Positions 1 to 64,000 of a stretch of 64,000 nt of DNA are shown here, piece after piece; within the stretch, counting starts at the first letter, position 1; each line of letters begins with the position of its first letter. The stretch lies in contig JAPDFW010000106.1 in the NCBI GenBank assembly GCA_028826165.1, positions 124,001 through 188,000 on the forward strand, read 5' to 3'. The notes below the pieces were generated by a model, which did not search any database, was not told where the DNA came from, and worked only from the letters and a program-made list of their open reading frames with translations. Position numbers and translations under genes: made by a program. Source of the stretch: Anaeramoeba ignava BMAN. Its lineage: Eukaryota; Protista; Anaeramoebae.

Positions 1-354
1 AACTTCATAAAGAAAAAAAAAATACTAATAATACTAATAATATTAGAAATGAAAATGAACCAGCAAACATTCCAAATAAACAAACACAAAAAGCTTTACT
101 TTCAAAGTTAAATCTAAATCAAAACTAAATTAAATCAAAAATAAAAAAATTTTTTCCTCATTTTATTTTTCTTTTCTTTTCTTTTTTTGAAATAAAATTT
201 TTTTTATAGATTTATGAGTCCAACAGATAAAATTATGAGTCCAACAACAAACCTTTTAATGAAAAGAAAAAGAGATAAGAAAAAATTACCAATTAGAAAT
301 TTACAAGATCAATTAGAATCAGAATTAAATGAAGAATCAACAAAAAAAAAATAA
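1..354 (+). CDS. 3' part of a small Spo12-like protein (5'-partial; intron 107-209)
   Basis: Joining 3-106 to 210-354 across a GT..AG intron gives ...KALLSKFMSPTDKIMSPTTNLLMKRKR...*. F-x-SPTD-x-x-MSP resembles the Spo12 family motif. Confidence 0.5.
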
Positions 355-541
355 AAGAAAAAAAAAAAGAAAAAAAAAAATTTTTTTTGATTTTGTTTCT
401 TTTGATTTTTTTTTTGATTTTGTTTTAAAAAAAAATAAGTAAAAGTTCACTTTTATTTTCTTCATTTTTCTTCATTTTTTTTCTTTTATTTTCTTTTAAA
501 TTTTTATTTTGAATTATTTTTTTTTTCAATTACAAAAAAAA

Positions 542-2754
542 ATGTCTATTAAGGTTACAAATTCATTAGTAACTCCTTTACTCACAGATAAATATCAACT
601 TACAATGGCATATGCATATTGGAAATCAAAAAAACAAGATCAAAAATCTGTTTTTGATCTATTTTTTCGGGTCAATCCATTTGGCGGCGAATTTACAATT
701 TTTGCAGGATTAAGTGAAGTAATGAAACTACTTCCAAATTTCAAATTTACTGAAGATGAAATTGATTATTTAAAGAAAGATATGGTTGGTTGTGAAGATG
801 GTTTTTTTGATTATCTTCGTTCTGTTGATGCTTCTCAAATTAAACTTTATGCTTTGAATGAAGGCACTCTTTCTTTCCCTAAAATTCCTCTTATTCGTGT
901 TGAAGGTCCTCTCGCTATTTCTCAACTTTTGGAAACTCCTCTTCTTAATCTTATTAATTATCCAAGTCTTCTTGCTACAAATTCTGCAAGAATGAAAATG
1001 GTCAGTGGTCATAAGAAAACTTTATTAGAATTTGGTTGTAGAAGAGCTCAAGGTTTGTGTTTCATTTTTGTTTCAACAATATCAATTTAAAATATTTAAA
1101 ACATTTAAAATATTCAATATATTTTAATATATACAAAATATTCAAAATATTCAAAATATTCAATATATTCAAAATATTTAATATATTCAAAATATTTAAT
1201 ATATTCAAAATATTCAATATATTCAAAATATTCAAAATATTCAATATATTCAAAATATTCAAAATATTTAATATATTCAAAATATTCAATATATTTAATA
1301 TATCCAATATATTCAAAATATCCAATATATTTAAAATATTCAAAATATTCAAAATATTCAAAATATTCAAAATATTTAAAATATTCAAAATATTTAAAAT
1401 ATTCAAAATATTCAAAATATTCAAAATATTCAATATATTCAAAATATTCAAAATATTCAAAATATTCAAAATATTTAATATATTCAAAATATTCAAAATA
1501 TTCAATATATTCAAAATATCCAATATATTCAAAATATCCAAAATATTTAAAATATATTTAAAATATTTAATATATTTAAAAATAAAAAGGACCTGATGGA
1601 GCTATTTCTGCTTCTCGTTATAGTTATATTGGAGGATTTGATGCAACAAGTAATATGGCTGCTGGTAAAATTTTTGGAATTCCTACAAAAGGAACACATG
1701 CACATTCTTTTGTTTCATCCTATCTTACTTTTTCAGATATTAAAAACCCAATACTAAAAGATTCAAAAGGAATTCATGAAGGTTTTCATTTAAAAAATAA
1801 TAATCATTTCCAAATTTAAATATATTTATATTCTTATATTTATTCTAAAAAGTCAATTTTGTTGATTTCGTTCTCCAAACAAGAAAAGAAACAGGATTCA
1901 CTCACACAAATGATAGTGAACTTGCTTCTTTTATTGGATATGCTCTTTCATTTCCTAATGGATTTCTTGCTTTAGTTGATACTTATGATACTCTTTTAAG
2001 CGGTGTTCCAAATTTTCTCACTGTTGCTTATGCTTTGCATAAACTTGGATACAAACCTACAGGAATTAGATTAGATTCAGGAGATCTTGCATACCTTTCC
2101 AAAGAGACACGAAGAATGTTCACAGAATTTGGAAAGAAATTTAATGCAGATTATTTTTCCAAATTAACTATTGTCGCTAGCAATGATCTCAACGAAGAAT
2201 CCATTATTGATCTCAACAAAAATCATCATGAAATTGATGTGTTTGGAATTGGTACACATTTGGTTACTTGCCAAGCACAACCTGCTTTAGGTTGTGTTTA
2301 CAAACTTGTTGAGATTGATGGAATTCCAAGAATCAAGTTGTCAAATCAACTTATAAAGGTTACAATTCCAGGGAAAAAAGAGGCTTATAGACTTTATGGA
2401 AATTCAAGTCGTTCTCCTATTCTTGATGTTCTTGTGAAAACAGATTCTACTCAAAAACCGAAAGTTGGAGAAAGATTTTTGTGTCGAGATCCAAGTCTTG
2501 AATCAAACAGAATGATTTTGAGTCCTTCAAAAGTTGTTCCCCTTCACCATTGTTATTGGGATGGAAAACAAGCAAAAGAAGTTCCTCAAATTGGTTCTGT
2601 TAGAAAATATGTTATTGATCAAATTCATGAAATGAATCCCTCACATTTTGCTCTCAAAAAACCACTTCCTTATAAAGTTACTTTGAGTGATGAACTTTAT
2701 CATTTTCTTCATGATCTTTGGATCAAAGAACAACCTCCTTTAGAAATTAATTAG
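542..2754 (+). CDS. NAPRT: Nicotinate phosphoribosyltransferase (exons 542-1052, 1590-1781, 1853-2754)
   Basis: Motifs [18 protein letters not shown]|[35 protein letters not shown] and GCVYKLV. GT-AG introns 1053-1589 and 1782-1852 restore the frame. Confidence 0.95.
1130..1550. repeat. Intronic 9-bp tandem repeat (AAAATATTC/AATATATTC)n
   Basis: Visible directly; lies within NAPRT intron 1. Confidence 0.9.
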
Positions 2755-2964
2755 AAGATTTTTTTTTTTTTTTTCTTGGGATTGATTTCTTAAAAATTCA
2801 AAATCAAAAATAAAAAAATAATTTGATCAATGAGAAAAAAATTTTTTTTATATGTTCCACTTTTTGTTTTTGTTTTATTCAAATTGAAATTTCAAATGTT
2901 TTTGTTTTTTTCATTTTTTCATTTTTTCATTTTTCATTTTTTCATTTTTCATTTTTTCATTTTT

Positions 2965-4116
2965 ATGAATTTAGTTTTTCTTATTTTGGGTATTTATACA
3001 TTCTTTATTACTCATTCTTATCTTCAAGAACAGTTACTTTCAATAAAATTTGAAGGAGAAGAATATGAGATTTTCGATACATTCTCATTATTTTCAGCTT
3101 TAACAAATTTAATTGTTGGAATAACAGCAAATAAAATTTTAGATAAATTTTTAACCGAAAAAACAACAGCATTAAAAAAAGAAGAAGAAAAAGAAGAAGA
3201 AATTGAAATTGAAATTGAAAAAGAAAAAGAAATTGAAATTGAAATTGAAATTGGGGATAAAAATGAAAATGAAAAAGAAGATGAAAAAGAAAAAGAAAAG
3301 GAAAAGGAAAAGGAAAAAGAACAAGAATTCAAAATAGTATATTTAATAATTCCCGCATTATCATCAGTGATTAGCAGTATTTTTACACATCAAGGAACTT
3401 CTAAAACAAATTTTCCAACTAAAATATTGATTAAATCATGCAAACCATTTTTTTTGTTGATATTTGGGAATTTTTTATTGAAACAACATCATTCTATTTT
3501 TCGAGTTTTGAATTCGATTTTACTTGCTTTTGGAATTCTTTTGTTTTCTATTCAAAAATCAAAACAAAAACAAGTTTTATATTTTAAAGGTGTTGCTTTT
3601 TTAGTTGCTGCTTTGGTTTGTGATTCTTTTACTGGTTTATTTATGGATCATGTTTTTAAGAAACCCAAAAAAAAGCTTTCACCAATTTGGGTTTTAAAAT
3701 GGTTAAATTTTTGGAAAAGCATTTTTTATTTTTTATGTAAATTTAATATTAAAATTGAATTTAAATTTTAAATTTTAAAATTTTAATTTTTAAATATTAT
3801 TTATTTAGGGTTAATTATTTCAATCCAAATTTTTGATGCATTTAATCTTTGTACAAGACATCCAATAATTTTATTCCATATTTTTACTTCAACATTTTCA
3901 ATGGGATTAGGTCAAATTTTTATATTTCAAGCTATTAAACAATTAGGATCTTTTAAACTTTCATTAGTTACAACAACAAGAAAAATATTTACAGTATTTT
4001 TATCTTTATTGACTTTTGGTCATTCTTTTACATTTTATCAACAAATTGGAATTTTATTTGTATTTACCTCTTTAATTACAGACCATTTTCTTTCTCCAAA
4101 AAAGAGGAAGCAATAA
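2965..4116 (+). CDS. Nucleotide-sugar (UAA family, SLC35B1/HUT1-like) transporter; intron 3737-3808
   Basis: Multi-TM protein with motifs FPTKILIKSCKP, LVCDSFTG, GQIFIF and VTTTRKIFTVFLS. Carries an acidic E/K low-complexity insert. Confidence 0.85.
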
Positions 4117-4244
4117 TAGAACATTTTAAAATTAGTTTCAAAATTTTCTTCTTTTTTTTTTTTTATAAAAGAAGAATAAAAACAAAAAATTTTTTTCATT
4201 TTTTTCATTTTTCATTTTTTTACTTTTTCAAATTCTTTTTTTTT

Positions 4245-4871
4245 ATGAAAGCGACAAGAATAGCTGGTTATACATTAATTGCAACTACTTCATTTTTTGT
4301 TTGTTTATCTATAAAGCAAAATTTATGAAAATTAAAATTAAAATTAAAATTAAAATTAAAATTAAAATTATTTGAAATTAAAAATTAGGCATTACTTTCT
4401 TGGGTATTCCCATTTTTATGGCAATATAAATATAAAGACAAAAGTCAAACAATTTTATGTGGAAATTTTCTCTGTATTTGTTCTGGAAGCGATTGTGAAA
4501 AGCACATGTACGACAAAAAAAAACTAGAAGATTGGAAAGAAGTTGATCAAGATGTTTACAACGGATTATGTGTAAATATATTCTGGACATTACTTGGGTT
4601 ATTATCAATGGGAATAGCAGTCTTAATGCTTTGGAAAAATAAACCTAAACTTTATTATCCAATTATTATCGCTGGATGTTCTTTTTTCCTTGGAATAATC
4701 ACTTTTATCGGGCTGTTTCTTAGAAGTGATACTCATAATTTTTTGAAATATAATAAAGATGATGATGTTTTAACTTGGACTTTTTCTGCTTCAACTGCTT
4801 TTGCAATTATTTCTTTCATTTTGATTATTCCAACTCTTTATTTCAGTGTTAATGGAATAAATACTCATTAG
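4245..4871 (+). CDS. Small four-TM membrane protein (claudin/PMP22-like topology); intron 4299-4388
   Basis: The spliced ORF has TM1, a Cys-containing loop (CGNFLCICSGSDC), then three more hydrophobic helices. Confidence 0.6.
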
Positions 4872-5049
4872 TTTGTAATTCTCCTTTTCTTTTCTTTTCT
4901 TTTCTTTGCTTCAAAGTTTCTTATTCTTTATTTTTTTTATTCTTTTGGATTTTCTTTCTAAAAATTTTAATTTTCTTAATTCAATTAAAAATTTCAATTA
5001 AAAATTTTCATTTTTTCTTTCATTTTTTCTTTTTTTTTTTTATAAAAAA

Positions 5050-7863
5050 ATGCAATTCCAAAAATTCACTTTTTATTTTTATTATCCTCATTCACATTTT
5101 GGAGAAATTGTTTATATTTATGGAGACACACCAGAACTTGGTGATTCTGATTATACAAAAGGAATTCCTTTAACAACAACACCAGAAAAGTGAGGAAATA
5201 AAACAAAACAAAACAAAACAAAACAAAAAAACAAAACAAAACAAATTAAATTAAAAAATATTTTTTTGTTTTTAAAGATTTCCTATTTGGGAAACAACAA
5301 TATATCTTCCAATAAATGATATTGTTGGTTATCAATATTTTTTAAAAAAAGATAACAATTTTTCTCCTCTTAGATTGGGTTCTGGTCCTTATATCTATTA
5401 CTCTTCTTATTATTTATATCATTCAACTAAAATTTCTAAAGATAAAAAAGCAGTTTTTGATGAGTTTGGATTTTATCATAATTTAACAAAATATGGTTGG
5501 AAAGTTTTAATTGAACATAATCAATTTCCTCCAGATCAAATTGTACTATATAAATATTATTCATTTGGATATTATTTATATAAACATTATTTATTTAAAT
5601 ATTATTTATTTAAATATTATTTATTTAAATATTATTTATTTAAATATTATTTATTTAAATATTATTTATTTAAATATTATTTATTTAAATATTATTTATT
5701 TAAATATTATCTATTTAAATATTATCTATTTAAATATTATTTATTTAAATATTATTTATTTAAATATTATTTATTTAAATATTATTTATTTAAATATTAT
5801 TTATTTAAATATTATTTATTTAAATATTATCTATTTAAATATTATCTATTTAAATATTATTTATTTAAATATTATTTATTTTAAATATTATCTATTTAAA
5901 TATTATCTATTTAAATATTATCTATTTTAAATATTATCTATTTTAAATATTATTTATTTTAAATATTGTTTTTTTAAATATTTATCTATTTAAATATTAT
6001 TTATCTAAATATTATCTATTTAAAATATTATTTATTTAAATATTATTTATTTAAATATTATTTATTTAAATATTATTTATCTAAATATTATCTATTTAAA
6101 TATTATTTATTTAAACATTATCTATTTAAATATTATTTATTTAAACATTATCTATTTAAACATTATTTATTTAAATATTATTCATTTAAATATTATTTAT
6201 TTAAATATTATTTATTTAAATATTATTTATATAAATATTATTCATTTAAATATTATTTATTTAATTATCTATATAAATATTATTTATTTAAATATTATTC
6301 ATTTTGTTTAAATAGGAATTTTTAAAGCATGTATTCTCTTCAATATCTGATACTGAATTTATTCAAGAAATGATTGAATCCAAAATTGATATCAAAAGTT
6401 ATTCTAATTCTGTAAATAAATATCTGTTTAATATTTATTATTTATTTAATATTTAATATTTAAATAATATTTATTAGGGTTATTCTGCTCTTCATATTAT
6501 GCTTCTTCCTTATACAACTGCATTTAAAGAAAATATTTTTTATTTCCTTATTGAAAAAGGAATAGATATTAATTCTCTCTCTGTAAATTTTCAATTTAAA
6601 TTTAATAATTTTAATCTTTATTTAAATATTTTCTTTTTAGAAAGTAAAATTAATTCAATTTCTTTTTCCAAAAAAATTTTTATTATTAAAATTGTTTTCT
6701 TTCTTAATTTCAATAAAAAGTCTGTAAACAAAAAAATTATCAAATCTTTTTTCCTTAAAATAATTATTCAAATATTTAAATTTTTTAGGGAGAAACACCT
6801 ATTTATCTTTTATGCACTTTAGATAATCCAAATATTGATTGTGTTCAATATTTAATTGAAAAGGGAGCAGATCCAACAATTTATCGAGTAAAATTTAATC
6901 AAATTATTTTTTATTATTTTTTATTATTTTTATTTTTATTTTTATTTTTGGAAATTAAAAATATAGATTGATTATTTATTAGAAAATTTATTGATTTTTC
7001 CATCAAAAGAACCCATTTTTAAATTAATTTTGAATCATTGTTCTTATTCAACTGTATTTTTAAAATAAATAATAAATAAAAAAAAAAAATAATAATAATA
7101 AATAATAAATAATAAAAAATAGATTGAAAAAAAACTACCAAATTTGAAAAATACTTTGACAGAAAAATATATCCGATGCAATTTTCAGTTGACAAAGGAT
7201 ATGAGGAAATTATATCAAAGAGAAGAATTTACAGATTTGATTTATTATGATCAAGAACAAAAAGCACATAAAGTTCATCGATTAATTTTTCAAGCACGAA
7301 ATATTAATTTAGAAAAAATACAAAAAATTTTTTCAAAAATTTCAACAGAAGAATCAACTGAACTTTTGGATTGGATTTACACAGGAAATGTGGGAAATCG
7401 GGATTTGATATTTCGATTAGGGAAAAAATTAGGGGTTTTTGAAAATGAAAAGGAGTTTTTTCTCAAATCTTATAAAGGAGGAATTGTTAAGGATCTTTCA
7501 AAACTATTTTTGGATCGCAAATCAAAAGACTTTGCAATTGTTTGTGGAGAAAATGAAGTTTATTGGACTCACAGATTGATTCTCTGCGCAAGAAGCAAGC
7601 TATTTCGTGGAATGTTTTTGAGTGTTCAAGATGATTCAAAACAAGTTAAAGATTATAGTGGAAAATCACCAATTATTATTTCTTCTTTGATTAAATATTT
7701 TTATACTGATTATTTTGATCAAAATTTGATTAAGAAACATTTCTTTGAATTGAGGGATTGTTCTGATTATTTCTTACTTGGTCAAAATTCAATGTTTAAT
7801 TATTATTTACAAGATTTTTTGAGACAAAATCAAAAATTTATTTCTATGATTAAATCCAATTAA
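5050..7863 (+). CDS. CBM20-like + ankyrin + BTB/POZ protein (multi-exon)
   Basis: N-terminus FGEIVYIYGDTPELG...GIPL...FPIWETTI...YQY is CBM20-like. GYSALHIML and GETPIYLLC...EKGADP are ankyrin repeats. DFAIVC..HRLILCARSKLFRGMF is BTB. Some internal exon boundaries are uncertain. Confidence 0.7.
5550..6300. repeat. Intronic 15-bp tandem repeat (TATTTAAATATTATT)n
   Basis: Visible directly inside the intron at about 5543-6315. Confidence 0.9.
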
Positions 7864-8026
7864 ATCCAATTTAAAAATTTAAAAAATTAAAAATTGATTT
7901 TTCTTCTTGTTTTTCATTAATTAATTAATATTAGTCGAACATATTATTTTTAAAAAAAAAATCAAAGAAAAAAATCAAAGAAAAAATTTGGAAAAAAAAA
8001 GAATGAAAAGAAAAAAAAGAAGAAAA

Positions 8027-11000
8027 TTATTTATAACCTGAAGCATAAGAAATAACACCAATAATTCCACCAAAAACATTTCCCCAAACAATAAGCCAAC
8101 CCAAATGTTTTCGCATAACATCTTCCATAAGTTTCTTAACAACTTGAGGGGTTAATTCTTTAAGTTTTTCAGTCATTAAAGAATCAAGTTCTTTTCTGAC
8201 TCTTGAAATATCAAAAGTTTTAGTAATATCAAAAGTGGAAAGTAATAATGGTGCAATATCAGACCCCATTCCAAGTACAAAGGGTGTTATTAATGGCTTC
8301 AGTGATGATGGATCTATTCCCATCATTGTTAACATTAATCCTTCTGGTCGATCTTTTAATTCTTCTAGTTTTTGATCTATTATTTGACTTACTGCTGGTG
8401 ATTCTAATACTTTTTTGATTTTTTCTTCAAAGTTAATCATTGAAATGAAACTGTTTAATTTTGTAGATATATAATTTTTCAAGTAGGTCTATTACAAATA
8501 AATTTTTAAATATTAATTTTAATATTATAATTTTAATTTTAATTTTAATTTTAATTATAATTATAATTATAATTTTAATTTTAATTTTAATTTTAATTTT
8601 ATAAATGATATTAATTTCAATTTTATAAATGAATTTTAAATTAAATTTTAATTATAATTATAATTATAATTTTAATTATAATTTTGATTTTAATTATAAA
8701 TGAATTTTAATTTTGATTTTGATTTTAATTTTAATTTTAATTTTAAATTTAATTTTATAAATTTAATTTTAATTATAAATGAATTTTAATTTTAATTTTA
8801 TAAATGAATTTTAATTTTAATTCTAATTTTAATTTTAATTTTATAAATGAATTTTAAATTTATAAATGAATTTTAAATTTGATTTCTACTTCATCAAAAA
8901 AAGTCTTCATAATTGTGTTTTTGACTGTTTCTCTAATTTCTTTAAATCTACGAGGAATAATACCAGATCCATATAATCCAGGAATTCTATCAAAAAGCAT
9001 TTTTATAGCAAGCCAATTAGTAATTCCTCCAGCAAAACCGAAAAGGCCAAATGCAAGTATATAATGTCCTGCAGTATTTTGACCTAATAAATTTATAATT
9101 TTATTTTTAATTTTAATTTTAATTTTAATTTTAATTTTAATTATAATTTTAATTTTAATTTTAATTTTAATTTTAATTTTAATTATAATTTTAATTTTAA
9201 TTTTAATTTTAATTTTAATTTTAATTTTAATTTTATAAATTAATTATAATTTTAATTTTAATTTTAATTTTAATTTTAATTTTAATTTTAATTTTAATTT
9301 TAATTTTAATTTTAATTTTAATTCTAATTTTATTTTTAATTTTAAATATTAATTTTAATTATAATTTTAATTTTAATTTTAATTTTAATTTTAATTTTAA
9401 TTCTAATTTTATTTTTAATTTTAAATATTAATTTTAATTTTAATTTTAATTTTAATTTTAATTTTAATTTTAATTTTGATTTTAATTTTAATTTTAATTT
9501 TAATTTTAATTTTAATTATAATTTTAATTTTAATTTTAAATATTAATTTTAATTTTTATCCTCGAAAAATTGAAACAATAAAATTTTATTTTTCAAAAAT
9601 TTAATTAAAGACCCGGAAAAATAAAATTTCATTTTTATTGACGGGGGCGAATTTATTTTCTGCCATTTGGGGAAAATAAAATTTTATTTTTCCAGGTCTT
9701 TTTCCCCTTTTTAAAATTGAAATTTCTCCTTTTTATTTCAAAATAAAATGATATTTGAGAAATTTGGTTTTTTATTGAAAAGTGAGTAAATTCCAAAAAA
9801 TCCTAAAAAAAACCATGAAGAAAATGAAAATGAAGAAAATGAAAATGAAGAAAATGAAAATGAAGAAAATGAAAATGAAGAAAATGAAAATGAAGAAAAT
9901 GAAAATGAAGAAAATGAAAATGAAGAAAATGAAAATGAAGAAAATGAAAATCAGTAAAAATCCAAGAATGAGATCCCAAGCATTCAACCTACTGTTACTT
10001 CTTTTCATCAGGGTTCAAGAATGTTGATTTCCAAGTTGTTGCCATGTCTTTCAATGATCTCTTTCGGTCGTGTACTCCAATGTTGATTGATATAATCGAG
10101 TTTGAGGGATTTCCAATTGAGATCCCATTGGGAAATAAAAGTGGAAGGTTTTGGTTTGAGTTGTTCTCTTTTTGATCTAATTTAAGCTGCAATGCATTAT
10201 CAATTGCTTTTTCTTTCTCTAAACAAACTCTTTTATATAATTGGAGAGATGATTCTGATTTATGCCCACTTTTTAATTTCATAATTTCTTGATCTTGGAT
10301 CCCTTGGTTGTATAGCCTCGATACACAAGTTACACGAAAGGAATGTAGACCAATTTTCTTATTAATATTAACTTTTTTGCATAGCTCTTGTAAATGTCTT
10401 CTCAATGTAGGTGCTTTAATTGCTTGGTTTGTAAGGGGATTTCCTGTAAAGTTTTTCTTTTTGAATGATCTAAAAAGCCGATTGTCTGGATTCGTGGGTA
10501 ACTCTGATCGAAATTTCCAATACTTGCTCAAAATTAAATATGGATCTTTCGGTGAATCTGAAAAAGGAAATAGTTTGACTGTTTTTGGTTCAAAGTTAGT
10601 CACTCCAATTGTTGCCTTATTGTTTTTGCATTCACCTTGTACATACTCTATAAAATCTTGACCATCAATGTGCCCAAAATGAATTTGTGTCAATGCCAGA
10701 TCTGCGATCTCTTGTCCTCTCAAACAAAAATGGATTCCAACTACCATCACCGTTGCAATTGTCAAATGTTTTGGATTTTCTAACCTTAGATATTCCATCA
10801 ATTTAGTTTGTTCAGCTTCTTTCAAATCTTGATAATGCGAAGTAAAACAGTTTCCAGCTGCAATAATTTCTTTTAACCGGTTTTCTACGGTGTTCTTGAT
10901 GTCCTCAAATTCAGAATTTTTAAATCTACGCTAATTAATTTCTTTTGATTCAAATACGATAAAAGGTTTGAGCAATAGGACCGATAAGTTTTAAGTTTGT

Positions 11001-12113
11001 ATTCCTTTCCGTTACTCCTTTTTAATTGAATAAAAAATCGACAGATGGTGTCTTTGAGATCTATTTCTTCGAAAGTAACATTCTCAGCTTTCAAAAATCT
11101 TTTTCCCATTTCTTTCCCATAACAGAAATCGATTTTTGTGTATTTAAAGGATTTTTTTTTTTTTGTACTCCCTCAACAGATGTCATAAGAGACGAATGAA
11201 AATCAAAAAAAAATTTTTTTTCTTTTGAATCCCGAATTAGAAAAATTTTTCTTAAATAGTTTTCTTAAATTTTTTTTTTCTCCTTTTTCGATTTTTCTCC
11301 TTTTTATTTTTATTTTTATTTTTATTTTTGGATCAGATCAATTTTTTGAGGATAAAAATACTATTTGCCCTCATTCGGAAAAATAAAATCATTTTTGAAT
11401 CTCGATTTTTAGCTAAACCATCCGCTCGCCAGGGCTCGCTAAGATAATTTTGGCTCGTAAACGAGCCACCGCTAAAAATCTCGATTGCAAAAATAAAATT
11501 TTATTTTTCCAAATTTGAGCAAATAGTTTATCTTAATTTTAATTTTATTTTTAATTTTAATTTTAATTTTATAAATTAATTTTAATTTTAATTTTAAATA
11601 TAATTTTAATTTTAATTTTAATTTTAATTTTAATTTTAATTTTAATTTTAATTTTAAATATTAATTTTAATTTTAAATATTAATTTTAATTTTAATTATA
11701 ATTTTAATTTTAATTATAATTTTAATTTTAATTTTAATATTATAAATGAATTTTAATTTCAATTTTATTTTCAATTTTAATTTTAATTTTAATTTTTTGT
11801 TACTTTTTTTTGATTTATTTGTATTAGTGAGAATTAAACCAAGAACCATAATTAAAAAAGTAGTAAAATTGCTCATAAATCCTTTATTAAAACGAGGATA
11901 AATAAAACGTTGAGCACAAGTTTTTTTCTCTTGATTTGTTTGTAAATTTTTTAAAGGGTTTGAAATATCTTCTTTATTATCTTCTTTATTATCTTCTTTT
12001 GCCTTTTCATCATCATCTTGATTATCTTGAGATTCTAAATCTATTTCTGAATTTTTTTTATCATCTTTTTCTTTAGGATCAAGATTGTCACTTGATAAAT
12101 TGTGTTCAGACAT
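8027..12113 (-). CDS. DUF445-like membrane protein (exons 12113-11804, 9083-8890, 8488-8027)
   Basis: The spliced product contains FGFAGGITNWLAIKMLFDRIPGLYGSGIIP and ends MRKHLGWLIVWGNVFGGIIG. GT-AG introns at 11803-9084 and 8889-8489. Confidence 0.8.
9817..9951. repeat. 15-bp tandem repeat (GAAGAAAATGAAAAT)x~9 inside the element, downstream of the YR stop
   Basis: Visible directly. Confidence 0.9.
9995..11186 (-). pseudogene. Tyrosine recombinase (Crypton/DUF3504-like), ~397 aa when two 1-nt frameshifts are corrected
   Basis: Catalytic motifs HFCLRGQE (R), CKNN (K), HSFR (HxxR), SGHKS (H) and LQLY (Y) are all present. N-terminal segments NTQKS..KW and NGKEYKLKTY lie in upstream frames, broken at A5 runs (11100-11104 and 10917-10921). 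Confidence 0.8.
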
Positions 12114-12231
12114 TTTTTTAAAAAAAAAAATTAATTAATAATAAAAAAAATGAAAAAGAAAAAAAATGAAAAAAAAATAAAAAAAAAATTAAATAAAAAA
12201 AATTTTTTTTAATCAAATCAATAATAATAAA

Positions 12232-13018
12232 TAAGTAAAATATTTAATTTAATATTATAAATTTTATATTTACATTATTTTAAATAAATTTATAAATTTA
12301 AATTAATTATTTATTATTAATTATTTAAATTAAAATTAAATTAAATTATTTTATATATTTTTAATTAAATTTATAAAGTAAAATATTTTATTTAATATTA
12401 TATATTTTATATTTACATTATTTTAAATAAATTTATAAATTTAAATTAATTATTTATTATTAATTATTTAGATTAAAATTATATTAAATTATTTTATATA
12501 TTTTTAATTAAATTTATAAAGTAAAATATTTTATTTAATATTATATATTTTATATTTACATTATTTTAAATAAATTTATAAATTTAAAATTAATTATTTA
12601 TTATTAATTATTTAAATTAAAATTATATTAAAATATTTTATATATTTTTTATTTAAATTTATAAAAGTAAAATATTTAATTTAATATTATATATATTTTA
12701 TATTTACATGATTTTAAATAAATTTATTAATTTAAATTTATTATTTATTATTAATTATTTAGATAAAAATTATATTAAATTATTTTTATATATTTTTTTA
12801 TTTAAATTTATAAAGTAAAATATTTTATTTAATATTATATATTTTATATTTACATTATTTTAAATAAATTTATAAATTTAAATTAATTATTTATTATTAA
12901 TTATTTAAATTAAAATTATATTAAATTATTTTATATATTTTTTATTTAAATTTATAAAGTAAAATATTTAATTTAATATTATAAATTTTATATTTACATG
13001 ATTTTAAATAAATTTATT
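12232..13018. repeat. ~145-bp AT-rich satellite, ~5.5 copies, intergenic between divergent genes
   Basis: The anchor AAGTAAAATATT recurs near 12233, 12376, 12519, 12664, 12813 and 12957. Confidence 0.85.
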
Positions 13019-13130
13019 GGAATTTTATAAATTAATTATGTTTTTGAAAAATTCATTTTTTTCCTTTTTTTTTTATTTTTATTAGAATTTGCACAAATTA
13101 TATTTAATTAAATTTAAATTATTAATAAAA

Positions 13131-16100
13131 ATGAATACAAATTTTGAAAAAGAAACAGAAATTGTTTTTAATTGGGTATCAAGAATTTTAGCAAGAAATG
13201 TTTTCCCTCAAATGTCTTTAAGAGCATTAGCAAAATATTGGTGTCAAGTTATAAATAAAATAGTTCCTGGTTCGATCACTAAAATTTATTTAAAGGAGTA
13301 AATTAAAAAGTTTATAAAAAAAAGAGAAAAAGAGAAAAAAAAATTTTCATAAAATTTCGAAAAGAAAAAAATTTTTTATTTAAATTCAAATTAAAAAAAA
13401 ATTATTTTTCTTAAATACTATAAATAGAGCTGAAAATATCCAAAACTTACAAAATATAAACAAAGCTTGTTTGGAATTTGGAATAGAAAAAAAATATTTA
13501 TTAACTCCAAATCAAATACAAAAAGAAAACCGATTAGAATATTTTGTTCCTTTAATGAAACAAATCGGAATAAAAGCGAATTTAATGAATTTTCAACCGA
13601 AATTTGATTTTGTTTTTAATCAAGAAGCTCAAAAAGTTGAAGAAACAGATAAAAATATAAACGATGAGAAAAACAATCCAAGACAATTAAAAAAAATGAA
13701 TACAAAACTGAAATCAGAATTAATGGAAGATTCAGTTAAAATTGAATTTGAATTCAAAATTGTTTCAATTGAAGAGGAAAATGATGCTTTTTTGATTTTA
13801 TTAAATCCTCCAAAAAGAGCAACAATTTATTTGACTGAAAGACTCAAACCTTTGATTTCTTGGAAGAAAAACTTGATTCATCTTATTCAACCCGTTGTCA
13901 AAAAAGCATTTTTTCAAGATCCAACAATCCAAATTGGATTATTTCATTTAAATCGAAAATGCCTCCAATTTTTCGAAGCAACAACTGCTTTGGAGGATTT
14001 ATTGGAAATACAAGAGCTGACTGAATATCTTTATTCACTTGTCAGCCAAGAAAAAAATAAACAACCAAAACCCCAAAAAATTCATAATGATAATGACAAA
14101 AAATTAAGAAATATCGCTTTTATTATGAAAAAAATCATCAACAAAGAAAATATTCTTCTCAAATTTTCAGATTGCATTAAAAACAGACAAGGAACAATTT
14201 TTACTGCAAAATATTTCCAAAACGACTCCATTGTTCATGATTGTGTTTTGGATACACGCGCTCAAAAAGTGGAATTATTTTCTCAAGGAAAAACTCTTTT
14301 ATCAGAAAAAATGGGAGATATCAATGTAGAATATTTTTTTTTGATTAAAAAACAAACATTATTTAAAAAATATTTGAATCTATTTTTTTTTAGATTTCCA
14401 AAATAAACAAGGATTCTTTGATGATTCGGTCAATCCCTAAAAAACAAAAATTCACTATTATTCCATACTCAAAAATAATGAAACAGATTATGTACAAATC
14501 AATATCACTTATGGCTAAAGCAAAACATCCTAAAATAATATCACCATTTTTAAACAGAAAGAAAAGAACAATTTCAAAAAATCAAATCACAATGAATAGC
14601 AATTTGAATCAATTTATTGAAATGAAAGAAAATCAAAGCAAACAAAAAATCATAAAAGATCCAAATATTCTAAATCAAATTGAATCAAAACCGATTGAAA
14701 TTGAAATTACAATATTTTTTGAGAGTGAATATTTCTCTGGATTACTCACATTTTCACTAATGGATTTCAGTCTCAAAATTGCAGGAATTGGGAAGCAAAA
14801 CGAGCCTTATGAAAATATCACTTATCAAATTCACAAATCAAATCCTTTACTATTTCGTCTCGAAATATTAAATAAAGGTTCTTATATTTGCTGCACAGAA
14901 AGTCCATCTAAAAGAGAATTCTTGATGAATATTTTTTATCAAATTTCAAAGCAAACAACAGAAAATCAAGAAAATATAGAAAATCAAGAAAATATAGAAA
15001 ATCATGAAAATAATGAAAATATAGAAAATATAGAAAATAATGAAAATACAGAAAATACAGAAGGCATTGATTTTGAGTCTCTCTCAAAAAGTTCTTCTCA
15101 AAAAATCTCAAACTTACAGCAAGGAAACTTCCAATTTGATGATTTCCTTGTTTCAAAAGAAGAAATAAAAAGTAACGATTGGGTAAATTTTTCGAGTCCA
15201 AATTCTCCCAATCTGGAAATTATACAGAAAAAACAGGATAAAAAAAGCCAGCCTCCAAAAGAATTGATTCTGTATCCTGAATGGAATGAGGATATTGTGG
15301 GGAACTTTATTCAAGGTTTGGCCAGTTTTGATATTTTGCTGAAAAATCTAAAAACAAACGCAGATGTCCAAGGAATAATAATTTTTTCTCGCTCAAAAAT
15401 AACAATCCAAATATCAGGATCAGGGAAATATGAAATTGATTATACAATACCTGGTGAGAAACAAATATTGCCATTGGAAATTGAGCAGGAATCAATTGGT
15501 TTATTGAGAATAGTGATGAAACCAAATTTTTGGATCACGTTCAAACCAAAAAATGAAAAAGATTTATATCTAATTCCCAAAACATATGAAATGTTTCAAT
15601 GGTACCGATCCGCAAGCTTAGAAGCAACTCCAATCAACGGATTCATTTTAGGATTCGAAAGTGAATTTGAAGCCATTCTGACAAGTCTTTTGCATAGATC
15701 GCACACTGTTTTTCAAATACAATTTTTTCACAACAAAAACACTTATAATGGAATTTTGCGTCTTGATTCTTTCCACACAACAATTATGACCCATCAGAAT
15801 CGGGCTATTTTCCAGCTGAAATATGATCCCAATCGATTGCATATCTTCGATAGACCTGATTCAGATCGGCTTTTAGAATTAACAACAAAAACAGAAACAA
15901 TTCCAGTGATTTTTCAAACTGAAATCCAAAAGCTTTTAGTTTTTCGTTATCTTACTCACATGCTTTTAGACACTCATATTGAACGGGACTCAAAAAAACC
16001 CAAAGAAATCAGCAAATCAAGAACAAACCAAATTGCAAAAACAGATTTGATTAACCCAATTTTCCAAAATAAAACATTCAATGATCTTCTTTTATTTTCC

Positions 16101-19100
16101 CAGTTTAACGATCTTGGATCACCTCAAATTATTCAATCAATAGAAACTCTAACAGCTCTTGATGTTCCAAGATTGTTAATGCATCCGATTTTCCAAATCA
16201 AAATTGACGATTCAGTCGCCAAGATTCGCCAACAAGTAGAGAAATTTTTGCAAATTGGGAAATGGAAATTTAAAGTGAAAATTTTGGGAAAAAATAAAAA
16301 TAAATATAAATCAAAAATCACTGTAAAATTTGGCACTTTAAAAATTGTGATTGATTCAGGAAACAGCAACGATAAAGACAAGTTTGCCTTTCCGTTTGAT
16401 TCCACACAGAAGATATGGATTGATCCAAAAGAACAGAATCGGTTTCTTTTAAAACTCAGTGTGCAAGAAACTCTATTGGTTGAATCCAAAACAGCACAAA
16501 GTCGAGATTTGTTTGTGAATCTTTTCTTTGCTGCTTGGAATAGAAATATGAGCCAAAAAAACAAGCAATCAACATTGGAAAACACAACAGATTCAGATAA
16601 TGAAGACAAACAGAGAAACAAGTTCAATTTAACACAAATAATGATAACAAGTTGCAAATCAGCAACAAGTCACTACAAAAACGATCCAAACAAAGCGACT
16701 ATATTTGGATATCCACAAGTAACAAGTAAAATTCCATGCATCTTGCCTTTGAACACGGATATCAACAACGTGGTTTCTCACCTCCAGACAACATATAGAG
16801 TATCTGTCTTCGATTCTTTTTGGAGGTTTATAAGTTCAGGAGAGATCCAACTCAACGCACAGCATTTTGTCATCAAGTTTGGCTCAAATTCAATCTCTCG
16901 ATATTACTCCCCGTTCTCCAGATTGTTGAGACCAAACATGTCCGAGGATCCTTTATTAATACGGTTTATGATTGACGAGGAAAGTTTCATCGTGATTGGA
17001 TTTTCTTCACTGGAAATTGTTTCAGGTTTTTGTCTTGATTTTGATATCCGCAAAAAAAGATCATCGCCCTTTAACAAATGGAGCCAGGAACAAACCACTT
17101 CACAAACTGTTTTCAACTGCTCTTTTAGAATTGGAGAATCTGCGCAACATAGCGGACAATTGTGTTTAGAAAACGGGCAATTCTCTTTTAAATTAAATCC
17201 ATTTTCGGAAATGTTAAAACTGACAAAATCAGAACAAGAGGCGGATTTTCATGATCAAAACAAACTTTTAAGGAATATTCTTCGCGCAGCCTCTTTCCAG
17301 TATTCTCGGATCACTAAAGCCAAAATATCGAAAACTGATCCTTTGATGTTGCAAGTGTTTTTGGGTTTCAATCTTTTTGTCACTGTTTTTTTCCCTTCAG
17401 TTGAGCAACGATTCAAATTCTATCTTGATTTCAACAACAAGAGAAGAAGATTTCTTTCTCTTGAAAAGCTTCATCTGGTTTATCATTCAATAGCCAAGGA
17501 TTGCGTGAAAAAATTCGAAAATGTCTCTGTTTTTATGGAAAAAAAAGATTTTCCAATCGGAAAGTGTACTGTGATAATTTCGGAAGAAAACATCCAAATT
17601 GCTAAAGGTTCAAAACAGTACTTCAATCATCCAATCAATTTATGCAGACAAGTTGAATCCCAAACAAACCGTTTTCGAACTAAAATTAAAGCACAACTTT
17701 TCCAAAAAGAAAATCAAGAAAAACAAAAAATCAAAAAAATTCCCAAAAATCAAAAAAAACAAAAAACAATTCTTCTTGATTTCGAAAGCGAAGAAGCAAA
17801 AAAGCTTTTTTCACGATCAATGGAAATATCAAACTTAACGACTTTTTTACCTTCAATTATAAAAAAGTTCGAAATTTTGAAAAAAGGCAAGCAATTCAAT
17901 ATCGTTCATTTTTCCGAAGAAGGAATTCCTATTTGCGAAGGCGCAATTTTAGTTGATGAGTTTACGATTGAGATTTCATACAAGATGGTTAATCAAGAAC
18001 AAGAACCGATTGTAATTTCGACATCAAGTGTCAAATTTATGATCCAGAAAGAATCACCAGTGACAGGAAGATTAGAAATCAAAAACACAGTGTTTCTGAT
18101 GCAATTTGAGACAGCAAAGAAACGGAACCATTTTATTCTTGAATTCCGTAGATTCAAGGAAAGAATGCAGCTCAAGGAAAAAATGCTTTTAGAAGGCAAA
18201 TACGATCCTCAACTTGATCCCAACTCACGCTCTCCACTAGAAATTGAATTGGATTATGAAATACAATTTGAGAAGCAATGGAAAAAAGACCCAATTTCTC
18301 TCCCATCTGCTTTTACTGTCTCTGTAATGGATCCTGAGACTCATGAACTTGAATATCTAAATGCAGAATTGAGAATTCTCGGCGATTTGGTCGAAATATA
18401 CCAGAAAAGAGAAGAAAAACCCACTATTCGGTTCCGTGTGGCAAGGGGATTTACATTTGAAGAGCTCGAAACAGCGCGCGGACTGTGGAAACTCTCAAGC
18501 CAGGAAAACACTGTTTTGATTAGATTTTTTGATCTTCAAACAAAATCAAAAACAATTCAAAATTTTTTGACACTTAAAAAAATATTGAAAAGAAAAATTT
18601 ATAACGTAATGTTTAAACAACTCTCGGTCATGTATGGAAGCATAATTGTGGACGGCAGCATTGAATTCGAACCTACGCATATTGTGCTCCACATCCATCC
18701 GAGCGCGAATGAAGAGATTATCAAAATTGAGGCACATTCAATGAAGATCAACTTCAAACCCAAGTTCATGAACTTTGAGATCATTACAGCCACAAGCAAA
18801 AACGCATCTATCAAAGTGATGCCGCAAAACCTCGAGCAGAGAAACGAGATACTGCGTAGACTGCTGGACTTGCGGCTCGGATGGCTCGAGAAGAACAGCG
18901 GACTAGTGAAGAGGAAAATGTCCAGTGTATTCCAACTTGAAGACGATCCAAAAAGTGCAGCTTTCTCAGTCATGATCTTCCCAGACAGAGCAAAAGACAA
19001 ACCACAAACGGCAACATTATCTCTCTTCAAGAAGAACTTTATGCTTATGATATTTGAGGGAGAAGAGCAAGAAATCGGATACTCATCGGACACACGCATC

Positions 19101-19883
19101 GATTTTTATCGCGAAGATCCAGCAGTAATTCGACTTCAAATGGCGATTTGGTTCATTTACTTTGTTAAGTTCAAAAACATCCAAGACAAAACACACTTTG
19201 TTTCCTTACTTACAAGACTTCTGGAAAGTTATAAAAACGAGCAAAATTTTTCTTATCTTCCCGAACCTCCGCCTCGATCGCAGCTGAAGTTAGAACCCAT
19301 ATTCGAACATTCACAAGACATGCAAACTCTTCCCGTTATTGTGAACCTATCATCCCATGTCGACAAAGGGTTCAAAATCAAGTCCCAAATACGATTTTCC
19401 AGCAAGGGAATTTCCTGCGAGAACGGCATCTACGACACTTATTTTCTTCTTGTTGATCCTTCTTTTCAAGTCTCGCGCTCTTCCAAATCAAACAGCTTCA
19501 AGATCTCAAACTCCTCCTTAGATCTTATTGTTCTGTTCCCGTCGCTTGACAGCACTTTTCTGTTCAGATCCTTTATTAAAGAATCTTTTAAAAACCGTTT
19601 CAAAGCCGTGATTGTCAAAACAAATTCAATCAATTTCCGCTCGTTGGAGCCTGTCAAGATCAAGTTCAATCGCGAAAATTTCTCGCTTCTGTTTTCTTCG
19701 AAAAAAATCCAAATTGAATATCCAATCAAAGAAGAATTTGTAAAAATTAGAATAAGTGATCTTGATGATTCTTTTGCAAAATTAAATTTCCTTGAAAATT
19801 CTAAGTTTTTCATTTTGAAATTTATCAACAAATTTTCCAGTGAAAAATTCTATAATTTATTTCCAGAAAAGTCAAAGAAATGA
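13131..19883 (+). CDS. ~2190-aa protein with an N-terminal calponin-homology domain and many PH-like repeats (introns 13298-13427, 14326-14393)
   Basis: WVSRIL...WCQVINKIVPGSITKI...ENIQN..KACLEFGI is CH-like. Recurrent beta-rich segments ending F-x-S/T-x-x-x-R/K-x-x-F resemble the PH C-terminal helix. GT-AG introns join the three ORFs in frame. Confidence 0.7.
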
Positions 19884-19966
19884 AGAAAATAAAAAAAAAA
19901 AAATATTCAAATCGGATATTTTTTTTTTTCATTTTTTTATTTTTTTATTTTCAAACAAAAAGAAAA

Positions 19967-20302
19967 ATGAATTTATTTCAAACACAAAAAAACATGCTGT
20001 TTAAATTTGGGTCAATCCCCCCTTTAATTAAAATACAAATTGGACAATTTTTCAGTAATTCCAATGTAAGCGAAGAAATACGAAATGTTCTCAATACAAA
20101 AATCCAACCAGCTCTTCATTGTGATGGTGGAGGAATTGAGTTAGTCAGTTATGATGAAAAAGTTTGTGTTGCAAAAGTTCGTTTGACAGGAAATTGTTCT
20201 TTTTGTCCAATGGGTTTGATAACTATTAAAAAAAGTGTTCAAACTATTGTTAAGCATTTTGTTCCTGAAGTTCAAAGTGTTGATGAATATTGTTGCGATT
20301 AG
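19967..20302 (+). CDS. NFU1: NifU C-terminal (Nfu-type) Fe-S scaffold protein with a putative organellar presequence
   Basis: IQPALHCDGGGIEL...VRLTGNCSFCP (CxxC). The first ~30 aa lack acidic residues. Confidence 0.85.
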   Translation: MNLFQTQKNMLFKFGSIPPLIKIQIGQFFSNSNVSEEIRNVLNTKIQPALHCDGGGIELVSYDEKVCVAKVRLTGNCSFCPMGLITIKKSVQTIVKHFVPEVQSVDEYCCD

Positions 20303-20449
20303 AAATGAAAACAAAATAATAAAAACAACAAAACAAACAACAATTTAAAATTGAATTAAAATTTCATTTAAAAAAACTTTTTTATTAAAAGAAAAGAAAA
20401 AAAGAAAATTGTAAAAAAAAATATTTTGAAAGAGCTTATAAGGGAATCT

Positions 20450-23280
20450 CTAATTATCTAAATTATTTGAATTAATTTCATTTGAATTTAATTCATTATC
20501 AAAAGATATTCCATCCCTAAAAACACTTTCAGCAACTTTTTTCAAAACTTGAGCAGCTTTTGTTAGTTGTTCTTTTGAATGAGAAGCTGAAATACAGATA
20601 CGAATTGAAGGAGGTGGCATAAGATATTCTTCTTCACTATATTTAGCTCTTGTTAATCCAAGAGGATATTCACTTTCAAAACACTTAGAATTAAAATTAG
20701 AATTAAAATTAAAATTAAAATTAAAATTAAAATTAAAATTAAAATTAAAATTAAAATTAAAATTAAAATTAAAATTAAAATTAAAATTAGAATTAATATT
20801 AAAATTATAATTAAAATTAAAATTTAAATTAAAATTAAAATTAAAATTAAAATTAAAATTAAAATTAAAATTAAAATTAAAATTAAAATTAAAATTAAAA
20901 TTAAAATTAAAATTAAAATTAAAATTAAAATTAAAATTAAAATTAAAATTAAAATTAAAATTTTGGAAATTTCTTGTTTTTGGAAATTTTTTTAAGAAAA
21001 AATACTTTGTTAACAATTTCTTGAAGAATCCTTTCATTTTTATGTCTATTTTTTTGAGAAGTTTTTGAATTCAGCCGAAGATGAACCAAAGGAACTGAAG
21101 GATCACCAGCAACTTCTAATCCATGAATTCCTGCCAATTCAGCTCTAAAATGAAGAGAAAGAGTTTTCAATTTTGAGAAAATATTATCAGGACCTTCAAT
21201 TTTCTCATTATGTTCTAAAATATCCAAAACTTTTAAAGAAGATCCACATAGAAGTGCTGGTAAAGAAGCTGAGAAACAATATCCAGCACCTAATAATGTT
21301 TGTTGTTTTACAACGATTGCTGAACCACAACAAAATCCGCCAACTGATGAAAAGGCATTTCCAAGACTTGAAGTTGTGCATTCGACTGCGTCTCTCTGAA
21401 TATTGAATTAATTTTTTTTGAAATTTCATGTTATTGAATTAATTTTTGAAATTTCATGTTATTGAATTTTTTCCAATTACAGAAATGTTATAATATTCAC
21501 AAATTCCTCGTTCTGTTTTACCAAGTACTCCTAATGAAAGACTTTCTTCAATGGCTAATCTACATGAATATTTTTCTTTCAATTCAATAATTTTGGGAAG
21601 TGGGGCAATATGTGTTTAATGAAAAAAAAAAGAGAATCAAAATTTTTTTTGTCAAGTGACAAAACTTCAAGTAAAGAATAAATAATTGAATATTTTTTTT
21701 TTGTTTTGGAAAATATTTTAAAGGATATCCCCATAATTATGATATAATCCTTCAATCACAATCCATCTTCGATATAATTTTGCTTTCTTTTTACGATCAA
21801 TTTCATCTTGTAGTTTCAAAAATTCTTCTAAATGATCTACATCATTATGTCTGAAATAATAAACTTTGCTTCGCGATAAAGTAACTCCTGTTTGAACTGC
21901 GAAACTAACACCTTCATCACTAATAAATTTAATTATTTATATATATTTATTTTTCATATTTCATAATTTTTTTTTGGAGAGATGAAATTTACCAAAAAAT
22001 GACATCTCCTCTTTTTGCTAAAGTTGGAATTGCAGAACTAATTGTAGCGAACCCATATGCATAAAGAATTGCTTCGGGTGTTCCCATAAATTTTGCAAGT
22101 CTTTGTTCGAGATCCAAATGGATTTCTTTGATAAAATTAAAATTCAAATTAAAATTCAAATTAAAATTATTTTAAATTTATTTACGAAGAGTTCCATAAA
22201 AACCACGAGGTCCACAAGTACCAACACCATATTTATAAATCTCTTTTTTAGCAGCTTCCTAAATTTAATAAAAGAAATATTTTTTTGAATTTGTTTTAAA
22301 AAAAAAATATAAATTTTAAAATGACAAACAGTAAATTCTGGTAAATCAACAACTCCAAGAAAATTATATGAACCAAAATTTAAAGTTTTTTTCCCGTTCA
22401 TTGTAACCATAATACCTGGCTTACTTTTGTTAAAAATATTTTAAATATTTTTGATATTTTAGATATTTTTGATATTTTTGATATTTTAGATATTTTTGGA
22501 TATTTTTGATATTTTAGATATTTTTGGATATTTTTGATATTTTAGATATTTTAGATATTTTTGGATATTTTTGATATTTTAGATATTTTTGATATTTTGG
22601 ATATTTTAGATATTTTTGATATTTTTGATATTTTTAATATTTTTGATATTTTAGATATTTTTGATATTTTTGATATTTTTGGATATTTTAGATATTTTAG
22701 ATATTTTTGATATTTTTGGATATTTTGGATATTTTAGATATTTTTGATATTTTTAATATTTTTAATATTTTTGATATTTTGGATATTTTTGATATTTTTG
22801 ATATTTTTGATATTTTTGATATTTTTGGATATTTTTGATATTAAATCGTAATAGATTGATTCACCTTTCTATTAAAGGTATTGTTGAAAGTTCCCATTTT
22901 TCCTCTTCATTCAGAGGTCTAGAAAGAGGTTCTGGTTCCCATTCTGCAATTAATTCATCTTCCTAAAGAGAATTTTTTGCAGAAAAAAAAAGAAAAACAA
23001 TATAATTAATAAATAATAAATAATAAATAATAAATAATAAATAATAAATAATAAATAATAAATAATAAATAAATAATAATAATAAATAATAAATAAATAA
23101 TAAAAAGAATTATTCATAATTTGTTTGTACTTCTTTTTTTGTTAAAGGTTTTTCTTTTGTTGGATTATGTGCTTTTTGTAATAATAGAACTAAAAGTAAA
23201 ACTGCAAAAAATATTTCTGTTATAACATGATATGGTGATTCTCTAAATGCTGTAACTATAAATTCAACAATATAGATCAT
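20450..23280 (-). CDS. SPTLC1: Serine palmitoyltransferase subunit 1 (LCB1), multi-exon, includes one AT-AC intron
   Basis: N-terminal TM followed by [68 protein letters not shown] and YCFSASLP. Confidence 0.93.
21612..21728 (-). other. AT-AC spliceosomal intron with U12-type 5' splice site (117 nt)
   Basis: Minus strand reads GGG G|ATATCCTTT...TTCATTAAACAC|AT ATT GCC CCA. Removal restores G-D-I-A-P, and no GT or AG is available at these positions. Confidence 0.88.
22435..22842. repeat. Intronic 9-11-bp tandem repeat (GATATTTTT)n
   Basis: Visible directly within an SPTLC1 intron. Confidence 0.85.
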
Positions 23281-23439
23281 TTTTATTGTTAAAATTCAAA
23301 AGAAAATAAAAATAAAAGATGGAAAATAAAACAAAACCAAAAATGAAAAAAAATGAAAAAAAATTATTTCTTTTTTATTTAATTTATTTTTTACTAATTT
23401 TTTTATAATTATTATTCATTATTTTAACAAATTATTAAT

Positions 23440-24600
23440 TATAATTTTTTTATTTAATTTCCTTATAGTTTTAATTTAGATTATAATTTAAATCTTTTTT
23501 AAAATTAATTAATTAAATAATTTATATTAGATTTATTTAAATTTCTTATTTAATTTAATTTGAGAAAATTGAACAAAAAAATTATTTTTTTTCTTTTTAA
23601 TTTTTTAATAAATAAAAAAGTGGATTTAAAATAAATTAAAGAATAGAATTATTTTAAATAATGTTTTATTTCTTTTTATTTATATTTTAGTAATTAAATA
23701 TTTATTTAGAAATTTATTTTTGTTATTTAATTTTTAGATAATTTTTATTTAATTTTCCTTATAGTTTTAAATTAGATTATAATTTAAACATTTTTAAAAT
23801 TAATTAATTAAATAATTTATATTAGATTTATTTAAATTTTTATTTTATTTAATTTGAGAAAATTGAACAAAAATTATTTTTCTTTTTAATTTTTAATAAA
23901 TAAAAAGTGGATTTAAAATAAATTAAAGAATGGAATTATTTTAAATAATGTTTTATTTCTTTTTATTTATATTTATTAATTAAATATTTATTTAGAAATT
24001 TATTTTTGTTATTAAATTTTAGATAATTTTTATTTAATTTCCTTATAGTTTTAAATTAGATTATAATTTAAATCTTTTTAAAATTAATTAATTAAATAAT
24101 TTATATTAGATTTATTTAAATTTTTATTTCATTTAATTTGAGAAAATTGAACAAAAAAATTATTTTTTTCTTTTTAATTTTTAATAAATAAAAAGTGGAT
24201 TTAAAATAAATTAAAGAATAGAATTATTTTTAAATAATGTTTTATTTCTTTTTTATTTATATTTAGTAATTAAATATTTATTTAGAAATTTATTTTTGTT
24301 ATTAAATTTTAGATAATTTTTTATTTAATTTCCTTATAGTTTTAAATTAGATTATAATTTAAATCTTTTTTAAAATTAATTAATTAAATAATTTATATTA
24401 GATTTATTTAAATTTTTTATTTTATTTAATTTGAGAAAATTGAACAAAAAATTTATTTTTTTTCTTTTTAATTTTTTAATAAATAAAAAAGTGGATTTAA
24501 AATAAATTAAAGAATGGAATTATTTTAAATAATGTTTTATTTCTTTTTTATTTATATTTATTAATTAAATATTTATTCAGAAATTTATTTTTTTTGTTAT
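23440..24600. repeat. ~290-bp AT-rich satellite, 4 copies, between divergent SPTLC1 and G-alpha genes
   Basis: CCTTATAGTTTT at ~23461, 23757, 24041, 24332; GTGGATTT at ~23620, 23907, 24195, 24491. Confidence 0.9.
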
Positions 24601-25005
24601 TCCATGATCTTTTTTTATTTTTAATTTAAAAGAAAAAAATTTTTTTTTCTTTTTTATTTTTTAATTTTATTTTAAAAAGAAAAAATTTTTTTTTCAATAA
24701 GAAAATTAAAAAAGAAAAGAAAAGAAAAAAGAAAAAAGGAAATTTGACTTTTTTTGTCAACAAAAGCTTTAAAAAAAAAAACAAAATAAAAAAATAACAA
24801 AAAAAAATTTTTTTTAAATTAAAAAAATCATTTTTATTTTATTTTTTTTTCCATTTTTTTCTTTTCGTTTCTTTTCTTTTCTTTTCAATTATTATTATTT
24901 TTTTTTGATTTATTAAAATCTTTATTATTTTAAATTTCAAAAAAAAAAAACAAAATAAAACAAAATAAAAAAAAAAAACAAAAAATATCAAAATAATATT
25001 AAAAA

Positions 25006-27063
25006 ATGGGATTTGGAAAATCCAAATTAAAAAAAAAACAAGCAAAATCAAGAAATGAAGAAATTGAAAAACAAATTATAAAAGACCAAGAAGAAATGGA
25101 AAAAAGGATTAAAATTTTAATACTTGGTAAATAAAAATAAAAAAAAAAGCAAAAAAAAAAATAAATGAAAGAATTTTAAAATAATAAAAATAATAAAAAT
25201 AATAAAAATAAGTAAAATAAAATTGCTAATCCAAAAAATTTTTCAACGTTCTTTTTTCTTCTTTTATTTTCTTTTATTTTCTTATTTTCTTCGTTGTTCT
25301 TTTTTCTTTTATTTTGTTTTTTTTTTCTTTTTAGGTGCTGGTGAATGTGGTAAATCAACTTTTGTTAAACAATTAATGATACTTCATACAGGTGGTTTTA
25401 CTGAATCTATTCGAGGTTTATATCGACAAGCAATTCGCACTCAAGTTATTGAAAATATGAAAACTTTGATCATTGCAACTCGACAATTACGTTTAAAGAT
25501 TTCAGATGATAAACAGGTAAATTTATTTTATATAAAAAAATCTATTTAAAAATCTCATTTAAAAATTTAATTAAAAATCTAATTAAAAATCTCAATTAAA
25601 AATCTCAATTAAAAATCTCAATTAAAAATTTCATTTAAAATTTAATTTAAAAATTTATTTTTGTTTTTATTAGGTTTGTTCTGAACAAATTGAAAAATGT
25701 TTCCCAGATGGTTTAGATCCTGAAATTGGAGAATGTATTGCAGAATTATGGGAGGATAAATCAATTAAAATTACATTTGAAAATCGATCTCTTTTTCAAA
25801 TACCAGATCAAGCTTCTTAGTAAATTATAAATTTAATTATTAAATTATTCAATAATTCAATTAAAAAAAATAACTTTATTGATGTTTTTTTTTTGATTTA
25901 TTAAGAATTTGATCATTTATTTATTTATTTATTTTCTTTTTATCTTTATTTTTTAAAGTTTTTTTGATAATGTTAAAAGAGTTTCTTCTGATGATTTTGT
26001 ACCTAATGATGAAGATATTATTAATTGTAGAATCCCCACAACTGGTGTTAGTAAAATTAATTTTGAAATTGAAGGAAGGCCTTGGGAGTATGTTTACCTG
26101 TTTAATTTTAGAATGAAATGAAATGAACTCATAATTAAACTCAGCTTTTTATTTAAAATTAAAATTCATTTATAAAATTAAAATTAAAATTAAAATTAAA
26201 ATTCATTTATAAAATTAAAATTAAAATTAAAATTAAAATTAAAATTAATTTCTAAATTAAAATTAAAATTAAAATTAAAATCTAAATTAAAATTCATTTA
26301 TAAAATTAAAATTAAAATTCATATAAAATTAAAATTAATTTATAAAATTAAATTAAAATTAAAATTAAAATTAAAATTCATTTATAAAATTAAAAATAAA
26401 ATTAAAATTAAAATTAAAATTAAAATTAAAATTAAAATTAAAATTCATTTTGAAAATTAAAATAGAGTTGTTGATGTTGGAGGTCAAAGATCAGAAAGAA
26501 GAAAATGGATTCATCAATTTGATAACGTAACAATTGTGATATTTGTTGTTGCATCAAATGAATATGATCAAAGATTAACAGAAGAAGTACAAGTTAATCG
26601 AATGCATGAAGCAGTTTCACTTTTTAACAAAACAGTGAACAATTCATATTTTAGAGAAAAAAATATATTGATTCTATTCAATAAATGTGATCTTTTTGAA
26701 GAAAAAATCCAAAAAGTGGATTTAAATGTTTGCTTTCCAGAATATAATGGTGGTTTGAATTATGAAAATGGAATCAATTTTTTAAAGAAAAAATTTGTTG
26801 ATCTTGGAACAAATTCAAAACGTTCAATTTTTTCTCATGTTACTTGCGCAATTCAAACTGAAAAAATCAAAGCAGTTGTTGTAATTATTTTATTAATCTT
26901 TTTTTAATCTTTTTATTAATATTTTTATTAATATTTTTATTAATCTTTTTATTAATATTTTTATTAATCTTTTTATTAATATTTTTATTAATCTTTTTTA
27001 AAATAGGATGTTGTTAATTCAACTATTCTCGAAAATACTTTGAAAAAAAAGGGATATTTATAA
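25006..27063 (+). CDS. Heterotrimeric G-protein alpha subunit (6 exons)
   Basis: MG start, KILIL|GAGECGKSTFVKQ, CRIPTTG, DVGGQRSERRKW, LFNKCDLF and HVTCA. Confidence 0.95.
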
Positions 27064-27121
27064 GAAATAATTCAAAAAAGAAAAAAAACTTTCAATAAAA
27101 AAACTTCAAAAATAAAAACAA

Positions 27122-27345
27122 ATTTTTTATTCAAATGAATTCCAAAAAAAACAAAGAAATTTATTCCAAATAGAATTTGGTTTGTTCAAAAAAAAAATCC
27201 GATTTTTATTCTTTAAAAAAAAAATAAAAATAATTTTTATTCAAATGAATTCCAAAAAAAACAAAGAAATTTATTCCAAATAGAATTTGGTTTGTTCAAA
27301 AAAAAAATCCGATTTTTATTCTTTAAAAAAAAAATAAAAAATAAT
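27122..27345. repeat. 110-bp tandem duplication in an intergenic/3' region
   Basis: TCAAATGAATTCC...CTTTAAAAAAAAAATAAAAA starts at 27131 and again at 27241. Confidence 0.9.
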
Positions 27346-27432
27346 GAAATAAAATTCAAAAAAAAAAACATCAAAATTTTTTAATTTCATTTTTTTTCAT
27401 TTTTTTCATTTTTTTTTTAAAATTTTATTTTT

Positions 27433-28820
27433 ATGGACGCAACAACAATTTATAAAGCAGCTACAACTAAATTTTCTAAATATGCGAGATGGATTTGTAA
27501 AATATGAATAAAATATGAATAAAATATGAATAAAATATGAATAAAAATTAAATATAAAAATTAAATATAAAATTAAATATGAATTTTTTTCATAAATAAA
27601 AACAGGTTTAGTTGCAGCAGTTGCTTTTTTAATTTGTGGAATTATTGATTGCTTTTATTTACTTGGAGTTGGGATTTTTTGCATGTGAATTTTATCAAGA
27701 AAAAATTATATCAAGAATGAATTTTTAAGAACAAATTTTATTAATAAATAATATATTTAATATTATATTTAATTTTATATTTAATTTTATATTTAATTTT
27801 TATATTTAATTTTATATTTAATTTTATATTTAATTTTATATTTAATATTATATTTAATATTATATTTAATATTATATTTAATATTATATTTAATATTATA
27901 TTTAATATTATATTTAATATTATATTTAATATTATATTTAATTTTATATTTAATTTTATATTTAATATTATATTTAATATTATATTTAATATTATATTTA
28001 ATATTATATTTAATATTATATTTAATATTATATTTAATATTATATTTAATATTATATTATATTTTTATTATTATATATAATTTTATATTTAATTTTATAT
28101 TTAATTTTATATTTAATATTATATTTAATATTATATTTAATATTATATTTAATATTATATTTAATATTATATTTAATATTATATTTAATTTTATATTTAA
28201 TATTATATTTAATATTATATTTAATTTTATATTTAATATTATATTTAATATTATATTTAATTTTATATTTAATATTATATTTAATTTTATATTTAATATT
28301 ATATTTAATTTTATATTTAATATTATATTTAATTTTATATTTAATTTTATATTTAATTTTATATTTAATTTTATATTTAATTTTATATTTAATTTTATAA
28401 TGAAATTTAGTGTTTTTTCAATTCCTCTTGCAATGATTGAAGTTCCTTGGCCAGCATGTTTTAGTTCACTTTTAGGAGATATTGTTGGTGATTTCAGATT
28501 TAGAGGAGTTATTTACATTGTGTATTTATATTCTAATTTGAATTTAAATTGATTTGAAAATTTTTTTAAATTTAATCTTTTCAAAATTTAGATTGTCAAT
28601 TCCACCATTTTTCTCAAAAGTAACTGTTGTTTGTGGAATAATTTTGATTATTGGGGGAATTCGTAAATAATCCAAAAAAAAAACAAAATTTATTTATTTT
28701 GATTTAATTTTTGATTTAATTTTTAATTTATTTATTTTTAATTTAGTTTATGTAATTTCTGGTTTCAAAGGAGAAAAAGCTACAGAAAAAAAATCAGGTC
28801 ATGTTGCTGGATTGATTTAA
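27433..28820 (+). CDS. Small Golgi membrane protein, TVP18/Flower-like (5 exons; absent from ORF track)
   Basis: Spliced: MDATTIYK...YARWICLVAAVAFLICGII...LAMIEVPW...FRFRGVIYIVLSIP...ISGFKGEK...*. Four GT-AG introns, one filled with a 12-bp repeat. Confidence 0.7.
27755..28398. repeat. Intronic 12-bp tandem repeat (ATATTTAATATT/ATATTTAATTTT)n
   Basis: Visible directly. Confidence 0.85.
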
Positions 28821-29007
28821 ATCAAAAAAGAAAAAAAGAAAAGAAAAAAAGAAAAGGAAAAAGAAAAAGAAAAATTCCCAAAAAGAAAAAAATTTTTTTT
28901 TTGATTAATCCAAAAAAAAAAATAAAAAAACCAAATCAAATTTTTTGTTTTAATTTTATAATGAAAAAAAAAATATTCAAAAAAGAAAAAAGTTTTCTAG
29001 TGAAAAA

Positions 29008-31068
29008 TTAAGCAATTAATTTAAGAACAATTGCAACACGAGAAGGTAAATAAACTTTTAAAGAATAAGGCCTTTCATTCCAAGATTTATTTTCAGTAAA
29101 ATATTCCGATCCATTTTTAAGACGATCAAAACCGCCAAAAGAGATCAAATCTGTATTAAGTATATCAACGAATTTTCCTTGCCAAGAAGATCCAAGACGA
29201 TAATCTGTGTAACTTTCTGAAGGATGAAAATTGAACAAAAAAATAAAACTGTCAGAACGTTCAAAAAAAAGAAGCTTTTTATCCTCGTGAACAGAAATAA
29301 TCTTAACAAAGGGGTTTGAAAATAGATGGTACTCGGCATCAAGACGAAGCATAGCTGTGTCGAAGTTGAGCAAGTGGTGGTAGCGAAGGAGCGGGTCTTG
29401 GGCAAGATCCCATCGACGACGACAAAAATGAAATGAGTTTGAATTTTGCTCTCTTGGGAAATCGATCCATTCAGGATGTCCAAACTCGTTTCCCATAAAA
29501 TTCAGGTATGCATCTCCACCGAGGGAGAACGTGATGAGTCTTATGATTTTATGAAGGGAAATGCCGCGGGAAACTTGAGGAGAAATAGGATCGAGAATGG
29601 ACATGCCTTTGTACATGTATTTGTCCATAAGCCAGAAGGATATTGTCTTATCCCCGACAAGAGCCTGGTCATGGCACTCTGCATAGGCAATGACTTTCTC
29701 GCCGGTTCGACGGTTGAGTAGGGATCCTACTATGTCCCCAATGTTCCAATTTTCATCTTTTTTGGATTTCAATAAATTTTTCCAAAGATCAGGAATATTC
29801 ATTGCAAATCTGTAGTCGAATCCGATCCCTCCTTGATCGAGTTTGAGACAGAGCCCGGGATAGCCGCTCACATCCTCGGCAATTGTGATGAGGGAGGGAT
29901 CCAAAGAATGGACAAGATCGTTGACAAGCATGAGATAAACAATGCCGTCAAGATCGGCGTTTGATTGAAATTTTGTATCGAAATAATCATCGTAAGAATT
30001 GAATTCGTGGTTTATTCCGTGGTGGGAATACATCATTGATGTAACTCCATCGAAGCGGAGTCCATCAAAATTGAACTCCTCAACCCAATATCGGGCATTA
30101 CTAAGAAGTAGCCGAAGAACCTCATATTTTGCGTAATTGAAGAGTCTTGAATCCCAAATGGGATGGATACCCTTTTTGCCGCTGTGGAAATACTGGTAAT
30201 CTGTGCCGTCGAATTTATTGATTCCGTCCTCAACATTCATAGAAACATGACTGTGAACAATATCCAAAATGACAAGTAATTTTCGTGCATGAGCTTCATC
30301 AATCAGCAATTTCAGGTCCTCAATCGAACCGAAACGGGACGACGGAGCGAACGGGTGTGTAATTTGATATCCAAAACTCGCGTAATAAGGATGTTCCATT
30401 ATGGCCATTAACTGGACACAATTATATCCTAATTGTGCTATGTATGGCAAAATGTCTTTTCGAAACTCATTATAACTCGACACCTTGGGTTCTTTAGAAG
30501 ACATCCCTACGTGCGCCTCATAGATCCTGAGACCCCCCTCAAGAACCGCTTTGCGCGGACTTCGACTCACGAATTTATACTTATTTTCATTAACAAATTT
30601 CCCTTCAAAAAGTGGATTTCCCAAATCTTGTGTCGTCCTGCGTGACCACACAGGAATACGATAAAGCTCCTCGCCACTCTTTGTCTTCATACGAATCTTG
30701 ATCTTCGAATCATCGCGTATTTGTGGCTGTTTTGGTTCTCCTTGATCTTCCACAATGACGCTGAATACCCCATACTCGTCCTTTATGCATATGTGTTTTG
30801 TCGGATCCCATCCGTTGAATTCTCCAACTAGACTCATTTCCGTTGCGTTGGGAGCCCACTCTCTAAATATAATGCCGTTCGTTATTCTTTGGAATCCAAA
30901 ATAACGATATGCACTTGCAAATTTGATCAGACTAATTTCTTGTGATATTATTTTTTGTTTTGTTTCTTCATATTTTAAATTTCTTTGAATAAGATGCTCT
31001 TCATAAGGTTTAAGCAATGGATCTTTTTCGATAAGTTTCTTGATTGTTTCTTCTGCTTTTTTTTGCAT
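29008..31068 (-). CDS. GBE1: 1,4-alpha-glucan branching enzyme (intronless)
   Basis: FREWAP, IYEAHVGMSS, MEHPYYASFGYQ, DIVHSH, FDGLRFDGVTSM, IAEDVSG, YAECHDQALVGDKT and LNFMGNEFGHPEW; this is the eukaryotic-type GH13 branching enzyme. Confidence 0.97.
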   Translation of the reverse strand: MQKKAEETIKKLIEKDPLLKPYEEHLIQRNLKYEETKQKIISQEISLIKFASAYRYFGFQRITNGIIFREWAPNATEMSLVGEFNGWDPTKHICIKDEYGVFSVIVEDQGEPKQPQIRDDSKIKIRMKTKSGEELYRIPVWSRRTTQDLGNPLFEGKFVNENKYKFVSRSPRKAVLEGGLRIYEAHVGMSSKEPKVSSYNEFRKDILPYIAQLGYNCVQLMAIMEHPYYASFGYQITHPFAPSSRFGSIEDLKLLIDEAHARKLLVILDIVHSHVSMNVEDGINKFDGTDYQYFHSGKKGIHPIWDSRLFNYAKYEVLRLLLSNARYWVEEFNFDGLRFDGVTSMMYSHHGINHEFNSYDDYFDTKFQSNADLDGIVYLMLVNDLVHSLDPSLITIAEDVSGYPGLCLKLDQGGIGFDYRFAMNIPDLWKNLLKSKKDENWNIGDIVGSLLNRRTGEKVIAYAECHDQALVGDKTISFWLMDKYMYKGMSILDPISPQVSRGISLHKIIRLITFSLGGDAYLNFMGNEFGHPEWIDFPREQNSNSFHFCRRRWDLAQDPLLRYHHLLNFDTAMLRLDAEYHLFSNPFVKIISVHEDKKLLFFERSDSFIFLFNFHPSESYTDYRLGSSWQGKFVDILNTDLISFGGFDRLKNGSEYFTENKSWNERPYSLKVYLPSRVAIVLKLIA

Positions 31069-31248
31069 AATTTTTTATTTTTTTTAATGAGAAAAATGAA
31101 AAAAATGAAAAAATGAAAATTAAAAAAAATTTTTTAAATTAATTTTTTCATTTTTTTCTTTTCTTTTGATAGTTTTTTTTTCTAAATCATTTATATTTAA
31201 TTTTCTTCCATTTTTTAATTAATTAATTAATAAATAAATTAATAAATA

Positions 31249-32759
31249 ATGGCAGATTCTGAAGATAATGCAGTTGTTTTATGTTTTAATTCTTTACAAG
31301 AAATGATTGGAAATCGAATTTTTACAAAAAAAGAAAATTATGAAAAAAAAGAAAAAGAAAATATAGAAGTTAATTTAATTTTTACTAAATTACCATCAGA
31401 AAGTAAAAATAAATTAAAAATTCAATTAAAAAATTCAATTAAAAATTCAATAATTAAATTTTAATTTTAATTTTTTTAGTTATATTATTAATCTGTAAAT
31501 TTCTTTCTCCTGGAGAAATTATTAAATTCGGAATGACATGCAAAATTGCTCACTTTATTACAAATGAAACATATCTTTGGAGAATCAAATCAATGGAATA
31601 TCATACTTACTTTATTTGGAAAAAAATTCAAATCATAACTCATTTTAATGAAAAAACTATAATAGGCTTTCAATACGATATTCAATCAGAAATCAAAAAA
31701 ATAACCGCAAAAAAAAACACTCCAAATCATAATAAATTCTATTTGCAAGACAACGAAGAAAAAATCAAAAACAAACATCGAAAATCACCTCCTATTTTTT
31801 TAAACGGAAAAATTGGAAAATTTTTTTCATCCAAAAAACAAAGAATCAAATATATCCAATTACTCAAGGATCCACAAAGCGAACTACTTGGAAGGGCACA
31901 GAAACTTTTCTTGAAATTAAAAGAACTTAAAGAAATGAAGCGAGTTCAAGAAATAATCGATACCAGAAAAAGAATAGCAGATTCAAAAAAAAACTTACTA
32001 ATCAAATATTTGACAATTTTTGCTGGCTTGGTTCCTTCTGCTTTCTTAATAACATTAATCATCTTTAACTTTACACTTTCATACGAGATAAATCACAAAG
32101 CAAAATTCGCAATATCTCCACTAGTGATATTAGGGTTGGGTTTTGTTGTTATTCTGGGAAAACACATTTTCTTCCAGTCATTTGACACGACTTTTTTCTT
32201 GCTTTTCTTGATCGCCTTTTCTTGGGTGTTTGGCTTCATTTCTTTTTCACTGAAACACGACGAGATTGTTGATATGCGGTGGATAGCCATATTCCTTCCC
32301 ATTTGGGTTACATTGGCAATAATTTTTTGGATTGTTTACAAAGACCCGTACTTATCAATTCTCACAAGATTCGAGCAAATATTCTACTTCGGCTTCTGCG
32401 TATCATTCGCATCAAGCTTTTTCCTGCTTTCTTTGCGCCTTGATTGGGGGTTGCTTATTCCCTATTTCTATATATTTGCTCCAATTATTTTATTATTTTT
32501 AATAACGCTTGTTAGAATTACTGCTCCTCAAACCATTCGTCTAAGGACTACAACCTCCCCTGATATCGTTTTGGTCGGGATTTTCATGTGTCTTTTGTCT
32601 GTCGTCGTTCTTGTCTTCAGACTCCATAACTTCTTTCATAATTTCACGTTGGCTTTTCTTCCCTTTTACTTGATTTTACTTCCTGTTTCCTTTCTTTTCT
32701 GCTTTTTTTTATTACATTTTTCAGCAGTTGAAATGAGTGAAGATGATGATTATGACTAA
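31249..32759 (+). CDS. F-box-like + multi-pass membrane (TMEM185-like) protein; intron 31403-31479
   Basis: FTKLPSE|IILLICKFLSPGEIIKFGMTCK...LWR is F-box-like. The C-terminal half has ~8 TMs with WIAIFLPIW and LRLD motifs. Confidence 0.65.
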
Positions 32760-32963
32760 TTCTTCTTTTGCAAAAATTTTGTTTGTCAAAAATGAAAAAA
32801 CCCCTTTTTATTAAATCTTCTTTTATTGATTCAAAAATGAATAAAAAATAATTTTACTTTTTTTTTTTTTTTTTTTAAATCTTATTGAAAATTTTTTTTT
32901 TTCATTTTTTTTTTCATTTTTTCTTTCATTTTTAATTTATTAAATAAAATAACAAAATCTAAA

Positions 32964-34261
32964 ATGATTAATAATAAAGAACAATCATTAAATAATCAAA
33001 TAAATCTTCAAAATAAACAAGGTTTAAAATTTATTTCATTTATTTTTCAATTTAAATCAAAAAATTTTTTATTCATTAAAAATTTTTTTTTTCTTTTTTT
33101 AAATAAATAAAATTTTTCTTTTAAAAAAATTTCAATAAAAATCAATTTAAAAAGATAAATCTATTCCATTTAAACAAAATGATTTAATTTCTGATGATGA
33201 TTTAGAAAGTTGTAGTCTTGAAATTGATGAAGAACAATGTAGAAATTCAAATCAAGAAATTCCAAAATCAAAATCAAATTCCAATCCAAATTTAAATTTA
33301 CATCCAAATTTAAATCCAAAATCAAAATCAAATTTAAAATCAAAATCAAATTCAAATTCAAATCCAAAATTAAATTTAAATTCAAATTCAAAATCAAAAT
33401 TAAATTCAAAATCAAATTTAAACTCAAAATCAAAATCAAAATCAAAATCAAATTCCAATCCAAATTTAAATTCAAATTTAAATTCAAAATCAAAATCAAA
33501 TTCAAAATCAAAATCAGATCCAAAATTAAATTTAAATTCAAATTCAAACTCAAAATCAAAATTAAATTTAAATTCAAATTTAAATTCAAAATCAAATTTA
33601 AAATCAAAATCAAATTTAAATTCAAAATCAAAATCAAATTCAAAATCAAATTTAAATTCAAATTTAAATCCAAAATCAAAATTAAATTCCAATTTAAAAT
33701 CAAAATCAAATTTAAATTCAAAATCAAATTTAAATTTAAATTCAAAATCAAATTTAAAATCAAAATCAAAACCAAAAAGAAGAAGAAAAAAAACAAATCA
33801 AAAAAATCAAAAAGAAAAAAAAATCAAAAGCAATTCCAAAAATCAAAAATCAAAATCAAAATCAAAATCAAAATCAAAATCAAATTCAAAATCAAAATCA
33901 AAATCAAATTCAAATTCAAATTCAAAATGAAAATCAAAATGAAAATGAAAATCAAAATGAAAATGAAAATCAAATTCAAAATAAAAATCAAAATCAAATT
34001 CAAAATAAAAATCAAAATCAAAGTGATTTAGAAAGTGATTTAGAAAGTGATTTAGAAAGTGATTTTGAAACTGAAGATGAAAGTGATTCTGAAGAAGATA
34101 ATACTTTATATTGTATTTGCCAAAAACCAAGCCATGGAAATATGATCAAATGTGATAATCCTTCTTGTGAAAAAGTTTGGTTTCATTTTGAATGTGTTGG
34201 AATTAAAAATACTCCTCCAGAAGGATCTTGGTTTTGTCCAATTTGTTCTTCCAAAAAATAG
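32964..34261 (+). CDS. ING-type PHD finger protein (intron 33022-33154; apparent 1-nt frameshift in poly-A near 33786-33823)
   Basis: C-terminus LYCICQKPSHGNMIKCDNPSCEKVWFHFECVGIKNTPPEGSWFCPIC*, preceded by KS/QN low-complexity sequence. Confidence 0.75.
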
Positions 34262-34387
34262 AAATTAAAAAACAAAATCTTTTCATTTTCTATTTTTTAT
34301 TTTCTTCTAATTTGTTAATTAAGAAATTTAATAATCCAAAATTATTTTTCATTTTTTCATTATTTTTCATTTTTTTCATTTTCAAAA

Positions 34388-36150
34388 ATGAATGAAATTA
34401 TATTTTTTGGAAGAAATCAATATCCAAAACTTATCAAAAATGAACCAAATGCAATAACAAAACCAATTCAATTTGAAAATGAAAATGAAAATGAAAATGA
34501 AAATGAAAAACAAATTAAACAAATTTCATCAAGTTATTTTTCAACAATTTTCCTTTTTAAAAATGGAAAAGCAACAGAATATTTACAAGATTCAAATCAA
34601 AATCCTGAAAAAATCCAAATTGAAAATATTCAAAAAGTAACTGTTGGTGATCGAAATGAAGCTATTTTAACAATAGAAGGAAATGTATTTGCAAAAGGAA
34701 AAAATATTAATCCAAAAAATCCAAATGAATTTATCAATATTTCATCATTAATTGAAGATACAAATGATAGAGTAATTGAAGATATTGTTTCTGGAGAAAC
34801 TTCAATTTACTTATTAACTTCAAATCAAAATGCTTATGGAATTGGTTCAAATCAATATGGTCAATTTGGTTTTGATTTTGAAACACTTCAAAAAACAGAA
34901 AAACCAATTTTAATGATGAAAAATGTTTCTAAAATATTTTCAGGAAATTCTTCACAATCTATTTTCCTTTTAAATTCAAATCAAGAATTATTTGTATGCG
35001 GTGATAATTTTCATAGTCAGCTTGGATTAGGAAAGTTAATAAAAGAAAAACGAGTTGAAAAATTAACCAAAATCCAAAATATTCCAAAAGGCAAAATAAT
35101 TGATATTCAATCTGGATATTATCATTCAATAATGTTGATTGAAAATGAAGATGAAAATCCAAAAAGAAAACTTTATTCATGTGGAGAACCTAAATTTAAT
35201 GGTCTTTACAAAATGGGAAAAACAAGAGAATTTACTGAAATCAAATCATCTTTATTTGAAAATGATGATAATATTCTTGATATTTCTTGTGGAAGAAGTC
35301 ATATTTTGATTTTAACTTCTAATTCAAAATTGATAGGATTTGGAAATAATTCTTATGATCAATTAGGAATTGAAAATACAACTTATCAATTTATTCCTAT
35401 TCAAATTGAACTTCCTAAATTAAGATTTAATGAAAATATTTCTAATTATCATATTTCTTGTGGATTTAATAAATCATTTCTTTATTATTCTCCTCCTTCT
35501 TTTTCCAATATTGAAGAAGATTTGATAAAATTATTTAAAAGAAAAGAATTTTGTAATATTTCATTTAAAACCAAAAATGGAGAAATAATTGAAGCTCATA
35601 AATTAATATTGAAATATAGATTAAATCAAAATGAAATTGAAATTGAAAAACTTAAAGAAATTATTTCAAATAAATCAATTCAAGAATCAAATCAAATATT
35701 TGAAATGATTTATTCAAACAGAATTATAAATCCAAAATTATATTCTGAAATTAAAGAAATTATAAATTCCAATGAAAAAATTGAAGAAACAATGAAAAGA
35801 ATTTATTTAAATGAAAATGAAAATGAAAAAGATTTTATAATTGAAAGAAAAGAAAAACAATATAAATTTCCCAAATTAATATTAATAATGAGAAGTGAAT
35901 TATATCGAGGAATGTGAGAAAATCTGTTACAAATGATACTTCTAATAAAGTTACAGATTATAGTGAATTAAGTAATAAATCATTTCAAATATTTGAATAT
36001 TGGATTTATTCAAATCAAATTAAAGATGAAATTGAAATTACACAAGAAATTATTGATGAAATTCAAATTGGAATTGATTATTTTCAATTAAATCAAACAA
36101 ATCCAAATTTATTTGATTTATTAATTAATAAATTTAATAATCAAAATTAA
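34388..36150 (+). CDS. RCC1-repeat + BTB protein, disrupted by TGA and a frameshift at 35915 (possible pseudogene/truncation)
   Basis: RCC1 repeats (GSNQYGQFG, GDNFHSQLG, ISCGRSH) and BTB (IEAHKLIL; LILIMRSELYRGM). The continuation SVTNDTSNKVTDYS is in another frame. Confidence 0.75.
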
Positions 36151-36235
36151 AATCAAAATTAAATAAAAAATTAAAATTAAAAATTGAATTGTTTTGTTAT
36201 TGTGGTTTTCATTTTTTCTTTTTTAAAAAATAGAA

Positions 36236-39200
36236 TTAAAAAGAAATCCTTTTTTTTTTGCTTATTTTTCTAATCTTTCAAGTGTCCAATTTCCTTTTTC
36301 TTGAATATCTTTATTATTTGGGAAATTATTCATTGCTTTTTTAATTAATTCATTTCCATTTAATTTTTTAATTTCTTCTTGATTTTCTTTTTATTTTTTT
36401 GTTATAAATTTGAAAAAATTAAATTAATAAATTTTAATTTAATTTTCATTTTTTAAATTGATAAAAATATTTTACCATCATTATTAAAAGAAATATTATT
36501 TAAAGCCCAAATTCCATGTTTTTGAATATCTTGATTATTTGGGAAATTATTCATTGATTTAATTATTACTGAAATTCCATCTTTTTTTCCAATTTCAATT
36601 TTATTTTCTTTTTATTTATTTTTGATTTGGATTTTAAATTAATAAATTAATAAATTATTTAATTATTCCAAAAAAGGTTTTTAAATTAATAAAAATATTT
36701 TACCATTATTATTAAAAGAAATGTTTTTTAAAGCCCAACATCCTTGTTTTTGGATATCTTCATTATTTGGGAAATTATTCATTGATTTAATTATTGTTGA
36801 TATTCCTTCTTTTTTTCCAATTTCAATTCGATTTTCTTTTTATTTATTTTGATTTGGATTTTAAATAAATTATTTAATTATTTAATTATTTATTCCAAAA
36901 AAAAGGTTTTTAAATTGATAAAAATATTTTACCATCATTAAAAGAAATATTTTTTAAAGCCCAACATCCATTTTTTTGAATATCTTGATTATTTGGGAAA
37001 TTATTCATTGATTTAATTATTGTTGAAATTCCATCTTTTTTTCTAATTTCAATTTCATTTTCTTTTTATTTATTTTTGATTTGGATTTTAAATTAATAAA
37101 TTAATAAATTATTTAATTATTCCAAAAAAGGTTTTTAAATTGATAAAATTATTTTACCATCATTTACAGAAATATTAATAAAAGCTTGACAAGAATAATT
37201 TTGAATATCTTGATTATTTGGGAAATTATTCATTGATTTAATTATTGTTGATATTCCTTCTTTTTTTCCAATTTCAATTTGATTTTCTTTTTATTTATTT
37301 TGATTTGGATTTTAAATAAATTATTTAATTATTTAATTATTCCTTCCAAAAAAAAGGTTTTTAAATTAATAAAAATATTTTACCATCATTATTAAAAGAA
37401 ATATTATTTAAAGCCCAAATTCCATATTTTTGAATATCTTCATTATTTGGGAAATTATTCATTGATTTAATTATTGTTGAAATTCCTTCTTTTTTTCTAA
37501 TTTCAATTTGATTTTCTTTTTATTTATTTTTGATTTGGATTTTAAATTAATAAATTAATAAATTATTTAATTATTCCAAAAAAAAGTTTTTAAATTGATA
37601 AAAATATTTTACCATCATTATTTGCAGAAATATTAATAAAAGCTTGACAAGAATAATTTTGAATATCTTGATTATTTGGGAAATTATTCATTGATTTAAT
37701 TATTGTTGAAATTCCATCTTTTTTTCCAATTTCAATTCGATTTTCTTTTTATTTATTTTTGATTTGGATTTTAAATTAATAAATTATTTAATTATTCCTT
37801 CCAAAAAAAAGGTTTTTAAATTAATAAAATAGTTTTTACCATGATCTCCAACAGAAAAATTATGTAAAATAAAACATCCATTTTGTTGAATTTTTTCATT
37901 TAATTGAAATTCTTTCATCCATTGAATTGTTTTTTCAATATTAATATCTTCTTCAATTTTAATTTCTTTTTTTTAAATTTAATTTTAATTTTAATTATAA
38001 TTTTAATTTAGGAAATAAATTACCAGAAATTTTTCCTTCTTTTTGTTCTCGAAAATTTTGTAAATTAATTTGTATTTTTCTTTCTTCTTTTATTCTAACT
38101 TTGTTTTCTCTTTTTTCTAATTCAATTTTATTTTGATTTAAATCATTTTCTTTTTCTTCCAATTTTTGTTGTTTTTGATTCATTTCATTTTCTTTTTGTA
38201 AATTTTCATTTTTCTTTTGATTTAATTTTTGTTTTTTTTGATTTAAATGATTTTCTTTTTCTTGTATTTTTTGTTCTCTTTTTTCTAATTGAGTTTTATT
38301 TTGATTTACTTGATTTTCTTTTTCTTCCAATTTTTGTTGTTTTTGATTCATTTCATTTTCTTTTTGTAAATTTTCATTTTTCTTTTGATTTAATTTTTGT
38401 TGTTTTTGATTTAAATGATTTTCTTTTTCTTGTATTTTTTGTTCTCTTTTTTCTAATTGAGTTTTATTTTGATTTAAATGATTTTCTTTTTGTGTTAAAT
38501 TTTTTGCAATTGATTTTAATGTTTCCACTTTTTCATCTAATAAATCAACAAAAAAATTAGATGGAAATAATTGAAATAATTGTGTTTTTTCAATTTTTTG
38601 AATTTCTTCTTTTGTAATTTGTTTCTTTTCTTGAATTTTAATTAAAATTTCATAAATAGTTTTTTTAATTGAATTTGATTTTAAATTTGAATTTAAATTT
38701 GATTCTTCTTGAAAAGATTGATTAAAATTGAGTTTATTATTTTTCATCCATTCAATAATGATTTCTTGAATTAAATTTGTTTGATCTCTTCCAAAATTTG
38801 AAATTAAAAAATCAATAATATTTAAGAATTCATTTGTTTTTAATTTTGAAATTTCTTTTTTTTGAAGAAGATTATTGTAATTTTTAAGAACAAATTTTTG
38901 ACAAATTTCTAAAAGAAAATTTGAATGAATTTCTTTTGATTTTGAAAATATTTCAAATATATTATTTTGATTAATAATTGGTTCAATTTCTTTTTCAATT
39001 TTAATTTTTAATTTTTCTAATCTAATTATATCAGCAAATTTAAAATATTTTTCGAATTCTTGATGATTAATATTGATTTCACCTTCATAAATATATTTGA
39101 TTATTGGTTCAACAATTTCAAAATCGAATTCTTTAAAATAAATTTGATTTTCTCCTTTTTCTTTTGTAAATAAATCAAAAAATGAACTTCTTGTATTTAA

Positions 39201-39512
39201 AATGATTTTGTGGCATTTTATTGAGTTTTCTTTCTTATTTTCTTTCTTGTTTTCTTTTTCATTTTCTTTCTTATTTTCTTTCTTCTTTTCTTTCTCATTT
39301 TCTTTCTCATTTTCTTTCTTGTTTTGTTTCTTCTTTTCTTTACAATAAATTGTAAAATCTGTAAATTGTTTTTGAGTTTGATAAATTTTTGAAAAATTAA
39401 GTGATTGTTCTTTAAGTAAAATATTATTAATTTCTTTGATTGATAATTTGTATAATTCTTTTAAGTTTTCTGTGTTATTGTTATTATTATTATTATTATT
39501 ATTGTTATTCAT
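36236..39512 (-). CDS. BTB/BACK + coiled-coil + ARM-repeat protein; each ARM repeat on its own exon
   Basis: FTDFTIYC..CHKIILNTRSSFF is BTB, followed by a duplicated 42-aa coiled-coil unit. About 8 short exons follow, e.g. 37744-37613 ENRIEIGKKDGISTIIKSMNNFPNNQDIQNYSCQAFINISANND, separated by near-identical phase-1 GT-AG introns. Confidence 0.8.
36290..37845. repeat. ~225-bp tandem exon+intron repeat array (~7 units)
   Basis: TTATTTGGGAAATTATTCATTG and TTTTACCAT recur every ~225 bp. Confidence 0.92.
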
Positions 39513-39607
39513 TTTGTAATTTTCTTTTTTTTTTTTAAAAGAAAAAAAATGAAAAAAAAAAGGAAAATTAGAAAAAAAGGAAAAAAAAGGAAAAAAAAGG
39601 AAAAAAA

Positions 39608-40710
39608 TTTAAAAATATAATTTAATATTTAATTTAATGTTTAAAATAATAATTTAATGTTTTAGATTTAAATATTCTATTATTTAAATATTTAACATAT
39701 AAATATAAAAAATAAGAATAGATTTAATTTAATATTTAATTTATAAATCAATTTAAAAATATAATTTAATATTTAATTTTATGTTTAAAATAATAATTTA
39801 ATGTTTTAGATTTAAATATTTTATTATTTAAATATTTAACATAAAAATATAAAAATAAGAATAGATTTAATTTAATATTCAATTAATAAATTAATTTAAA
39901 ATTATAATTTAATATTTAATTTTATTATTAAAATAATAATTTAATGTTTTAGATTTAAATATTTTATTAATTAAAAATTGAAAATATTTTAACAAATAAA
40001 TATAAAAAATAAGAATAGATTTAATTTAATATTTAATTTATAAATTAATTTAAAAATATAATTTAATATTTAATTTTATTATTAAAATAATAATTTATTG
40101 TTTTAAATTTAAATATTTTATTATTTAAATATTTAACATATAAATATAAAAATAAGAATAAGTTTAATTTAATATTTAATTTATAAATCAATTTAAAAAA
40201 ATATAATTTAATATTTAATTTCATGTTTAAAATAATAATTTATTGTTTTAGATTTAAATATTTTATTATTTAAATATTTAACATATAAATATAAAAATGA
40301 AAATAGATTTAATTTAATATTTAATTTATAAAATAATTTAAAAATATAATTTAATACTTAATTTTATGTTTAAAATAATAATTTAATGTTTTAAATTTAA
40401 ATATTTTATTATTTAAATATTCATCATATAAATATAAAAATAAGAATATATTTAATTTAATATTTAATTTATAAATCAATTTAAAAATATACTTTTAATT
40501 AATAATTTTATGTTTAAAATGATAATTTATTGTTTTAGATTTAAATATTTTATTATTTAAAAATTTAACATATAAATATAAAAAATGAGAATAGATTTAA
40601 TTTATAAATTAATTTATAAATTAATTTAAAAATATAATTTAATATTTAATTTCATGTTTAAAATAATAATTTAATGTTTTAGATTTAATTATTTTATTAT
40701 TTAAAAATTG
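39608..40710. repeat. ~145-bp AT-rich satellite, ~7.5 copies, between divergent genes
   Basis: The anchor GAATAGATTTAA or a close variant occurs at ~39716, 39859, 40013, 40157, 40300, 40444 and 40588. Confidence 0.88.
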
Positions 40711-40888
40711 ATTTTTTTGAAATTAAAATTTTATCTTTTTTTTTGAATTAAATTGAATTAGTATTAATTTGGAAATTTGTTTTTAAAATTTAAATTTGTT
40801 AATAATTTTTAAATTCCAAATAATTAAAATAATTTTCCATTTTTTTTTCCTTTTTCATTTTTTTTTTGCTTTTTTTTTTTGTTTTTGA

Positions 40889-43190
40889 ATGTCTGGTCTT
40901 GATATTGAAGGATTTTCTATTTCAACATCACAATCTGAACAAGAAACACAAAAAGAAATTCAAAATCAAAATGAAAATGAAAATGATTTAACAGGTAAAT
41001 TTAATTAAAATTAATTAAAATAAATAAAATAAAATAATAATAAAATAATAATAAAATAATCAATTGAAGACACAAGTTTTAATGAAGATGATATTCATTT
41101 ACTTGAAGATAATCCAATTTTACCACAAAAAAATAAAAGAAATTTTGCAGTTAGTGAAATTCTTGATACTGAAAGATCTTATGTTGATTTTTTAACTATT
41201 ATTGTTGAGGTTGATTTAATTAAAAAATTAAAATAAATTTAAAATATAAAAAAATTAATTTAATTTAATTTAATTTAAAAGGAAATAAAACCAGATTTCG
41301 AAAAATTTATGAAGGAAAATAAAATAACAGAAATAGATACTCGTATTATTTTTGCAGATATTTTACCAATCTTTCAAGTTTGTGGAAATTATTGTTTTTA
41401 AAAAAAAAAAGAAAAATCCAAAAATAAATTTAAATTAAATATTTTTTTAAAAAATATAAATTAATAATAAAAACAAAAAGGTAAATAAATCACTTTTTGA
41501 ACATCTTGAAAAATCATTTGAACGTGAAAAAGAAGATTGTCAAATTGGAGAAATTTTTTGTCATTTTGTAAGTTTTTTTTTTAATAATTATATTTATTTT
41601 TATTTATATTTTTATATTTATTTTTAAAGATTCCTTTTTTAAAGATTTACAAAAATTATATTGAAAATTATACAACTATTGAAAACCTAATTAAAGGATT
41701 CAAGAAAAAAGAACAATTTTCTACATGGTTACAAGTAAAAAAATTAATAAAATTTAAATTTAAAATTTTTAAAATTAATAAAATTTTCAAAAGTCAATTC
41801 CTCATAAATATACATTAGATTTAAGTAGTTTGCTTATTATGCCTGTTCAAAGATTACCTCGTTATAAACTTTTACTTGAAGTATTATTATAAAAAGAAAA
41901 TTTGATTAATTATTAATTATTAATTATTAATTATTAATTATTAGGAAGTTCTCAAAAAAACAGATAAAAATCATTTTGATTATGATAAATTAATTGAAGC
42001 ATTTGAAAAAATATCACTTGTTAATGAAGAAATTAATCATTCAATAACAAAAAAAGAACAAATGCAAAAAATTATTAAAATTCAAAAAAAATTTAATAAT
42101 TCACAACTTGTAAAATTTTTTAGAAAGAAAAAAAATTTATTTAAATTATGTTTTGTCTTGTTAAAATCAACTCTCTTTTTTTTACAAAATGATTATTTTA
42201 ATAGAATCTTGTTGAACCTCATCGAATATTTCTTCAAAAAGGAAATTTTTTGATAATTTCTCATAAAGAGGAATTAAAACGATATTATTTTATTTTTAAT
42301 GATCTTCTTGTTATTGCATCAAGAAATTTCAAAATTTATCAATCTGAACATTCTTTTCCTTTTAGTTCAATTAAACTTAAAGATTCTGATTCTTATGGTT
42401 TGATTTTTTTTTAAAAAACAAAAACAAAAATTTAGAAAAATGAATTAATGAATGAATTAATGAATTAAACAAATTTTTTTTAGAAAATCCAACTTCCTTT
42501 GAAATTTTAGGTCCAAAAACTTCAGTAATTGCAAAAGCAAATTCAATTCAAGAAAAAGATAGTTTTTTGGATACTGTTAGAAAAGCTGCTCGTGAATATT
42601 GGGAAGGACAAAAAAGTTTTAAGAGAATAAATCAAGAGAAAAGTAAATTAGCACCAATTTGGATTCCTGATAAAGATAAACTTTATTGTCAAATATGTGA
42701 TATTTATTTTACAACATTTGTGAGAAAAGTAAAATTCAAAAATTTTTTTCCAAAAACATGAAATTTAAAAATTTTTCCAAAAACATGAAATTTATAAAAA
42801 AAAAAGCATCATTGTAGAGTTTGTGGAGATATTATTTGTAATTCTTGTTCCAAAACAAGACTTATTATTCAAGAAATTAATTCTAAACCAGTTCGAGTTT
42901 GTGATAATTGTGCAGCTAAATTTAATACTGAAAAAAAAGTGAAATTTACAGAAACAGATTCACTTCTTCAACCTCAAAAAAAGAAATCAGTGAAAAATTT
43001 GAAACAAACATTTTCATTATTTGATATGTCTTGGGTAATTGTGAAAAATCCTAAAGTTCAAACAAAGGTTCAAATACAAAAAATGACTAGAACTATTTCT
43101 GAAAGTTTAGCAATTACTAAAGGTCTTTCTGAAAAAAGAGTTAAAAGAACTCCTTTAGATCTTGATTTTTGGGTTGATTTTCGATTTTAA
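40889..43190 (+). CDS. DH(RhoGEF)-PH-FYVE protein, FGD/frabin-like (~10 exons)
   Basis: EILDTERSYV and LLIMPVQRLPRYKLLLEEV (DH); RYYFIFNDLLV (PH); WIPD..CQIC..FTTFVRK|HHCRVCGDIICNSC..VRVCDNC (FYVE). Confidence 0.9.
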
Positions 43191-43762
43191 TTTTTTTCTT
43201 CTTCTTCTTTTAATTATTACTTTCTTTGAATTAAGGAAGATTATTTTAATTAAAAAAATTTAATTTTAATTTTAATTTTAATTTTATTTCTAATTATGAT
43301 TTTAATTTTAATTTTAATTTTAATTTTAATTTTAATTTTAATTTTAATTTTATTTCTAATTTTAATTTTGATTTTAATTTTAATTTTAATTTTAATAATA
43401 ATTTTAATTTTGATTTTGATTTTAATTTTAATTTTAATTTTAATTTTAATTTTAATTTTAATTTTAATTTTAATTTTAATTTTAATTTTGATTTTAATTT
43501 TAATTTTAATTTTAATTTTAATTTTAAATTTTTTAATTTTAATTTTAATTTTAATTTTAATTTTAATTTTAATTTTAATTTTAATTTTAATTTTAATTTT
43601 TAATTTTAATTTTAATTTTAATTTTAATTTTAATTTTAATTTTAATTTTAATTTTAATTTTAATTTTAATTTTAATTTTAATTTTAATTTTAATTTTTTT
43701 TATGATTTTAATTTTAATTTTAATTTTAATTTTAATTTTAGTTTTAATTTTAGTTTTATAAA

Positions 43763-43792
43763 TTAATTTTGATTTGTATTTTGATTTGTATT

Positions 43793-43832
<40 letters not shown>

Positions 43833-44704
43833 AAATAATTTCTAATAAAAGCTCTAGATCTTAAATCTGATTGTCTAATTGGTTCAGGAACACGAAATTT
43901 ACAACAACTCAAAACAATATCAATAGAAGAATCCAAATCAATATTATGACCAATAGAAACAAAAATAGGTTGAGTAATTTTAGGATTTGATTGAACAGCA
44001 GCGCCATGAATAGTTCCAGAATTTCCAACCAATTTTAAAAACTTTAAATTATTTTTAATTAAATTTTCAAATTGAGGTTTAACTTGTGATTTTTTCAATC
44101 CATCCATTTCAAATAATTTTTTTCCAACTCCAATTGTGGAAATATTCAATCCATTATTATCCAAAAGAACTCCCAAATGGGAAGCAAGGCCGAAGCCTCT
44201 TGGATGAAGAATTCCGTTGCCATCAACAAGAATAACTTCGGGAATATTTTTTGGATCGTTTTGTGAAAATTCATATATTAAATTATAAAGTGGTTCTGCC
44301 TCTCGAAATGCTAAAAATCCTGGAATATATGGTTGATCTAATGTTATCCATTGGTTTTTTTCATAAATTATTGTGTCTAATTCTGGATAATTTAAAACTA
44401 TAAAACTTGCAACTGCGTCTTTGTCATTTCCTTTAATAAAACTTATATCAACTCCTCCAATTCGTTTTATTTTTGATTTATCAATTTTTTGTGTTGTATT
44501 AAGTTTTTTTTTCAATTCTATTTGTTCTCTTTTTTAAAATGAAATTTTATTATTGAAATTTTTAATTTGATTTTTAATTAAAATTTTTATTTGAATTTTT
44601 TTATTTGATTTTTTATTTGAATTTTTTAATTGAATTTTTAATTTGAATTCTTAATTTTACTTTTTCCATTTGTTTTTTGATAATTCAATGTTTTGTTTTG
44701 ACAT
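43763..44704 (-). CDS. ENDOV: Endonuclease V (one intron near the 5' end)
   Basis: GGVDISF, PYIPGFLAFRE, LVDGNGILHPRGFGLASHLG, IGVGK, FVSIGH and RVPEPIRQSD. Confidence 0.95.
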
Positions 44705-44801
44705 TTTGTTTTTTTTTTAAAAATAAAAATGAAAATATTTTTTTTCATTTTTTTCATTTTTTTCATTTTTTTCATTTTTTTCTTTTTTTTATTTTTAAAA
44801 A
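44705..44801. promoter_or_regulatory. Compact bidirectional promoter region between EndoV and the GRAM gene with TTCATT motifs on both strands
   Basis: Only 97 bp separate the two ATGs. AATGAAAA lies at ~44728 (minus-strand TTCATT) and TTTCATTT occurs four times at 44743-44777 (plus strand). Confidence 0.55.
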
Positions 44802-47160
44802 ATGAATGATGCTGCAATAAGAAAAAAATTTGGATTACCAAAAACAGAAAAAAAAATAGAAGATTATTCATGTGCATTAAATAGGAAGATTCTTTTGCAT
44901 GGAAGAATATATTTGACTACAAATTATATATGTTTTTATTCAAATGTATTTGGACATACAACTCAAGTTGTAATTCCAATTAAAGATATTGTTTCAATTA
45001 AGAAAAAACACTTAATCAAAATGCTTCCTAATTCAATTAAAATTACTACAAAATCTGAAAGTTTTTTTTTCACTTCTTTTTTATATCGTGATCGTGCTTA
45101 TAAAAATCTTGCTATGATTTTTTCTGCTTCAAAACATTTGCAAAATCAAGAAAATTTTTCTTTTAATTCTTTACTTGAAAGTTCAACTGAAAGTTCAATT
45201 CAAAATTTAAATCAAAATTTACTTGGAAATTTAATTCAAAATTCAAATGAAAATCTAATTCAAAAATCAAATTCAAATCAAAATCTAATTCAAAATTCAA
45301 ATTCAAATCAAAATCTAAATTCAAATCAAAATTCAAATTCAAATCAAAATCTAAATTCAAATCAAAATTCAAATTCAAATCAAATTTTAAATTCAAATCA
45401 AAATCAAAATTTAAATTCAAATCAAAATCTAAATTCAAATCAAAATCAAAATCAAAATCAAAATCAAAATCAAAATCAAAATCAAAATCAAAATCAAAAT
45501 CAAAATCAAAATCAAAATCAAAATCAAAATCAAAATTTAATTCAAAATGAAAAAAATATTGAACAAAATGTTGATATGAAAAAATTGGAAAGAACTTTAT
45601 CTACTAGACAACATATTTTTATTAAAAGTACAAAATCAATGACAAGAATTAGTCCTAGTTTAGTTACAATGAGTGGAGATTTAGAAAGATTTGTAAAAAG
45701 AATAATTTTAATTTAAAAATAATTTCAATTCAAAAAAAAAATAATTTTAATTTAAAAATAATTTTTAGACAGAAAAATCAATTTGGAAAAAATCATTTTA
45801 TGTTCTTGAAGGAATAAATCTTTTACATTTTGATAAAGAAAACCAAGAAAAACAAGGACAAATTAATCTTTTAGAAGCAGATATAAATATTGAAGGAGAT
45901 GAAACACAAAATGAAAGGAAATTTTTTATAATTAAAACAAAGGAAAAAACATTAAAATTTAGAACACAAAATCAACAAGAAATGAAAACATGGATTCAAG
46001 CAATAGAAGAATCCAAAAAGGAATTTATTCAAAACAGAAAAAACTTCAAACGAACTAAATTAACAAATCAAATAAATCTTTCAAAAGATCAAAATAAACA
46101 AGAATTGAAAGATGAAGATTTATTAGTTTTTGGAGCAGAATTTGTTGAAAATGGCAAAACAGATAGCGTTTCTGATTCAGATGAAATTAATAGCCAAAGT
46201 ATTTTTGATGAAAGTGAAGATCAAAGTGAAAGTGAAAGTGATAATCAAATGGAAAATGATTTGGAAAATTTTCAATTCCCAGAATTTGTTTCAGCTGAAT
46301 TTCAACCAATTACACTTCCAAATCCACGAGATATTTTATCACAAGAATTCGATACATCTTTAAAATTTATTTTTGAAAAAATTTATTATAAAAACGAACA
46401 ATTTTTGGAAAAATATTATGCAGAAATTGAGAATACTAACCCAAAATTTAACGAATGGGAATTAGAACCAACAAAAAAGATATTACAAAGAACAATAACA
46501 TACACAAGCCCTATCAAAGGAGGTGGGCCTTTCATATCACAAAAGACAGCACAAGTGACAGAAATACAGAAGCTTTTTTTTTATTCAGATAAAAGATTTG
46601 TAATTGAAATTTTAAATAATGTTAAAAATGCTCCTTATAGTGATAGTTTTGATGTTTATGCAATTCATGATATTCAAGAAATTGCACAAAATCGTATTTT
46701 GATTGAAATTAAAGTTGATGTGATTTTTAAAAAATCAACTCTTATAAAAAAAATCATCGAGAAAAAAGCCCTTTCAAATCATCTTCAATTTTCTCAAAAA
46801 TGGGCAAATATTGTTCAAATGGAAGTTATTAATTTCAATCAAATGATTTCTTCACAAAAACAAAATGAAATTTCTTCAAAAAAATCCAAAAAAACTTCAA
46901 ATCGTAAAAAAAATAATCGTAAAAAAATTCAAAATGATGAAAAAATTAAAAATTCTATTCAAGAAAAAATTGGTTATGATTCTGATTCTGATTCTTCTTT
47001 AAAAACTTTTTCTCTTGAAAAAGATCAACAATTAATTAAAGAAAATTTGGAAATACTTCAATCATCTTATCAAACTTTTAAAATTAGTACAATTGTTTTA
47101 TTTTCACTTCTTTTTTTAATAATAATTGAACTTATTTTTATGAATTCTTTTCATCAATAA
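44802..47160 (+). CDS. GRAM-PH-VASt-TM lipid transfer protein (Lam/GRAMD1-like); intron ~45693-45768
   Basis: YSCAL..LLHGRIYLT.NYICFYS (GRAM); a PH domain ending MKTWIQAI; NAPYSDSF (VASt); C-terminal TM. Confidence 0.85.
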
Positions 47161-47264
47161 TTAAAAAAAAAAGAAAAGAAATTTATTTTTTGTTTTTGTT
47201 TTTTTTAATTTTGAAAGCAAATCAAAATTTTGCTTTTTGTTTTGTTTTGTTTTTTTAGAATTTT

Positions 47265-50200
47265 TTAAAATTTCTTTTGAATTTCTTTAATTTGATTAAA
47301 CCAAAGTTGATGTTCTGAATTATTTTGAAATGAAATTATTGTAATTGAATTATTATGAACCTTTTGAAAATTTATTACCATTAAATTTGAGTTTTTTGGA
47401 TGTTTTGATTCAGATAATTTTATTCCTGAATGTAAACTAATCAATTCAAAAATTTCAATTTGTGATTCATTATCTAAAATTGCAATAAAATTAAGTTTTA
47501 GCATAATAATTGCAGGTTTAAATTCTTTTGATAAATGATTTTTAAAAAAACAATTAGTTTTCAAAGTATGAGGAACTGCTCCTAATTGTTTCCAAACTTG
47601 TGATAAAAATATTAATTCATTATTTTCAATTTGATTTTGATTTTGATTTTCAATTTGATTTTGATTTTGATTTTGATTTTCAATTTGATTTTGATTTTGA
47701 TTTTGATTTTGATTTTGATTTTGATTTTGATTTTGATTTTGATTTTCAATTTGATTTTGATTTTCAATTTGATTTTGATTTTCAATTTGATTTTGATTTT
47801 GATTTTGATTTTCAATTTGATTTTGATTTTTGATTAGATTTTTTTTTGATTTTCGATTTTCTTTTTTTAACTTTGGATTTTCTTTTTTCGATTTTTGATT
47901 TTGATTTTGATTTTGATTTTGATTTTGATTTTGATTTTGATTTTCAATTTGATTTTGATTTTGATTTTGATTTTGAATTTGAATTTGATTTTCTTTTGGT
48001 TTTTGATTTTGATTTTCTTTTGGTTTTTGATTTTCTTTTGGTTTTTGATTTTGATTTTCTTTTGGTTTTTGATTTTCTTTTGGTTTTTGATTTTGTTTTG
48101 GTTTTTGATTTTGATTTTGTTTTGATTTTTCAACTTGATTTTCAATCAAATTTTCAGTGTTTTCAACAGACATTTTAGTTGCAAAATGAGAAATAGTTTC
48201 AATATTTTGAGAAATATTTCTTTCTTTTCTAAGTTTGAATTGCATTTCAACTTTTCCAATAATTTCTTGATAAATTTCTGGTAATTTTTCTAAATTTTGA
48301 GCAACATTTTCTGTAATTTGTTGAAATTCTTTTGCATTTTTTTGTAATTTTTGAGTCATATCTTCCATACAAAATGTTGATGATTTTGGGAAAAAAGTTG
48401 TTTTTGGTTTTAAAAAAGAATCTGTTTTCCATTTTAATTCTTTTGCAATTTTTTTGAAATTTAAAATTTCCATTTTTTGAGAATTTTTTAAATTCATTTG
48501 CTTTTCAAATTCTTTTAGTTCTTGAATTGGCTAAAAAATATAAATATAATTTAAAATATTTAAATGAATAATTATCTAAATCAACTCTTTTTTTTTGGAA
48601 TAATTTTTTTTTTACAATTTTGACAGCTAAATTAAAACTTGTAAATTTTGGATATTTTTCTTGAATTAATTTATCAACTGGTTGCATAAATTCTTTTTCA
48701 GGACCAAATTCAATTCCATAACCCCAATGTTGAAGAGCAGATGAAAGTAATAATAAACCTTGTCTTTGAGATTCTGAATATTCAACTTTTTATATCAAAT
48801 ATTTTAATTTTGAATTTTATAAATGAATTTGAATTTTATAAATGAATTTTATAATTGAATTTTAATTTTATAAATTCTTTTGAATTGAATTTTATAAATT
48901 AATTTTATAAATTAATTTTACAATCTATTATCCCATATATTTGAGGTGATGCTATTGCTGGACATAAAAAACGAAGGAAAATAAATCCATTCAAAATACT
49001 CTTAGTTTTTTGAGGATGATTTTCATGCGCTGCCTTTTGAAGATAATAACAAATAACCTTCAAATGAGGAGGAAAATTATCAAGATTTGAAACAATTGAA
49101 TCCATAATTTTTTCAAAATATTCCAAAACATTTTTCATATTCTCTTCCTTCTCTTGATCTGAAAGATCGAGAGTATCAACCTCTAAATTCTTTCCACTTT
49201 TGAGTATTTCCTCCAAAATTGGCTTCAAATTATTGATTAAAAATTCTGATCCAAAAAATCTTGAAAATTTGGAAAGTAATTTTGAAGCAAGATTATTTGC
49301 ACGAAATAGAGTTCCTGATAAAACATTTGTGATGCATTCTCCAAAAATCATTCCTTTTAAAAATGGCAACAATAAATGAGTTTTATAAAGAATATCAAAT
49401 AGTAAATTAATAAGATAATCAGGTGAATATTCAAGTGCATTTGGATTCGAAATTGCAACACAAAGCTTGATAATATCCATTGAATCCAAACATTTACTGA
49501 GCATTTTGTTGGTTCTTCTAAGTGTTTTTTGATAATTAATAAAATCCCTTTCTTCTCTTGATAAATCATCTTTTTGAATGATTTCTTTGAAATTTTCTGA
49601 ATCTTTAATAAATTTTTCAATTTTATCAATTTTTTCCATTTCAAAAGTAGAAATCAATATTTTCTTGAGAATTTCCTCAACTGAAATTTTTTTACTTTTG
49701 GAAACAATTGATTCCACAATCTAAATTTAATTTAATCAATTAATTCAATTAAAAAAAAATATTTTTTTTGATTTTTTTTTTTTTAAATCAAACTTCTTTG
49801 GAATCTTTTTTGTAGATCATTTTGAAATATTTGATTAAAATATCTTGTAAATCATCCAATTCATAATCTTCTTTCTCAATTTTACTAAAAGTAGCAATAA
49901 TTTTCTTTTTCAAATTTTGATGTTCTTTATCTAAATTTAAATCAAAAAAAATCAATCAATTTAATTTTTTTCAACGGAAATTTCAATAAATAAATAAATA
50001 ATATTAAAACCTTCTATTCCATTGAAAAGTTTATCCTCTTCAAATTTAATAATGATTTGATTAACCAACTTTTCTTCAAACATTTTTTGATATTCAAGAA
50101 AAAATATCAAACTTGAAAGTGAATAAAATTCATCAGATTTTTTTGAAATTGAAATTTTGTTTTCTTCCAAAAATTCAACTAATTTTTGAACAAGAATATT

Positions 50201-50752
50201 TGATTCAATCCATTTTTTCATCCCAAAATATTGTTTTATAAATTCAACCATTTGGAAAATTATTTTTGGCTTTTTCACTTTTGGATATTTTGTAATCAAA
50301 ATGGATTGAATTTTTTTCAAAATAAAAAGATGTTTTTTTTCAACAAAAAAATCCTATTTAAAAAGAAAAAAAAAAGTTATCAAAAAATAAAGGGGAATAA
50401 ATTATAAAAATATTGAAAATACATTTTCAGAAAGACTTGAACTGTTACAAATGATCTTCATCAGTTTTTTTTGTTTTGGATTTTGAAAAAGGAAATTCTG
50501 ATCCATAAATTCAAGAATAGAATATAAATCGCATTTCAAATTGCGAAAGTTATCTAGCATATCTTCACTTAATGAACAGAAATCAATTAAATCAATTTGG
50601 TTTTTTTCATTTGAAATTGTTTTTTTTATTGATTTTTTTGCTTCTTTTTTTTTTTTCTTAAAAGTTTTTTTTGCATTTTTCTTTTTTTCTTCACTTTCTG
50701 CAAGAATTTCTTCAAGAATTTGAATTTCAAAATCTAAATCATTTGTTTCCAT
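47265..50752 (-). CDS. RasGAP domain protein with QN-rich linker and C-terminal PH-like domain (multi-exon)
   Basis: TLFRANNLASKL (arginine finger) and FIFLRFLCPAIASPQ (FLR motif). Confidence 0.85.
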
Positions 50753-50913
50753 TTTTTTTTAAAAAAAATAAATTAAGATAAATTAAGAAAATAAAAGCAA
50801 AACTTCTTTTTTTTTTTTAAATTAAATTTTTTTTTTAAAAATGATAAAAAAGTGAGAAAAAAAATGAAAAAATGAAAAAATGAAAAAATAAAAAAAATTT
50901 AATTAATTTTTTT

Positions 50914-53900
50914 TTATAATAATGAAGATATTTTGATTGAATGTTTAACGGCATTTGTAAATCCTTCATGAAAATGATAAATAATTTCTGGTAATTTTTG
51001 TTTTTCTTCTTGAATTTCGTTTTCATTTTTTTTGATAAATAAATTTTGATTTTTTTGTTGAATAAATTGATTTGAATTTTGGTTCAAATTTTTTTTATTA
51101 TTTGAAAATAAAGATCGAAAATTGGATTGATTTTGAATATTATTTTTTTCATCAGGAAAAACTTGAGATTTTCTTCTAATTTTCTCAAAATCAAGTTCGT
51201 GAGCAAAAGATTTTCTTAAAGAAAAGGGAATCACAAAAGAATTTGAAAAATTTTTAAATTGAACAATTTTTTCCAAATTTGGATCCATAAAAATAAAAGA
51301 TCTGCCAGTTTTTTGTCTTTCAATAAATTTGACTGAATAAGAGATGAAAAGATCAAGAAGTCTTCTCATTTGATTCTGTTCATTTTCTGTCATTAAAGTG
51401 GGGTTTGTGCTTCTAAAATGAGGAGTTAAAATTTGCAAAAAAAACGGTACAAAATCAATAAATGAATTTTTAAAAGAAACAAAAGTGCGAATTTGAGGTG
51501 GAATTTGAATAAGAAATCCTTTTGAAATTTGGGACATTTTCTTGGTTTTAAATCTTGTTTCGTTTTCTTTTTTTGGAAACACATATTTCTGTTTCGAAGG
51601 CGCATTTCCACAAACGGAACTGATTTTCATTGCTGAAAGTGGAAGATAACGAAGAAATGAAAAATCCTTGAATCTTGCAATTTGATTTGATAAAATATCC
51701 TGATTCGACATCCATTCTTTGCATTCATATGTTTTCTCCAAAATTGGATCATGAATATTAATAGAAAGTAAATTTTCTGAAAGTCCTTGAGTAAACAAAT
51801 CAATTTCCGAATTAGAATTTAAAGAATGATAAATTTTTCTCAAATATTGATTTTTTCCCGATAATTTTGATTTTTCTGTTTTTGTTTGATTGTTTGGAAT
51901 TTTTTGTGGGAAAAACACAAGATCGCATAACTGAAAATAGTTTTGAGTCATATCTTTTGATCCAATAACAGAATTTTTAATCAAAGAATTCGCTAAATTT
52001 TTATTTGAATAGCGAAGAAATTCAAGAGTGAATAAACAACTGCGGATATCATTATCAGAAATCTCGCACAATTGAATCAAACTCTGCAAATCAGTCTGAA
52101 CGCCTTCCAAGAGACAAATTTCCTTTAAACGTTGAGAAAGACGCATTGTTGATGGAGGCATCATTTTGATGATATAAGATAACTCCCGCAATTTTCTTAT
52201 TGAAGGCGAATAAAGATCGTTGCATATGCAAATAACTGGGTTTTTAAGCTTTGGAATTTCCTTTTCCAAAGAATTAACAACTCCTTCAATTTCCGTTGAA
52301 ATATTTGAACCATCAACTTCCTCAATCAATAATAAATTTGGATTATCATTCACACATCCTTTTAAAGTTTTCACAGAATCCAATCTGCTTCGTATTAATT
52401 CGCTTTGTCTTTCTTCACTCGCATTTATTTCTACTACATTATATCCGCATTGCTTTGCGATAATTTGAATTGATGTTGAATTGTGAGTTACTGTAAAATT
52501 TCCCATTAAAAATCTTCCATTTCCATCCAATTCAAATCCATAAAAATTTGCAGGTTTTATTGTTAAAATTTCCTCAATTTTATTGAGTTTGAATTTCGTC
52601 ATTTTTTCCTCCAATTTTCCAATTTTTCCATAAAATTCTTTCATCCGATTTTCAATTACAATTTGATTCCTTGTGTTTTCCATCAAAGAAAATTTCAATT
52701 CTAATATTTTCTTTTTGTTTTGATTCATTTGATTTTGTATTTTGGATTCAATACAAAGACTTTGCAAAATGAATTGGAAATCTTGAAGAAGTGATTCATT
52801 TTGGAATTCAATTTCCAAACCAGAAATTTCAAGAAAACCATGAATTAAAGATAATCTTTTTCTGTAAGAATTGAATTTGAATTGATCTGGAATTTTGTTG
52901 AAGTTTTGATTTGAATCAACAATTTTTTGGATTTGGATTTTGTTTTTGGTTGAATTTTCGATTCCAATTTCTTGAATAATTTGGTTTACATTCAATAATG
53001 ATTTGTTTTCAATAATTTTGGGTTTTTTTTTAGATAAATTATTAAATGCGCCCAAAATTAAACCAAATAAATAAGGATCAGTTGTTGTTTTTCTTTCTGG
53101 GAAATCAACAGAAACTTTGAATCCATAATATTTTTTTTGCTTTTCTTGAGGAAGTTTGAGGAATTTCTTGATTGGAATATCAACAACTTTGTAGAAAAAA
53201 TGTGGGTATTTCTTTGCAATCAATTTGGTATAATTTTTTGCTTGATAATAATCATCAATTCCAAAAGTTTTGAGAGTGTTTTTGATATTTGCTTTATATT
53301 TAATAAGAGATAGAATGTGATATTCATTAACATCATAACTTTCTTGATTTTTTGTGATGATTCTGAACATTTTGCCGAATCCTTTTGTTGTTGAAATTAC
53401 TGTTCTTTTGGAAGAATCATCACCCATTAAAAAATCACCTTCAATTACATCTTGAACTTTTTTAATATTTCCATCAAACATTAAAACAGGCTGATTATAA
53501 GCCAAACATTTTCCTATTCCTGGTTTACCCGAAATCAATAGAATTTTTGCGTTTTTATTTTTGAATTTGTTGAATTTTGATGATTTTTGGTCTGTGTTTG
53601 TTTCTTTTTTTGGATTTTTCCAATTTTGAATCCATGAAAGAATTTCTCTGTTTGTTCTTTCATCAGATAGAAGTTCCAAGTAATTTTTGGGTTTATATTT
53701 GTCTACCCACATTTGATTTTTTTTAAAATTATTTTTTTTAAGATTATTTTTTTTAAAATTTTGATTTTGATTTTGATTTTGATTTTGATTGATTTGAGGT
53801 TTTAATTCATCAAAATAATTTGATTGGAATTTTGAGAGATCCAAGTTTTTTAATTTGATTTGTTCAAGTGGTGTTTGGTTTATTTCAAAATCTAAAGAGA

Positions 53901-54879
53901 TTAAATTTTTTTGTCCACGAATTTGAATGAATTTTCTTTGATTTTCTTTTTTTTCTTTTTTCTTGATTGTTTTTTTGCGTTTTTGATTTTCTTGAGTAAT
54001 TTTATGAGAGTAAGTTTTTTTGGGGAGATCATTTTGATTTTGAATAGAAGATGATTCTTTTCTTTTTTTATATTTTTTGTTTCCGATTTTATTCTTCTTA
54101 TTATTTTTATTTTCTATTTCATTTTCTATTTGAATTTGAATTTGATTTTGATTTTGATTTTGATTTTGATTTTGATTTTGAATTTGATTTTTATTTTTAT
54201 TTTGATTTTCATTTTCATTTTTATTTTTATTTTTATTTTGATTTTGATTTTGATTTTCTATTTGAATTTGATTTTGATTTTGATTTTGATTTTGATTTTG
54301 ATTTTGATTTTGATTTTGATTTTTATTTTTATTTTGATTTTGATTTTCATTTTCATTTTGATTTTGATTTTGATTTTTATTTTCATTTTGATTTTTATTT
54401 TCATTTTCAATTTGATTTTTATTTTGATTTTGATTTTCATTTTCATTTTCATTTTGATTTTGATTTTGATTTTCATTTTGATTTTGATTTTGATTTTTAT
54501 TTTGATTTTGATTTTGATTTTGATTTTCAATTTGATTTTTATTTTGATTTTCTATTTCATTTTCTATTTCATTTTCTATTTGATTTTCTATTTGTATTTG
54601 ATTTTGATTTTGATTTTCTATTTGAATTTTATTTTCATTTTGATTTTGATTTTGAATTTGATTTTGAATTTGATTTTTATTTTGATTTTTATTTTGATTT
54701 TGATTTTGAATTTCTATTTGATTTTCTATTTGATTTTGATTTTGATTTTCATTTTGATTTTGATTTTGAATTTGATTTTGATTTTGATTTTGATTTTTAT
54801 TTTCATTTTGATTTTGATTTTGATTTTCATTTTGATTTTCTATTTCATTTTTATTTTGATTTTCTTTATTATCTTCCAT
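50914..54879 (-). CDS. CTF18: CTF18 (RFC-like clamp loader large subunit) precursor containing an intein; intronless
   Basis: MWVDKYKPKNYLELLSDERTNREILSW, LLISGKPGIGK[intein]ST, YNVVEINASEER, LLIEEVDG, PVICICNDLY, DIRSCL, and C-terminal FHEGFTNAVK. Confidence 0.92.
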   Translation of the reverse strand: MEDNKENQNKNEIENQNENQNQNQNENKNQNQNQNQIQNQNQNENQNQNQIENQIEIQNQNQNKNQNKNQIQNQIQNQNQNENKIQIENQNQNQIQIENQIENEIENEIENQNKNQIENQNQNQNQNKNQNQNQNENQNQNQNENENENQNQNKNQIENENKNQNENKNQNQNQNENENQNQNKNKNQNQNQNQNQNQNQNQNQIQIENQNQNQNKNKNKNENENQNKNKNQIQNQNQNQNQNQNQIQIQIENEIENKNNKKNKIGNKKYKKRKESSSIQNQNDLPKKTYSHKITQENQKRKKTIKKKEKKENQRKFIQIRGQKNLISLDFEINQTPLEQIKLKNLDLSKFQSNYFDELKPQINQNQNQNQNQNFKKNNLKKNNFKKNQMWVDKYKPKNYLELLSDERTNREILSWIQNWKNPKKETNTDQKSSKFNKFKNKNAKILLISGKPGIGKCLAYNQPVLMFDGNIKKVQDVIEGDFLMGDDSSKRTVISTTKGFGKMFRIITKNQESYDVNEYHILSLIKYKANIKNTLKTFGIDDYYQAKNYTKLIAKKYPHFFYKVVDIPIKKFLKLPQEKQKKYYGFKVSVDFPERKTTTDPYLFGLILGAFNNLSKKKPKIIENKSLLNVNQIIQEIGIENSTKNKIQIQKIVDSNQNFNKIPDQFKFNSYRKRLSLIHGFLEISGLEIEFQNESLLQDFQFILQSLCIESKIQNQMNQNKKKILELKFSLMENTRNQIVIENRMKEFYGKIGKLEEKMTKFKLNKIEEILTIKPANFYGFELDGNGRFLMGNFTVTHNSTSIQIIAKQCGYNVVEINASEERQSELIRSRLDSVKTLKGCVNDNPNLLLIEEVDGSNISTEIEGVVNSLEKEIPKLKNPVICICNDLYSPSIRKLRELSYIIKMMPPSTMRLSQRLKEICLLEGVQTDLQSLIQLCEISDNDIRSCLFTLEFLRYSNKNLANSLIKNSVIGSKDMTQNYFQLCDLVFFPQKIPNNQTKTEKSKLSGKNQYLRKIYHSLNSNSEIDLFTQGLSENLLSINIHDPILEKTYECKEWMSNQDILSNQIARFKDFSFLRYLPLSAMKISSVCGNAPSKQKYVFPKKENETRFKTKKMSQISKGFLIQIPPQIRTFVSFKNSFIDFVPFFLQILTPHFRSTNPTLMTENEQNQMRRLLDLFISYSVKFIERQKTGRSFIFMDPNLEKIVQFKNFSNSFVIPFSLRKSFAHELDFEKIRRKSQVFPDEKNNIQNQSNFRSLFSNNKKNLNQNSNQFIQQKNQNLFIKKNENEIQEEKQKLPEIIYHFHEGFTNAVKHSIKISSLL
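52480..53508 (-). mobile_element. Intein (343 aa, residues 458-800) with degenerate LAGLIDADG homing endonuclease
   Basis: Starts CLAYNQPVLMFDG, has block B VNEYHILSL, ends FYGFELDGNGRFLMGNFTVTHN, and the +1 residue is Ser. Eroded LAGLIDADG blocks DPYLFGLILGA and RLSLIHGFLEISG. Confidence 0.95.
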
Positions 54880-55035
54880 TATTTTAAAGAATAAAATTAT
54901 TAAAAATATAAAAAATTTTTTAACGAAAAGAATAAGAAGAAGAAGAAAAAAATGAAAAAAAAAAATTGAAAAAAAAAATTTTAATTTTTCATTTTTTTTC
55001 TTCTTTTTATTTTTTATTATTTAAAAAAAAAACAA

Positions 55036-58000
55036 ATGGGAAATTTACAAGGTTCAGTTTATACTTTTGGAATGAATGATCAACAACAACTTTGCCTTTC
55101 AGAAGATACACCAACAAATCATAAAACACCACATTCAGTGAATTTACCTGATGATATAACACCTAGACAAGTATCTATTCGTTCAAAACATGTTGCAATT
55201 CTTGGAGGTAAAACAAAATTAATTTTAATTTAGATTTTAATTTTAATTATAATTTTAATTTTAATTTTAATTTTAATTTTAAATTTAAATTTAATATTAA
55301 TTTTAATTTTAATTCTAATTTTAATTATAATTTTAATTTTAATTTTAATTTTAATTTTAATTTTAATTTTAATTTTAATTTTAAATTTAATTTTAATTTT
55401 AATTTTAATTTTAATATTGAATTATAATTTTAATTTGAATTTTTAATTTTAATTTTAATTCTAATTTTAATTTTAATTTTAATTTTAATTTTAATTTTAA
55501 TTTTAATTTTAATTTTAATTTTAATTTTAATTTTAATTTTAATTTTAATTTTAATTATAATTTTAATTTTAAAAACAGAAAAAGAAGGAAAATATATTCT
55601 TTATTCTTGTGGTTTAGGCCATTCAGGTCAACTTGGTCATGGAACTTTACGTTCTTGTACAACTCTTAAAAGAGTTGATGCTTTACTTTCAAAAAATATT
55701 AGACAAATTGCTTGTGGAAAAAGTTTCACGTACTTTTTTTATTCAAATATTTTTTCTTATTTAGATTTTTATTCAAATATTTTTTTGCCATTTCAAACTT
55801 ATTTATAATTTTAATTTTAATTTTAATTTTAATTTTAATTATAATTTTAATTTTAATTTTTTAAATTTTTTAATTTTAATTATAATTTTAATTTTGATTT
55901 TAATTTTAATTTTAATTTTAATTTTAATTTTAATTTTAATTTTGATTTTAATTTTAATTTTAATTTTAATTTTAATTTTAATTTTAATTTTAATTTTAAT
56001 TTTAATTTTAATTTTAATTTTAATTTTAATTTTAATTTTAATTTTAATTTTAATTTTAATTTTAAATTTTAATATTAATTTTAATTTTAATTTTAATTTT
56101 AAATTTTAATTTTAATTTTATTAATTTTAATTTTATTTATAATATTAATTATAATTTTAATTTTAATTTTTAATTTTAATTTTAATTTTTAATTTTGATT
56201 TTAATTATAATTTTAATTTTGATTTTAATTTTAATTTTAATTTTGAGTTTGATTTTAATTTTAATTTTAATTTTAATTTTGAATTTTAATTTTAATTTTA
56301 ATTTTAATTTTAATTATAATTTTAATTTTGATTTTAAATTTTTAATTTTAATTTTAATTTTAATTTTAATTTTAATTTTAATATTTAATTTTAATTTTAA
56401 TTTTAATTTTAATTTTTAATTTTAATTTATAATTTTATTTTTTTAATTTTAATTTTATCTCTTTTTAATTTTATTTATTTTATATCATTGAAAATTTTTT
56501 TGATTTATATTTTTATGTTTTAATATATTTATTTTTTACATTTATATTTATATTTATATTTATGTTTTTCTCAATCTTTAATTTTTATATTTAATTTTAT
56601 ATTTTATTTATTTGGATTTTATATTTTAATTATTATTAATTTTATATTTATTTATTATTTATATTTTATTTATATTTATATAATTATATTTTATTTATAT
56701 TTATATTTATATATTTATATTTATAATTATGTTTAAATTTATATTTATATTTTAGTTATATTTATATTTATATTTATATTTATATTTATATTTATATTTA
56801 TATTTACATTTATATTTTATTTTTATGTTTATGTTTATATTTATATTTAGAAAAATTATATTTATATTTATATTTATATTTTATGTTTATGTTTATGTTT
56901 ATGGTATTTATTTATGTTTAGGTTTATATTTTATATTTATATTTATATTAATTATATTTATATTTATATTTATATTTATATTTATATTTATATTTATATT
57001 TATATTTATGTTTATATTTATGTTTATGTTATGTTATATTTATGTTTTATTTTTATGTTTATGTTTATATTTATATTTTATCATTTATATTTAAATTTAT
57101 ATTTATTTTATGTTTATTATATTTTATGTTTTATGTTTATATTTATGTTTATGTTTTTATATTTATATTTATATTTATATTTATGTTTATATTTATGTTT
57201 ATGTTTATATTTATGTTTATGTTTATGTTTATATTTTATGTTTTATTTTTTTTAAATTTATATTTATATTTATGTTTATATTTTATGTTTATTTATATTT
57301 TATGTTTATTTATGTTTATGTTTATGTTTATATTTATATTTATGTATTTATATTTATATTTATATTTATGTTTATATATGTTTTATATTTTATGTTTATG
57401 TTTATATTTATATTTTATATTTATGTTTCATTTTATATTTATGTTTATATTTATGTTTATTTTATTTATATTTATGTTTTTGTTTATGTTTATTTTATAT
57501 TTTATTATGTTTATGTTTATGTTTATTTTTATGTTTATGTTTATGTTTTATATTTTATGTTTATTTTTATATTTATGTTTATATTTATGTTTATATTTTA
57601 TTTATTTTATGTTTATGTTTATTTTTATATGTTTATGTTTATGTTTATGTTTATATTTTTTATGTTTATGTTTATTTATGTTTATGTTTATGTTTATATT
57701 TTATGTTTATGTTTATGTTTATGTTTATGTTTATGTTTATGTTTATGTTTATATTTATGTTTATTTTATTTATATTTATGTTTATATTTTATATTTATGT
57801 TTATGTTATATTTTTATGTTTATGTTTTATTTATGTTTATTTATGTTTATGTTTATATTTATATTTATTTAAAATTATTTATGTTTATATTTTATGTTTA
57901 TATTTATGTTTATATTTATGTTATATTTATGTTTATGTTTATGTTTATGATTTTATGTTTATGTTTATATTTATGTTTATATTTATATTTATGTTTATGT

Positions 58001-60101
58001 TTATGTTTATATTTATGTTTATATTTATGTTTATTTATGTTTATGTTTATGTTTATGTTTATTTTTGTTTATATTTATGTTTTATGTTTATGTTTATGTT
58101 TATATTTTTATTTTATGTTTATGTTTATATTTATGTTTGTTTTTTATATTTTATAAATTTATATTTTATGTTTATATTTATATTTTTTATGTTTATGTTT
58201 ATGTTTATTTTAATTTATTATTTTATATTTATATTTATGTTTATGTTTATATTTATGTTTATGTTTATTTATATTTTATATTTTTTTATGTTTATGTTTA
58301 TATTTATATTTATATTTATATTTATATTTATATTTATATTTATATTTATATTTATATTTATATTTATATTTATATTTATATTTATATTTATATTTATATT
58401 TATATTTATATTTATATTTATATTTATATTTATATTTATATTTATATTTATATTTATATTTATATTTAAATTTATATTTATATTTATATTTATATTTATA
58501 TTTATGTTATATTTATTTATATTTATATTTATATTTATATTTATATTTATATTTATATTTATATTTATATTTATATTTATATTTATATTTATATTTATAT
58601 TTATATTTTAAATATTTAATTTATATTTTAAATATTTATATTTAATTTATATTTGAAATTAAAAACAAAAAAGTAACCGGAGATGTTTACACATGGGGAG
58701 GAGGATTATTAAAAATCCTTGGGCACGAACAAAACCCGAAGCGACCAATCCCACATATCATTGAAGAATTCGAAGGAACAAACATCATTCAAGTATGTTG
58801 CGGAGCACAATACACAGTCGCAGTGACATGTAAGTACCAACAAAGAACATAAAAAGGAATAGAGAAGAATAACCGGAATAAATTAACAAACAAAAAAAGC
58901 GGAAGGGAAAGTTTATTCATGGGGAATAGGAAACGAAGGACAATTAGGACATGGAAATTTTCAAAACCAAGAAAAACCAAAATTGATTGAAGGACTTGGA
59001 GGAGAGAAGATAAGATACGCAGCGTGCGGGGAAACCCACACAGCACTTGTTGGCGTATCTGGTTCTGTTTACACTTTTGGCAACGGACAATATGGACAGC
59101 TAGGAAACGGAAAAAAAGAACCATCAATGACCCCTTTTAAAATTGATCAATCCCATTTTAAAAACGAACCAGTGTACTCTATATCCTGCGGCACAGACCA
59201 CACCATCGCCGTAACAAGATCCGGGCGTGTGTTTGTCTGGGGCTCAAATGAGTTTGGTCAACTTGGAATTGCTAAAATTAAGTCAACTTACAATCCCACT
59301 GAACTTGTTATGAAAAATATTACTATTAGACAGGTCGCTTGTGGAGACAAGTCTTCCTTTCTTGTCTCAAGCGATCCTATTTTTGATAGCTTTTCAATCT
59401 CCAAAATTCAGCGCCCTTCTACTTTCCGTTATGTCGATCCTGATATTCAAAACCAAAAAAATTTACAAGTTAAACCTGCTTATTCTTCAAATAAAATGCA
59501 ATATTTTTATTCAAATATTTCTTTCGATTCTTTGCCTTCTCAATCTCAAAGTAATGAAAATTTGAATGTTGAACAACCTCAGAAAGAAGAGAAGAAAGAA
59601 GATAATCAACTTGATATTAATGCAGGTCCACCTGATGGTAATTCATTTATAAAATTCAATATAAAATTTAATATAAAATTCATTTATAAAATTCAATACA
59701 AAATTCAATATAAAATTCAATATAAAATTAAATATAAAATTAAAATTAATATTAAAATTAAAATTAAAATTAAAATTAAAATTAAAATTAAAATTAAAAT
59801 TAAAATAAAATTTAATATTAAAATTCAATATAAAATTCAAAATAAAATTAAAATTAAAATTAAAATTTAAAATTATAATCTGTTATTTTTAGAATTTCTT
59901 TGTGCAATTACTTTTGAAATTATGAAAGATCCTGTTTTTTGTTCTGATGGTTTTACTTATGAAAGATTTGCTATTGAATCTTGGCTTTCAGAAAATTCAA
60001 CAAGTCCAATGACAGGACAAGAATTAGCTTCAAAAGAACTTATTCCAAATCATTCATTAAGAGAACAAATTAGAGCATCACCTTGGGGAGTAAATTTTTA
60101 A
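55036..60101 (+). CDS. RCC1-repeat + U-box protein (putative E3 ligase), multi-exon; one junction unresolved
   Basis: Repeated VYTFG/GQLG/VACG RCC1 motifs. The last exon [31 protein letters not shown]...[13 protein letters not shown] is a U-box. Confidence 0.85.
55800..58620. repeat. 2.8-kb intronic hexamer array grading from (TTTTAA)n to (TTTATA/TTTATG)n
   Basis: Visible directly; it is the source of the many spurious IF/YV/LC ORFs. Confidence 0.9.
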
Positions 60102-60603
60102 AATTCAAAAATTCAAAAATTAAAAAATTCAAAAATTCAAAATGGAAATTCTTTAAAAAAAAAATCTCAAACAAGAAAAGAAAACTTAATTTGGATTTTT
60201 TTATCTTTTTTTTATCTTTTTTTTTTTTGAAATTCAAGTTAATGATTATTTATAATTCCAAAGAAAATAAATTAAGGAATTATCTTTTTCAATTTAAATT
60301 GTTTTTTTTTTTAAAAAGAAAAGAAAAGAAAAGAAAAGAAAAGAAATCTAAAAAAAATCTTTTACAGTTTATTGAAATTGTTATAAAAATCAATTCCAAT
60401 AAACTTTTTCTTTCTTTTTGTTTTTTTTAAAGAAATTTTAATTTTAAATTTTAATTTTTAAATTTTAAATTTTAATTTTAAATAATTGTAAGATTGAAAA
60501 ATTATTTATTTATCGCATTAAAATTGAGATAGATTTAAATTTAAATTTAAATTTTAGATTAAATTTTAGATTAATTAAGAAGAAATTTGTTTTGATATTT
60601 TTT

Positions 60604-63600
60604 TTATATGAATTTGTTGCTCGGATTTTGACTTATTGCTTTTGATGTAGTTGGTTTAAGAATCTAAAAAAAAATTTTTGAATTAAAAATTAAAAATTTA
60701 AAAATTTAAAAAAAAACAATTTACTTGAAAGGAACACATTAAAGATTCATCAACACTCATTAAAGCACCAGCATTATCAAATTCCTATTTAATTTAATTT
60801 CAAATTTTAATTTAAATTTTAATTTAATTTAATTTAATTTAATTTAATTTAATTTCAAATTTTAATTTAATTTAATTTAATTTAATTTAATTTAATTTAA
60901 TTTCAAATTTTAATTTAATTTAATTTAAAAATAATTTACTCCACAATAATTTGGTGCACTAAATATTGTAACAAGTCTTCTTTGTGCAAAAAAATCATAA
61001 CCTTTTTCAACTACCTATTATATTAATTTTTTTTTAATTTTATTTTAATTTTATTTTAATTTGAATAAAAATAATACTTGATGTGCTCTGCAAATTAAAT
61101 CAAAATCATTTTCTTTTAAAAATTGTGCAACAGCATCTGCTCCAAAAACACATGAAACTCCTCTATCATGATTTGGTCCAAATCCTTGAATATTTGGATC
61201 AGGATCACTCCAAAGTAAATCACAAAGTAAACCTAATTTCAATTTAAATTAAATTCAAAATAATTTTAATCAAATTTAATATAAATAATTTATTTGTAAA
61301 TAATTTTAATTAAATTTAATCTAATTTATTTGTAAATAATTTTAATTAAATTTAATATAATTTAATTGTAAATAGTTTTAATATAATTTAATATAATTTA
61401 TTTGTAAATAATTTTAATATAATTTAATATAATTTATTTGTAAATAATTTTAATATAATTTAATATAATTTATTTGTAAATAATTTTAATATAATTTATT
61501 TGTAAATAATTTTAATTAAATTTAATATAATTTATTTGTAAATAATTTTAATTAAATTTAATATAATTTATTTGTAAATAATTTTAATTCAATTTAATAT
61601 AATTTATTTGTAAATAATTTTAATTCAATTTAATATAATTTATTTTGTAAATAATTTTAATTAAATTTAATATAATTTATTTGTAAATAATTTTAATTAA
61701 ATTTAATATAATTTATTTATAAATAATTTTAATTCAATTTAATATAATTTATTTATAAATAATTTTAATTCAATTTAATATAATTTATTTGTAAATAATT
61801 TTAATTCAATTTAATATAATTTATTTGTAAATAATTTTAATTCAATTTAATATAATTTATTTATAAATAATTTTAATATAATTTAATATAATTTATTTGT
61901 AAAATAAATTTAATATAATTTAATATAATTTATTTATAAATAATTTTAATATAATTTAATATAATTTATTTGTAAATAATTTTAATATAATTTAATATAA
62001 TTTATTTATAAATAATTTTAATATAATTTAATATAATTTATTTATAAATAATTTTAATTCAATTTAATATAATTTATTTGTAAATAATTTTAATTCAATT
62101 TAATATAATTTATTTGTAAATAATTTTAATTCAATTTAATATAATTTATTTGTAAATAATTTTAATTAAATTTAATATAATTTATTTATAAATAATTTTA
62201 ATATAATTTAATATAATTTATTTGTAAATAAATTTAATATAATTTAATATAATTTATTTGTAAATAATTTTAATATAATTTAATATAATTTATTTGTAAA
62301 TAATTTTAATTCAATTTAATATAATTTATTTGTAAATAATTTTAATTAAATTTAATATAATTTATTTGTAAATAATTTTACCTTCATCAGGAATTTCTGT
62401 TGGTCTTGTTATTCTTTGAATTTGTTCAATAGATGTTAAATGAGGTGATAAACCTCCATGAACACAAAATATCTTATCATCAATAATTGCAGCAAGAGGA
62501 AGACAATTAAAACATTCAGAAAAAATTTTCCAGAGTTTAACTCTATATCTTTTTTTACCTATTTTTTTAAAATTAATATTTAAAAAATTAATATTTAAAT
62601 TAATATTTAAATTAATATTTAAAATTAATATTTTAATTAATATTTAAATTAATATTTAAAATGAATATTTTAATTTGATATTTATATTAATATTTAAATT
62701 AATATTTAAATGAATATTTAAATTAATATTTAAATTAATATTAAAATTAATATTTAAATTAATATTTAAATTAATATTTAAATTAATATTTAAAATGAAT
62801 ATTTTAATTTGATATTTATATTAATATCCAAATTAATATTTAAATTAATATTTAAATTAATATTTAAATTAATATTTTAATTAATATTTAAATTAATATT
62901 TTAATTAATATTTAAATCAATATTTAAATTAATATTTATATTAATATTTTAATTGATTTGAAAAATTACATTCTTCAAAAAATCCATAAAGTCTATTAAT
63001 TAAAGCACTTTCATGATTTCCACGGAGCATAAAGAAATTTTCTGGATATTTGATTTTATAAGCTAACAATAAACAAACAGATTCTAATCCATTTAAACCA
63101 CGATCTACATAATCACCCATAAAAAGATAATTAGCTTCTGGAGGAAATCCACCATATTCAAATAATCTTAATAAATCATAATATTGTCCATGAATATCTC
63201 CTTTAAAAATTAAAATTCATTTATAAAATTAAAATTAAAATTAAAATTAAAATTAATATTAAAATTAAAATTAAAATTAAAATTAAAATTAAAATTAAAA
63301 TTAAAATTAAAATTAAAATTAAAATTCAAAATTAAAATTAAAATCAAAATTATAATTAAATTTAAAATTAAAATTAAAATTAAAATTAAAATTATAATTA
63401 AAATTTAAATTAAAATTAAAATTAAAATTAAAATTAAAATTAAAATTAAAATTATAATTAAAATTAAAATTAAAATTAAAATTATAATTAAAATTAAAAT
63501 TAAAATTAATATTAAAATTAAAATTAAAATTAAAATTAAAATTAAAATTAAAATTTAAAATTAAAATTAAAATTAAAAATTAAAATTAAAATTAAAATTA

Positions 63601-64000
63601 AAATTAAAATTAAAATTAAAAATTAAAATTAAAATTAAAATTAAAATTAAAATTAAAATTAAAATTAAAATTAAAATTAAAATTAAAATTAAAATTAAAA
63701 TTAAAATTAAAATTATAATTAAAATTAAAATTAAAATTAAAATTAAAATTAAAATTAAAATTAAAATTAAAATTAAAATTAAAATTAAAATTATAATTAA
63801 AATTTAAATTAAAATTAAAATTAAAATTAAATTGTAATGCAAAAATAACGAACAAAAAAAATTATTTAAATATTTTACCACAAATTTTAATTGGTGCTTC
63901 AAGTTCTAAAAGAATTGGTTGACTTAGAAATATTTCTCTTGCTTTTTCACAAAGTGTTCTAATTTCTTTTTCAGTTAATCCTGGATCTTTTATTTTTGAG
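60604..64000 (-). CDS. PP1: Protein phosphatase 1 catalytic subunit-like (5'-partial, 7 exons visible)
   Basis: [14 protein letters not shown]|[46 protein letters not shown]|VV and SAPNYCG|EFDNAGA. Confidence 0.93.
61260..62380. repeat. Intronic ~32-bp tandem repeat (AATTTAATATAATTTATTTGTAAATAATTTT-like)
   Basis: Visible directly in a PP1 intron; a separate 11-12-bp array fills the next intron (62570-62955). Confidence 0.88.

What the first reader, a model, noticed from the sequence alone, without database searches (positions are those of the whole stretch)
9552..11532. Crypton-like YR element carrying an internal inverted copy of its own circle junction (ICR-like, without RT)
Seen: the left terminus 9552-9573 (ATTTTTATCCTCGAAAAATTGA) matches the reverse complement of 11338-11359 at 21/22 positions. 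The right terminal ~62 bp (11471-11532) is an imperfect reverse complement of the overlapping segment 11351-11413. So 11338-11413 is an inverted copy of the right-end/left-end junction that excision as a circle would create, centred on the TTATC/GATAA core of the terminal direct repeat. Known: DIRS1-type retroelements have an internal complementary region (ICR) matching both ends, while Cryptons are YR-only DNA elements with short terminal direct repeats. Inference: a YR-only element with ICR-like architecture could circularise through a folded single strand (as at integron attC sites), borrow a DIRS RT in trans, or let the YR invert the segment between its inverted sites. This may be an undescribed class of YR element.
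Basis: partly seen in the sequence, partly recalled or inferred. Interest (0 to 1): 0.9.

Follow-up and report, generated by a model that had tools for sequence, protein, structure and literature searches.

The report
Crypton transposon with DIRS-like internal junction copy
This is a small, recently mobile DNA transposon of the amoeba Anaeramoeba that encodes only a tyrosine recombinase yet carries the end-joining "internal complementary region" so far described only for DIRS retrotransposons, which suggests that this device serves the recombinase and not reverse transcription.

Summary

- **The element:** window 9560-11532, flanked by a 5-bp crossover core (TTTAT / TTAAT). It encodes only a tyrosine recombinase (YR).
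- **Copies:** a second copy on another contig differs by one substitution plus repeat-length indels and has an intact 396-aa YR gene. Paralogous empty sites fix the ends.
- **The internal copy:** 11338-11413 is an inverted copy of the joined ends, 22 nt of the left end followed by 54 nt of the right end. It lies next to the right terminus, and together they form a ~170-nt fold-back with a conserved tip.
- **Conservation:** three other YR families in this genome (21-38% protein identity) show the same layout with their own sequences. One of them (D) has no left end identified. One metagenomic relative also has it.
- **Classification:** the YR belongs to the CryptonA/DUF3504 lineage. No element combining reverse transcriptase with a YR exists in this genome.
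- **Comparison:** order, lengths and position match the DIRS-1 ICR (33 + 55 nt).
- **Reading:** a Crypton with a DIRS-type cis-architecture, probably a splint or fold-back that brings the two ends together for the YR.

The scan flagged the same reading on another piece of this genome.

The parts
9555..9559 (+). Left copy of the 5-bp crossover core (TTTAT), shared with the target
   Evidence: The empty paralogous sites hold one TTTAT and the filled site holds two. The flanks of the two copies diverge left of 9554.
9560..9577 (+). Left-end arm (L), starting CCTCG
   Evidence: Identical in both copies. Its reverse complement is at 11338-11359 (I16).
9573..9596 (.). P1, the first of five palindromic sites: inverted arms of ~10-12 bp around an 8-bp AT spacer, the geometry of loxP/FRT
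   Evidence: Local script only. The relic on C131 is deleted exactly between P1 and P5.
9607..9701 (.). Left subterminal fold-back holding P2 (9617-9635) and P3 (9671-9693)
   Evidence: Arms of 29 nt, 93% complementary, 37 nt apart (I6). Family C has the same feature (I3).
9812..9950 (.). Internal 15-nt microsatellite (GAAGAAAATGAAAAT)n, variable between copies
   Evidence: D2. The sister copy has a 21-bp length difference. The same repeat occurs at more than 100 other loci.
9995..11186 (-). Tyrosine recombinase gene. It is frameshifted in this copy and intact (396 aa) in the C146 copy.
   Evidence: ORFs. Homopolymer indels at 10916, 11100-11101, 11148 and 11170 relative to the intact copy. 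Pfam Phage_integrase E=5e-11. Catalytic R156, K187, H281 and R284 are invariant, and the SGH and Y motifs are present. It matches solved YRs.
11338..11359 (+). L': reverse complement of the left end. This is the first part of the ICR-like region.
   Evidence: I16.
11360..11413 (+). R': reverse complement of the right end, containing P4. This is the second part of the ICR-like region and the inner arm of the right fold-back.
   Evidence: I5.
11414..11470 (+). Tip of the fold-back. It holds a conserved core (11420-11447, ATCC-R-CTCG, 6-7 nt, CTCG-Y-TA-R-GATAA) and a small hairpin (11451-11468).
   Evidence: The core pattern occurs only 5 times in the 42.8-Mb genome, always in these elements. It is aligned across families A, C and D. 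The small hairpin keeps its pairing with a different sequence in D.
11471..11532 (+). Right-end arm (R), containing P5 and ending GTTTATC
   Evidence: Identical in both copies. It pairs with R'. An exact solo copy sits in the C131 relic.
11533..11537 (+). Right copy of the crossover core (TTAAT here, TTTAT in the sister copy)

Best explanation
This is an autonomous, recently active Crypton-type DNA transposon of Anaeramoeba. It is about 1.97 kb long and its only gene is a tyrosine recombinase (YR) of the CryptonA/DUF3504 lineage.

Shown here:
- It inserts by conservative recombination at a 5-bp AT-rich core (TTTAT).
- Its ends form a complex recombination site. It has five loxP/FRT-like palindromic sites, a ~170-nt terminal fold-back whose tip carries a conserved TTATCC / CTCG-N-CTCG / GGATAA core, and, directly next to the fold-back, an inverted copy of the other end.
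- The internal region 11338-11413 is therefore L' followed by R', in the order, with the sizes and at the position of the DIRS-1 internal complementary region.

Inferred:
- The element leaves as a circle.
- The internal region acts as a splint. The right end folds back on R' and the left end pairs with L', so both crossover cores lie side by side in one folded strand (or in an extruded cruciform). The YR can then join them, or use the folded junction as its substrate, in the way XerCD uses folded CTX-phage DNA and integron integrases use folded attC sites.
- No reverse transcriptase is needed.
For: - Mobility and ends: two copies have unrelated flanks and differ by one substitution plus repeat-length indels. 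Empty paralogous sites are present. There is a third, internally deleted relic.
- YR-only: no other ORF has a domain. The catalytic residues are complete.
- The internal junction copy is non-random: 32 against 12.9 +/- 1.5.
- It is conserved with family-specific sequence. Family C (38% protein identity) scores 45 against 12.8 +/- 1.4. Family B (23% identity) scores 22 against 13.4 +/- 1.6, with 0 of 300 shuffles reaching it. Family D keeps R'/R and the core in three copies.
- The fold-back is strong as a single strand in A, C and D, with z = -6.0, -8.0 and -8.5. In the consensus fold, 13 of 34 pairs are kept through changes on both sides.
- The core occurs only in these elements.
- A metagenomic CryptonA relative (L070) has a hairpin followed at once by a 15-nt exact inverted copy of a site 157 nt past the YR stop.
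- The nearest outside relatives carry DUF3504 and QRICH1.
- The DIRS-1 ICR is 33 nt L' plus 55 nt R' near the right end. It is essential at a step after first-strand synthesis (PMC7192593).
Against:
- The internal copy is not an exact copy of the inferred junction. It lacks or alters 2-13 nt at the crossover in every family.
- The left end of family D could not be found.
- A source of single-stranded DNA without an RT or a Rep protein is not known for such elements.
- Copy numbers are tiny: 2 full copies of A, 1 of C, 3 degraded copies of D and 2 of B.
- A duplex mechanism would explain the same anatomy.
Confidence: 0.55

Rival explanations
1. Same element, but a purely duplex mechanism. After excision the junction completes a ~215-bp inverted repeat around the tip. 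The circle then resembles a miniature 2-micron plasmid: two unique segments (57 bp and 1.76 kb) separated by ~76-bp inverted repeats, each holding a crossover core. The YR uses the two inverted sites for synapsis, for inversion, or as alternative integration sites.
For: - The geometry follows directly from the mapped ends.
- The P sites have loxP/FRT-like geometry.
- In family B the YR gene lies in the opposite orientation relative to the fold-back. Integration through the other site, or an inversion, would produce that arrangement.
Against: - All six copies of the A/C/D clade share one orientation of gene and tip. Free flipping would give about a 3% chance of that.
- The two sites differ at the crossover in every family.
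- There are no partition or replication genes.
- The small tip hairpin keeps its pairing with a different sequence in D, and 13 of 34 stem pairs are kept through changes on both sides. This points to selection on pairing, not on a duplex protein-binding sequence.
Confidence: 0.22
2. A non-autonomous derivative of a DIRS retrotransposon. It keeps the ITR/ICR and the YR gene but relies on a reverse transcriptase supplied in trans. The ICR rebuilds the ends of a cDNA as in DIRS-1.
For: - The ICR matches DIRS-1 in order, size and position.
- DIRS-1 RT can act in trans (PMC7192593).
- RT genes exist in the genome.
Against: - No RT lies inside or beside any of these elements. The RT fragment near family C is LINE-like and lies outside the element.
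- Every Phage_integrase hit in the genome is one of these RT-less loci, so no DIRS partner was found.
- Four diverged families keep intact YR genes and none keeps RT.
- The YR groups with CryptonA/DUF3504, not with a retroelement.
- The YR gene runs antisense to the DIRS-like left-to-right layout.
Confidence: 0.08
3. The internal inverted junction has no function. It would be a fossil of a self-insertion or inversion, a nested fold-back MITE, or an assembly artefact.
For: - Copy numbers are low.
- The genome is about 80% A+T and full of chance inverted repeats.
- Homopolymer differences between the copies suggest long-read assembly errors.
Against: - Two independent copies are identical across the region.
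- The fold-back never occurs without a YR gene or its remnant.
- Families with 21-38% protein identity keep the layout, and each internal copy tracks its own ends.
- The scores are 5 to 20 standard deviations above the shuffles.
Confidence: 0.05

Closest known systems
Cryptons, CryptonA / DUF3504 group (Goodwin et al. 2003; Kojima & Jurka 2011, PMC3212892; Glomhopper 2026, PMC13465315)
   Same: - A YR is the only gene.
- The element is about 2 kb.
- The 4-6 bp terminal repeat is microhomology with the target and not a true duplication.
- A circular intermediate is presumed.
- The nearest relatives of the YR carry DUF3504 and QRICH1. Family B itself passes the QRICH1 threshold.
   Different: - Cryptons are described as having neither terminal inverted repeats nor long repeats. 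This element has a ~170-nt terminal fold-back, five palindromic sites and an internal inverted copy of the joined ends.
- The YRs of families A, C and D do not themselves reach the DUF3504 or QRICH1 thresholds.
DIRS-1 and DIRS-like retrotransposons (Cappello 1985 model; PMC7192593; PMC3266345)
   Same: - It has an internal complementary region made of L' then R' (22 + 54 nt here, 33 + 55 nt in DIRS-1), just inside the right end.
- The subterminal sequences are inverted.
- It has a YR.
- It inserts without a classical target duplication.
   Different: - It has no gag, RT, RNase H or methyltransferase.
- It is 2 kb, against about 4.8 kb.
- The inverted terminal similarity is limited to about 28 nt, where DIRS-1 has ~300-bp inverted LTRs.
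- The YR gene is antisense to the left-to-right layout in families A, C and D.
- The YR is of CryptonA type.
Folded single-strand substrates of tyrosine recombinases: CTX-phage attP(+) with XerCD, and integron attC with IntI
   Same: Two inverted, imperfectly complementary site copies about 100-175 nt apart can fold into a hairpin. That hairpin presents a duplex crossover site with bulges at the crossover.
   Different: - Those systems are bacterial, and their single strand comes from phage or conjugative replication.
- Here no source of single strands is known, and nothing was tested.
Yeast 2-micron plasmid (Flp/FRT)
   Same: It is a eukaryotic YR. The inferred circle has two unique segments separated by inverted repeats that each hold a recombination site.
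   Different: - There are no replication or partition genes.
- The element is chromosomally integrated with defined ends and target sites.
- No orientation isomers are seen among the copies.

Membership tests
Crypton (YR-only DNA transposon) | A tyrosine recombinase is the only transposition gene; there is no RT and no DDE transposase | tested here: met
   There is one long ORF, with Phage_integrase E=5e-11, and no other domain. No RT hit lies within the element.
Crypton (YR-only DNA transposon) | Complete YR catalytic residues (R, K, H-x-x-R, H/W, Y) | tested here: met
   R156, K187, H281 and R284 are invariant across six family members, and the SGH and Y motifs are present. The catalytic half aligns to solved integrase/XerA/IntI4 structures.
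Crypton (YR-only DNA transposon) | Short (4-6 bp) terminal direct repeat that is microhomology with the target | tested here: met
   One TTTAT in the empty sites and two in the filled site. In the window copy the two are unequal (TTTAT and TTAAT), as expected for a crossover and not for a duplication.
Crypton (YR-only DNA transposon) | No terminal inverted repeats and no long repeats (as described in the literature) | tested here: not met
   It has a terminal fold-back of about 170 nt, subterminal inverted palindromic sites and an internal inverted copy of the ends. This is the point of difference, not a reason to exclude it.
Crypton (YR-only DNA transposon) | Extrachromosomal circular intermediate | not testable with these tools
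CryptonA subgroup | The YR carries the DUF3504 (PF12012) / QRICH1 (PF25561) signature | tested here: inconclusive
   The YRs of A, C and D reach only PF00589. Family B reaches QRICH1 at 38.6 bits. A profile of all families finds DUF3504+QRICH1 proteins as its best outside hits, at E about 1e-50.
DIRS retrotransposon | Encodes reverse transcriptase and RNase H | tested here: not met
DIRS retrotransposon | An internal complementary region made of the complements of both termini, adjacent to each other, near one end | tested here: met
   L' at 11338-11359 plus R' at 11360-11413. Also present in families C and B. Compared with the DIRS-1 description in PMC7192593.
DIRS retrotransposon | Long inverted terminal repeats (inverted LTRs) | tested here: not met
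   The inverted similarity between the two ends is limited to about 28 nt around the palindromic sites (I10).
2-micron-type YR plasmid | Replication and partition genes, and orientation isomers | tested here: not met
   There is no further ORF. All copies of the A/C/D clade are in one orientation.

The most novel reading that the evidence does not exclude
The terminal fold-back plus internal complementary region is an ancestral device of the CryptonA-type tyrosine recombinases. It would let them cut and join a folded single strand or a cruciform. DIRS retrotransposons would then have inherited their ICR from such a Crypton-like ancestor and not invented it for reverse transcription. On this reading Cryptons of this lineage move through single-stranded circular DNA, and the conserved TTATCC / CTCG-N-CTCG / GGATAA hairpin tip seen from Anaeramoeba to unrelated metagenomic eukaryotes is their recombination site.
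Probability: 0.25. Interest if true: 0.85.

Novelty: new variant of a known kind. Interest (0 to 1): 0.7.

Why it matters
How Cryptons move has never been shown, and they are described as lacking any terminal structure. The ICR of DIRS-1 is known to be essential, but only within a reverse-transcription model.

An RT-less element with the same L'+R' region, conserved across four YR families, separates the ICR from reverse transcription. It gives a 2-kb, single-gene system in which the role of the ICR can be tested directly: YR plus a folded or a duplex junction. Finally, it supplies concrete cis-motifs (palindromic sites, a hairpin tip) for finding the ends of CryptonA elements, which are hard to delimit.

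Tried and rejected
- **Reads.** No circle, joint or expression evidence could be obtained. Site P1 was analysed only in local scripts.
- **Wider flanks.** Single-copy families were therefore studied with about 1.5-kb flanks only.
- **Left end of family D.** It was not found in the held loci.
- **Near-matches to the right end.** The 3-mismatch matches on C46 and C124 lie inside a duplicated gene and are chance.
- **Nested MITE or assembly artefact.** Rejected. The fold-back never occurs apart from a YR gene or its remnant, and both copies agree.
- **DIRS partner in the genome.** None found.
- **First test on family B.** It was not significant because I had put the long arm on the wrong end. The corrected test was significant.
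- **Outside loci without a palindrome near the YR gene.** L055 (A. flamelloides), L069 and L074 had none.
- **Proteins not on record.** P0016 and P0025.
- **Rfam and bacterial-type promoter scans of the right module.** Nothing meaningful.
Full report
**What is there**

The window is about 80% A+T. The only database protein close to the element's ORF is a hypothetical protein of Anaeramoeba ignava. 9552-9573 against 11338-11359 is 22 nt at 95%. 11360-11396 against 11491-11527 is 37 nt at 81%, and it extends to about 57 nt in the sister copy. The reverse complement of the joined ends aligns across both halves to the interior with a score of 32. The score in 500 dinucleotide shuffles was 12.9 +/- 1.5, and none reached 32.

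**Ends and mobility**

The 42.8-Mb assembly holds one more full copy, on contig C146. The two copies differ by one substitution, one microsatellite length change and homopolymer indels. Their flanks are unrelated.

The C146 copy lies in a high-copy repeat, and paralogous units give empty sites reading ...ATCAAAT-TTTAT-TCTAATT.... The element proper therefore runs from CCTCG (9560) to GTTTATC (11532), with a 5-bp core on each side. In the window the two cores are unequal (TTTAT and TTAAT), and removing the element restores a perfect (TTTTAA)n tract. This fits a conservative crossover in a short, imperfectly matched core better than a staggered-cut duplication.

A third site, on C131, keeps only the right terminal ~24 nt, one palindromic site and a few bases of the left arm. 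The interior is deleted exactly between the outermost palindromic sites.

**The gene**

The sister copy has an intact 396-aa ORF. The window copy carries four homopolymer frameshifts in its first ~90 codons, which may be decay or long-read error. The protein is a tyrosine recombinase:
- Pfam Phage_integrase scores E=5e-11.
- R156, K187, H281 and R284 are invariant, and the SGH and Y motifs are present.
- The catalytic half aligns to solved integrase, XerA and IntI4 structures.

There is no other gene. A profile of the Anaeramoeba YRs finds 14,635 proteins. The ten best outside hits that I scanned all carry DUF3504, and seven of them also carry QRICH1. This is the CryptonA signature.

**Cis-architecture**

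Read left to right on the + strand, the element consists of:
1. the crossover core;
2. the L arm;
3. a palindromic site, P1;
4. a fold-back holding P2 and P3;
5. a microsatellite;
6. the YR gene, on the minus strand;
7. L' (22 nt);
8. R' (54 nt, with P4);
9. a 57-nt tip;
10. R (with P5);
11. the crossover core.

The P sites have ~10-12-bp inverted arms around an 8-bp spacer. R'-tip-R folds as a single strand into a branched hairpin at -37.7 kcal/mol, z = -6.0. The tip holds a conserved core, ATCC-R-CTCG, 6-7 nt, CTCG-Y-TA-R-GATAA. That pattern occurs only five times in the genome, always in these elements.

**Conservation**

A protein search of the genome found about ten further YR loci.

- **Family C** (L033, 38% identity, single copy) has the same order of parts, and its internal copy matches its own, different, ends. 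The score is 45 against 12.8 +/- 1.4. Its fold has z = -8.0.
- **Family D** (L034, plus two degraded copies L052 and L053, and a probable solo right end in L054) keeps R', the tip, R and a palindromic TTTTATC-GATAAAA at the L' position. Its fold has z = -8.5. I could not find its left end.
- **Family B** (two copies 99% alike, 23% identity, QRICH1-positive) also has an inverted copy spanning its junction. The score is 22 against 13.4 +/- 1.6, with 0 of 300 shuffles reaching it. Here the fold-back is on the side downstream of the gene.
- **A B-like locus** (L043) has a 61-nt-arm hairpin whose tip repeats ACTCGTCTCCGACTCG. This is nearly the family D core.

In the consensus fold of the A, C and D modules, 13 of 34 pairs are kept through changes on both sides. 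In every family the internal copy departs from the inferred junction by 2-13 nt exactly at the crossover.

**Outside the genome**

Of the loci fetched for distant relatives:
- L070 shows an 86-nt palindrome followed at once by a 15-nt exact inverted copy of a site 157 nt past the YR stop. This is the geometry of family A.
- L072, L073, L075 (A. flamelloides) and L076 have palindromes of 79 to about 400 nt beside the gene.
- In L076 the hairpins are bounded by GGATAAC...GTTATC, with CGAG-N9-CGAG at the tip.
- L055, L069 and L074 showed none.

These are hints of generality, not a survey.

**Reverse transcriptase**

RVT_1 gives 17 hits in the genome, none inside a YR element. The fragment 0.7 kb from family C has LINE-type motifs. 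Every Phage_integrase hit is one of the loci above. No DIRS-like partner was found.

**Comparison with the literature**

Cryptons are described as having neither terminal inverted repeats nor long repeats, only 4-6-bp direct repeats (PMC3212892; PMC13465315). No palindrome, hairpin or ICR is mentioned for CryptonA.

The DIRS-1 ICR is 88 nt, made of 33 nt complementary to the left end followed by 55 nt complementary to the right end. It lies near the right LTR. It is essential at a step after first-strand cDNA synthesis (PMC7192593).

The element here reproduces that order, those sizes and that position without any RT.

**Mechanism**

Shown:
- insertion at a 5-bp core;
- the anatomy of the ends;
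- conservation of that anatomy.

Inferred:
- excision as a circle;
- the ICR acting as a splint.

In the splint model the right end folds onto R' and the left end pairs with L', which puts both cores side by side. I favour action on a folded single strand or a cruciform, for three reasons:
- selection appears to act on pairing, not on sequence;
- the two site copies always differ at the crossover;
- no orientation isomers are seen.

A duplex, 2-micron-like reading remains a serious rival. It could explain why family B has the gene flipped.

**Limits**

- No read evidence could be obtained.
- Copy numbers are low.
- Single-copy families have inferred ends, not proven ones.

An earlier first-reader note of this scan (s1-686556) gives the same reading for another piece of this genome.

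Noticed in passing
L058:1495-1551 (contig C131), minus strand: Relic of a third copy of family A inside a 35-bp satellite. It keeps only a few bases of the left arm, one palindromic site and the right terminal ~24 nt plus TTTAT. The interior is deleted exactly between the outermost palindromic sites, either by the YR or by repeat-mediated deletion.
   Followed up: partly
L076:29-144, 2306-2420, 4210-4325 (metagenomic contig): Two divergent DUF3504 YR genes are separated and flanked by related ~95-nt hairpin modules. The modules are bounded by GGATAAC...GTTATC, with CGAG-N9-CGAG at the tip. A 405-bp module is repeated 4.18 kb apart at 99.75%. This looks like an array of elements inserted at each other's hairpin.
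   Followed up: partly
L074:408-3091 (metagenomic contig): Short ORFs with RVT_1 (weak) and RT_RNaseH_2 hits lie directly upstream of a QRICH1+DUF3504 YR gene, on the same strand. This is either a retroelement with a CryptonA-type YR or nested elements.
   Followed up: no
L038:820-1204 and 1999-2383 (contig C37): A YR gene fragment (36% identity to family A) lies between two 386-bp direct repeats that are 94% alike.
   Followed up: no
L041:1093-2523 (family B protein, C-terminus): The family B recombinase ends in a CCHC zinc-knuckle-like motif (C-x2-C-x4-H-x4-C). Families A, C and D lack it.
   Followed up: no
P0004 (744 aa, same genome): A YR domain is followed by weak HTH_Tnp_4 and DDE_Tnp_4 matches in one predicted protein.
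   Followed up: no
L002:3477-3976 and contigs C19, C25, C31, C32, C41, C146: The right flank of the C146 copy is a repeat of about 0.5 kb present in several hundred copies at 88-99% identity, clustered on six contigs.
   Followed up: partly
window 9812-9950: The 15-nt microsatellite inside the element (GAAGAAAATGAAAAT)n matches more than 100 other loci in the genome at 70-87% identity. It therefore dominates any whole-element DNA search.
   Followed up: no
L033:3548-3871: A LINE-type reverse transcriptase fragment lies 0.7 kb to the right of the family C element.
   Followed up: partly
L034:500-706, minus strand: By eye, the host ORF beside the family D element looks like the start of a glutamate dehydrogenase; no domain search was run. 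The element lies within about 100-600 bp of its start codon.
   Followed up: no
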